A stretch of 61,761 bases of DNA, filler included, from Choristocarpus tenellus KU-1152 (taxonomy: Eukaryota > Protista > Phaeophyceae), in the NCBI GenBank assembly GCA_964200185.2. It is 9 parts of 9 records of this genome, joined end to end, with 100 filler letters (N's around TTAATTAATTAA, not from the genome) between each part and the next. Parts side by side here need not be neighbours in the genome. Positions count along the whole stretch, not along the records: positions 13,847 to 21,831 come from CAXNAD020005304.1; 8 more parts are not named here. One strand, 5' to 3'. This document shows, in pieces, positions 1-61,761 of the stretch (positions are counted from its first letter, which is position 1; each line of letters begins with the position of its first letter). A program made the position numbers and the translations under genes. Below the pieces are notes generated by a model, which saw nothing but the letters and a program-made list of their open reading frames with translations, did no database searches and was not told the origin of the DNA.

Positions 1-242
1 CCCACTCCCCACCGACCCGCCATTCTCTTGTTTGCCCCCACCCCCCCCCCCCCCCCCCCTTCCTTGCTGTAACCTTTTTGACCTTAATTTTCCTAGTGTT
101 GTGATATTGTGGCTATAACCGTTTGTTGCCTGCCTTTCCTCCATGCTACCAAGTTCACATTACCCACTCGCCCACCCACCCACCCACTCCACTCACCCAC
201 TGTATTTTTTGATGTGACTCCTCTTCAAATGTTCCTCTTCAG

Positions 243-3072
243 ATTGTGTCCAATGTTATTCGGGACGTTCACCACAGTCTACACCGTTCTTACCTGTTGG
301 GCATGTCACTATCACGGATGGCAATTCCACTCTATGTCTACGGTTGTCCAAATAGTTTTATTACCCTGCTAACTGAAGATTACCGTCCAAACTACCGTCA
401 GTGCTTGGCTCTAATGCTGTGGATGTCAGTGCAGGTGTGTACCTCACCCCCCTTGCTCCCCCTACGTCCCTGCCCACCTCCCCATTCATTCCTCCTGTTG
501 ACTGGGACACGAGTGGTCTCTAACGGTTGAGTAGAGCAGAGGATTTGGGACACTGCATTGCACCCCTTAGGGAACGAAATGCATATTCTGTACTTACGAT
601 TAGGGGTTAGGGTTAGATCTTCTTCTTGCTGTCAGAGCAAGTAAGTGTTCAACAGGCGTTCCAGACTTTTTAGTTGGTTTACAGAAATATTAGTGCAAGT
701 TGTGGCGGAAATGAGTTGATTTAATAGTGTGTGGGGTGATCCTGTTACTCTTGTAGAGTCTTTCTTTTTCTGCTGTGTAGGTGACTATGGGGGGCTCTAT
801 CTACCTGTTTGCTTGTATGTTGAATATGCCCTGCGTGGCGTAGGGCACGTGGAGGTATAGTGTGAGGTAGAACGCTCCTGTAGGCTATGTGCAAATGCCT
901 GTCAAGTGTTGGAACCCCTCCCCCCATTCAAGGTAGTTTCTGTGCATGCTTGGTATTTTGGATGCAGGAGAATCCACACCGTCTAGAATAGTCTGTGCTG
1001 ATGGTTTCTGGCTTCTTGCTTAGGTTGGAGAGTGAACTTGGTTATTGACATGTAAGCTTGTTGAGGTTATTGACATGAGTATGTGGCTAGGAAACGCCCG
1101 TATGCTCTTGTGATGGCATTCCCCTTCCCACACAAACGATCTTCTCCACTTTGGTTGTGAATGGTACGGACTGTGCCAGGTGTTGGTGCTCTTGGCGCAA
1201 GATCGCTTTGGACCTCGGTTCTTCATTCCCAAGCGATTCCTTCCAACCAAGTACGATTATCACCGACCGCTCCCTCCTGAGTGGGGTAACCTACAGGCAA
1301 GTCGTTGCAGAACAGGAGAAGATGAATCCTCTCTGATAGCGCTAAAGCCCTAGCACTGCCAGTTGTCTGTTGCCACAAAGGGGGAAGGGGGAGAGGGTGT
1401 TTTGGGGTATAGCTTGTAGTTTGTATGTTTTATCTTGGATTATTGATTGATAAGAGTGGATTTTTCAGTACATTTGTCCTTTAGACTCACTGCCTCATGA
1501 GGTTTTCTTTGTTCACCCCCTTCCCCCCTCCGCCCCCCCTTGCTGAACTTTTGGCTAGTGGTCACCAGTAAATTACGCAAAACACTGTTTCTCCACTTGA
1601 AACTATGTAGCAGTCAGAAGATTGGTATAAAGGGTGTTTCTTTTTTTTAGTTACAGAATATACCATTAACAGTGTGGGTCAGTATTGATACTATCTCCAT
1701 CCAATGAAATTAGAGCAGGTTCTATGCCGTAGTGTTGTACGGTTCTTTTCCCAGTTCTAGTGGGATGTTGGAGTGATACCAAGTTCATTGTAATGACCTC
1801 CCTGTCTTATCTCTATGATCACCACCACCTCATAGGGCGGAATCACCTCCCTATATCTCAAAGTGTGTGTGTGCGAATTTTTAAGCTGATGTCTGATATT
1901 TTGTTGTGTGGGATTTTTTTATTTGACAGGTGGTGACAGGGACCGCTGGACAGCCAAGTGAGGAGAGGGATGTAGAAACTGGGAGTAGTCCAGAGGTGGG
2001 TCACAGCTGAAGGGGAGGTTTTGTGTGTGGATGAGAAAGGAAGGGTGGGGGGGGGAGGGTCTTGCATGTAGGGAGTTTCAGAGTGGGTTGAGTGGGAGAT
2101 CCTGGGAAGGGGATTGTGGTGAAGTGTATGTTGTGTTTAAGTAGCAGGGGTTGGGTGGGTGGGTGGTTGTGATTAACTTGGTTTGCAAGTGAAGATGGTG
2201 CGACCTGGGTCGTATTTGTTATTTTTTAAATTTGAATGTTCCAAGTATGTTTATTGGTTACAGATATTGCTCTTGTTGTTCATCGTTGGTGTCAATACTT
2301 GAGGCAATAGCTACGTCATGCAGTCATGAGTCGGATTTATCATTAGTGGGTTGTGTTGGTTTGATACTTGAGCCTAGCCCAAGTATATTTTTTTCGAGGG
2401 TAAAGATATTTTCTTTGGACGGTAGGTTCGAAACGTTTGATGATTCAGCAAATGGTTATGTTCGAGGAGTACCTCGAAAATATTTTGACTGGTTTCAGCT
2501 TCTCTTCGTTTGCTTTCCTTGCCAAAATGGTCGTCTGATGATGTGAGGGAGGGTACAATATGGTTGATTATTTTGGTGTTCTGGTGTATGTTTGGCACAA
2601 GAAGGGTGTTGAAAAGATGCCTGCTGCTGTTACAGGAAATTGAACTTTTATGTAGATGTTCCTATTTCTGTCCAAGATGGCTGGCATCAAGGGATGCCCT
2701 TTTCAAGTGTTGACTAATTTTTTATTCATTGTAGTCAGCCTGTGAAGACAGTTTGGCAACTTTGAATTCGTCATGGAATGACTCTCAGATCAAGCCGTTT
2801 TGTGTCTTATTGGTTGGTCCTTTTCTGCACTATGGTGCAGATGAGGGTACACTTCTGCAGTGCTCTTTATAGTCCATCTCACATACCTTCTCTGCATCCC
2901 TTCTGGCTATATAATCCAACAGTGTGTGATCTGCTACAATGGAGTGGATCCGACACTGGAGGACTTCATGATCACCCCATGCGACCACGTGTTCCACGAG
3001 GATTGCCTTATTCGTTGGTTGGACATCAAGATGGAGTGCCCCACTTGCCGTGCGCAGCTTCCCCCCCCATGA
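243..3072 (+). CDS. Transmembrane RING-H2 E3 ubiquitin ligase, Tul1/FLY-like; 3' part only (exons 243-434, 1180-1296, 1930-1995, 2923-3072)
   Basis: Manual splicing gives IVSNVIRDVHHSLHRSYLLGMSLSRMAIPLYVYGCPNSF...LWMSVQ|VLVLLAQDRFGPRFFIPKRFLPTKYDYHRPL...|...DVETGSSPE|CVICYN...MITPCDHVFHEDCLIRWLDIKMECPTCRAQLPPP*. The Q..FGPRFF.P...LP..YDYH and terminal RING-H2 CP.CR..LPP motifs are typical of Tul1/FLY ligases. All junctions are phase 0. The 5' exons lie upstream of the window. Confidence 0.88.
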
Positions 3073-3448
3073 TTCTTACCACGATGAGGGGGTTCTTGGT
3101 GATGGACTAGAAGAGGGCATGCTGCATCAGAGAAATAATTGCTGAGGGTTACTTGTCTTCAGTTGCATAAAATATGTTTTCATAGGGCATGCAGTGCACG
3201 CTTATGTGTGTATATGTGTGTGTTTGGATGTGTTATATGGGTTAGAACAGGGGTTATGATTTATTGAGACAAAGACAAAGTGCGCCTCAAAGGGAGGTTA
3301 GTAGTAAGCAAGGTATGTGAGCTCTAGATGCCCCAGCCCCAACAACCCAACCCGGTCACAGGGAGTTGTTCTTGTGTTTAAGACATCTACATTAGTTTTT
3401 TACCCTCTTCGCTTAATTTCATCTTTCAAGTCATGTGTCCACCTTGGC

Positions 3449-3502
<54 letters not shown>

Positions 3503-3632
3503 CCGCCGGGCCGGGGGGCCGGGGGGGCCCCCGCGGAACATAACCAAAACAAGACAAAACAACCANNNNNNNNNNTTTTAAAAAAAAAAACACAAAAAAC
3601 TACGGGGGGGGGGGGGCGGCGGCCCGTGTCTC

Positions 3633-3667
<35 letters not shown>

Positions 3668-6600
3668 ACCTCTGTTCTATACCTTTTGAAGTGGCATATG
3701 AACATGTGGATAATTACAGTTTGTGCTGGATGGAATTAGGATAAGTTTGGAGGAGTTGAACGAGGGGATGATCTCCCTGGTGGAAAGCAAAAGGAGCCTT
3801 TGGTTTTGAGGGTTATCCTATGTGCCACTGGTGGTGTCAATAATTGGTGGAAGAGGGGATGCTTACAACTGAGTGTATGCATAGATGGATAGATTTCTTT
3901 GATTTTTTATGAGGGTGCTGTATTTGCAAGTTTGAATTGCGACATTTGTGGATTGTGTGTTGCCATGATTGGTGTTTATGGTCGAGTGGGATTATTGGGA
4001 TTGTTGTTGGTAAGGGGGGCCCATTGTTGTGCATCATTGATTGCTTGAAATGGTCCCTTTCTCCTTATTTCCCATGTTTTGTTGAACGACTTGTAATGAT
4101 CATTCCCCCCTCCAATCACCCTTTGCCCTGTTCGACATAAAACCACTGTAAGCCATTGTAAAGTGAAGGTTCAAAGTAAGCGGTGCCTGATTGGGCTCAT
4201 CAATATGAAAAGGATACAATGCAAGACCTTTTCAGGAGGTGGAGATGTGAGGCAGCAATGTTTTTGTTTACTTTTGAGGAGTGCTTGAAGAGTGCATGGC
4301 TCTTTTTTTTTTGTCTCCAGGTCTAAAGCACTCTGCGATTGTATAAAAGCTGTTAGATACATCTTTAGTACTTCCACCCCCACAATAATGTCATCAAGAG
4401 TTATTCCTTCTGCGACGTGGCAGATCTTGTCTGCTATTCCAACCCTTGTAAAGCTCTTGTCAAATATTGAGATATCTGCATCATCTGGGTGGTAGTTGCC
4501 AATACAGACTAGGCGTTACTCTGGGCATCGTAGTGCACTTCAGTTTGAGCACTCTTGGGTGTAGGATCAATGCCCTCTTGCGTGTGCTTTGTTGTGGTGT
4601 TCTATCGTATCTTTCAATGTGTTGAACCTAATTTCATTGCCCATCAAAGACACACCAAGCAATGCATGTTCTTTCTTTCAAGCAAAAGAGAACAGTCTTG
4701 CCAAGAAACTTAACTCGCCTTTAAATCGAAAAATAACATACTGGTCTTCATATTTTTGATGTAACGCATTCCATTTTTACAGCATCCTACGATTTCCGTG
4801 CATGTGTGTGCAAGGAACCACTGTTGAGGGAGATTTATTTTTTTTCACAAAGAATTTTGTTCCTTGAAAAGGTTCTAACTGGATTCAGTCACTGAAACCA
4901 TCGGGTATATGTTTCCTCCCTTACAGTAGTATGCAAGTTTCTGAATACGCAGATGACAACACTCCCTATGAAGTTCATGGGGATTGAGAATTAACTTACT
5001 TGTCGTAGAGATTCAGCTGGCGTTGGACAAGTGTTTTTGGAAGAGTAGAAAAGAATTATAACTGTATTTTTTTTGTAGGGTCCTTCTGTGTTCAATTTGC
5101 TCATCAAGAGGACCTTTTTGGTGTTTTCTTTTAGCTGCCAGCCCCGCCCTAATGTATTTTTCCCCTCTTTGAGGCGAGTGTAATGGGCACTAACTACCCT
5201 TTGGTTCTGCTACTTCATGATAATAATAACCAACGCCCACGAACAACTCAGAATGACAGTTGTAACTCTGGCATGAAGGATTTCTATGGAGGACTCGATA
5301 TTTAATTAGAGTCTAACTGCAGCAAGACACCTTCAAGAAAGGAAAAACAACGTGCATGCAGTCTGGGTGCAAGCCCAGACCTTCACAGGTACACTTTTCT
5401 TGACTTGTGGATGAGGGATTCCAACAGTCCAAGAACGGTTCTCAGACTTTTGAAATTGTAGTTGACTGTTTGGCTCTTGAAAATGGGAATGCATCAGGGG
5501 CATGGGAGGAGGAGCAGAAAAGAGGTAAAAGCTGAGTGGAACAAGACAACTATCCAAAATTGTGCAGACTAAATACAAAAAAAAACAGCCTGAAGTTAGT
5601 CAATGGGGCCTGCCTGCAGACCAAAGTGAAGAAACATAATGGGTGGTTCATGTCGCCTGAAAGCTATGGGAAGGGGGTGGGGGGAGTGTTCCAAAATCCC
5701 AATCCATGAATCTCCTTGCCACGGAAGAGCTACAGAACATGGTATGAACAAAATTGAACCAATGAAAGGTCTCCATTTGATTCTTGCCTTCCAATATCTC
5801 CCCTAGCTCTGTACACTGTACACAGTCCACTCTCAAAACTCGACCAAGAGAACTTTGAACAACTAAATACTGCAAGAGGATGCTCCACATCACTAACATC
5901 AAGAACATTGGTTAGCCCTAGCTAGGGGGAAGGATGAGTGTATATTTATAGAATAGAATTGTCTTTCCAGTAGATTCCTCACAGACGCCATTGAAAGATA
6001 AAGGCAACCATGGAAATATTGGTACTTAAAAAGTTGGTAGGGGAGTGGAGTGGAGTGGGCGAAGAAGGGCATCGTAGTGAGTGAGGATGCATCACAAGGG
6101 CTAATGCTGTACGTTATGCCTCCATTTTTTCTATACATCCATGTTTTCTATGCCTCGCATTCGACAGTGAGTTGTGAGTGCATGGGGAAGAAATTTATCT
6201 AACCTAGATCAACACTATGGTCCCTTGCTGGAAAACAAAATCAGCAGAGGTGTGTATATTCGCACAAAACGAGCCCTATAGAAAAATTACAGACACATTC
6301 GAATGCGTTACAATCAGAACAGAGTCACATGTAATGGTACTGTTCAATTTATACATGACAAAGCACACGAAAAACAGATAAAAATAGCAAGCAGTTTGTA
6401 TGGAAAAACAAACGCGCTTGAGGTGTGTGTGTGTGTGTGTGTGTACGTGAGGGGGGTGGGTATCATAAAGAAGCAAATATGTAAAGCATCAACAACTCTA
6501 CTCGACCAAAATAAAATACCATGCTCATAGACAACGGGGTGCACACTAAAAAGTAATACAGCACTCAATACACAGAGTTAAGGCAGATGTCTACAGCCTA

Positions 6601-7043
6601 CATAGAAAAGTTAGCAAAGCCTCACTCTAGTCAACGAAGAAGCCCAAGATGTATCACTTCCAAATTGATAATTTGCCTACCCCCAACGACCCACCCCACT
6701 CACAAACTCCCCCAAGTACTACTACACAAGGGGAGGAGTCGTGGGAGACAGACTGACAACCAGCGCATGCAAACCAAAATAACACCACACAAAAATTTAT
6801 TCCAAATAAATGCCTGAATTTTTACATGCCACATCATTGAATGACACCAATAAACCTGCCCTGGCCTCTCAAACAACTAAAAAATACCCTCAAGTAAAAA
6901 GATGCACAAATGGGAAATCAAGTTCACTACACTTCATCCATTCATCACAGCAAGTAACATCTCTTATCCTCATCAGCCCCAGATCTTTGGTGAGGAAATT
7001 CACTTGCCCCCATCCAAATGTCCCTCAAGGCCAGGGCCTTACC

Positions 7044-9287
7044 TCACAATGGCGCATTGAAGAAAGAGTCTAGATATGCCAAATACCTAGTGGGGGAAGT
7101 TGTTGATGGTGAGAGATGTTCCCCCATCTCGTCCCTCTCCACTCCTGCTTCACTAACCCCTGTTCCCACAACTACCCCTTCCCCCAACCCAGATCCCTCT
7201 CGCAACAGCATCACACCTGCTCCCTCTGGAGCACCAGCACCCCAACTAGATGAAGGACTTTGTCCTGAAGGAGAAGCCCCCCCTATGTTTCCTTTCCCAG
7301 TTTGACCCAAGGGACCTCGTCGATCCCAAAATGGTCTTACCGGTGATGTTGCACGGAGGTGTCTTCCTCTCCCCCTCACCCCTGTTGTCCCACTGCCACT
7401 ACAAGGAACAGCAATGCTGCCACTTCTCGGGGTTGTGAAGCCACTCTTCGGTGAAACAGAACCCTTCTGTGGAGTAACAATATGGGCTTCCAAATTGGGA
7501 TGTGTAGGAACGCTGCTACCAGCTCTGGAGCGGTGATCATGCTCCTCTGCCTGCACCTCTCTCCTAAGACTACCACGACTGCCATTGCTAAGAAACCTAC
7601 CAGGACTACCAGGAGTACCTTCCCCCGAGTCCAGAAATACAATCAGTGGGATGCACATGAGGGACGGATTGGCAAGTACAGTAGCAAGCCACACAGCCAG
7701 ATGTACCTGACATTCCGCAAGTTCCTCATCTGCTGTTCTCTGGCGGCGCCACCCTTCCCTTATTGACAGGAGGTCGCTCATTAGGCCACCTCCACTGTTA
7801 CTCTTGAGGTCCAGCTCAGGTACAGCCTGATTTCCAAAAGACTTCACCAGGGCCTGTTGGAGACCCTGGAACTCATCGACGCGACGCTCCACAGTCCAAC
7901 TCGTGCCCTCCTGCGTAATGGACAGCTGAAAGTAGACACGGTCAGACCGAAAAACGTTTCGCTCAATGCGGTAACCTGTGATGCCGCAGGAGATCGATTC
8001 CATCTGCGACGACCAGCGTCTGCCACAGAGGAGCGCCGTGGAAGACCTGTGACCGACAGGGATATCGGGAGTGGGACATTCTGATGGGGTTTTTTTCTCC
8101 AACTCATCCAGCCAAGGACCAGACAGAATCTCATCGAGCTGACTGTTCACCCAGTCGAGGCGGCCAAGCATGCGTGCAGCGAGCGCAGCACCCTCATCAG
8201 CGACATGTTCCACTGCCGGTGCCCAGCCACTTGAAACCACCCTCTCGTGTATTACTCCCATACCCACAGTGATATCCTCTTCTGCCCCCTTACTCCCAGA
8301 CTTCAAAGGCTTAAACCCATGCGCTGGGCATACCACCGAGGGGTCAGCTTCTGATATAGCGTCTGGCACCCATACATTCATCAACTCGATGAGATCATTC
8401 ATCGCGTCGCTTGTCTGGGCATTCACCTCCACCAGCGTGTCCCGGATGATGCCCGGACGACCCTTTTCCAATTCGGGTGGAGTAGACTCTATTACCCCTC
8501 GACCACCCACAAGGTTAACGACGGTATCACAGCTGCTGTTGCTACCCTGGTGTAGGACCATGCTCTCCTGATCTTCGCTCTCCAATAAAGCATTATTTAA
8601 TAACCTCAATTGTCGGTATCGGTCGTCATTGCACCAATCGAGAGTTTCCTCCACATCCCAAGGGCTAAACCTGTGCTCATCTCCTGGAGAGATGACCCCA
8701 GAAAACGATCGCCGCCTGAAATATCTCTTGCGTGATTTGCGCCGATCCCGTTTCTTACGCAATGGACGGTACGGGCCTAATCGCGCTTCATCATGTGATC
8801 TACTGTGTGCAGTCTTGGCAAAGAAAGACTTCACAGCAGCGTCAATGTCAGCCTTGAGCATGGCCGAATCGATATTTAACGATTCTTTCAAATCCTCATG
8901 CTCGCTATCGCTTTCATTCACATCCCCACTTAGTTTTGGTCGCACTTCACTTGATCCACTATTTTTGGATCCCCTCCTAACGGCATCAGCAAGAAGCCGC
9001 TTCACGTCCTGGTGCAGTCGAGTAAGTTCCCCATCCATGAATTTTACCTCGTAGTCACTGTCGCCATCTTCTCCACTGCCATGTTTTTGGCGCCCTTCCA
9101 CTCCACTTTTTGGTCCTCGATCTAGATGCATAGTCCAGGAACTATCCGACATTAGGCGGGCTACATCCTCACTCGACATTTCGCTTCCCAAACTCGCCTC
9201 ACGTGTGTGAACAACCTTCCATCTCCTCTTTCCTCTTTCAACCCGTCTCTTGGTCCTCTTAAAAGGGACCAGTTGGGTATGTACCAT
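7044..9287 (-). CDS. PX (phox homology) domain protein, 747 aa, with low-complexity Ser/Gly-rich flanks
   Basis: Long uninterrupted ATG-initiated ORF. The segment ISCGITGYRIE...VYFQLSITQEGTSWTVERRVDEFQGLQQALVKSFG...VPELDLK...LAVWLATVLANPSLMCIPLIVFLD has the PX-domain pattern. Confidence 0.8.
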   Translation of the reverse strand: MVHTQLVPFKRTKRRVERGKRRWKVVHTREASLGSEMSSEDVARLMSDSSWTMHLDRGPKSGVEGRQKHGSGEDGDSDYEVKFMDGELTRLHQDVKRLLADAVRRGSKNSGSSEVRPKLSGDVNESDSEHEDLKESLNIDSAMLKADIDAAVKSFFAKTAHSRSHDEARLGPYRPLRKKRDRRKSRKRYFRRRSFSGVISPGDEHRFSPWDVEETLDWCNDDRYRQLRLLNNALLESEDQESMVLHQGSNSSCDTVVNLVGGRGVIESTPPELEKGRPGIIRDTLVEVNAQTSDAMNDLIELMNVWVPDAISEADPSVVCPAHGFKPLKSGSKGAEEDITVGMGVIHERVVSSGWAPAVEHVADEGAALAARMLGRLDWVNSQLDEILSGPWLDELEKKTPSECPTPDIPVGHRSSTALLCGRRWSSQMESISCGITGYRIERNVFRSDRVYFQLSITQEGTSWTVERRVDEFQGLQQALVKSFGNQAVPELDLKSNSGGGLMSDLLSIREGWRRQRTADEELAECQVHLAVWLATVLANPSLMCIPLIVFLDSGEGTPGSPGRFLSNGSRGSLRREVQAEEHDHRSRAGSSVPTHPNLEAHIVTPQKGSVSPKSGFTTPRSGSIAVPCSGSGTTGVRGRGRHLRATSPVRPFWDRRGPLGQTGKGNIGGASPSGQSPSSSWGAGAPEGAGVMLLREGSGLGEGVVVGTGVSEAGVERDEMGEHLSPSTTSPTRYLAYLDSFFNAPL

Positions 9288-11284
9288 ATGAATGGAGGTT
9301 TTTGTAGTCGCGATTTCCCTGTCAAATTATCTGAGATTTACTTCCCCATAAGCAAAATGCCAATGCTTACACCAGAAGAGTTCATATTATAATAACACAA
9401 TATTTGACCACTGATACTTAAGGGAGTTGTCGAAAATATTCTGACAACTTCCTCGAAACAGATATACTATGTGTATGGATTAAACAATCCTTGCGCAGGT
9501 ATATGATGAAGGAATGTGAAGTAGGTTCTAGTTCAAGAGCAAGACCTCAAGTAGTATGAAATAATGTGTAATTTGTACCAACCACTTGTATGAAGTTTTT
9601 GGGGCCACAGATGAAGAACAACTGATCGACCAACACAACTGAAAAACTAAAACGGACTAATTAATTAAGCCAAAAAGAATTATTGTCAACAATTAATTGG
9701 ATGTACCCTTCTAAGGCATACTACAAGGAGATGTCAGTGAATGAAGTCTGTTGAATATGTCAATGAATAAGACAAACCAGACAGATTGAGATCTCAAATT
9801 GTTGTTTCACCAGTGCTACGCAAACACATTTTTATTAGTGCATAGACATGCCTTTCCAAGGGTGTTTAGAACCCGGTTTGTGATTGTTGATGGTCAGACC
9901 TCTTGGGGCGTACCTCCCACAAACAGCTATAATACTGTGCGCAGCAAAAAAAGGTTGCTCTCTCATTGCAGGACCTAGGTGTGGACACTACTTCGAATTT
10001 GTGAGACTATGGATTAAGATGGGGACAAAAAGATGAAGACTTCCATTGTCACACTCCCGAGGAAGAGAAGAATGGCGAGGGCTCCAGTGACAACCCGCCA
10101 TTGTGTCAAGAGCTATTTCACCTCCAACTGGAATCAGGCTCATTGTTGCCGAAAAGTTACACCTGTCTGGCACGGATGGGGTCAGCTTCGTTTGGGAGAA
10201 AGTGCCACCGACATGGTTGAGGGAGTGGTAGTGAGGGTGATGATGGAGGGGTGAGTCCTCTTTTGTCTCCCTTTGCTAAGTTGTACCACATTTATTTATT
10301 TTTGGAGCCGAAGGTTAAAGAGAGGACAGAGTAGAGTACGCCTGGACATTGCTGCTCAAGGCAAAAATGATCCAATGTTTTACATGAATGAATGAGCTAT
10401 GTTGTAAACATTACCACCACATTTCATTGAAATACACTAGCTTTACTCACCAGTTGCACACATTTCATTTTTTGATGTCCACTTTTGATTCACGTCAAGA
10501 AATATGAATATTTATACTGACATACGTACAGTTTTCATTTGTTTTCCCCCTGACACATCAACAAATTGTCAGAGGGCATAATAATCTGCATAATCATCTG
10601 CAAAATGTCAGAGGGCATAATAATAAAAATAATATAAGCAATATATATCAACCTCCGAATAACATATGTCACTCCATAAAAAATGTGTTCTTAACAGAAG
10701 TGTGCCTTAAATGGGGTACCGCCACTGAAATATTATGGTATATAATTAGAATGACAGACAAATACAGTTGATTTATATTCCAACCAATCCCAACATACAA
10801 TTACGACATCTTCAACAAGCAAGATTATTATTGTTTATGGGTATCGTAATATTTATCTACTTCTTAGTGTAAATACAACAAAATGAGTATCAATCAACCT
10901 AAAAAGACTTGCTACAAAAAGATTTTCTGATTTGTTTTGGTAGAACTCTCTCTTACCTTTTCCTTTTCACAAATTAGTCGAATAGAAAGTAAATAATTTG
11001 AGGCACCTCGAACATTTTCAAGGTGGACATTGGATTCAAGTTGGAAATAGTATCAAATATATCCAGTTCTTATCAACCAACAGAAAGAGATTTTCCTGTT
11101 TGTTTTAGGGGGAACTTGTATGACGTTCGGAATGACTTTGAAATATCCAAATACCTACTACCTCAAATCGCTTCGTCCGTTTCCTGAAACCAACTGAAAA
11201 AAGAAAAACACGTAAAAACAATTATTCTCTAGCATTAAATAATAGAGGTTATGATGTTAAATCATAGGTACATAATAAAGGAAA

Positions 11285-11405
11285 ATATTGGTACTTTATG
11301 TTTAGGATATTTTATTTCCTTAGGGCTAACAACGACATATGTATAGTTTTCATTGGTTTCCCCCCTGACACATCTGCAAAATGTCAGAGGGCATAATAAT
11401 AAAGA
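11285..11405. repeat. Dispersed hairpin-bearing repeat (other copies ~10531-10625, 28640-28760 inverted, 32310-32380)
   Basis: GTTTTCATTGGTTTCCCCCCTGACACATCTGCAAAATGTCAGAGGGCATAATAAT is nearly identical between 11346-11400 and the reverse complement of 28654-28708. Confidence 0.8.
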
Positions 11406-11462
11406 ACAAATATTGGTACTATTTTAATCATTTTGATCTTACAAATAATTCGATGGTGGGAG

Positions 11463-12359
11463 TGTGAGGTTGAAATAGTAGTTGATAGTGGGAGAATGGT
11501 TCCGAAACGGTTCCATCTTCAAATTTCTCGATCTAAAACACAGGAAAATACACAAGAACCCTCACTCACAAATTGAAAATACGTGACGGACAGGTCCCTT
11601 TGGGAGCTGATCTCGGTCCAGATACACATTCGCGCGCATACACAAGTGCATTGCGCGCAGATTTCTCTGTCATTGGTGATGTTCCCACCAACATCAAACA
11701 CACAGAACTTTTGAGAATTCTCAGATTTCTTGCCGTTGACGATCACAAAGATGTGACGTCATCTGGCGGAACTGGGATTCTCTTCAAACTTCTCCTAAGA
11801 TTTGATGGCTGAGAGAGCTTTGGGTTTGCTTGAAGCACCCCACCGTGACACAACTGGTAATTCTGAACACCCCCCACGACTGATTGGACCCTGCCTCACG
11901 ACAAATAGTAGTTTTGTGGGAAAGCATGTTCGTCCGTTGATATACCGTTATTTCCCCGTATGCCATATACCCTTACACTATTGTACCATATACCAATTGA
12001 GGTTCCTTGTGAAGCGTCCATGATTTAAGTGGCGGAGCTTGCATGAGAATGAATCCATGGAATCTCTTCAAGAATCCATCATGGATTTGGGACTGCTCTT
12101 CATTCAGAGTTGTCAAATATGAAAGATTCAGTTCGTTCTCCCGTCCTGACTTTTTCTGATGATCCTCTCTGACTAGATCCTCAGTCTGTCAGTTCTCACA
12201 GTTTTTGTACAAGCTGTCTTGCACTACTTGTCCAACTTTAACCTCATCCTCTCGGTTACAGTTCTTCTTGGTTCATCTGGTCTGTCTTGCCCGGTGATTC
12301 TCTTCGCCACCCTTACATACCTGAGTGAACCATGCCGCCACAGAATCACACAATTCATA
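11463..12359 (+). repeat. Gypsy LTR (~897 bp)
   Basis: Inverted termini TGTGA...TCA(C/T)A. Homologous inverted copies lie at ~25370-25760 and 46767-47200. Confidence 0.7.
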
Positions 12360-13746
12360 TTGGCGACACCGGTAAACTCAGAGATAGAGTGACGGGTATT
12401 TTTTTGTTTGACCACTGACAAAAGATGCCGAATGCAAGATCGAGGTTAAAAAACGTCAAGAACAAGAGCACCTGACTCAACAACAGGAGGAGTCAAGAGA
12501 CACAGAAGATCAGGTTCATGAGCACGAGTCAGTAGAGGACATAGAATCCTCAACAAACCTTGATTCTGATTCTTCCAGTCACTCGTCCTCGTCATCTAAC
12601 AATGTAACAATTGCCGATCGTAGACAAGGTTCCTCCCCACAGATCATCATGTTCGTACAGGAACCCTGTCGCCGACCTTTGAGCATCGTGTCAGCTAAGG
12701 CGACCGTGACACTCACCGGATCCCTTTTCAGGACGATCCTGCCCCGCCTCCAAGTTCCACTACTTGTGATGTGACCATTTTCCACCCAGCCTCAGTTCAG
12801 AGATGCTGTTCCAGCGTTCATTGCGCACCTCATGAACGAGTGTGCAAGAACAAATGCTGTGCCTCCTGGATGGCTTCAGGATCTGTTGAAGCTTCAAGTT
12901 CGGGGAAATGGTGTCGATCAATTAAGACCTGTTGAACAGAGTAGCGACATCTTGCACCCAAAAACAATGTCAGAAGGGAGTCGTTGTATATTTTCCACTT
13001 TGGAAATCCCGGCTGGTCTGGCGATCACAGGTTCTTCTGGAGAAGAAGATCTTCCATTTCTATGCTCTAAGTGGCATCCCGCAATCACTGAAACAGTTGA
13101 TGCTCATTGTGTAGAATTTTTACCGAAAACTCTTCGATGAACTGCCGAAACATTATATTTTCAGGCGCTGTTGGCTGGTACGATAGAATGGCGTTCAACA
13201 AGTGATTTGACCATATTGCGATCATCCCTTGACACCCCTGTCACCATTACACCTCCAAAGGTAGTGGAACTAGTATATACTTCACGATGACTTTGAACGG
13301 GCATTGCTCTTGCCAATCAAGGATTGCGCTGAACACCTCCAGGACACTGTTATTTATCGGGATCAAGTTTGGGAATCACTCCACTTCTCTCCCGAGACAT
13401 TGGTTCCCTCGTTGGGGTTGGACGAAGTCCAAACAAGGAAACGGCATGGGAGGGGGTGACGGCATTAATCAATCCCTGTGTTTCCTGCAGTTGGCCTGGA
13501 GCAATTACACAATGAGGAGGAATCCGAGTTTGGACCATATTTCAGGTATTTGCGGTCCCCCAATGTCGTTCCACCAACTGATAAGGAATCGACAACATCT
13601 TTGTCGTATTTTTCCTTCGTAATGGCTTACTTTAGCGTTCGTATTTACTAGCTCACCTTCATAAGAGGAGCATGTTTAGAGACCAGTTGGTTGTTCCTAG
13701 CTCGCTAGTCTGTCTTGTACTCCATGGTTGCCATGACCATGCATTG
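11463..13746 (+). mobile_element. Decayed Ty3/Gypsy LTR retrotransposon (5' LTR, PBS, degraded internal region), truncated by the contig end
   Basis: The LTR starts TGTGA (11463) and ends TCATA (12359; TCACA in the inverted copy at 46767). It is followed by a PBS-like TGGCGACACCGG (12361). The 3' end translates RNGLL*RSY...DQLVVPSSLVCLVLHGCHDHAL, the start of a Gypsy integrase zinc-binding domain. Confidence 0.72.
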
Positions 13747-13846
13747 NNNNNNNNNNNNNNNNNNNNNNNNNNNNNNNNNNNNNNNNNNNNTTAATTAATT
13801 AANNNNNNNNNNNNNNNNNNNNNNNNNNNNNNNNNNNNNNNNNNNN
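13747..13846. other. Artificial contig linker (also 21832-21931, 29050-29149, 31652-31751, 48614-48713, 51764-51863, 54869-54968, 58846-58945)
   Basis: Each is exactly 100 nt: N44-TTAATTAATTAA-N44, with stops in all six frames. Confidence 0.97.
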
Positions 13847-14456
13847 TTCAAACTACCCTCTATCTCTTCCTACCATTGCCATTGCTATTGTCAATGTCTT
13901 TGTATAGCTATGCATGAACTGAAGCAACCCTAAGTAGACGACATAGATGCCGTCTCTGAACAGCAGAATTTGTGATAAGGAATCTGTTGGGCATTCCCAA
14001 CCTGACCATTGAAGTGTCTCACACAACTCAGATCAAACCCGCCTATCCTATTCTTGAGCTTCCTTTCTTGAAAGGTATATGGAGATTAGATCAAGAATGA
14101 TTTAGGTTATAGTTACATCATTTGATTTGAACTTTGGTTCAGCACCAATTTAAGGTAATGACATGTTCTGTGTTGGAAGGGTCGCTGGTATGAGTTTCCA
14201 TTTGTCAGGATCAAGCCCACTACCTTTGTTTCAGGGACCTGTTTATTCTAAGTTCAGCTATTGCCTTGAATCTGGTGAACTTGAGACACAACTGAACTCC
14301 TTGTGAGTAGGCGAATTAACCCTAATCCTCATTAGGAACTTCTCGATCTATTCGATACCCATCTCCACATTCTTCTCCCATAGTATGGGCTCCATTTACT
14401 GATAGGTGGAACTTAACTTTGAATCCCATCTGTGCAACACATTGACACAATTCCAG

Positions 14457-17400
14457 GGGATCGTGGAGGAGCTCTGTATGTTTTTGACTTTTCTACTGCC
14501 AACCTTGGAGGCAGTTCCACCTTTTTTAATAACAGTGCAGGTAAATCCATGCGTTCTGTCTTGACTAATGAGAGGTTGATTTTCCATAGTCTTTGTACAG
14601 TTCAGCGTGGAGTGGAAGAAGTGTCAAGTAAACTGTGATTACTAAGAGTTCGAAATATAGAAATGTGTTAAGCTGTCCTTGACGATCTGTTGCCCCCCAC
14701 AACCAGTTATATTTTTTATTAGCTTATATCCCAGCTGAGAAGAGAGTGAGACACCTTCACTAGGTAGGGCTCACCAATCCTAACATTGAATCAATTGCCA
14801 AATGCCCCGCATTATCTTCTGTTCGTATGTAAAATAATATTTCAAATCATATTCTAACAAGTAGTCAAGCATAATCTTGACACACCCCTCTGCTCTTACT
14901 TTGCAATGAGAATGAAATCAATCCAACAATAAAACCCAACTTGAAATCATCTTATCCTGCACACTTCAAATCTTAATCCTACACAGACAAAAAAAAACTT
15001 TCACACACTCCCCCGCTGTCCATATATGATGAATCCAATGAAACTAATCCGCACATTACCCCTTACTCACAGTGCATGATAGTTCTAGTGTGAAACTCAA
15101 ACACATTACCACTCCGAGCCTTCGTGAAAAAAATTCCATGTTGTTCACTGGAGTTGACATAAACAATCTGTGCCTTCCCCTCTTTCACTAGGTTTCTAGC
15201 ATAATAATATCTGATATCTATGTCTTGTCTGTTACAGAAATTGGTTTTCCCAAGACTTGTTTATGTAAATGGCTGGATTAATTCCTTATTATGCAGAACA
15301 GGCTGTACATGAAGTAAGGAAGGTGTAAGAAAGGAGAATGAGCTTCAAACTCAACAGCGGGATGTCCTTGCCTCCGAATCAATTCTATTCCCTGAATAAC
15401 TAATCAAACTATTTAGAAATTACTTTCCCACAATGCTTCCTATTCCTGGACTCTTACATATTCTAGTTCTTGAAACAATAGCTTATCTTACACACTTCAG
15501 AATACAAACACTGTCTATTCATCCTTAGATTGTTTATTCTACGGAATCTTTTATACACGAATAAAAATCATATTCTAAACATCGTCCTACCCCCTGAAGC
15601 TGTCTTCTCAGCCAACTTGATTGCCCTACTATTGTCTTCAAACAATCGTACACAATACTCGTGCACAGTTGGCTTCAAAAAAATCTTGGACTTGCTGCAA
15701 AAACATAAATTCTTAGGCCAAATCACATAACGACAAATACTCGGCCTCAGTGGAAGATAAAGCAACAGGCTTACGCATTTTTGACCCCCAGCTCGCACGT
15801 GCACCCCCAAACATTACCACGCCACCAGACACAGAAAATCTTGAAATGACACAATTGGCGTAATCAGCATCAGCATAGCTGATAAATTTACGAGTACTGA
15901 GGGTGACATCGAGTGACAGAAGAGGGATGAGTTGGTCCCTGGGTGCATTCCCGTAAAAACTGGAATCAACATAGGTCAATCCTCTACTGCTTGTCCTCAA
16001 CAGATACCCAATAACCCTCTCAGCCCCCTCCCAATCCGTCACCGTAGGGTTTACACATTTCATTGCTAGGCTCCTTACTGCAGATGATACATCGGGTCTG
16101 TTCATGATGGAGACCCACATAAAGCTCCCAACCATTGCACAATAACCGTCTCTCACTGGTCCCTCCTCAACAAACTCTTTGATGGCAACAGCAGGAAGGT
16201 CACAGCCAGTCGTGATCCAACGTTTTGTCGCGAAGTTTTCAACATATACCTGCTTGTCTATGGAAATAGTCCCTAGTCTACAATCCCTGTTTATGTGGCA
16301 TCCCATAAACTGTCCCTTCTCCCCAAGGTCCTGGAAACGAGGGCGTCGTAGGGGTTGCTGAAACACAACAATACCCCTCTTTCTTGGATGGTATCTCTCA
16401 AGACACTTACACTGGGAACTTCTTGTTCAGTCCTTGAACTATACTCAAGGCATGTTTAGACCCCTTGCTGGCCATAAGCATGTCATCGTCATGAATGAGC
16501 ATGTTCAATACCAGTTCCCCATCCAATATCCATCTAAATACATAAAGATCAGCCTCACATTACTCCAGTCCCAGCTCCAGTAATGACGCCACAAGTAAAG
16601 CTTCCCAATTAGTGATGCTTGTACAATCACATACAGTGATTTCTGTAGCTTCCCAACTGCCCCATCAAACTCAGCCACCACCCTCTCTCCTCTGGCAGCT
16701 CCACATACAAGTCTTCCTCCAGGTCTGCATTAGTGGAAGTCCTCACCATATTCAGGTCCCATCCCAAGCGTGCCGTCAACACCAGAATAATCCGCAGGCT
16801 TGACATTTGTGCTGGTGGTGCGATTTTTTCATGCCAGTCAATTCCAGGCTGTTGTCGAAATCCTTGCACCACCAGTCTTGCTTTCAATCGCTCCACTAAT
16901 CCAACTATATTGACCTTTCTCGAAAAAAATAAATTCTTTTTCAAGACAATTGCATCAGTTGGTCTGGGAACCTGAACCCATGTGCCTTAAGCAATTAATC
17001 CATCAATCTCAGCATAGATAGCCTCAAGCCACTCCTTCGACTCTCGAGACTCAAGCGCTGCCTTCACAATAAGAGATACTGGAGGCAAATCACTCGCTTG
17101 AGTATCCCCTGGCCAGCCCAGTCCCAACTATCACAAATCATATCCTCCACCTTACGTCTGACACCGATGGCTGTTTGTCTAGTGGTTCTCTTCTGTGCCA
17201 GGGGAGATTGTGACGGCCCCATATTATACTCCTGGAGCCGAGACAGCATCCTGGGTTCAGAGTGTTGTGACTGCCCTCCTGACCCAATACTCCCACTCCC
17301 ATGCTGTGGAGGCGACGCATCCCTGTCCCCATTGACTAGTGCAGAAATCCTCGTCCCAGACTCCCATTGCTTTTGTGCATTCCCTGACCCCAGATGTTCC

Positions 17401-20400
17401 CCCAAATGAATGTCTTCAACCATACCATCAAAATTAATTCCAGTCTCTTCATCACTCGAATCCCCAGGTGTTATTTCCCCTCTAGTGATCACTGGAAAAA
17501 TTTCTCCCTCCCTCCACAGAGGTAAACCCGAGGATTGATGTCAGGTGTCATCTTCAGATTGCTATCCCACATAGACTCCCAACTAATATCCCTACGCATG
17601 ACGAGTGGCCTTGATTAGTTACTGAAAACCCCGCCAGTCTTGGCTGTCCATCTCCAGCATCCAACTTTGATCCGTTTCCCTTGTTCTTCGAACCATTCCC
17701 CCCCATCCGATTCTTCTTCTGGATGTTTGAAGATTCCAGACCCCTTTGATGGTCCATATTTTCTATGCGGACAGTCAAAGCTTTGAGGACCTTTTTCTCC
17801 GCCAATGAAGCATGTAATTCCTCAATCGCTCACCTTCTGTTTCTTGATGAGAGGACACTTGGACCGGAAGAGAGGTCCACCACTTTCCCAACACTTTGGT
17901 TGACCACCATTTCGTCTGGATTGCCGTCCAGCCACCAGTGCGCCTGCTCTCGCCCCAGCCGAGTCCGACCCTTTCTGTATGCTGCGTAGTCGATATCTTG
18001 TAAGGACTAATTTTTCCAATTTAATCCTCCCTTCCACCGACGCCTCATCATCTATCTGGGACATGATGTCCAGATACTCCTCGCGGAGTGAATTTTGAAG
18101 CCAACTCACTCGATGTTCCTCTGTGACGGTACCTCCCGAGCTCTTCAACTCCATTAGGGTTAGCCTCCTGCCGATTGATAATATTAGCAGGATCTCCCCC
18201 AGGTTCCAGCACCATATCCATCAATTCTGGTTTCACAAGATTTCTCTCGGTCTGGCCTGAAAGGGCATAATTCCTCACCAGTGCGGCGAACACCTCACTC
18301 GGTGACTCATACGTGATTATGATGTCCAACACAGGTCCTGCTGTTGCCTCCTTCAGTCCATTGATAGCATACGTCGTTGCATGGTGCAGATACGGATCCA
18401 CACCCGCCGGGGAATACTCCAATGACAGTCTCCTCAGATGTTCCTGCGTAACTAATGGCTCCCTCCACCCCGAGGAGGAAGTGTGCGTAAGAAATGTTAT
18501 ACTCCATTTCCTCCACGTCCCTGGTTCCACCTGAAACGCCAGTTGTTTTCAGGAATATTGCTTCAGGTTCGGGGCAAATACGGGTCTAGTCCGCATGGTC
18601 ACCGTATCTCTAGCTCCATCCCTAGACTCGCCCCCTTGAAAAGCTGATGTCCCATCATGAATCGCATAGACCCCTCGGGTCATACTGTCGGTTCTTCCAT
18701 TCCGTCATCAATGGGGTTTAGACTTAAAACGATTCTTGATCTGGGCATCATAGTTTATCTTGACTCCTTCCGGGTGACAGCAAAAATCCAAGTATAATAA
18801 CTACGCAAGCACTTAAATAGGTGCTATAGTATGTTAGGCTGTCCTTGACAATCTGTTGTCCCACACAACCAGTTACATTATTGTTTATTAGCTTATATTA
18901 CAGTTGAGAATAGAGTGAGATACCTTCACTAGGTAGGGCTGGTAGGGCTCACCAATCCTAACATTGAATAACTTAGAATACCAAACTACTCAACGGATCT
19001 CTAGTACACGTCAGAAACACTCCGCCGATTACTTCTGGCCAAATACCTCGTCTAAGTATCCCGAATGCCCCACATTATCTTCCGTGCATACATAAAATAA
19101 TACTTCTAATCATATTCTCACAAATAGTCAAGCATAATTTTGACAAATTGATTACTAACCCTTACCCTTGAAGTCTACTAAACATCCACAGGTCAATCAC
19201 TGTAATACCAGACCAAACTCAAATGATGTGCTACTATGCCACCATTCTACTCTCATAACCCCATATATGTATTCAGATTTAGCCAGGACCGACCAATGTT
19301 GAATTTCGTTACCCATCTCAACATTCTCACTGCATAATATGAGTTCTATTTATCGCTATGTTAACACTAATTTTAAATCCCATCATGTAACTCGTTGGCA
19401 TATTACAAGATGGTCATGGAGGAGTTCTATATGCTAGTGCATCAAGCATAATTGAATTCGACGATTGTTCTACCTTTCATAACAACAATGCTGGTAAGTC
19501 TATGCATCTTGTGTTTAATGATTGAGGAAAGTCCATATAGTCGTGTGTATTCTGAGTTGGACAGGGAACTGATTAATGGGTATTTCACTGTATGTTGATC
19601 TTGAAAAAAACATCTGAACAGTAAAACCTTTCATAAATTTGTACAATGTAATTACAATCCTATTCCCACATTGAATGTTGTGATCTCGTGGAACTGTTCA
19701 ATTTCCTGAGAAGGGTTTATACTCACGTATTCAAGACTGATAAACATTGAAGCCTGGTCGTATTTTTTACGACCTATTTCCAGCACTATCTAAAGGTGGT
19801 TTCAAACAGATGGTGTTCAATGTAATTTACCATTTCTCTATATTAAAGTTTTGAAGGAGGTCACTGTTTTTTTGCTTTTTTATAGTCCATGGACGTAAGC
19901 CTTCTCTGCTGTAATTTGTCTTACTGAAATTTCACTTTTTATCTCAATACTCCTTTGTGCGGGATGAACTTGAACTTGTTAAGGATGGCAGAATAATCCC
20001 AATTCCCGCAAGAAACTCCTTCACCTAGAGGGTTGGGGTTATAGATGAATATTGAATCTTGTGTATTTTGTAGAAACATGTTTTGAATGAAAACTTTCCA
20101 TGTAATGCTTGAGTCAATTTGTCATATATGAAACTTGCTCATATCTTTTTCCTGCATCATTTTGGTATAATGACAGGCTCACTTGGAGGTGCAGTATATT
20201 TCCGAAACTCATCCTCTCTTACTTTGAAAGGCTATTCTACCTTTAGTGGAAACAGTGCTGGTAAGTCCATGTGTTTCTTTGTTCTACCCATCGGTGAGTA
20301 CTTTTGGTCAGAATGTAATGCATTTTTGTAAGTCTTCGTGTATGTTTTTTGTCTTCATTATTGGTAAACCTTGAAAGATGTAAATGTTAAAAAGCGATCA

Positions 20401-21525
20401 AAGTAGACTAATCCTTTTTTTTCACTTCGGCAGATACCTTAGACAAAGTCTCAATCTACAAATTATTGCAATCAAACATCATAATCAAGCATGGGTTATC
20501 TGTTGCCCAACTTGAAATAGCAGTGTGACATCATGATGCCGGTGCATGTGATCATAATTTGTATTTGATGAGTGAAGTATCTTTGAGGGTACGAGATCTG
20601 CCCTGTTTGTCCATTTTGGGCTGGCTGCCCATGGGTTTTTTAATGACGTATTCCTACTCCAGAATGTTTAGGAGTAGGTAAAATGTGTATGTTATGGGAA
20701 GGTATGTCCGGAACAAGGATGTTGGCACTTCCCTCACAAACATCATAGCCAAAATTTCATCAAAATCGCTACATTGGATTTTGGCCCCCAAAAGGACGCG
20801 GCCCTACCTTCCAAGATGCTTTAGGTCTGATACTGACAATGAATTGATCTCATGGCAATTACTAGAGTTTGGTGTAAGAAGAGAGTAGGCGCTTTTATAT
20901 TGTGCATCGTGAACAGATCATTGCTATGATCTTGATAAGTACTCATTGAAATTGTTGTGCAATATAATATGTTGATGACCTTTCTGCAGATATTCACATG
21001 TTCTGCTTTGTGGATACCACAATTTTGATCTCTAATTTATTACGTAATTTTCTTGTGATATGCCAAAGAGAACATCTTTCCATTTTATACTAACGTGTAC
21101 ATATTTACATTTGACAGGGTTGGATAAGGATGCAGGAGCTATTCGAGTGTATGACTCAAGCAATCTGACCATGGCAGGGGTTTTATCATTTGAAGGTAAC
21201 ATAGCAGGTAAGTGAACGTTTTTCATAGGGGTTGCTTAATTAGAATTAAAAAATATATATTACAACTCGGAAGAATATCAACAATTTTTCAGGTATCCAA
21301 AAAACTTCCCTGAACAATGGTGTCACATAGGGTTATTTGTTTCCAGTATGTGAATACCCTCAGAAGGCATAAAAAATTATGCAATAAAATTTCTACCTAC
21401 TCAAGTGATCACCATCCCACTCCTTTTTCATATATTTACAGGAAATGATGGAGGAGCCATCGCCATTGAGAAATCTTCAATACTATTCTCTCAAGGCAAT
21501 TCCACGTTCACAAGAAATTTGGCAT
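14457..21525 (+). CDS. Partial gene encoding polymorphic membrane protein (Pmp/POMP)-type right-handed beta-helix repeats, one repeat per exon (14457-14540, 19410-19493, 20177-20260, 21118-21207, 21442-21525)
   Basis: The exons translate GDRGGALYVFDFSTANLGGSSTFFNNSA / DGHGGVLYASASSIIEFDDCSTFHNNNA / GSLGGAVYFRNSSSLTLKGYSTFSGNSA / GLDKDAGAIRVYDSSNLTMAGVLSFEGNIA / GNDGGAIAIEKSSILFSQGNSTFTRNLA. Lengths are 84, 84, 84, 90 and 84 nt. All are AG..GT bounded, phase 1-1 and stop-free. A TACTAAC branch site lies at 21088. Both gene ends fall outside the contig. Confidence 0.85.
14666..14882 (-). repeat. Copia 3' LTR (carries a ~90-bp deletion relative to the 5' LTR)
   Basis: Direct repeat of 18832-19145. 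Confidence 0.88.
15230..15581. mobile_element. Solo LTR nested in the Copia RNase H region
   Basis: TGTT...AACA termini and TSD TTGTC/TCGTC. It interrupts the RNase H motif between SGGRT and (H)IDIRY. Confidence 0.78.
18832..19145 (-). repeat. Copia 5' LTR
   Basis: Direct repeat of 14666-14882. Confidence 0.88.
20570..20828 (+). mobile_element. MITE family A copy (degenerate)
   Basis: GAGTGAAGTATC...GATGCTTTAGGTCT termini and GAT/GAT TSD. The body matches the other copies. Confidence 0.82.
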
Positions 21526-21931
21526 GTACGTGAAGGTTTAATGTGGTTTCACACCAAAGACTCTTGGTCTGGTAGAAAACATGAACAAGGGATTTCACAT
21601 CAAGTATGAAATTTCTTTGGGGGCATTTGATGTCAGCAATGAAAGTGACAATGTCCAAATAATTAACATCGACACCAGATATTCATAGTTCAAATCCACG
21701 TCCGTAATATACTTTCTGTACTCTCATGCACGAGTCGAACACCAAACATGGATGTTCATACAGAGTTCTCATCTGCTGAACAGCATTAGAGACCTCGTAT
21801 TTCTGTCCCTTTGAAATAGTCTTCACCTCTTNNNNNNNNNNNNNNNNNNNNNNNNNNNNNNNNNNNNNNNNNNNNTTAATTAATTAANNNNNNNNNNNNN
21901 NNNNNNNNNNNNNNNNNNNNNNNNNNNNNNN

Positions 21932-22382
21932 GTTACAGGTGCCCCTCAATGCGCACCTTTCCAGGATGTACAAGTCAAATCCAATTCACAGATTAACGCA
22001 CGTCAGCTCAGCAGAACAGCAGTACTCTCAGGCGAATCTCAAGTAGCGCAATAAAGTTGTATTCATTGGGAACGATATCAGAAAGAGAGAACTGAATAAG
22101 TAGGGCTCTCTGGGTCAGAAGAACTGAGCCGTTTGGAGCCGTTTTTCGGATCTCTTTATCATCATTTACCGTTGGGGCTTCTTTGGTTTACAAACATTGG
22201 ACTATATTTGAGAACCTTTGCGACCTTTCCATATGGGACCCTTTGCAACTACCCGAGTTACAGACGTTATTCTGCAACTTTTAGGCAAATCGAAGTTCCC
22301 CCTAATGAGGTTCCCCACGCGCGTATACTGCTCGCGCTGGTTAAAGCGCGGGAAGAATTGCTCGCGCTATTCGCCTGTAACA
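21932..22382. mobile_element. LTR (~451 bp; solo or contig-truncated)
   Basis: (T)GTTACAGG...CCTGTAACA inverted termini. Its first ~55 nt are nearly identical to 31596-31651. Confidence 0.78.
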
Positions 22383-22472
22383 CATACTATTGAATGGGGT
22401 GTAGAAGGATGGAAACTTATCATGGGGGTTAACATAGTTGTAGACTACAAGTCCCATTACGACAATGCCTCA

Positions 22473-22739
22473 GAGTGAAAGTATCTTAGAGGGTACGAGG
22501 TTTTCCCTTGTCTGTCCATTTGGGGCTTGACTTCCCACGGATTTTGAACGCTTTTAACCTACTCCGAAATGTTTCGGAATAGGTAAAATGTGTATGCTAT
22601 GAAAAGGTGTGTTGGGAACAAGGATATTGACATTTCCTAACAAACATATGATAGCTAAATGTTCATCAAAATTGTAAGAAATGTATTGGATTTTGACCCC
22701 AAAATGGACGCGACTCTACCCTCTAAGATACTTTGACTC
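22473..22739 (+). mobile_element. MITE family A copy
   Basis: TIRs GAGTGAAAGTATCTTAGAGGGTA / TACCCTCTAAGATACTTTGACTC and TSD TCA/TCA. Confidence 0.9.
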
Positions 22740-25369
22740 TCAGATAAGTAGGTTGAGAGTGATACCCAGAGCATGGAGTTATCAGATAGAGGGGAGGAAA
22801 AGACGGCTGAATCGGGGGCTGGAGAAGGACAGGGTGGGGACACCACTCCTATGAGTGCTGACGGTGATGAATGATGAACTTCCCCTCACAACATACAGAG
22901 GAACTGCAAGTCAGGTGTTGTGGCAGTGATAATATCTTTTTGCTTTCTACTCTGCTCCATGGTCGCTGCATATGCGCAAACTTCTTGTGTGATGTATGAT
23001 ATGTATGAGCGCGTTGTTGGTTTTTGTTGGGTAACCCACATGTTCGGAGTAAGGGTTTGAGTTAGGGTTAGAACCATGTGGTCTGGCTGATCTTTGATAC
23101 TCCAACATGTTAATTGGAGAGGGGGTCTTCGTGGGTGGGCTATTAGCAGCCCTAATTTTCTTAGTCAGGGGTGTTCATCATATTGTATATTTGCTTTTCT
23201 CGCACATGTGGGTAAAGCACTGAAAAAAATGTACTATGTTTTATATTAGAGTTTGAAACACGCTAATATATGAGGTTGTTCTATTGATACTGGCGCTATT
23301 TTTCTTATTTATTTCGTCTCCATGCTTCTACGCATCTCTTCCTTTCTTCGCATATTAACTTTTTTTCGCACCAAGGTCACTGGGAGCAACACTGTCTGAT
23401 TACTGCTCCTGTCATTCTTGTAGTACCTGTACTAGAATGGATAGTGCTACTCATCATTCACTCGTAGTGAGTGGTGGCGATAGTATCAACAGTGAGTAGT
23501 GGTGGTAGTGCTTCTTAATCATCACATAACTACGTAGCATGGTATAGTAGCACTCGTGGTGATGTTAGTGGTGATAACTCCAACCATAGTGAGCATTAGT
23601 ACTGGTATTTTTCGTTTGCATGGTTGCGCTATCTCTGCAGTAGTTCTAACCGTTATACTGGTGTTGGTAGTTTGCCCATCATTATACCAGCTAATCTCCT
23701 GTCAGCAGGGATTCATAGAAGACTCTTAAGCCACAATCGTTTTCGATTCCCTCCTAATCCTAACCCTTCCTCTTGCTGCCGAGTCGGTATCCTCTACCAG
23801 TCTTTGAAAATTGGTAGGTGTCGAACTCTACCCCAATAAGGAGGATCTACGGAGTTCACACATTCGTGCAATAAAGGGACAGATGGACAGAGTGGCAAGA
23901 GGTGTATGCGGGGTTGGCGGACTATCGGAGGGAACTGGATAGGTGCAGCACGTGCCCAAATCCTGCAGATAGATGCCAGTTGTTTGTGGATTCGACATTC
24001 TCTTGGGCACTCTCAGCGAGAACAAGGTTATACATAATAAAATCGACTCTGCTGCATATTTTACTGAGTCAAAGTAAACGAGAGGTACCAAGATTTTGGT
24101 CATTTTGCGTCTTAAGCAGTTCTCTTCATCTCTTGCAACTCACTCTTATTTCTATGGATGAAGTGATAATTAACTAAATAGCTTCAATTTTCCTATTTGC
24201 TTGACATTTTCAACAGAATTAAGAAAATTACCTTAAACACTTCATAAAAAGTCAGATTTTTGACTTTTTTGCCAGCATCCTCAAAATACAAACCTCGATA
24301 CCTCTCGGTTACTTTGCCTCACAGTCTGCCCTCCATTGATATTCCGCTAACCCTAAATCACATACTTCCTTGTGCTTTATCGCCTCTCATCCTCTTAACA
24401 GTCAACAAATCAATGTTGTGAACATCCGCTCCTTGTAGACACACCTACATGATTGTGTTTTGTGCACCTTTGTATCTCCATACAACATGATGCAAGCTTG
24501 CAGAGCTGCAGAATATACGTTGCGACTTGACTGACGCATTAGTTGGCTGTATTGTGGAAGGTGCAATTCCCAGTGTGACTGCTTTGGAAGGGTCGGATTC
24601 CGATTTCAATGAAAGTATGCGTCGAGAGGGCAAATTGCTTGTGGATTGGGATCTCAAGCATGACAGGCGGAAATCACTGTAGAGCAACATTCACCACCTC
24701 AATATCCTCATAAGGAATATGAAGAAGATAGGACTTGATCCTAAGTTGTCAAGGTGGAGGCGCTGGGAGTTGTGGCAACTATGCTACAACTAAACGTTGT
24801 TGTCTGTGTGGACAATGATGTTCAACAGGATGATGGGCAGCACCTTTACCTCAGGGTGCATCTTGTTGATCAATCTGGGCGAGTATAGTACATGCACCAG
24901 AGCACTATCCACTTACCGTATTTTCTGCCCCAACTTAAGGACATGTGGTGGAGGTTTCGCCGACTGTTCAGGAAATAATTCTGGTCTCTTTGATTTGCTA
25001 GACTCAGAAGTAAGTTGTCGAGGCATGTCAACGATGAGAATGGTGGAGTAATGTTTAGAATAATGATGGAGTATTTTTGCGCTTCTTTGCGTTACAGAGA
25101 ACGTGTGTGTGTGTGTGTGTGTGCGTTGTCTGTATAACAGCCGATTTCAAAAATTGAGGATGGAGCTTTTCATTGAGGATGGGCTTGACCCAAAATTGAC
25201 TGGGATAAAGTGTCGATATGTTTTTTTTTGTATTGTTGTATGTCGGTACCTTCAATGTTGCATGCAAAATGTTTCTTGTCGTGCGTGTTTAATGATTATG
25301 AGCTAAAGTAAGCAAGAGGTGTCCAGGTTTTGACAGTTTTGCATTTTAAGTCTGTTTTTTAATCTTTTA

Positions 25370-25760
25370 CTATTTACTATCGTGAGACAGGGTACAATCA
25401 ATCGTGGGGGGTGTTCAGAATCATCAATTGTGTCACGGCTGGGTGCTTTCAACAAACCCAAGGTTCTCTCAACCATCAAACGATAGAATGGAATCTCAGA
25501 TCCGATGGGTGACGTCATATCTTTTGTGATTGTCAAGAGCAAGTGGTCTGAGAATTGTCAAGAATTATCTGTGTTTGATGTTGGTGGGAATGATAAAGAA
25601 ATGCGCGCGTAAAGCACTTGCGTGTGCGCGAGGATGTGGACTGCACTTAGATCACCTAAAAAAAAGGACCTCTTCGTCACATAACCAATATTTCTAGAGA
25701 TGAAGTTCCAAGTTGACTTTAGATCGTTTATTTTTCTGTTGTTGGTAACTTTTCGACGCA
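25370..25760 (-). repeat. Inverted fragment of the Gypsy LTR at 11463-12359
   Basis: The reverse complement aligns with ~11520-11910 (e.g. CCCACCAACATCAAACAC, CTGAACACCCCCCACGA). Confidence 0.8.
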
Positions 25761-26384
25761 ATTCAAATAATATCCAATATATAGTGTCTGTGTACTTATA
25801 TTAGAGAAGGTAGGGAGAAGCGAAAACCCCCCCTCTCTTATATGCGGATCCTCTCTTTTTGTATATAAGAGTGCTTTTCTCTTAAACCGAGGGATCGTGA
25901 TGAGAGAAACCTATGCTATATCGACCAAAAGTGGTCCTCGGCACTTTATACTTGCCCCCGAAGGATGACAGAGCGACGCCCTTGCTGTATGTGCTTCCCC
26001 TGTGCTCCAAGAGTAGTTATTTGTAGATATGTACTGAGCATTGCCCTCGGTGAAACCATTTCGATGGAGCTGTGGTGGTGCAGCAAGCACCACATCTACA
26101 CGACCCCTTCACAGTATACCAGTGTCATATGTATACGGTACTGTAACTTGGGTAAAATTACACTCATTACGACGTATTCGCTCATATGTATAGTACACCT
26201 TCCCAAGAAAAGCATCCGCAAGCCGTTTGATGGCTGGGCAGACGACTCGCAGTTCAAGTCAAATCTCAACGTTCAAAGCCAATTTCCCTCCAATGCCCCG
26301 CGCTATGTATTCAATTGCACTCTACAAGGATATTATACAGAACAATATCAAAAACACCAACGTGGATCAAATGTAGCTGCACCA

Positions 26385-27435
26385 CTATGCACCTCGCATC
26401 GCACGCACTGAGTAAAACAACTTATTCGCTGATAAAAAAATCGCGAATGCCAAAAAATCTTGAATTTCCACTTGCTTGATTGCCCTTGCCCCAATTGCAT
26501 TGAGAAAAGCCAGCTTTGCTTTCTGGGGATCGTTCGAAAAATCGTTCATACTGCACTCTTCGGCGGTTGTTTCTAAGCTTGTAAGCTCGTCAGCTACTTG
26601 AGAGTACGACGGTGGAGGAATCCAGAACACCGAAGAGGCTGCTCTTTTCTTCATGACCCCCGATGCGCTGCCCCCTCCCACAAACCCATCGTCATTATTG
26701 TCACCCAAGCTTTCATTGTCTGACTGGTATAAGAACTTCTCGAGTGGCTGGTCTTTCATGTCCTCTAGTATCGCATTGGCCACTTCATCGTCATCTTTAA
26801 TACCAATCCACACTCTCGCTGTGTCGATGGAAGCCTGAAATATTTTCTGCCGGGTTTAAGGTGCAGAGCGTCAAGAACATTAGAGAGATCCTCATTAATA
26901 TACAGGGACACCTTGTGGGTCGTACCTCTATGAATAAAATGTCCACTCGTGATACTATAGTAAATAGTATAGACATTACAGTGCAACAGAAATACGCGCA
27001 AAATTTCAAAAAATTCAATCACGATCTTCATGAGCAGACAGTGCAGAAAGACAATTCAATTACGATCACAATCAACCTATTTTCAGACCTTCAATCCACG
27101 CGCCGATGCACCTCGACATGTTTGGCACCCCTCATAGACTTGGCATCAGCCTTCAGTGTCTGTGCTTTCGCCATGATGGCTATTGCCTCCTTCAAATAGT
27201 AGAGGATGCTGTGATCGATTCCAAAATTTGGAGCAACCACAGTTCCCGTCATCATCTTCAGGAGTTTCAACGCTTCTACCTTCTCTGCAAAGCTCAAACG
27301 TTTATGATTGTCGGTACCGCAAGGCTTGTAGGGAGATACTTTCTCAGTAGAAATATTTGGTAGCACATTTCCCTTGCCCTCGTTCTTGATATCGTGGTGC
27401 TTCGACGCCATGTTGTCACCAGCTGGAGGACTCAA
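26385..27435 (-). pseudogene. pogo/Tigger-like transposase remnant (CENP-B-type HTH plus acidic C-terminus; DDE domain apparently missing)
   Basis: HKRLSFAEKVEALKLLK...VAPNFGIDHSILYYLK...KSMRGAKHVEV resembles the CENP-B/psq HTH. The downstream ORF with an acidic tract ending KQVEIQDFL resembles pogo C-termini. Confidence 0.62.
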
Positions 27436-29149
27436 AGCCTCGCCTCATGCAAATCTGGACACATTTTCTTTCACGCTATGATAATGGTCAGAGGGCATAA
27501 TAATATAACAATGGATGTATGTGGGAGTGGAGCATGTAGCACTACTACTACTGCTGTACTATTGTACTACGCGAAATAGTTACATCAAATATACTGATGT
27601 GCTCCATGTAGTCTACACTTTCTGTGTATATGTTCTATGTATTATTGTATCCAAAACGTATGATACGTATTATTTGAATTTTTGTGTGGTATGTCCCATA
27701 CAGTTCCACTTATTTTATATACTAATACCACCACCTATTTACGCATTCTTCATCGATTTGTGTTGTAAAACGTATGATAATGATGTCCGGGAAGCATCGA
27801 TGATCAGCCTTTTTCATAATAGTGACTGTTGTTCCTGGATCTGACGCCTCCTCCTCTTTCATTCCTCCATCACCAATCTACTATTTTTTTGTCCCTATGG
27901 GTATCATTTATTGTAGCTATTTGTTCCTGTAGTTGTAGGTAGTAATAGCAAACTATCTGTTACTACGTTTCACAATCGCAGGCAAAGGCATAGAAAACAT
28001 TAAGTTACCACACATTAGATAATGTCTGAAAAGTATTTCCCCAAATTTAGAGGATTGCACGGAGACGAGGTGAAATATTTGATTCACTCAAGAACAAATT
28101 TGCACACAACAAAACAAATATCGTCACAGAGGGGGATACTTTTAGGTATGCGTCTTCTTGCATTTCGTTATCACCCTTGATTTTTTCAGTCAAACATATT
28201 CTTTGGCTTTTTGCTGTCATAATGTGTCTTCATGTCATGATGAGAAGGCAACATGGTTTCAATCCCTTACTTACCAAACTCCTCACACACTACACAAGAT
28301 GGTCCTTTCTATCGACCTTAAGTGGAAAGAAAGGGCGCAGATACAACACGTTCAACCTCATCCCAACAAATTTTTAACCACTGAGAAACTGCACTATGGA
28401 TAAGAAACATCCAATTTTGGTCGGACCAATGGTCTAAAAAAATTGATTAAGAGGAAATCCTACTTTGTGTTTCAAAAATGAATCAATTAATATTATTCTG
28501 TGTTGTTCATATGTTCATATCGTCAATTCACAATTTTTTAAAAAGGGTGGTGAATCTTCTCTACCCCTACAATATGTGATTAGTTTAGGTGATTGGTATA
28601 ATAATTTGCCACTTCCGCATTCCAACATCATGTCTTATACGTATTATTGTTTTATTATTATGCCCTCTGACATTTTGCAGATGTGTCAGGGGGGAAACCA
28701 ATGAAAACTATACATATGTCGTTATTAACCCTAAAGAAATAAAATATCCTAAACGTAAGAACACTATAAAACATTGTATGTGTGGAAACCACTAATCTAT
28801 CAGTTACTTCACCACTATCAAATAATATTGTACTACTACTGTCTTCCTTAGCTTCCCATCTACCAACTCCTGTGCCCCCGGGGGGGGAGCTACGGAGGCA
28901 TCCCAAGAATCCAACAGACCCCTCCGTGCCATCCCTGGTGACTCTAGTTTGAAGTGCATGACACGTCGAGATAATGCCACTTGCGTAGTGACCGAAACAA
29001 TTTGGCGTAGCCTGGATTTAACTACTCCTTTCCTGCCATATCCTCCCGCNNNNNNNNNNNNNNNNNNNNNNNNNNNNNNNNNNNNNNNNNNNNTTAATTA
29101 ATTAANNNNNNNNNNNNNNNNNNNNNNNNNNNNNNNNNNNNNNNNNNNN

Positions 29150-29211
29150 GTCAAACTCATCCTCCATAGCATGCTCCATCCTCAATTTTGGTGATCGGCT
29201 GTTTTTTGGAA
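29150..29211. repeat. End of another dispersed repeat (copies 25137-25200 inverted, 31752-31821)
   Basis: GCTCCATCCTCAATTTT...CTGT is shared by all three sites. Confidence 0.65.
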
Positions 29212-29212
29212 A

Positions 29213-31594
29213 AAAGGTTGGAATCCCACAGATAGATAAACTTCAACAGGTAGTAGAAAGGGGAGTACCAGTGTGCATTGAAGGAACAGGCAGAGTTGAG
29301 GAGAGATTAGAATATGGGAACCACAAGAGTGCAAGAAGCAGAAATAGGGTCCTTCTAGAAAAGGTAGTGAGTGACATGACCCAGGGTAGAGCATTAGTGT
29401 TTCCAAAAGGGATGTGGGGGAAGATTCCAGGATTGCAGGTGTCCCCAGTTGGAGTAATCCAAGAACCTACGAAAGTAACGATCATTCATGATTTGTCGTG
29501 TGAACAAGAGAGTTGGGGGACGAGTGTGAATGAAAAAACAGATATGGCTGACGCCCCCCCGGTACATTGTGGGACAGTTCTAGAAGACGTGATTAGGAGG
29601 ATTGTAGGACTTAAGGAAGAAGTTCCCTCAGGCGAGAATTATGATTGGTAAGATGGATGTTAAGGATGCATTTCGCCAGGTACCAGTAGAACCCCAGGGG
29701 GCAGCAAAGTTTGGATATTGTGTGGGAGATTTGTTGATCGACTTTAGACTCCAATTTGGGTGGAGGAATAGCCCTGGGTGGTGGGATTTATTGGCAAGTG
29801 CCCTAGAATTTTCACACTGTCATATAGACCCCAAGTCCACAGTAGTCCTCAAAGAAGCAGAAAGGAATGCGGTAGGAGTAACACACTCACAGCAGGAGGG
29901 CAAGAGGGAGGTTAGTGCCATAGATGAGACGTGGAACGTGCAGGAGGTAGAAGTGGGGGGAATAGAGGACCCTTTTTTTGCCAGAATGTATATAGATGAT
30001 AGCATCTTGGTAGAGTCCCAATGGTTTGAAGATAGGCGGAGACTGAAGCTAGCAACAAACTCCTTAGTCTCCGATCACGTACGATTGCTAGGCCAGAGAG
30101 GCGTAGATGAGCCCCCCATTTTGTCAGCAAAAAAATGACAGACTGGCACACTACACAGATAGTAGTAGGATGGAGAATAGACATAAAAAAGATTACTATC
30201 GCCTTACCAGATGGAAAGTTGAAGGGGTTGAAGTTGTTGTTAGGGGAGTGGCCAGAGTCAAAGTCGGTAGTCAGGGTGAGGGAGGTATGGGTGCTGTTGG
30301 GCCGATTGTTCAAAATGTCATACGTCATACCCCCAGGGAGATGTTTCCTTTGGCGGCAGGTACAACTGTCGGGGTTGCACCAGAAGGGGGGTTGGTTGAG
30401 AAGGATAGGAAGGGGGGGGGGCAGGGTGAACAAGGGGAAGGCTTAAAGGAAGGAGATAGGGAGATTAGGATAGGGATATAATTTAAGGAAGACTTGTATT
30501 GGTGGAGGTGGGTGGTAGAACATGGGATGGCAGAGGAGGGAGAAAACCTGAGTTCCCCATTCTTGGGGTTTGTGTCAAGGCCCCCAAGGACGAAATGGTA
30601 TTCAGATGCGTGTTTTTCAGCAGTAGGAGGGTACAATGTAGAGACGGGTAAGTGGTGGAGGTATGACTTTCCAGAACATGTGAAGAGTGTTATTACACGT
30701 AGTGTGATTAAGGGAGAAGAAGGGAGCATATCAATCAATGTCTTAGAGTTACTAGGAGTGGTAATGAATGCATGGATACTGGTCATGAAGGTAAAAGGGA
30801 AGGCAGGGAAGAAGGGAGATTCAGTGTTGCTTAGAGGGGACAACTACTCTACGGTGCATTGGTTTCGTAAGTGTGGGGGGGCGAAGGATAGAAGGGCGGG
30901 GGGATTGATGAGAATAATGGGGATGTTGGACATAGCAGGGGAATGGTCATTCGCCGCGGAACCCGTTTCAGGGAGACAGAATGACTTAGCAGATGGTATA
31001 TCGACGTGGAAGAGGGACGAGATTCAAGCTAACCTTCGACTTGTTTGCCCACGCATTGACTGGCAGGAACAGCCCCTGGGTCGGGAAGGGAAGACAGTGT
31101 GTTAGAGTGTTTTGCAGCATTGTACGCCAAGGGATCGGTTGCGCCATCTACTCAGAAGTGTTTATGAGGCAGCTTGGGACCAATGGTCTGAGTTCCGTAC
31201 ATATAGAGAGGATCGAGTAGGTGGTTAAACCCTGGGAGTCGAGAAATAGATGTAGTGAAGGCCCTAGAAGAGTTTATGTGTTTCTGTTGCGGAAGTAGAG
31301 GGAACCAAGTAAGTACAGTTAGGGGTAAGATAGCAGCAATCCAATACTACCTACCATAAACATTTAATAAACTTCCAACTCCTCACACAACATTTCGTGA
31401 TCCAATCAGTGCTCAAAGGAATAGGGAGGAGCCATACAAAAGTAGGGAGCGAGCCCAGGAAGAGGAGACCCCTAACATGGAGAATGATTGTAGAGACAAA
31501 GCAATGCACTGAAATGCTAGGTAAGGAAGGTAAATTGACAAGGCTAGGTTTGGGTTTCTCGTTCTTCTTTCTAGCCAGAGCTTCAGAATTGTGG
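29213..31594 (+). mobile_element. DIRS/Ngaro-like tyrosine-recombinase retrotransposon (RT, RNase H, YR), frameshifted and truncated
   Basis: RT motifs VSPVGVI..TKVTIIHDLS, KMDVKDAFRQVPV, LQFGWRNSP and YIDD. DIRS-type RNase H WYSDAC..INVLEL..RGDN..QNDLADGIS. YR N-terminus ST..YEAAWDQW, VRGKIAAIQYY, RRPLT and box I FFFLARASEL. Confidence 0.88.
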
Positions 31595-31651
31595 TGTTAC
31601 AGGCGCCCCTCAATGCTCACCTTCCAGGATGTACAACTCAAATCCAACGAC
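31595..31651. mobile_element. Start of an LTR (same family as 21932-22382) inserted in the YR gene
   Basis: TGTTACAGGCGCCCCTCAATGCTCACCTTCCAGGATGTACAACTCAAATCCAA matches 21932-21984. Confidence 0.78.
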
Positions 31652-32997
31652 NNNNNNNNNNNNNNNNNNNNNNNNNNNNNNNNNNNNNNNNNNNNTTAAT
31701 TAATTAANNNNNNNNNNNNNNNNNNNNNNNNNNNNNNNNNNNNNNNNNNNNTTAAGACCGTTTTCGCAAAACAACCATCCTCATAGTCCCGCTCCATCCT
31801 CAATTTTGCGAATCCACTGTTAAATGTATATAATACATTCAAAACAGTAAAAAAAATAGCGTTATGAATTATTTGTTTTTATGGGGTCTTTCTCTGTGGG
31901 ACAAGGGTATGAAGATATGGATCTTTGTTTCCATGGTTGTAGGCCCCACAAGTCCACTAAACCTTTTTTTATTGTAGGATATCCTGGACAGATTTGTGAG
32001 ATTCCTCCTTTCATTCTTACCCATCTTTCTTTGTACAGTCAGTTTCGGGATTACTTTCTGTTATTTTATTGTCTATTGTTTTACATACACAACCTCTATC
32101 ATTGTTATTAGTGATATAGTAGTGTTTTGTGTTGGTTGTAGTTGTTGTAGTGTTGAAATGGTATTTTCTCTTCTCAAATCTCTATTGTACGATTGTGTTT
32201 TGTTGCCTTCTCTCCCCTTAGTATTATTTCTTGTTTTTCTACAGTTAATTCATGCAACATATTTGCATGGTACAACAACGTATATATACTTTCTTAGGAA
32301 TTTTTCTGACATGTGAATAGTTTCGATTGAGTTTCCCCTGATACATCTGGAAAATACCAGGTGGAAAAATAATAAAACATGTATCAAAATAGAGGAATAC
32401 TATCTATATATGCATTCAACATGTAAATTAAATATTTTGTGGACATGTACCTGTTCAATACCTAGTGGACACCGACCGATAATATCGGGACCAGTGCGAC
32501 TGGTGGAAGGGACTATTTTCGTTTGCTGGCCTGGTGAAACATCCTGAATACACTACTGCGTCCATCACCCATGACTTCCTACCCCTTGTCGAGCCCATAT
32601 TTTATCCTTTTCTTTTCTGTGTTCACTGTCACTCTCACAAAACACAGACTCGCATAAAAAACTATTCCTTTTAATTAGCTATGGATGTTAAGTTATGCTT
32701 TTATGAACGTACCTCCAATGTGGCACGTGCATTATGAAGTATTCGGTTGGGTTTACAGGGCTGGGTGGGTCGAAGTTAGTTGTGGTTAGATTATGTGATC
32801 AACAAAAGGTATAGTGTAATACTGAAGTTGCTGAAATGTCTTCATCCTCGCATGTGTTTTTGATCTAGGGTCATTGAACTGGGATAATCCCTACAGTTTT
32901 AGAATGCACAGGGTTAATTGTACTAAGCCGAAAATGACACTCTCCAGAAGTTCAACATTCGACGCTTGAACCATTTGTTTACCAGATATGTAATCAG

Positions 32998-33218
32998 TTA
33001 TCTTGCTTCTCGTGCTTTGGGTTTAGCAATACATCCCACTACTCATCACTGTCTCCTCCCATGAATCTTGTGCTCGACCCTCCTCGATCTTCCCACCCCA
33101 ATCTTGGTCCAGTATTTTCGCGGTGTATATCAACAGACTGGATAGTTCAGGTGTTCAACCCGTTATGGTTGCCACACAGAAGTGGATACAGCCTCCTTAA
33201 CCACTGAGCCACGAGGAC
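32998..33218 (-). mobile_element. tRNA-derived SINE-like element
   Basis: The minus strand reads GTCCTCG-TGGCTCAGTGG (A box)...GGTTGAACACC (B-box-like). The body CGAAAATACTGGACCAAGAT...CACGAGAAGCAAG is shared with 50514-50645 and 51920-51940. Confidence 0.6.
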
Positions 33219-34105
33219 ACTAATTAACAGTCTGCGTCGCCACTAGGGGATTGAATGTGCGTACTCTATGAGGAAACTACATGGTAGATTGTGAGCAGAT
33301 GAAGAGATTCTCGCCGGCTTCTTCTGTGAGCATTAGACCTCTATTCACTTTTTTATACTCTAACGTTTAACATCCAAGGTTGTCAATGCTGTTTTGATTT
33401 CATTCTGTAGCAAGACTACAGTTTTGGAAGGACAAAACAGATATACTTGTGAACAGAGAGAGGTTTATGATCTACGGTTTCAAAAATTGGTTCAAGCATT
33501 GCTGGTAGTGGCATTTGATCCTCTGGATCATATCACATACCTGTGCATGAACCACAAGAAGCGAAGCCCCGAGAAAATAAAAAATAGGTCCCTTGGCAGG
33601 TGAGGGGCTCCGCCAAAGAGTTTATTTCGTTAAGGCTAACACGGTACATGTGTGGAATGATTGAAAAATCGGTAAAAAAAATCGTTACAATATAATCGTG
33701 ACTATTCAGATGTGGTATATTATGAGCAGCACCAGTTCTAACCCTACGGAAAAAATGTTGAGGGTATGGGTTGTCAAGGACGTACATATGTGAAACAGTT
33801 GAGAGGAGATTCAAGGAACAGATTGGACCATGTACCAACCGCCCTTAACATATGTTTCACAAGGCACATATAGGTGCATATATCGGTGTGGTCATGCATT
33901 GTTTTCTATCAACTTGTCTGCCTTCCTGCTCGTCAAAAGGCACACAGGTTTCAATTTGTGGATCATGCGACAACCTGTGCCCTAGTTCATAATCATACAA
34001 CATTCATCTACAGACCGTTATTTGTTATGTATCACCACCATAGAGGATTTACCGCAATTCTTCATTAAGTTGGATCACCCTATAGATCAATGCACTATAT
34101 ATTAA

Positions 34106-37100
34106 TTAATGCACAACATCATGGAGTTCTCTCAGAAATGTGACCCCTGCCAACTCTTCCCCTGGGTGGACCCCACCAAACACATAGATCTCTCTGTCAC
34201 TGATAGCGCAGATGGCATGGGCAAACCTCCCAATTGGGACAGGGCTAATATCAACAGTGCTCCATTCTCGCCTTCGTGCATCATACAAAAATAGGTCGCC
34301 AGCAATGGTTACATCCCTGAAACGGCACACACAGTAGTCAAGAAACGAAGGTCAGATAAGCACTTCTAGTAATAATATGCTCTTGTAAGCACCCACTTCA
34401 ATGAACTTTGTCAAGATTGCAAAAAATCGACATAAGGATATGCTTCAACACATGGGTTCTAAATCAGATTGTGTAAACCAAATTTCGCTAAATGACATAA
34501 CATTGCAGTAGAAGTACATTGGCAACGCATGCAGGAAACAGTGCACGGCTAAATGGGATACTGGTGTGGGTCACAAGCATGATATAGGAGGGTTGTATCT
34601 GGACATCAAGTCGTGACCATGACAGAAAAGATATGAGTGTTCATTTTTAGACTGATAGTGTCATGACAGATTGGGAATGTAAAATAACTGGAATTTAAAT
34701 AAAACGAGACTTCCCACCTCTTAATGACGTCTCACTTAATCGCTCTACCTGTAATCCTTCCATCTAACAACCCTTCAACACTGAGCATTCAAAACTTCTA
34801 TATCGGGTCCTCATTCGCAGTATCCTAGTATCCTGGAGGGGGGTGGCATTGACTGTAAGGGGTCTTAGTTAGTAACTGCAATCTGCTACATGCGGTCCTA
34901 TCACTATGAAAGTCAACATCACAATTACGTGGACAAATACTTGTCTCCTCTTCTGCAGCCACAACCTTCTGATGGGGGTTAGCTACATTCCAGGCATGGG
35001 AATTAGGGTATAAACCAGAAGAGGTTAGAAGCCCCTTAAACTCAAAAGCAACTAAATTAACCACACCCATCTCCTGGAATCTACCATTATCTGATCAAAC
35101 CAGTAGTGTTGTTCCCTCCTCCATAGCACATCGTCAACCTTACGTATCAAGCACGGGACAATTACTCACCCATCCCAGCCACCAAAAACTGCCATGATGG
35201 AGGTGTTTTCAAGAAAGCAAGCACTGTGTGCACAGCGCTTGACAGGGGCATCTGGCAAACGGCACCACTCCCAAGAACCTGGGGCAATAGGAAAGATAAT
35301 AAGGAAAAAGGTTGTGTGCGTGTTATCACTTGACAAGGGGGAAGTACTCCCACGTTGCTACATATATACACAGGCCATTTTGAATCGTCAATCTTTCATT
35401 GTACAAAATTTGATATTATGGGAACCCCACGGGCATCTTTTTGAAAGTCTTGGAATAACACTTCCCCTTACCACCTCTAGAGCTCTGCAGCATGGTACCA
35501 CCGAACACATCCGCAACTTGTGCTCAAAATGTAAACAGCAGAACTATAATGCGCCAGTACTGTACGAGAAAGAACTATTTGGTGAAAGCTTCGCACTGTT
35601 GTCAACTTGCACCAACAGCCCCGTACCACCAGACCAAGATGGAAAAAAATTACACTATTCTACTCTTCAAGCAGAAGCCTTCACTCACACAGGTTAAGGG
35701 AGAAGAGGCTTTGCTCCACACCTCCTGCAGTGCGACCCCCCATCATAAGTACAGAAGGCGATTTGTTGGATGCCCCCTCTACTTCCTGCAAAGTGGGCCA
35801 TAGACAAGCAGTGTGCATCTCTCGAGGCAGGGGAAGCTCAACATGGTCACGTCCCACTTCCTTACATCCATCTCCTTTTTTGGCGCTGCAATCTACAGCA
35901 TGGAATTGCAAGTTGTCCCGATCTGCAAGATCAATCAAGAACACATCCATGGTTTGACCCTCTGGCGAGGCACCCCCAATGATGACCATCTTGTTTTTGT
36001 GCACTATAGCAGCATGAGAGTTCCTCGGTGGAGCACCCTTGCATGCAAGAGCGGTCCACGCCATTGAATCTGGGAACAAAGGAACGGCGACAATATTATA
36101 CACAACTGCAAGATTTCATTCAAGGGATGAGGTACCATTGTTGACATTACATCATCTTGTAAGGATGTGGAAGAAAATGAATACAAATAACATCATCACA
36201 TCCAAAAAGGTGAAAACATTTCAAGGTCTGATCTGATTGTATGCATGTACAGCCTATGAGTAGAGTTTGTCTAGCAACAAAAGACGTGATAAACATGAGC
36301 TGTGACTTCTGCAGGTACCAACCTACATGGCAACTAAATTCATCAAGTACTCCAAAATACAGTAGCACACCTGATCTGAACTCAAAAAGGTTGTTAGATG
36401 TGGTGTTTGTCTCCCCATTCATGCCTCCATACACCAGCAGGGATTGCCCCCAAAGCACAGCAGAATGACCGCTTCGTGGAGACGGTTGCATGCCCTTAGT
36501 TGAGGGCTATCACAATCGCATAGAGCAAAAGTGTTGTCACATGCAGTGGAAGCAGGAGACAAATGATGATCAGGAGGCAAATCTGAAACTTCGATGCCCT
36601 CTTCGTTTTATTCTCGAGAAAAGCATGGTCAATATCAAAGTTTTCCGGCTCATGTAGTCTTGGCCACACCATTCAAAAGAGCTTACAAGAGGCTTATGAA
36701 GGCCCCTTCTTGAGGGGCAACGCCCACTCATCTCTGGACGATGCGTGCACTCCGTATGGACAAGGTCGAAGGAATTGACGCCATACCTTCTCCCACGTTG
36801 TTGTGGTCGTGTTAAAACAGTATACATCGTCGAAATGGTCTTGATTCATGTTTGCACCCCCAAAAAGAACCAGTCTTGATCCAACCTACCATGAAACACA
36901 GGGATTGATAAAGCTTCAGTGTGGAAACTGGGGCTTGTGGAAGTATTGGGGTAAAGAAGAGGTAACATAAAACTTCACTTCTGGCAGCCATAGTTACCTT
37001 TGTCCAAGAACTTCCTCCCCTCGGCGATGGAGCATGCTCAGACGCAGACGGAGCTTGTGTAGTGAACGTCCACTCATTCCTAGATGTCTCGTACACTTGA

Positions 37101-37455
37101 GGTTGGTCCTCTGACAATGCGAGAGTTTGATGTGTGCAATAACTTCTATCTTCTACGCGATTGCTGCCGTCTCCAGCCTGCAGTATGTTTAAGTCACTGG
37201 GTTGGGTGAATCGACAGTCCCACGGAAGCACTGCATTGCCATCAAACTGTCTTCCTCCAACCAGAGAAGTTTGGGTACTGAAGATACCTTTCTCCTCACC
37301 GCATCAGGGCAGTGGAGATCAATCGGCAGCACGTCGTTGGTCTGCACTGATTGGTATGACTCCAAGTCCAGCAGCTCACCCTCTCTGTTTCCCTCTCCCG
37401 TGCCATCTGTAGATATCTCTTCGACGTACCATGTCTGGGTCTTGAAACTCGCCAT
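34106..37455 (-). CDS. Kelch-repeat beta-propeller protein (exons ~37455-37300, 37177-36998, 36885-36787, 36506-36371, 36069-35689, 35278-35170, 34316-34106)
   Basis: Phase-compatible GT-AG exons give kelch repeats: PSPRGGSSWTK|VGSRLVLFGG; PSPRSGHSAVLWGQSLLVYGG; PPRNSHAAIVHKNKMVIIGG; PLPREMHTACL..MMGG; KRCAHSACF..VFGGWDG; PIGRFAHAIC..IYVFGG. The first-exon boundary is uncertain. Confidence 0.88.
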
Positions 37456-40400
37456 CCCCAAAACCTTGTGATATTTAAAATTTGGAAGGGTAGAGGAACC
37501 TCAGACCCTAACCCTATGGCAAACCATCAATATGCCTCCACAACAGTCTACTCCAAACCCTAGAACTGTAGAGTGTGGGAATACCACCAAAGGCGAGGAA
37601 CCATGAGCAAGGCGATTGCGGAGGCTAGTCGACGAATATTTGGCAACTTGCCTTCTGGCACTACTCGCACTGGAAACAAGATTCTCCGGAAACATCTCAT
37701 TGGTGAAAAGATCAAATCGGTGAGACCGTCTCACGCATTGGACACTTGATATCTTGGTACTATCTCGCTTTGTGTTTCTGACCAGTCCTCTTTGATATCC
37801 TCCATGTGCAGTATTACCCGCAGAACAATGCCCCCGACATTCTTAGGATGGCTGAGAAGCAAATACCTGATCTGATTGTTAACGAGGAGAAGGAGTGGAA
37901 GCAGTGGAAGCGAGAAGACATGAAAATCAAGGGTGAGTTTCAAGGTCAAGTGGCAGGAGTCACAAGTCGGTAGGAGGTATCACGAGCATTCTCAATCGCT
38001 CAGTTCCGCAAATGAAATTTTTTGAAGCTCATCCAATGCAACATCTTTGAATGCACTTGCCACGTCTACAGGAAAGGTGCGGACCAAGAAGGGTGAGGGG
38101 AAACGGGCAAGCCAGGCCTGACGCGTGGAATACGACTATGTTGTCGGGTTATACCAATAGGTGCCGTGTTTTCATGTGTTTAAGGGCGAAATTCTGCTCG
38201 GAGTTCATTTTGCTTGGTGTGGAGGCGGGTGTTTACATTGGTAGCATATATTTGAAGCAATGTTCGTCCACTATTATGCAGGTTAGTATTGGGTGATGCT
38301 AGCCACAAAACTGTCCAAGTACTGTATATTCCAGGCAAAAATTTAATCCAATCCGGGTTGGCTTTGTCTGGATGCCCAATTTGGTTCCGTATGTAGTGGT
38401 AGACTAGACGTCAATGTTGTACTCCAAGGATTCTTGCAATGCATTGCTTCATTACAGAATTCTCGTCCCTTTCACATTTACTGTTTCTATTAATTGATAG
38501 ACACAAATTCTTAGTCAAGCACGAGGCCATTTTCACCCTCTCTCCATACTTCCCCTTCCGTCCACACACTGTTGTTACTCTTTTCCACTCTCCCTAGTCT
38601 TCCAGTCCCCCGAAGTAAGATGGCACCAGTGGATGTTCCGTCCTCCAAATACGTGCCCTCTTCCGCTTACTTTCAATATCTTCCATGACTTGAATCACGA
38701 GATATAATACACAGGAAATACATCCCTGGTGTGGGAAAGCCCCACAAGTCTTTGGATTCGGCAATAGTTCACACCAAGTTTTGCCGATCTGACTTGACTT
38801 AGACTTCCAGAAAGGATGCAGTGTTTCTTGGATCTACAATCTGCAAGCTCCACTCCTCATATCCCAAGAGGTTTCGACAAGAGCAACCAACAAACCCTTG
38901 ATCCTGGAACTAGTATTTGATGGTGCAAGGAACCCTTTTGTGTGAATCAACAGAGACCTCTTGTGTGTGATTAGGTCATGCCCCTCATTGTACCCCTTAC
39001 CTCAAAATGGGTCAAGTTTTCACTGATGTGAAGTTTTAGTGGCGGAAAAGAACACAGCAATAGATCCATAACTCAAAAACAGCACAATTTCTTGCTACAC
39101 CTAGCAAGTTAAGATTTGTGCTTGAGATGGTAAGGCCAGAGTTGTCATTTGAGTACTATTCCTGTTGTACTGTATTCAGACACCAGTGCTGACTTTCAAC
39201 TATCACAACCATGTCAATTGTACTGTTAATGCTAAAATACATATATATTGCGGTGGATGGCAGTAAAGTCTTTGAAACACTACTGCAAGCTGTACTGTAT
39301 TGGGAACAGAGCTTTCGAAGGAAGATGGGGCAAACCGCATCTGCTCAACACGCCAGACAAGATGCAGTTCATTGCAGTTCACTCACTTTTGGCAGTGGTT
39401 GAGGATGTAGATGAGGCTACAAGTGAAGAGCTTTTGTTTCTGTGACAAATTTATATACACAATGCTGCTGCACATCTATGACAAAGTAACCCATACTTTC
39501 TGCAGCAGTGGCCATGTGTCCTGCAGAAAGCACAAAAGAGTGCCATACTAAGATGAATATGTAACAGTTATGGTGAGGTTGTCGAACTCTTTCCTCAACA
39601 CTGCCAGTTGAAATGAAAAAAAAAAGGGTTGGATATGGCCAACGGATTTGGCACTGCCACTGTGAGCCTAACTAGAGTGACTACTGAGGTCGCCTGTTAT
39701 TATCTTGCAGGTGAAACAGACAGAAAATGTGTTAGGACCATCCTACATTATTTTGTTAGCTGCCACTCGTGTGTCGATGTGATTTAACACTCTTCAAGTC
39801 AAGGTACTGTAGATTGTGTGGTACGTTTCTTGCAGGAAGGTATAAACTGTAAGTGAACTGTCTACTGCACTACACCTGATAAGAATAATCCAATCTTAAA
39901 TCTTCAAGAACATTGCCATTAATAGCCCAAAAAGAACCACCGGAATAACAATGTATCCCCTCTTGGAATGTTGGCAACGAGCTGTCTGTGAATGCTATGT
40001 TAAACCAGTAGAATGAGTTTAACTTGAAATGATCAGTACAACTTTCCCCTCAATGCTCACAACAGTAAGTAGTTCCCTTTACACTTTACACCTACAAGGG
40101 TGTTGCACAACTATGACTGTATAGGGGTTCAGGCAGAGCTAATGAATTAGCATTTATTGCTTGGAGCTTATTATCATCTCAACCCAAGAAAGTTTCAAGA
40201 GTCCCCGGAAATGTGGTTGTTGCCTAGTTACACATGGGTGACTCTATAACCCACCGAACATTACCTCTTCATGCAACAAGAACAACCTGGAATTTGGAGA
40301 TCCTTTAGCAAGAGCAGTAAAGATGTTCTGGTGGTGAAACTTCACCTCGCTCAAAAAAAAAAAACAGAACTATGCGAAAAATGCTTATTTTCTTTCTTCA

Positions 40401-40832
40401 GGGATGTATGACCTGCGCAAGTGGGAATGTTAGATGCCATATCCCAACACCCGTCTCACAAGAGCAGTCACGGCAGTGAAACATGCCTGAGCCTGATATA
40501 TTGTGCATGTTCTGTAATACAAAGGGCAAGATCCCTACCCACAGCAAAAAAAGTTAAGACATAACACCTTCGAATACTGTACAATGTCCCACGGAGGCAA
40601 TCTACAAAATCGGAGTTGCAAGGAAAAATGTTGTAAATTCAGTCACACACAAAAAGCACAGTAGTTAATCAAGAAAAATGGAACCGGGCATACTGCTTGC
40701 TGTGCCCGTACGTACCATGCAAGTCATGTAGAGGAGTTCACCTGTGGTCCATAACAGTGCAATGCAATCCTTCTTACTGTCATGTGGTACTATACAACTG
40801 AGTCATCAACAGATGGCAAGAGGTCGCAAGCA

Positions 40833-43800
40833 CTAGGATTGACCCTGCCTTCGGTCCTGGTTTGAATTGTAATTGCCACCCCCACCAAACGTCTTTCCCA
40901 ATAAGAACTCCCTGTCAAATTCATTCTCAGCAAACTTTGACCGGTCAACCTGCAATGGGACCAACAACATTGGTGTGAATTTCGGGAGGGGGGAAGGGGG
41001 GGGGGAGGTAAGTATTCTGGGTGGGCCTGTTTGAGCATGAACACACTTCCAAATACTGTAGTATGATGCTATACTAGATGCTATGAGGAGAAGAGCTGCA
41101 CACTTCATATTTTTCAAAGGGAAGTAAAATGGGTCAAAAGAATTATGCACCTCTTGATCTCAACCCTAACCACCACACACACTCTACAAAATCGTTTGCA
41201 GGCCAATCAGGGAAAGTGGTTATGGTTGCCATATCAGGGGGGTAAGGGTTTGCCCCTATCCGGACAGGGGGGATAGGGGTTATTCTATCTACGGGGCCTA
41301 TGGTGTAGTGGGTACAAGGTATTGCCTTTGCCCTATACAGGGGGTTGAATGTAATCTGGTGCTGTGGTGTTGATGGGGTTCAATCTCACAGTGTAGCAAA
41401 ATATGGGGGTAGACAGGACGTCAACCATTTGACTGCAACTTGATGCACTTCCCCACATGGTTCTCCATGACTTGAGTAACCCTAACCAATTTCATGTGCC
41501 TGATTGAAAGCGCTCAGGCTACACATAATTGTTTGAAGTGTTTTGAAGCATGAAGGACATTTGACATCTTGTAGTTCATGCAAAGGTATCTGTCGTGAAA
41601 ATCTGTCCAGTAAACCAAAAGCTTTGAGCGAAAAAAACACTGGGAACAAGATCTAACAGGTAGCAGATACACTCTTGTTAACCTTGGGCTGCTAACGCAA
41701 CCCCCTACAGAGGAGCTTTCACTTCCTTTGTGAACTACGCCTTTAGCACCAATACAACACTCAACTCTCTTAACCCTCTTATGGAAACACACTTCTAGAA
41801 GATCCTTGCGATCACAAGGAAAAAGATGAACCTTGAAGGACTCGGTCCCCACCAATTACAGGTATCAGAAGCAACACTATAGGATCAAACACCACCATCG
41901 AGCACAGAGCTGCAAAAATGAACTTACGTTCAACAAACTGAGCTAAGAGCATAGAGTGAATGTACATCCTGTCCAAGAAAAATCATGAGGTGCATGGGGG
42001 AAAAACATGCACTACCCACCTGACGAGCCTTTTGGATATTATGTGCAGCCACTTCCCGCTGTTTTGCCAGTGCCTTGAGGGCTTCCTCCAGCGCCTCTGC
42101 TCCCCCCACCCCCCACACCTGCCACAGTACCATAGAGCAGATGATTGGTCACTCACAAGATGAAAAGACTTGCACCAATGAAAAACCGTTCCAAAACACT
42201 TTGAGCAGGTTGCAAGGTCATCACACCAGCCAAGTCAATGGGGGGCCAGGGTCAAGGCCATGCTTTACACCACTTCTAGGTCATCTCACAGTTGAACTCC
42301 CCAGATGATCTTTTTTCAAATTGAATTTTTTTTGGTTGGCGCAGTTGCTGTCCCTTCATGTATTATTATGCCTGAAATATTTCCTCTTCTCCATCCGTTG
42401 ATACAGAATGGTAACACTAGTTGCACAGCACAGCTGTTACACCTAGTTGACGTTTTAGTTACCTGCAACCAGAAAAAACAATTGGTACGCAGACCTTGCA
42501 TAGAGCTCAAGTAGGTAGGGTGTAGCATGAATAAAAACAAACAAAACCCTCACTTGCCTCAAGTGAGTCTACCTCAAAGCGGCGAGAGGACTCTGGACAA
42601 AGTTCTCCACTCTCAAAGGTCAGGCATGCACTGCGACCAACACAGGACCCATCCAGGGCCTCAGGAAGGAAGAACCGGAAATTGTCCAATGTTCCCCCCA
42701 TGCCCAGCCCGTGTGGGAGGCTAAACCCCTTCAAATTGAGATACTGGAAGTTTCCATTGCTTACCATAGTAGGATGATATCAGGGTTTGAAGGTGGGCAG
42801 GCAAGAGCACAAGAGTGGATGAGGTGGTTGAGCGAGGGGTGAGGGAGAGTCGATATGGCTGCAGATGCTGTGACTAACAAAACAATCAGTTCTAAGCAGG
42901 GATGGGGTGGTGGCAGTGGTGGATACAATGTACATAGCATGGTCTTGGTCACATTGCATCTCACAAGACATTAATAAAGACTGCAAAAAATGATGTCATA
43001 CATACCCATTGCGTGATGCTTACACCAAAATGCCCATCACCAGCATGTGGGAATAATAAATAATAGATAATAAATAATAAATAATAAATCCTGCTGCAGC
43101 GAGAAGACCAAAGTGGACAGTATCATACCTCACACAGCCTGGCAATGCCATCCCCGAACGTCAACACAACCTTTGTGAAATCCCTTTGTACCTGCTGACC
43201 TTGGAGTGTAGAACTGAGAAATCTGGTGCTAGCCTAAGGAGAAAGTTGTCTTGATCACCATAGAAGGAGTTGCTCTCTTTCCAAGGCGAACCGGCACATC
43301 CTCCCCAAACCGCACCCGAACCCTTTTCTCTCACCAGAATTACAGTTGGACCTCCAAAGCCAATGATCTTGTAGCACACCCTGTTGTGTTGCACAGCAAT
43401 AGCACAGTGCAGCAGGAGACAAAGAGCAATTAATCTTATGCCGGCTTCAGGTTACTGTCAGGAGTAGGGAGGGAGGTAGGTAGTGGAAAAATCAGCCTCT
43501 ATGCCAATGGAATGGTCTGAGTACCATCAGACAGAGCCATTTAATATGAAATGCACTCACTCTTTACATTCCCTACCCTCTGAGCTTTGCTACTATCATT
43601 CCTGCTACTATTAAGAGATGTCTGTATCAGTGACTTGCTCACAAACCAAAGCGGGACGTCACTTGCATGTGGTATGGACACATTAATTTGGCACATCTGT
43701 TTGACATGAAACTTGCTCCTGTGTGCAAGGGCGAGCATGCGAGGAACAAAAGACCAAGGGATTTCCACACAGCATGAAAACAAAGCTCGGTGGGGACACT

Positions 43801-46301
43801 GCAGCACTCTTGCCTGTTGAAGGACAGTCCATCTTCTTCGTTGGTATAGAGGCGTAGCCATGGCCCCTGCAGCTTCTTGTGGGACAGGGCCAGTCCAAAT
43901 AGCTCTGCTTCTAGCTCTTCCAGCAGAACCGATGGCTGCTGTGGTCGAGGTGGGTCAAAAACTGCCAGCGTGCTGGGGATACTGCTGGCAAGGGGGAAAC
44001 GCCCTCCACCTGACAAGGACAAAAGCACACGCGAAGGGCACACACTGGGTCTGTATGCTATATCTGTACGCAGGAAAGTACTCTTTAGCTTTGCAGTATT
44101 GCGACAGGACTTAGGAACTTGATTGTCCTACATCAATACGTGACTCAAAAGTACTATTTATTCAATCGCATCAAACTTCCAAAACAGGTATCCATGTATA
44201 GAAGCTCTGCAGGGCAGTATGCCATGTGGCAACAGGACAGTATCAGGTACACAACAACATTCCAGCACAACCTGATAACTCCTTGACACCGCAAAAAAAC
44301 GCATGAAGACTTGCAGCAACCTACCGTACCTGCATCAATGTGTAACAGGAGCTAAGCTCCACGTAAGAGGAGACCTAGCAGCCTTGAGCAAAAAACAAAA
44401 AACCGTAAGGTCATGAGTGATCACTTGTTACTTTGAGTACCAGTAACTCTGAAGGCCTTGACATTACGACCATCCTAAACCATGCAAACTATCGTATGAT
44501 ATCAATGTCTATAGCCATCATTCTAACTGTTTTGAAGAATAAACCACTCAACCCTCAGCCATGTTCAATCTGAACCAATGACATTTAAAACAGGAAAACT
44601 GAACAGCTACGTGCAGTGCACCACCAGATAACAACACGTGCTTCCTTCAAATGTTTCCGCTCTCAATAGTAAAGCCGCCCCTGCCCCCCAATACCCCCTT
44701 TCCCTTCTTTGACCTTTAACAACATCTCATTGCATCTGTCCCTCCTCTTCTGATTTAGTTCGACCCATCCTCACCATACCTACCAGATCATACCTTGTGC
44801 ACTTTCACTTGTGTTGTCCTCACTATCGCCATAGTGAAAGCACCTTGTGTGCATGAAGGTTGTTAAACACGTGTGCAGAAGGGGGGCGCATTCAGAAACC
44901 CACAGTTTAAGGCCCGCAAAATCAACCCCATGTTCAGTCTCTGAGTTGTCAGACCCCACTGCACCCGGACCGGTCCCTGCTTTGGGCCATGGACCATTTC
45001 TCGACCCTGCCTGGGACCGGGATACGCTTGAAGCAAGCCGTTTCACATCGAAAGGGCGCGATGCTGGAGAACGCTCTATACCCCAGGCTGTTTGGGACAT
45101 CGCATGTGAGATCTCAAACAGATGAGCAACCTGCTATCGCCAATGAGGTCGAATGAAGGCCGGGGTATATTGGTGCAGAGGTTGAGGCGAAACAATGGAT
45201 AATGTAAAAAAAATGCAATTGAGGATACTCGTAGGTTTCTTGCTGGTTTACACAAAAGGTTGTTTCTGCTTTCAATGCAAAATAACGGTCACATAACCTG
45301 TTAGAAAGAACGACACAACACACTAGGTTCTGATTGGCAAAGAGGACAACATTGACATCTACTATGTTGGGTGGGTAGCACCAGCGATCTTTAACTTCCA
45401 TAAAAGACCTGCAGTCCTATGGGCAGAAACCGAGGACCATCCCACTGAAATGTGCCTTCTAACACTGTTTCTCGTCACACATCATACCATCACCCATGTC
45501 CATTCTACCTGGGGCATTCCGAGCACGCCGGCGCAGCTCTCATCGCACACGTCGAAAAGCAAACGCAAAGCAGATGCTCGACCTTTTCGACAAGCCATCC
45601 CAACTGAGACGAGGTGTGGGTGTATTGGACATTTGACAGGAGGAGTGAAAAGGACGGTAGAGAGTGAGGTGAAGAGTGAGTCAAAGTAGGAGAGTAGTCG
45701 CTAACCATATCATTGCAACAGACCAGCAAAAAAGTGCAAGAAAATTTATCAATACGAACCAAATCCCCAAGCCCATGAGCATAGTGGGTGGTGACGTCAA
45801 GGGTGAAGGCGGTCAAGGGTATAGAAGGCATGACAGAATCTAGTTAACGCTCACCTCCTTCAACAAACTCTTCAAATTTTAGACCACCCAATAGCTTGTT
45901 GTTGTTATCATTGGTCTCTTGAGATGATGCAGCAATCTGAAGGAAGGTTGCCCCTAGCCTCTTAGCGAACCATGGACATTCATCCAGCTTGAAGTGGTCC
46001 TGGAAACGTTCAAGGTCCAGCACTTTACGCTCACCGGTACATAATGAGCTGTTGCAGTGGTGCAGTAACGGAAGCAGGTCAGCTATTGTTCTATACTCGA
46101 ATTTATTGGTTCGCCACTGGCATATCTCTCCTGACGCTTTCACCAGCCCGAAGCTGTTGTATCGCTCACTTCTTACGTGAAAAGTTGTTCCAGTTGTTGG
46201 AACTCTTCCTCTGCGAAAGGTCCTCGCATAGAAGAACGTCTCCGAGCCAGACCAGGTACAGGGGGCTTATTCCAGCTCCCTTTTGTCGTAGAGTTTCCCA
46301 T
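40833..46301 (-). CDS. TLDc-domain protein with N-myristoylation-type start and EF-hand-like segment (MEAK7/TLDC1-like), ~517 aa, 9 exons
   Basis: Exons 46301-46177, 46048-45855, 45603-45509, 45130-44794, 44009-43814, 43380-43192, 42759-42558, 42118-42020 and 40949-40833 join in frame (1554 nt). Start MGNSTT; LFDVCDESCAGVL; TLDc motifs WLRLY...DGLSFNR, GPTVILV, VWGG..W..FYGD..FL, HGLGMGG, FEVDSLEVWGVG. Confidence 0.9.
41294..41390 (+). pseudogene. Degenerate tRNA-like sequence (tRNA pseudogene or SINE head) inside a TLDc intron
   Basis: GGGCCTA-TGGTGTAGTGG (A box)...GGTTCAATCTC (B box). The acceptor stem does not close. Confidence 0.35.
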
Positions 46302-46766
46302 GGGACTTACCTTCCCTCTTACCCTTGTTTCCACACAATAGTCGTGGTAGTTTCTTTCCGTCATCATTCATGCATTCATTGATAGAATGAATTGTCATAA
46401 CAAGACTTTTGCAAAAGGACCGACAGTACGAGGCGGGACTGCGACTTAGACCAGCATTGACAAAATATACTTCAATTTTATTGGGACCAGTCAGGGACCA
46501 TCAGAAGACATGTCCGTACCAGACAACGAACCAGTATTACCAATGATGTGTTCACGGCAACGGACTGAAACCATCAAGATTCTAAACTGGACCAGGATCA
46601 CGGAAGAACATAACCGGACCAGGCTGTGCCCTAACCCCCTTTTACCCATATTACAACCAGGATGCTCTGTGGGTATGACAAAAGTTTTTGCCCCATGCTC
46701 TCGTATCAGTAGTGGGAAATGTCAAAGAGTGAAATAGATAGTAATATTCAAAAATACGTCGTAGTT

Positions 46767-47200
46767 TGTGAATCGTGTGATTCCGTGGCGGCGTGGTTCA
46801 TTCAGGCAAGGGTGGTGAAGAGAATCACCAGGCAAGACGGACCAGGCGAACAAGGACGAACCGTAACCGAGGGTACGAGGTTAAGGTTGGACAAGTGCAA
46901 ATTGACAAGTGAAGAGCACCATCAAAGATGGGACTTCATCACCACCAGTCAAGACATGAGAACAAAGTGGATCTTCCATGTGTGACAACCCTGAATGACG
47001 AGCTGTCCCATGTCAGTAGGATTCGTCCCGTGAAGAGATTCCATGGTTTCATTCTGACGGAAGGTCTGCCAGTGAATCATGGACGCTTGACTGGGAACCT
47101 CAATCGGTATAACGGTATATTGCATAGGAAATAGCGGTATAACAACAGACAAACATGCTTTCCACATCACCCCCCCTTCTGATTGGCCTTGAAGCCATGT
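46767..47200 (-). repeat. Inverted 3' half of the Gypsy LTR
   Basis: The reverse complement aligns with ~11915-12359 and stops exactly at the LTR terminus TCACA. Confidence 0.82.
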
Positions 47201-48564
47201 AAACATGATTCAAGGTCAACCAAAAAGTGGGCTCTGGGAGCGAAATGGGAAACATGTGTGACTGTTAGTATACTATTGCACCATTGTATAACACGACTTC
47301 ATTAATACAAAATGAAGTGTAAAATATAAACGAGGCACACAATGAATATCTGATCAGGATAACATTGGCCTAAGGTTGATGGTGTGTGGTTAGCACACCA
47401 ATCAAGCTTACAAAGTCTGAGAGTATGGGATCAGCATATCAATCAGCCTAAAGACAAGGCGAGACGTATATGTGGCCAGCATATAGGGTCTCTAGTATCT
47501 TGTATAAAACAGAGGATACACTCAGAATGAGGGTACGAGGGAGGAGCAAACACTATGCACGATGTCAACAAAACGATTTGACTAGTGTTTGTGATTCGAC
47601 GTTGCTATACGGGTGTTTATACGATGATTTGATCACCACTCCGATGCGTGAAAACAACATCGTGTGTTATATGATCAAATCAACACAGCAAACGACAAGA
47701 TCAAATGTGTGCACCCATTCTCCGTCCTCAATTCCGACTTCAATTGGAATATTGTTCACGGCAACAATATTCCAAGTGGACAACTCGGACGTACGATGTT
47801 GGTGGCTCAACTCTTCTAAAACGATAAGAGGTGACTGTACGGTCATTACATCATGTCAGGGGAATCATGCCGCACGAAAAAAAGAAATGAGTAACATGTA
47901 TGGCTCACCTGAAGTCTCCCCCTCTTACCTAGTGGTAGACTTTAATTTTCATTTTTTTTCTGTTTTAGGATGGGATTAGTCTTTTCATGACGATCAATAA
48001 ATCCATTTCATGAAAGCGTGACATGATGTAATGAACAGCCACCTTTAGCATACACGTGCTAATATATAATGTGCCTGGTGATAACACGGTCTCTTCACCA
48101 AGGCATGTGTCCACTCATGCAAACGAGGAGAGTTGAGAGATAAAATTAATTGTATATTAAGTTATCTAAATCCACCAACATTTATGTACAAGTCTGTAAG
48201 GATTGATGAACCTGGTAAACACGAGATGCCAAGTCAGAGCTGGTCGTGAACAGGTTAACTGACATCAAGTACCAGTTATCTCTTCACAAAACGATAGACT
48301 ATACCCATCTATGACAAAATAACACACAAACGATTTGTCTAAACTGGATGGACAACCTATGTAAAGGATAATAGCATATGGGTACCACGAGATCTGGCCA
48401 AGGGACACTGGTCTTAAAAATAAATACATAAACACGCAATTAAACAAACAAAAAATAGCAATGATCTGTACCACACACGATAATCTCTTTACTGAAACGA
48501 TAGGTTACAACACGACGGCAATGCATGATATACAGACTATGCAAAGGAGTATGATAACAGTAAA

Positions 48565-48900
48565 GACCCAAAGTATCTGGGAGGGGGGGGGGTCTACACC
48601 AGGGTGTCCATTTNNNNNNNNNNNNNNNNNNNNNNNNNNNNNNNNNNNNNNNNNNNNTTAATTAATTAANNNNNNNNNNNNNNNNNNNNNNNNNNNNNNN
48701 NNNNNNNNNNNNNACCACGGCAGGGAGGTGGGGGGGGGTGTGAGGGTCGTGTCTACACCAGGGTGTCCATCTGGGTCAAAACCAGGAAAAGTACACTTTC
48801 ATTATCCATCCGACACATGCAACCAAATCACCCAAAAATCGCGACATGAAAAAATTGCCCCCAAATGGACAGCCGCCACCCCCCCCAGATACTTTGGCTC
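48565..48900. mobile_element. G-rich MITE family B ends flanking a contig linker
   Basis: GACCCAAAGTATCTGGG... on the left and ...CCCAGATACTTTGGCTC on the right. The same termini occur at 51709, 51901, 55078 and 61717. Confidence 0.65.
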
Positions 48901-49398
48901 AACCTGATCTCTGGCTTACATCACTCCTGATGCTAAATCCATCCGGACTGTCACCATCAGTGAAACCATCACCCACACAACAGGTTCTACAGATCCGACT
49001 TCGGCTGGTACATAGCCATTCGATCTCATTGTACACGGGGATGACAGAGGACTCCGTCTTCTCCTTCTCCCCAAACCTGTTAAAAGCAATATCTGAATTA
49101 CCCTATGTGTTGACTGATCGTGACTGTGAAGGAACTGATGAAGGATGGATTTCAGCCAACAAACAATTTGCTCTCTATGAAAATCAAGAGAAGACAATAA
49201 TAAGGTCGTTCAAACAAGAATTGAGGAGAAAAAAAATGCAGCATGTTTTTAATCAAGATTTTCACGTTGGTTTGGCACAAATTTTGAATTAATAAATTAG
49301 CCTTGTCTTAGCATTCCATCCGCTCTCCTCCTCCTCAACCGCCATAACACCACTTCTTCCTTCCCTCCCCATAGTATCATTGTTACCCCACAGACTAT

Positions 49399-50090
49399 GC
49401 AACCAATTCCGCATATCCAGGTCAACCAATGCGCCCAACTTCGCATATCCAGTGACCAACCAGTCTGACCATTCTTCGACAATGATTTCCTGTCACCAAC
49501 CAATGTAGCCGATCCCGCATATCCAGTGACCAACCATTCATTGCGACCAATCCTCGAAAATGATTTCAATCACCAACCAATGCGGCCGATCCCGCATATC
49601 CAGTGAATATAGTGCGACCAATCTTTATAACTGATTTCCAGTCACCATCAATGCGACCAATTTCATGTATCCAGTGACCAACAAGTGCTACCGATCTTCG
49701 CAAATGATTTCCAGTCACCATCAATGCGGCCAATCACAAGTATCCAGTGACCAACCAGTGGGACCAATGGTGGGCACTGATTCCCAGTCACCAACCAAAG
49801 CGGTCAATTCTGCGAATCCATTCCACCTTCCTCCACAGCACTTTCCACCACTCTCCACCACTCTCCACTTCACCACACTACTCTCAACAACACTCCACAT
49901 ATATCCAAGAACACCCCTCCATCATCAACTTTAATATCGTGCCTTTGGACTAAAAGACATCTACCTCGCCTGACCTTAACCTCCCCCCTCTCCCCCCAAC
50001 ATCCCACTCGATCGTGAGCAACCAACAGGGTGGGTGGGCGGGTGGGAAAGGTTGCTCGGAGGTTGCCGTGGCCTTGCCCCTCCTTGCCCT
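49399..50090. repeat. Dispersed repeat containing an imperfect ~73-77 bp tandem array followed by CCACT-rich sequence
   Basis: Recurring ATGCGACCAAT..CGCATATCCAGTGACCAACC and AATGATTTCCAGTCACCA units. The right part matches the reverse complement of 58464-58845. Confidence 0.8.
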
Positions 50091-50295
50091 GCTCCTCCAC
50101 CCTTAACTTCTAGGATACTTCTTCCACCTCCCAGTCATCCAGTCTTTAACTTTTCGTCTACCCTCCAATTCTTTTCTATCCTTGCCAACACTCAGGTCAC
50201 TGTACATAGTCCCCTTTAAAAATGATCTTTTCGATTGAACTTAGATTACTTCATAAACTTCCACTTTTCCTCGGCCACTTTTCTCTATTTTTAAA

Positions 50296-50720
50296 GTTGG
50301 CGTTAGTATTGTTGGATCACATTATGTATGAGACGCTCGCATCCCTTCTTGATTAAGGGTGTGGCGATCTACATTATTTTACAGGGTTCCAGTCCCTTTG
50401 ACGGCACAATTATTTTCTCGAAAATATGCTTTTTCGAAGATCCTATTCTGCATGGTCAACTCAACCGACTGGTCACTTGTAGTTTCTTATTTATTATGTA
50501 TGAGTGGAAATATCACGAAAACGCTGGACCAAGATAAAAAAATGGGGAAAAAATTCGGGGCCAGTCCAGGAGAAGATTCGAGGGAGGACACGGAGTAACA
50601 AGGGGTGGAAGTACTGAACCAAGCCCACGAGAAGCAAGGCAGCAATAGAACCGTACTATTAGTCGGTGCATGTAGTGGAACAGGTAGTAGGTATGCAGTG
50701 CCTCTGCCCACGTGTAGGGG
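50296..50720 (+). mobile_element. SINE-like copy (degenerate tRNA-like head plus shared body)
   Basis: B-box-like GGTTCCAGTCCC at ~50385. The body CACGAAAACGCTGGACCAAGAT...CCCACGAGAAGCAAGG is homologous to 32998-33125 (reverse complement). Confidence 0.5.
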
Positions 50721-50934
50721 TCAATCCTCACAATTAATAATTGTCCGACAAATGAATATATTAACAATAAAAAGTGTGGTCAGTGACAAACCCGACCCTT
50801 GATCAGAGGCACTTCATAATGGACTTGATCTTGTTCTACTTAATATTAACATTAAAGAAGGAATTAATTGGAAGGTTTATGCTCTTTTATGATAAAATGG
50901 TAAATGCGAGGTGAAAGCTGAGGGGAAGGGGCAT

Positions 50935-51193
50935 GAGTTGAAGTATCTTAGGGGGTACGAATTTTGCCATGTTTGTCCATTTAGGACTTGGCTTCCCATG
51001 GGTTTCTTAATGACATTTTTCCATTCCAAAATGTTTCGGAGTAGGTCAAAAATATACGTTATGAAAAGGTATGTCTGGAACGAGGATACTGACACTTCCT
51101 AACAAGCACAATAGTCAAAATTAAATCAAAATCGCAACATTGGATTTTTGCCCCCAAATGGACGCGGCCCTACCTTCTAAGATACTTTGACTC
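50935..51193 (+). mobile_element. MITE family A copy
   Basis: GAGTTGAAGTATCTTAG...CTAAGATACTTTGACTC and TSD CAT/CAT. Confidence 0.9.
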
Positions 51194-52225
51194 CATCTAA
51201 TGGCATGATGAGCAGAAAATTGGATCTCGATAGGTAGCAATGGTGATAGCTATTATCAGTGTCTCAGATTGTTGGGATGGAATGGAAATTGCACGTTGTT
51301 GGGAAAAACAGTAATATTTTGAGTTTTTTCATGAGGGAGCATGTATTGGTACAGAGAGTATGGTAAAACATTTGTGTATGTTGTGTGCAATTAACCTTGG
51401 AAGGTATTGCCGTTTGATCAGTAGTGAAGACAAGAAGGTGTGGAGCCTCACATGACCCACTTTGCTGAATGAGAAAAGAATGGGTGGATGAAACTACAAG
51501 AGTGACCTTGTGGGGTGTGTTTTTGTTGGTTTTTTATTATTATTTCTTGTGTCTCATACATAAGTCAACGGCTATGTCAGGGTAGTTTAAATGCAATACC
51601 ACACCCCATATATGATCCGGATGTACTATCTCATTAGTTACATCACATCGACTAAATCCAATGCCATAATCTCGTATAAACAAAACAGGGTACACTGTCC
51701 TATTTTTGGGGTCAAAGTATCTGGGGGGGGGGGGGGTTGGTTTGTGATGGGGGTCGGAAGAGCNNNNNNNNNNNNNNNNNNNNNNNNNNNNNNNNNNNNN
51801 NNNNNNNTTAATTAATTAANNNNNNNNNNNNNNNNNNNNNNNNNNNNNNNNNNNNNNNNNNNNGTGTAGACCCCCCCCGCCCCCCCCAGATACTTTGGGT
51901 CAGCAGCGGAATAGCCCAACCCAATGCACGAGAAGCAAGGAGTGGAGGGGGGACTGCTAGTCATATTGCAACAATGATACGTGTGACAGGTGGGTGATGC
52001 CTCTGACCACAGGTTGGGACAGGCCCCAGGCTAAAGTGAAGATGATCACAAAATTATAGTTTGCATATGCAATGAATAATAATAGGGCAGAATGCATCCA
52101 GATGCTAACCAAGTTTCACTGCATAATCCATCGCAATTTATATAGTGCACGAAAGAAGCGCAGGCGGCAACGTCTATTTTTCATTTTCATAGGACGTTGA
52201 CCTCACATCATTCATCCGTATCACT

Positions 52226-52485
52226 GAGCCAAAGTATCTTAGAGGGTAGAGCTGCATCCATTTGGGGGTCGAAATGTAATGTTGTGATTTTGATGTAATT
52301 TTGACTATCGTATTTGTTAGGAAGTGTCAATATCTATGTTTCAGACACACCTTTTTATAACATAGACATTTTATCTACTCCGAAACATTTTGGAGTAGGA
52401 AAACGTCATAAAAAAACCCCATGGGAAGCCAAGCCCCAAATGGACAAACAGGGCAAAATTCGTACCCTCTAAGATACTTTCACTC
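52226..52485 (-). mobile_element. MITE family A copy (inverted)
   Basis: GAGCCAAAGTATCTTAGAGGGTA...TACCCTCTAAGATACTTTCACTC and TSD ACT/ACT. Confidence 0.9.
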
Positions 52486-52879
52486 ACTCTCTACCTCCTC
52501 CACGAAAAATAGTGCTAGGAAGTCCATACCATTATTTTTATAAACAGTGTGTACTCTAATGAGATAGCTTGATACCTGCATAGATCTTGATACTCAATTA
52601 TAATGCTCAGGTAGGGCGGATTGGGAGGAAGTTAAGGAAGACCCTCCGGTCGGTGGCCATCTGGCAACAACTCAACTAAGTAGCATGGTGATGGCGGCAC
52701 CATGCGAATCACATCCGAGATCAATGGAAAAGTACCCTGCCAGTATTGTACACTATCTATCTGGGAGGGCTGCTAGTTCCTGCCTCACAGATAACTCAAG
52801 TTGTTCTTCTTTTCTCTTTTTCTTCTCACCACTGTTTTTTATTTTTTTATTTTGTGTTTACTAATGTGTTGTCTCAAGG

Positions 52880-53125
52880 TATTAATTAGTGAGTCAAGGC
52901 AAGTCAGAGTTTTTGGACGTTTTTGCATTTTAATCCATTTTTTTTCAATCTATTTCAATACACCTCTGTTTATATAGATGAAATGGTAAGTTTAACTTGA
53001 GGGGATTAATTTCTCGATCGTTTGAAAGTTTTGGACACAATTCGGAAAATATTTTTGCACATATTTGCAAAAAGAAAGAGCTGAATATTGCAATTATTTG
53101 ACAGCATCCTTAGAAGTGCAGTTGT
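52880..53125. repeat. Dispersed AT-rich repeat (related segments 24050-24290 and 25303-25365)
   Basis: Shared GAGTCAA.G(T/C)AA..GAG..TTTTGG..TTTTGC(A/G)T and CAGCATCCT segments. Confidence 0.5.
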
Positions 53126-53616
53126 GTGTACCTCTCTCATTTCCTTTGGCTCTTAACCTTCTTCTGACTCAGGTCTGAGACCCCTCACAATAATGCAATG
53201 AACAACAATAATAATAATAGTGAAAAAACCATTTGCATGTAAGATCAGAACTGAACAGGAGAGGGGGGAGAGGAGGGGGGATTTATAGTGGATGGAGGCG
53301 GTAATCACATTTTCACAGGTAGTAGTTAGGCACAATGATGCATGCCCCCTGTGAAAAACATGCACACAGCAAGTGCTCGAGCTGTGAGTAGGTGTGGGGG
53401 TAGGGGTGGGTTAAACTTGTCAGTGGGGATTGCCCTTAGGAGGAGAAAATAAGTAACCTCTAGCTTAATTCCCAATTGCTGTGTAGCCTACATTAGGTAG
53501 GTTCCGCACTACACAGCAGTAGAAATAGGGGAGTTACAGAGTCAGTGGAAGGCATTTCTCTGCACCTCTTTTCAATCAAATGATATTCGCATACCACTAA
53601 TGGTGGAAAAAACGAC

Positions 53617-54779
53617 CTCTCAGTGCTGTACAACATTGGAACACCCATAGCCAGATGGAGTCCCTTGCCAAGAGGACAACCATAACTGGGGGAGGGAGGA
53701 ACTAAAGAGGAGATCTCAGACCGTAGGAGGCCATAGCTGGTGAGAGGACAAAAGCTGTCTTGTTGATTCAGATTCCCTGTGGTACATACACATGAGGGTG
53801 AATACATAGGCAAGGTGCAGACACTATACCCCCCCCCAGGGATACCAAGTGTCACGACCTTTCTCAAGCCAACACTTCAGCTTCCATGGAGCTCGCATCG
53901 TCAAAGCTGTAGACAACGCCATCCTCAGAAATAGAAAAAACCAGGACCTACTGCATAGTATATGCTACATTATTACAGTACTCCTACTGTAGGAGGTTAC
54001 TGGGCACAGGCAGAGCAAGAGCCTAAGTGGACTTCATCATAGTACACAGTGATCCTCACAGTACTCCTAGGATATTACTTCAACAATGTTGGAGTCACCA
54101 GTGCATGAGAACTACCCCCACAACTTACAAACGCCATCTCACCTCCAACTACACTGTATTAATAACATTATAAAAAAACAAAACATATATATATATATAC
54201 TAGAAAAAAAAAAGGCGAGACCTGTAGGAGCAACCAACAAGCAACAGGACACCACTGAAAGAAATGGATCAACCACCAAGCAGTCAATCTTGGGTTCTAC
54301 TAACTAACTCGATGTTAACCCACACAAACTTCCAGCGAAAGCAACCCATGAACAAACCAAGCAATGCTGAGAAAACCCGTATAGTAACTGCCACTGCTAG
54401 GATCCGACCATGGATATCTCATCCAGTCTCCTTTCATGAGTACACCAACGGAGCCTCGCCATGCCAAGGAATGAAAACCCTTTTAAGGCAGGAAAATCAT
54501 CTAGGTCCTACTACTTAATTCACTACAAAAAAACAAAAAAAAATGTACCGCTCCCGCCTCAGCAACAGTTACAACAGTTACAAAAAACACTAGTTCAGTC
54601 AGTCTCAACATTCTAAAAAATTTTGTTTTGTTTGGACGATCTCCTTCTTAATCAAACTCTGGTCAACAACTCTTTATAAACAAGAACAATAAAAAATTAT
54701 CCAATTAGCACTCAAAAACAAACAAAAAAAACAAACAAAAAACAAACAAAAAAACTAACAAACAAACAAATGCGGATCG

Positions 54780-54810
<31 letters not shown>

Positions 54811-56608
54811 ACCCACCCCCGCACCCCCCCCCACCCCCCCCCACACCAACCCACAAAGACAAAACAAANNNNNNNNNNNNNNNNNNNNNNNNNNNNNNNN
54901 NNNNNNNNNNNNTTAATTAATTAANNNNNNNNNNNNNNNNNNNNNNNNNNNNNNNNNNNNNNNNNNNNTTAATGTTGCGCCACCCCCCTGATCCTCCCTT
55001 TTTCCCCCCCCCCCCCTCTTTCCATCGTACTTCCCACCCGGTTATTGCCCCCCCCCCCCCCCCCAGATACTTTGGGTCACAACTGACTCACCCTTGATTT
55101 AATTCACCGCCCGTTATTCCATGTGTGAAGCCTATATGCAGTATAGCAGTAATTGGCAATAGCCAGCCACTCTTCTGCAGGGTACTGTCTGATAACTGGA
55201 CAACGCTGTGCATGCATCGTACGAGGCATGCTGCAAGTATAAATAGCAGAGAGTGGTGTGGAAGCTTCACTATTGCTCCTTCCAGGCAGCAGAGTCCAAA
55301 AATTGCCAGCAGGGACCATGAGGAGATTCTAAAATCCCAGATTACCAACAGCGTTGATTCAGCCTTGCTTAATTTTCTCAGAAGGCAAGGCAGCGTCAAG
55401 AACAATGAAGGCATTAAGACACAATTCACATTTTGTCTTGCATATGATGATCCATCTGCAATGAATAGAGGAAAAAGGGAAGGGGATAACCTGACCTCTT
55501 TAACCCTGTTATCTTGGCATAATGCTATGTCAAAGCTTCTCCATATGATTGGTACTAGGTGAGCGGCAGTAACATTTCGACAAAGGTGCAATATCTTCCT
55601 CCTAGCACCCAGGACACAGCTAAAGGGCACACAAGGTGTGTACCCCTTCTCTATGCCGAGTCATTCCCTTCACCACACCATCCAATAGCCCATGAGAAAC
55701 ATACACACAGCAAGTGCATCAGTGCCAATGGAAAAATGTTTTTGTGGCTAGCCATAAGGGGCAGATGTGATGTCCTTCAAATATCAGGTCCAAAAGACAG
55801 ACACAACAGGGAACAACACTTATATGGTGTAAAGTCCAGACAACCGACACAAGTACAAGAAGGGAAATACTTCAATATGATCCTGAGGAAGGTAGTCTGT
55901 CTCAGTATTCTTCAGGGTTTGTGACAGCAGCTCTTGTACCACTATATTCACACCCATGTTTTCCATAAGGAGCAATTACCCAGTCCAAAAACTAAGCAAG
56001 ACTGGTTAAGTATGATCAAGGATTCATTCTTACCTTTGTCTTCTAGCCCATAAACCGAGAGTATTTGAGGCAATTCACGTTTGAGTTCGTAAAGGTCATG
56101 ACTATTCCCAGGATACTAAGAAGTTCAATTCAAAAAAGAAGAAATTCAAACGCAGAAGTGATTACTCCATTGTCAAAAAAAGTATCAATGTCAATTATCC
56201 TGTTCTTGATGGGAACATTAACCACAATAAAGCTAGTGCTGCTATCCTGCTCCCGTGGGAAAAAGTCAAAGAGAATATTTCACTCTGAATGTGCTATATA
56301 ACGAAATTGCCTTAATGAGTATGCATTAGAGGTTTTCAAAACACTATGTGTGTGGGCTGTCAACATTATTATGACCTGTAGCCACTAGATATAAAACATC
56401 TTGTACTAAGGTATATATTGTGGTTCATATGGCACAGCCATGAGTAAAAAAAATAACCATAAGACATAAGAACAAAACACTGGAGTTCTACAATAGTGGG
56501 TGCCAAATTGAATGCATAGGAGTACATAGCATTACTTTGCCAATTGGAAGGCAAGAACCCAGCAGGGAGAGAAGTAGGGTAATAGATCCACTTCCCAAGT
56601 TCAAGTCA
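53617..56608 (-). CDS. Unidentified multi-exon protein-coding gene (partial model)
   Basis: Phase-compatible exons 56608-56536 (DLNLGSGSITLLLSLLGSCLPIGK), 56115-56034 (YPGNSHDLYELKRELPQILSVYGLEDK) and ~55941-55871 (VQELLSQTLKNTETDYLPQDHIE). Further open exons lie in 55600-55091 and, across a linker, ~53947-53858 and 53777-53617. Leu-rich; no recognisable domain. Confidence 0.45.
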
Positions 56609-56850
56609 CTACAAAGACCAACATGGCAGAATAACTGTGCAATTGTTAACCAGAAACATATATTCAAGCATGAGCTCAAAGAAATGGATCAATCTCTAGC
56701 AACAAAACCTAGACAATACGGCACCTTGCTATGATCAAATCTTCTCAATACAATGGAAAGTATGAAGCACCAGTACCTACCTATCCTTTGCTCAGAATGC
56801 ACCCTCTATGAAATCGCACTATAAACCGTGTATCCAAACTTGAGGAAAAA

Positions 56851-58059
56851 TTATTGAGGGGTGAGTTCGATTCGGGATCGTGTGAACTGTACCGCAGGTT
56901 TAATCAGTCTTCCACAGCAACAGGTAATCCCTTTCAGGCTCCACGATCCTAACTTGTTTCCACATAGTCCATCACGTCCCCAGCACCTAATTTTACCCGT
57001 ACCATTTCCACAGGTCAACTCTACTCCTTTCCCTGCAATGCCAAGCTGTGGCAACACCTCAGTAAAAACACATGCACAGTTTGAGTAAATCGCGTCACCC
57101 TCACCCTCATCCGTGAGATGCTTCTGGTTAGCACTTCTGGCCTTTGAAGATCTCTTACCACCATGCCCTACTCTCGTCTCACACCTCAAGGCGAATGCTG
57201 ACTCACCAGTTGAAAAATGAGCATATCCTGCGGAGGCAGTCCCAATACTTCTATTTTCAAGTCTTGAACATGCTTCGTATGTTGTGTCTGAAACAGACAG
57301 GCAAATTGGGTGCATATGATCAATAACATTCGCTTCAGTAAAAAGCTTTGTCCGACAGGCCTTGCAGCGATATTGCCGAAGGAGACGTTTGACATTCCCT
57401 ACCCCCAACACAAACCGTCGTTCCGCATCGTCACTGTCCCAAATGCACCGTTTGCAAACCGTGTCTTGACAATTCAATAAAAATTCACGGGGTGCGTTTT
57501 TCTTGGTTGCCCACACGAACCATCGAAACGTCGCACCCGCCTTGGCTTGTCTCATGGTGGGTATCCCCTGGAAGGTCTCTTTTGCTGAGAGCCATGATGC
57601 CGTCCCCACTTGACAGCCCATGTCGGCATAGAGCTGCAACTGCGCTCGGAACCCAGGATTGATGTGGACAATTGACCGCGCTGCGTGTATAATAGCGAGG
57701 GATTCGCCCAAACCAATGCCAGAAGTCATTAGGAAGGCTGCCAGAACGGCTGCGCTCCTGCTTTGGCCATAAACACAATGAACAAGAACTGCCTCGCCTC
57801 TCTCTAGTCCACTCTGGATGAAGGAAACACAGGAGTCGAGGTGTGCAATAAGGTTCTCAGAAGGGAGATCCAACACCTCTACCACCAGATATCGCAAGTC
57901 TGCCTGTCCCTCATGAAATGGCAGAGACCCCAGGCAAACAACATGCCTAATCGAGTGTTGACGCATCAGCTCCAATTTCTTGGCCGCCTCCTGACTGCCG
58001 ATGTACACATCCGCCCCATTCTCCCCACACAAAATTCGGTGAAACTGGTCGTCTCCCAT
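56851..58059 (-). CDS. DUSP12: Dual-specificity phosphatase of the DUSP12/Yvh1 family, intronless, 402 aa from MGDDQF
   Basis: DSP domain (VYIGSQEAA...VLDLPSENLIAHLDSCVSFI...VLVHCVYGQSRSAA...INPGFRAQLQLY) with intact CX5R. C-terminal Yvh1-type zinc-binding domain YRCKACRTKLF...GKIRC...CGNKLGSW..GITCCCG..IKPA..F.RSRI. Confidence 0.92.
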   Translation of the reverse strand: MGDDQFHRILCGENGADVYIGSQEAAKKLELMRQHSIRHVVCLGSLPFHEGQADLRYLVVEVLDLPSENLIAHLDSCVSFIQSGLERGEAVLVHCVYGQSRSAAVLAAFLMTSGIGLGESLAIIHAARSIVHINPGFRAQLQLYADMGCQVGTASWLSAKETFQGIPTMRQAKAGATFRWFVWATKKNAPREFLLNCQDTVCKRCIWDSDDAERRFVLGVGNVKRLLRQYRCKACRTKLFTEANVIDHMHPICLSVSDTTYEACSRLENRSIGTASAGYAHFSTGESAFALRCETRVGHGGKRSSKARSANQKHLTDEGEGDAIYSNCACVFTEVLPQLGIAGKGVELTCGNGTGKIRCWGRDGLCGNKLGSWSLKGITCCCGRLIKPAVQFTRSRIELTPQ

Positions 58060-58463
58060 CGTCGCAAACCCAACAGAACATGTGATAAGGGGACAACTTA
58101 TATAGAGAGACTTGAAACCCAAAAACAATACAATAACGATATCATTCAGTGTTCTCGATATATTGAAATAAGACAGATATACTGTTACTGATATTTTCAA
58201 CAGTTTGTATTGGGAGATGATTCACTAAAGGGAAACTTTATGAAGTAATCTGAGTTTTGTGGGCGGAAGAATTCTGGTTGGTTGGGGGCACAGGGCAAGG
58301 AAGGGGACAGTAAAGAAATAGAAGTATTAAGGAGGGGACGAAGAGTTAAGATTGAGTGGTTAAGAAAATAGGTGGCAGACGGAGGCACAGGGGGAGAAGG
58401 AATGAACAGTATTGAATCGAATGAGGAAGCCTGAGGCTGGGGGACAAGACGAGGAAGGCTAGA

Positions 58464-58845
58464 TCAAGAAGACCCCGAGCAAGCTTTCCCGCCCACCCGC
58501 CCTGTCGCTTGCTCACGAACGACTTGGATCTCAGGGTGGGAGGGGAGGTCAAGTTCGGGCGGGGTAGATGTCTTGTAGCTCAAAGGCACGGTATGAAGGG
58601 GATGATGAAGGGGAGTTCTTGGATGATTGTGGAGTGGTGTTGAGTGGTGTTGAATGGTGTGGTGAAGTGAAAAGTGGGGTGGGGTTGACTGGAGTGGTAA
58701 CTGGTGTGGGGTTGACTGGAATGGTAAGTGGGGTGGGGTTGACTGAAGTGGTAACTGGTGTGGGGTTGAGTGGGGTTGAAAGGGGTGGTAGAGACCGGAA
58801 ATCAGTGGCGAAAGGGATCGCACTGGTTGGTCATCGGATAGGAGG
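58464..58845. repeat. Inverted copy of the 49399-50090 repeat with GGGGTTGACTGGAGTGGTAA subrepeats
   Basis: The reverse complement shares CACCCGCC..TGTCGCTTGCTCACGA, CCAAGAAC.CCC.TCATC and ACTGGTTGGTCA with 49745-50060. Confidence 0.75.
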
Positions 58846-60655
58846 NNNNNNNNNNNNNNNNNNNNNNNNNNNNNNNNNNNNNNNNNNNNTTAATTAATTA
58901 ANNNNNNNNNNNNNNNNNNNNNNNNNNNNNNNNNNNNNNNNNNNNAAAATGCAAACAATAGGAAATTCTGTAATAGAAGGAAAGACGGCAAAAATAATGT
59001 AGTGAAGACAAGTAACACCAGCATGCGATTCGCGTACAATGAAAAAAAGAACTACGAAGGACCCGGGGGAAAGAGCAAGAGACACAAAAGGAAATAGAAG
59101 GTACAAAGAAGATGAAATAACACGGGGAAAGCGAAAAAGAAAGACACACGACATAATCCGCATCTCCTGAACGACCGCAAAATATTCGATGGGCACACGG
59201 ACGGACTGATAACGACCATGGCGGATTGCAATAGTCTCCCGCAATGCACCCCGTATTTCAGTGCTGGCGAACTCTGCAACTCACTGTGTAGGCGGTGTGC
59301 TTGCGCGGCCCACGGGTGGGGCACAAATAGCACGATATGGTGCCCTGAGGATGTATCTTCACCTGCAAGCACTTAACCACCTGGCGCAAGTGTGTGTTGG
59401 TCGCCTCTTCGTCGTTGACAAGTCTTGGCTCGGCGGCAATGGACACTATGGCGAGCTTTGGCGCGTTGCGGAAGGCAAAGTCTTTCAGGCAGTCTAAGGG
59501 TATCGTAGGGTTGAGAGGGCGAAGGTCGTGTAGTGCATTGTTCTCAGTCGTGGTTGGACATCATGACACACGACACAGACAGATAGCACGACAAGAAGGA
59601 ATGGTGAATCAATTTTGAAAGGGTTACACTTTAGAGATGTTCGAGGGAAATGCACCAATTTACTTAGGTAGTGTCCTTCGACACAAGATATCAATTTGAA
59701 ATTGACATTTTTTTTTTACACACACACAGTGAATGCCCAATAATGTGGGAACGTTATGGTCACAATGCGCAACATAACCGGTGTTAGGTTGTTGAGTGTC
59801 ACCAAAGTTATTGCATATCGTCGAAAACGATCCAAGCGTTCGATATGAGCATCAACAGTGACGTTTTCTTGGGCTTGAGATCTTCGAATTTGGTCGTGCT
59901 TGAGGTTCGGTTTCCAACCAGTTTTCAATTTCAGAGTATGCTACAGGATACCCTCTAAATATGTGGAAATATTTCGTGTTCTGTTCATGCTCTCTTTAGG
60001 TGTGATGCAATAGCAGAAAAATTGTCAATGGCCGCGAGATGTGCATGTTGAATTATTTATTTAACAGTAGGACTGGAATTGGAATTTGTACTATCTATGC
60101 ATTATTTTGTGCGAATTTGCTGAAACGGTTATTGATTTCCACGTTGGAGATTCGATCATTGGTCATTGTGGGGGAATGGAGGTTGTGCTTCACGTCTTGG
60201 AGGGTAGAATGACGAGGTATGGACTATGGTGTGGTTAGGGAAAAGGGACAATTAAATTCCAAAGCATTTCCATATCTGAACGTAGTCTTTGCCCTTCTAT
60301 GTTTGTTGGTCGAGGTGGAATGTGCTTGTGAGGCAAACCATTGTCTCACAACAATTGATGCCTGGGTTTTAACCTCTTTAAATATGAACACATAGATGAG
60401 TGTGATGGTAACGGGTACACATGTGTAAACGATGCATGTCTGTGGAGTGATGGGTGCGTACATTGCAATAGCGCTTCAACTTATGCGTGTGCATAATTTG
60501 GGTTAGGGTTGCTGCATGTTTATCTTGTCCAAGACATACCTACCCATCACATCGGGGAGAGTAAAGGGGTGGGAAAAGGATCATTGCTGGTCGTCCAACA
60601 CTTGTGTAATAGAGTTATATGTAGGATCACGTCTCCGCAAGGTTTCACACTTGGA

Positions 60656-60910
60656 TAGGGTTACTGTGAGTGGAAGAAAAACGGGAGTAATGAAGGTTTT
60701 GATATTTGCTTATGGTTTCCGTGAGTAGAAAAATTCGGGAGTGTCAAAGGTTTCGTATTTAGTTAGGGTTCCTGTGAGTCGAGAAAATCGGGAGGGATAG
60801 AAGTTTCATATTTTTTTAGGGTTTGTGTGAGTGGAAAAAAACGAGACTGGTGAAGGTTTCATATTCGTTAAGGGTTTCTGTGAGTGGAGAAAAAAGAGGC
60901 TGCTGAAGGA
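60656..60910. repeat. Minisatellite, ~5 copies of a ~52-56 bp unit
   Basis: Unit consensus TAGGGTTyCTGTGAGTGGArAAAAnCGGGAG..GAAGGTTTCATATT, starting near 60656, 60712, 60763, 60817 and 60869. Confidence 0.85.
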
Positions 60911-60985
60911 CAGAAGAGGGGAGGGTGATGCATGTGATAGTCGGATTTGCTAGTGACATCATCAACGAACAATGGGTTGAGTACG

Positions 60986-61174
60986 GAGCGAAAGTATCCT
61001 AGAGGGTACGGTTTTGCCCTGTTTGTCCTTTGGGGCTTGGCTTCCAACAGGTTTTAAATATATTATACCTAACCCAAAATGTTTCGGAGTGGGTAGCATG
61101 CATACGTTACAAAAAGGTTAGTCCGGAACAAGGACATTGACATCTCCCAACAAAGACTATAGCCAAAATTACTC
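60986..61174 (+). mobile_element. MITE family A copy (3'-truncated)
   Basis: GAGCGAAAGTATCCTAGAGGGTACG left end plus homologous body. Confidence 0.8.
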
Positions 61175-61502
61175 ACTAGTGTTCATTGATTCGTGTCATG
61201 TTCTAGACACGCTTGCTATACCGAAGACAAGTAAGTAAGTGATTCATAGTAAAGTACGTGAGGGGGATTGATTAAGCAACATTTGTCACGGGCGGTATCC
61301 ACGGAGAGTAGTGACGGGATTCATCTTGTACGCATGCTCATGAATGGTCCGTACATAGGATTTACATATTATACTATATGTGAACCTCACCTCCTGTTCA
61401 CCTTCAAAGGTATGGTGCCAATGAGTGCTTGGCCAGGGCCTCTCTCCTTGATTGGGGTAATGACTGGATAGGGTGAGCACGTCGAAAACCAGACAGGGGA
61501 AA

Positions 61503-61716
61503 GAGTGAAAGTATCTTAGAGGGTGCGAGGTTTGCCCAGTTTGTCCATTTGGGGCTTGGCTTCCCACGGGTTTTTTTGTGTGACGATTTCCTACTCCAAA
61601 ATGTTTAGGAGTAGGTAAAATGTGTATGTTATGAAAAGGTGTGTCCGGAACAAGGATGTTGGCATTTCCTAACAAACATGATAGCCGAAATTTCATCAAA
61701 ATCGCAACATTAGGTT
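61503..61716 (+). mobile_element. MITE family A copy interrupted by a family B end at 61717
   Basis: GAGTGAAAGTATCTTAGAGGG left TIR and full body up to ATCGCAACATT, then GGGTCAAAGTATCTGGGGGG. Confidence 0.85.
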
Positions 61717-61761
61717 GGGTCAAAGTATCTGGGGGGGGAGGTGTCGGCGTCCGTTTTTCAC

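Follow-up and report, generated by a model that had tools for sequence, protein, structure and literature searches.

Genes in which each exon carries a single protein repeat are already known from brown algae. The ROCO LRR genes, named as a precedent in a preliminary description of the locus treated here, are indeed of this kind, and the NB-ARC-TPR genes provide a further case (PMC3341825, PMC11378527). In a screen across Ectocarpus, series of symmetric exons of equal length turned up almost exclusively in LRR and TPR loci. ROCO loci are reported to bear dead or inverted intronic exons, splice variants, rearranged paralogs and sites under positive selection (PMC3341825). Brown-algal genes of one-repeat-per-exon design have been reported as essentially LRR and TPR receptors only (PMC3341825), a range that is extended by the beta-helix case presented below. 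The design itself is known; its Pmp beta-helix version is apparently new. Pmp-type beta-helix genes that devote one exon to each coil are apparently undescribed: a search for papers on Pmp-type repeats in brown algae or sponges, or in connection with exons, found nothing relevant in a coverage that leaves out most subscription journals, and no paper on a one-coil-per-exon Pmp gene was found, in line with what the preliminary description had supposed.

The window, a stretch of 61,761 nt along which all positions are counted, contains at 13847-21831 the piece examined here, which is the entire contig CAXNAD020005304.1 (7,985 nt; GCA_964200185.2) of Choristocarpus tenellus, placed by NCBI in the Phaeophyceae. 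Choristocarpus is an early branch among brown algae. Five exons make up the array:

14457..14540, + strand: e1, 84 nt, phase 1-1, one coil GGAL..FFNNSA; its 3' part is in the NCBI protein P0001
19410..19493, + strand: e2, 84 nt, phase 1-1, one coil GGVL..FHNNNA; acceptor aag; in P0001
20177..20260, + strand: e3, 84 nt, phase 1-1, one coil GGAV..FSGNSA; in P0001
21118..21207, + strand: e4, 90 nt, phase 1-1, one coil AGAI..FEGNIA; its 5' part is in P0001
21442..21525, + strand: e5, 84 nt, phase 1-1, one coil GGAI..FTRNLA; absent from the public model

All five are open, bounded by AG and GT and on the + strand, and are separated by introns of 4869, 683, 857 and 234 nt. The 3' end of each exon lies one base past the Ala codon of FxxNxA. 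The donor of e5 reads T/gtacgt, and the aag acceptor of e2 is of a less common, presumably weak type. Five such exons were observed against none in 300 shuffles, and a profile built from relatives' repeats alone scores the places of e1-e5 and no others when both strands of the piece are scanned. DNA and protein profiles found no further family exons in the 8-kb piece. The exon lengths (84, 84, 84, 90 and 84 nt), the 1-1 phase and the allotment of one repeat to each symmetric exon, all claimed beforehand, are confirmed by these bounds, shuffles and independent profile. A reading of the exons as chance or artefact is ruled out by the shuffles, the independent profile and the agreeing public model, and a bacterial contaminant by the spliceosomal introns, the Choristocarpus-type copia element and the annotated assembly. 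The five are probably internal exons of a larger gene, the array being known here from one 8-kb gene fragment, and the full architecture is unseen because the gene ends fall beyond the contig.

The public protein P0001 (93 aa, partial at both ends), the one protein retrieved by a word search with the reading frame of e3, runs from part of e1 through e2 and e3 into part of e4 in plain genomic order, using the same junctions as those called from the sequence; the e4-e5 junction is missing from it. C. tenellus is among the species of the Phaeoexplorer preprint, whose gene models derive from transcript or protein alignments (10.1101/2024.02.19.579948) and which is taken to be the origin of the P0001 annotation. 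The model gives indirect support for splicing, a transcript or protein alignment presumably standing behind it. A search of sequencing runs yielded no RNA run containing the locus. The exons are probably spliced mostly in order, constitutive splicing being an assumption, and the symmetric phase layout would make exon skipping possible without a frameshift.

Each exon was originally described as one GGA(I/L/V)x(17-19)FxxN unit with highly variable residues between the motifs. The single unit per exon stands, but in every one of the five exons 15 residues separate the first motif from F, and this motif follows GGA(I/L/V) in only three (GGAL, GGAV and GGAI in e1, e3 and e5), e2 having GGVL and e4 AGAI. 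Variability between the motifs is borne out by pairwise protein identities of 23-50%, short of one invariant Ser and a partly retained G-x-S-T ahead of F. Scaffold codons show a pN of 0.06-0.20 versus 0.46-0.68 for the other codons, a contrast that is partly built in because the scaffold codons were chosen as conserved. Between exon pairs pS is about 0.4-0.9, near saturation; set against a pS of 0.44-0.80, the variable-site pN gives a pN/pS near 1.

P0001 served as the spliced sequence for family scans, searches and folding. It scores 40.1 bits against PF02415 (Chlam_PMP; cut-off 20.6) and 25.4 against TIGR01376 (cut-off 15), and single exons, too short by themselves, remain below the family cut-off. 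The AlphaFold model, built from a 50-sequence alignment, has a pLDDT of 95.5 and a strand period of 28 residues, so that one exon corresponds to one coil. In this predicted model the loop that follows the N-x-A strand contains the junctions (residues 17, 45 and 73). The structures that match the model are parallel beta-helices, with middling Z of 5.5-7.0 and rmsd of 2.1-2.8. A shared beta-helix fold by itself gives no function. A PDB sequence search, a Foldseek search with a single-sequence model and an Rfam search returned no match. With both family cut-offs passed and a beta-helix predicted for the spliced product, the proposed Pmp-type identity holds.

A search of the full protein library with P0001 provided the relatives, which are long repeat proteins of prokaryotes, of a sponge family (Dysidea) and of brown algae (Ascophyllum, Ectocarpus sp. 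4). Those of brown-algal type are built from a signal peptide, in many cases LNR repeats, then the beta-helix, a Cys-rich stretch and a membrane domain of several passes, for which the matches are weak and TRP-like. Brown-algal-type proteins account for seven of the ten best single-stretch matches to P0001; classification exon by exon is split between brown algae and sponge or prokaryote sets, with no clean sorting. Many of the proteins P0051-P0199, of which Dysidea avara is the sole named source, have 1,500-2,800 residues, with Pmp repeats alongside a Cys-rich stretch and 5-8 predicted membrane helices; a literature search turned up nothing on them. In ERZ26962164 (ENA; L003, L013, L014), several diverged intronless (LNR)-Pmp-repeat genes lie on separate long contigs, two of them with an ORF behind them whose membrane domain is weakly TRP-like; these genes are an expanded, little-described surface-protein family of brown-algal type. 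The Notch-domain genes of Ectocarpus are known in outline (PMC3879662, PMC3874173).

At all eight relatives' loci inspected, from brown algae, sponge and other contigs, 13-23 repeats lie in one stop-free frame versus one per frame in Choristocarpus, and the one-coil-per-exon layout is therefore unusual for the family, in a sample biased toward intronless genes because many of the proteins seem to come from gene callers blind to splicing. The Ectocarpus-wide screen gives independent support for the layout being unusual (PMC3341825). Introns annotated in the Ascophyllum and Ectocarpus repeat regions are in frame and stop-free; the models at Ascophyllum L002 3001-5913 and Ectocarpus sp. 4 L004 3953-6388 excise such stretches, probably through artefacts of annotation by which the proteins are cut short. 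Next to the Ectocarpus sp. 4 Pmp-repeat gene, and in opposite orientation to it, lies an LRR gene (L004 13861-15078). A word search found no paralog, a blank that does not amount to paralog absence because the search is insensitive, requiring shared 5-residue words and similar length. In JGI metagenomes, a splice-aware DNA pattern gave six matches, all chance or intronless.

On balance, it is likely, if by no wide measure, that e1-e5 belong to a larger C. tenellus Pmp-repeat beta-helix gene whose array arose by tandem duplication of an exon with its flanks, and whose exons are spliced mostly in order into one rod-like binding or adhesion domain. The gene would most likely be of the brown-algal family, with a signal peptide, optional LNR, 13-27 coils, a Cys-rich stretch and a multi-pass membrane domain, an architecture seen in the relatives and inferred for the Choristocarpus gene. 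Each exon would supply one coil of 28-30 residues, with the intron in the loop after the N-x-A strand. Tandem duplication of the exon with its intron flanks over evolutionary time is strongly indicated; purifying selection would hold the scaffold residues while the others diverge, and in-order splicing would yield a rod-like extracellular binding or adhesion domain. A role in adhesion or in self/non-self recognition, as suggested earlier, is conceivable from the predicted fold and the relatives' architecture.

The introns bear on how the array arose, through the following features:

14347..14456, + strand: intron sequence upstream of e1, with homology to that upstream of e2
19300..19409, + strand: intron sequence upstream of e2, with homology to that upstream of e1
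14666..19145, - strand: degenerate Ty1/copia LTR retrotransposon in intron 1, RVT_2 E 1.4e-11
14666-14882 and 18832-19145, - strand: copia LTRs, TG..CA ends, 88% identical
20575..20822, no strand assigned: MITE-like element in intron 3, ~250 nt, with terminal inverted repeats whose ends pair

The intron lies at the identical point of the repeat in all five exons, and independent gains would hardly produce such agreement. Upstream of e1 and e2, the introns agree at 63 of 89 positions (-110..-21 window; local score z=13.9), and on the donor side at 13 of 20; the other nine of the ten exon pairs show no significant flank homology, their flanks being older still or unrelated. Because the intron position is common to all repeats and e1 and e2 share flanks, the array most likely grew, as read from the sequence, by tandem duplication of exon plus intron flanks, and the proposed origin by exon duplication is supported to that extent. 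The e1/e2 homology is a trace either of such duplication or of intron copying between repeats. It predates the copia insertion, the flanks (29% divergence) being roughly three times more diverged than the LTRs (191 of 216 identical, 12% divergence). The exon centre of e1/e2, with 20 of 45 positions identical, is more diverged than the flank (Fisher p=0.0045), which plain duplication with drift does not predict. Synonymous sites are likewise more diverged than the flank (p about 0.03, on 17 synonymous sites only). A diverged centre may reflect a variable part that changes fast or has been replaced, constraint on an element within the intron, or coils that are older than the introns around them.

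The copia element retains RT and RNase H remnants, and its closest matches are from Choristocarpus and Ectocarpus. The right LTR is ~90 nt longer, the target-site copies AAATG/AATTG match at four of five positions and a purine-rich tract adjoins the 3' LTR; the usual TGG primer-binding site was not found in the element. Relative to other copies of the family, which is high-copy in DNA runs, there are deletions near 15876-15927 and 16329-16410. The MITE-like element at 20575-20822 belongs to a very abundant family in the C. tenellus genome: its summed depth in DNA runs is about 4e5 versus tens in the flanks, and hundreds of different loose ends occur at both borders.

The preliminary description had gone further and proposed a modular diversification system. 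In an active system of the ROCO kind, coils would be swapped, gained or lost by recombination at conserved intron flanks and/or combined by alternative splicing to give a repertoire of binding surfaces. Such a system is unlikely here. It would accord with the symmetric one-repeat exons, with the LRR and TPR precedent (PMC3341825, PMC11378527), with the e1/e2 centre being more diverged than its intron flank, with the less common aag acceptor of e2 (its weakness being inferred), and with near-identical variants of the e2-e5 region (19161-21791) in two DNA runs, on contigs 2-11 letters off the assembly. These variants, which include one synonymous change (21188 A>C, in e4), may represent allelic sequences, a second copy of recent origin or discrepancies of assembly, contig depth not being equal to copy number; the comparison covered 6,000 nt with e1 outside, and no variant contig spans the array. 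Against it, the sole gene model follows plain exon order, and DNA and protein profiles on both strands of the 8 kb found no dead, non-coding or inverted exon copies in the introns. In addition, flank homology is confined to one of ten exon pairs and is older, at 29% divergence, than the 12% of the LTRs, and no clean removal of a whole exon occurs among the DNA joints listed. The pN/pS, near 1 and saturated, speaks neither for nor against diversifying selection. The proposed system is accordingly not supported so far.

Less probable again is an origin from an intronless ancestor resembling the other brown-algal members: one intron would have been gained at a repeat boundary and spread to the other boundaries when gene conversion acted between conserved motif ends, leaving old coils flanked by younger introns. 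This would explain the single reading frame of the repeats in all eight relatives inspected, e1/e2 flanks that are more alike than the exon centre or the synonymous sites, and the resemblance of e2 and e5 to neighbouring early repeats of one Fucales-type subfamily (7 of 300 controls each). Yet that positional homology between exons and relatives' repeats, suggestive within the one subfamily, did not extend to a set of 14 brown-algal-type proteins, and the synonymous comparison comprises 17 sites only. Moreover, the exons have motif codon choices in common, as duplicates would, and the contrast with the relatives is equally explained if crown brown algae lost the introns. Finally, a non-expressed relic or exon reservoir in place of a working gene is very improbable: although no RNA run contains the locus, a 4.5-kb copia and a MITE-like element occupy introns and the public model lacks both ends, each of the five exons is open and has kept its splice sites intact despite heavily diverged synonymous sites, and an evidence-based model covers four of them.

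What the array means depends on whether its coils vary. As a beta-helix case from an early-branching lineage, with the other inspected members intronless across their repeats, it offers a clean test of the way repeat arrays are built and of intron loss versus gain. If the coils vary by splicing or recombination, brown algae would have in it an extracellular equivalent of their intracellular candidate immune receptors; if they do not, it is an ordinary exon-duplication product of modest interest. It is doubtful that Choristocarpus has, besides LRR and TPR, a third repeat class under exon-level diversification, with coils of extracellular beta-helix receptors or adhesins that are recombined or alternatively spliced to yield a variable repertoire, in a layout that crown brown algae lack or have lost.

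Among known systems, the chlamydial Pmp autotransporter adhesins (PF02415, TIGR01376) share the alternating GGA(I/L/V) and FxxN motifs and a predicted right-handed beta-helix, whereas the Choristocarpus gene is eukaryotic and spliced, and its binding is putative. The eukaryotic relatives showed no autotransporter barrel and have a multi-pass membrane domain in its place. The sponge protein XP_065895934.1 of Dysidea avara, of Pmp-repeat/Cys-rich/multi-TM type, has the same repeat and gives top whole-protein scores, but it is from an animal and its gene is nearly intronless (1204 aa in 3724 nt). Ascophyllum CAM9843134.1 and Ectocarpus sp. 4 CAM9749701.1 share the repeat, of 27-28 residues with a modal spacer of 15, and differ in carrying 13-23 repeats in one stop-free frame where Choristocarpus has one per exon. 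The ROCO LRR and NB-ARC-TPR genes (PMC3341825; PMC11378527) resemble the array in having one repeat per symmetric exon of near-constant length and a fixed scaffold with variable positions, and they occur in the same class of organisms. In contrast to them, the repeat here is a Pmp beta-helix, in exons of phase 1 and 84-90 nt versus phase 2 and 72 nt, and it is probably extracellular, unlike those intracellular candidate immune receptors; the scanned exons and ORFs gave no match to a ROC-COR or NB-ARC domain with LRR or TPR. The Choristocarpus array is built like the ROCO and TPR arrays and is a member of neither.
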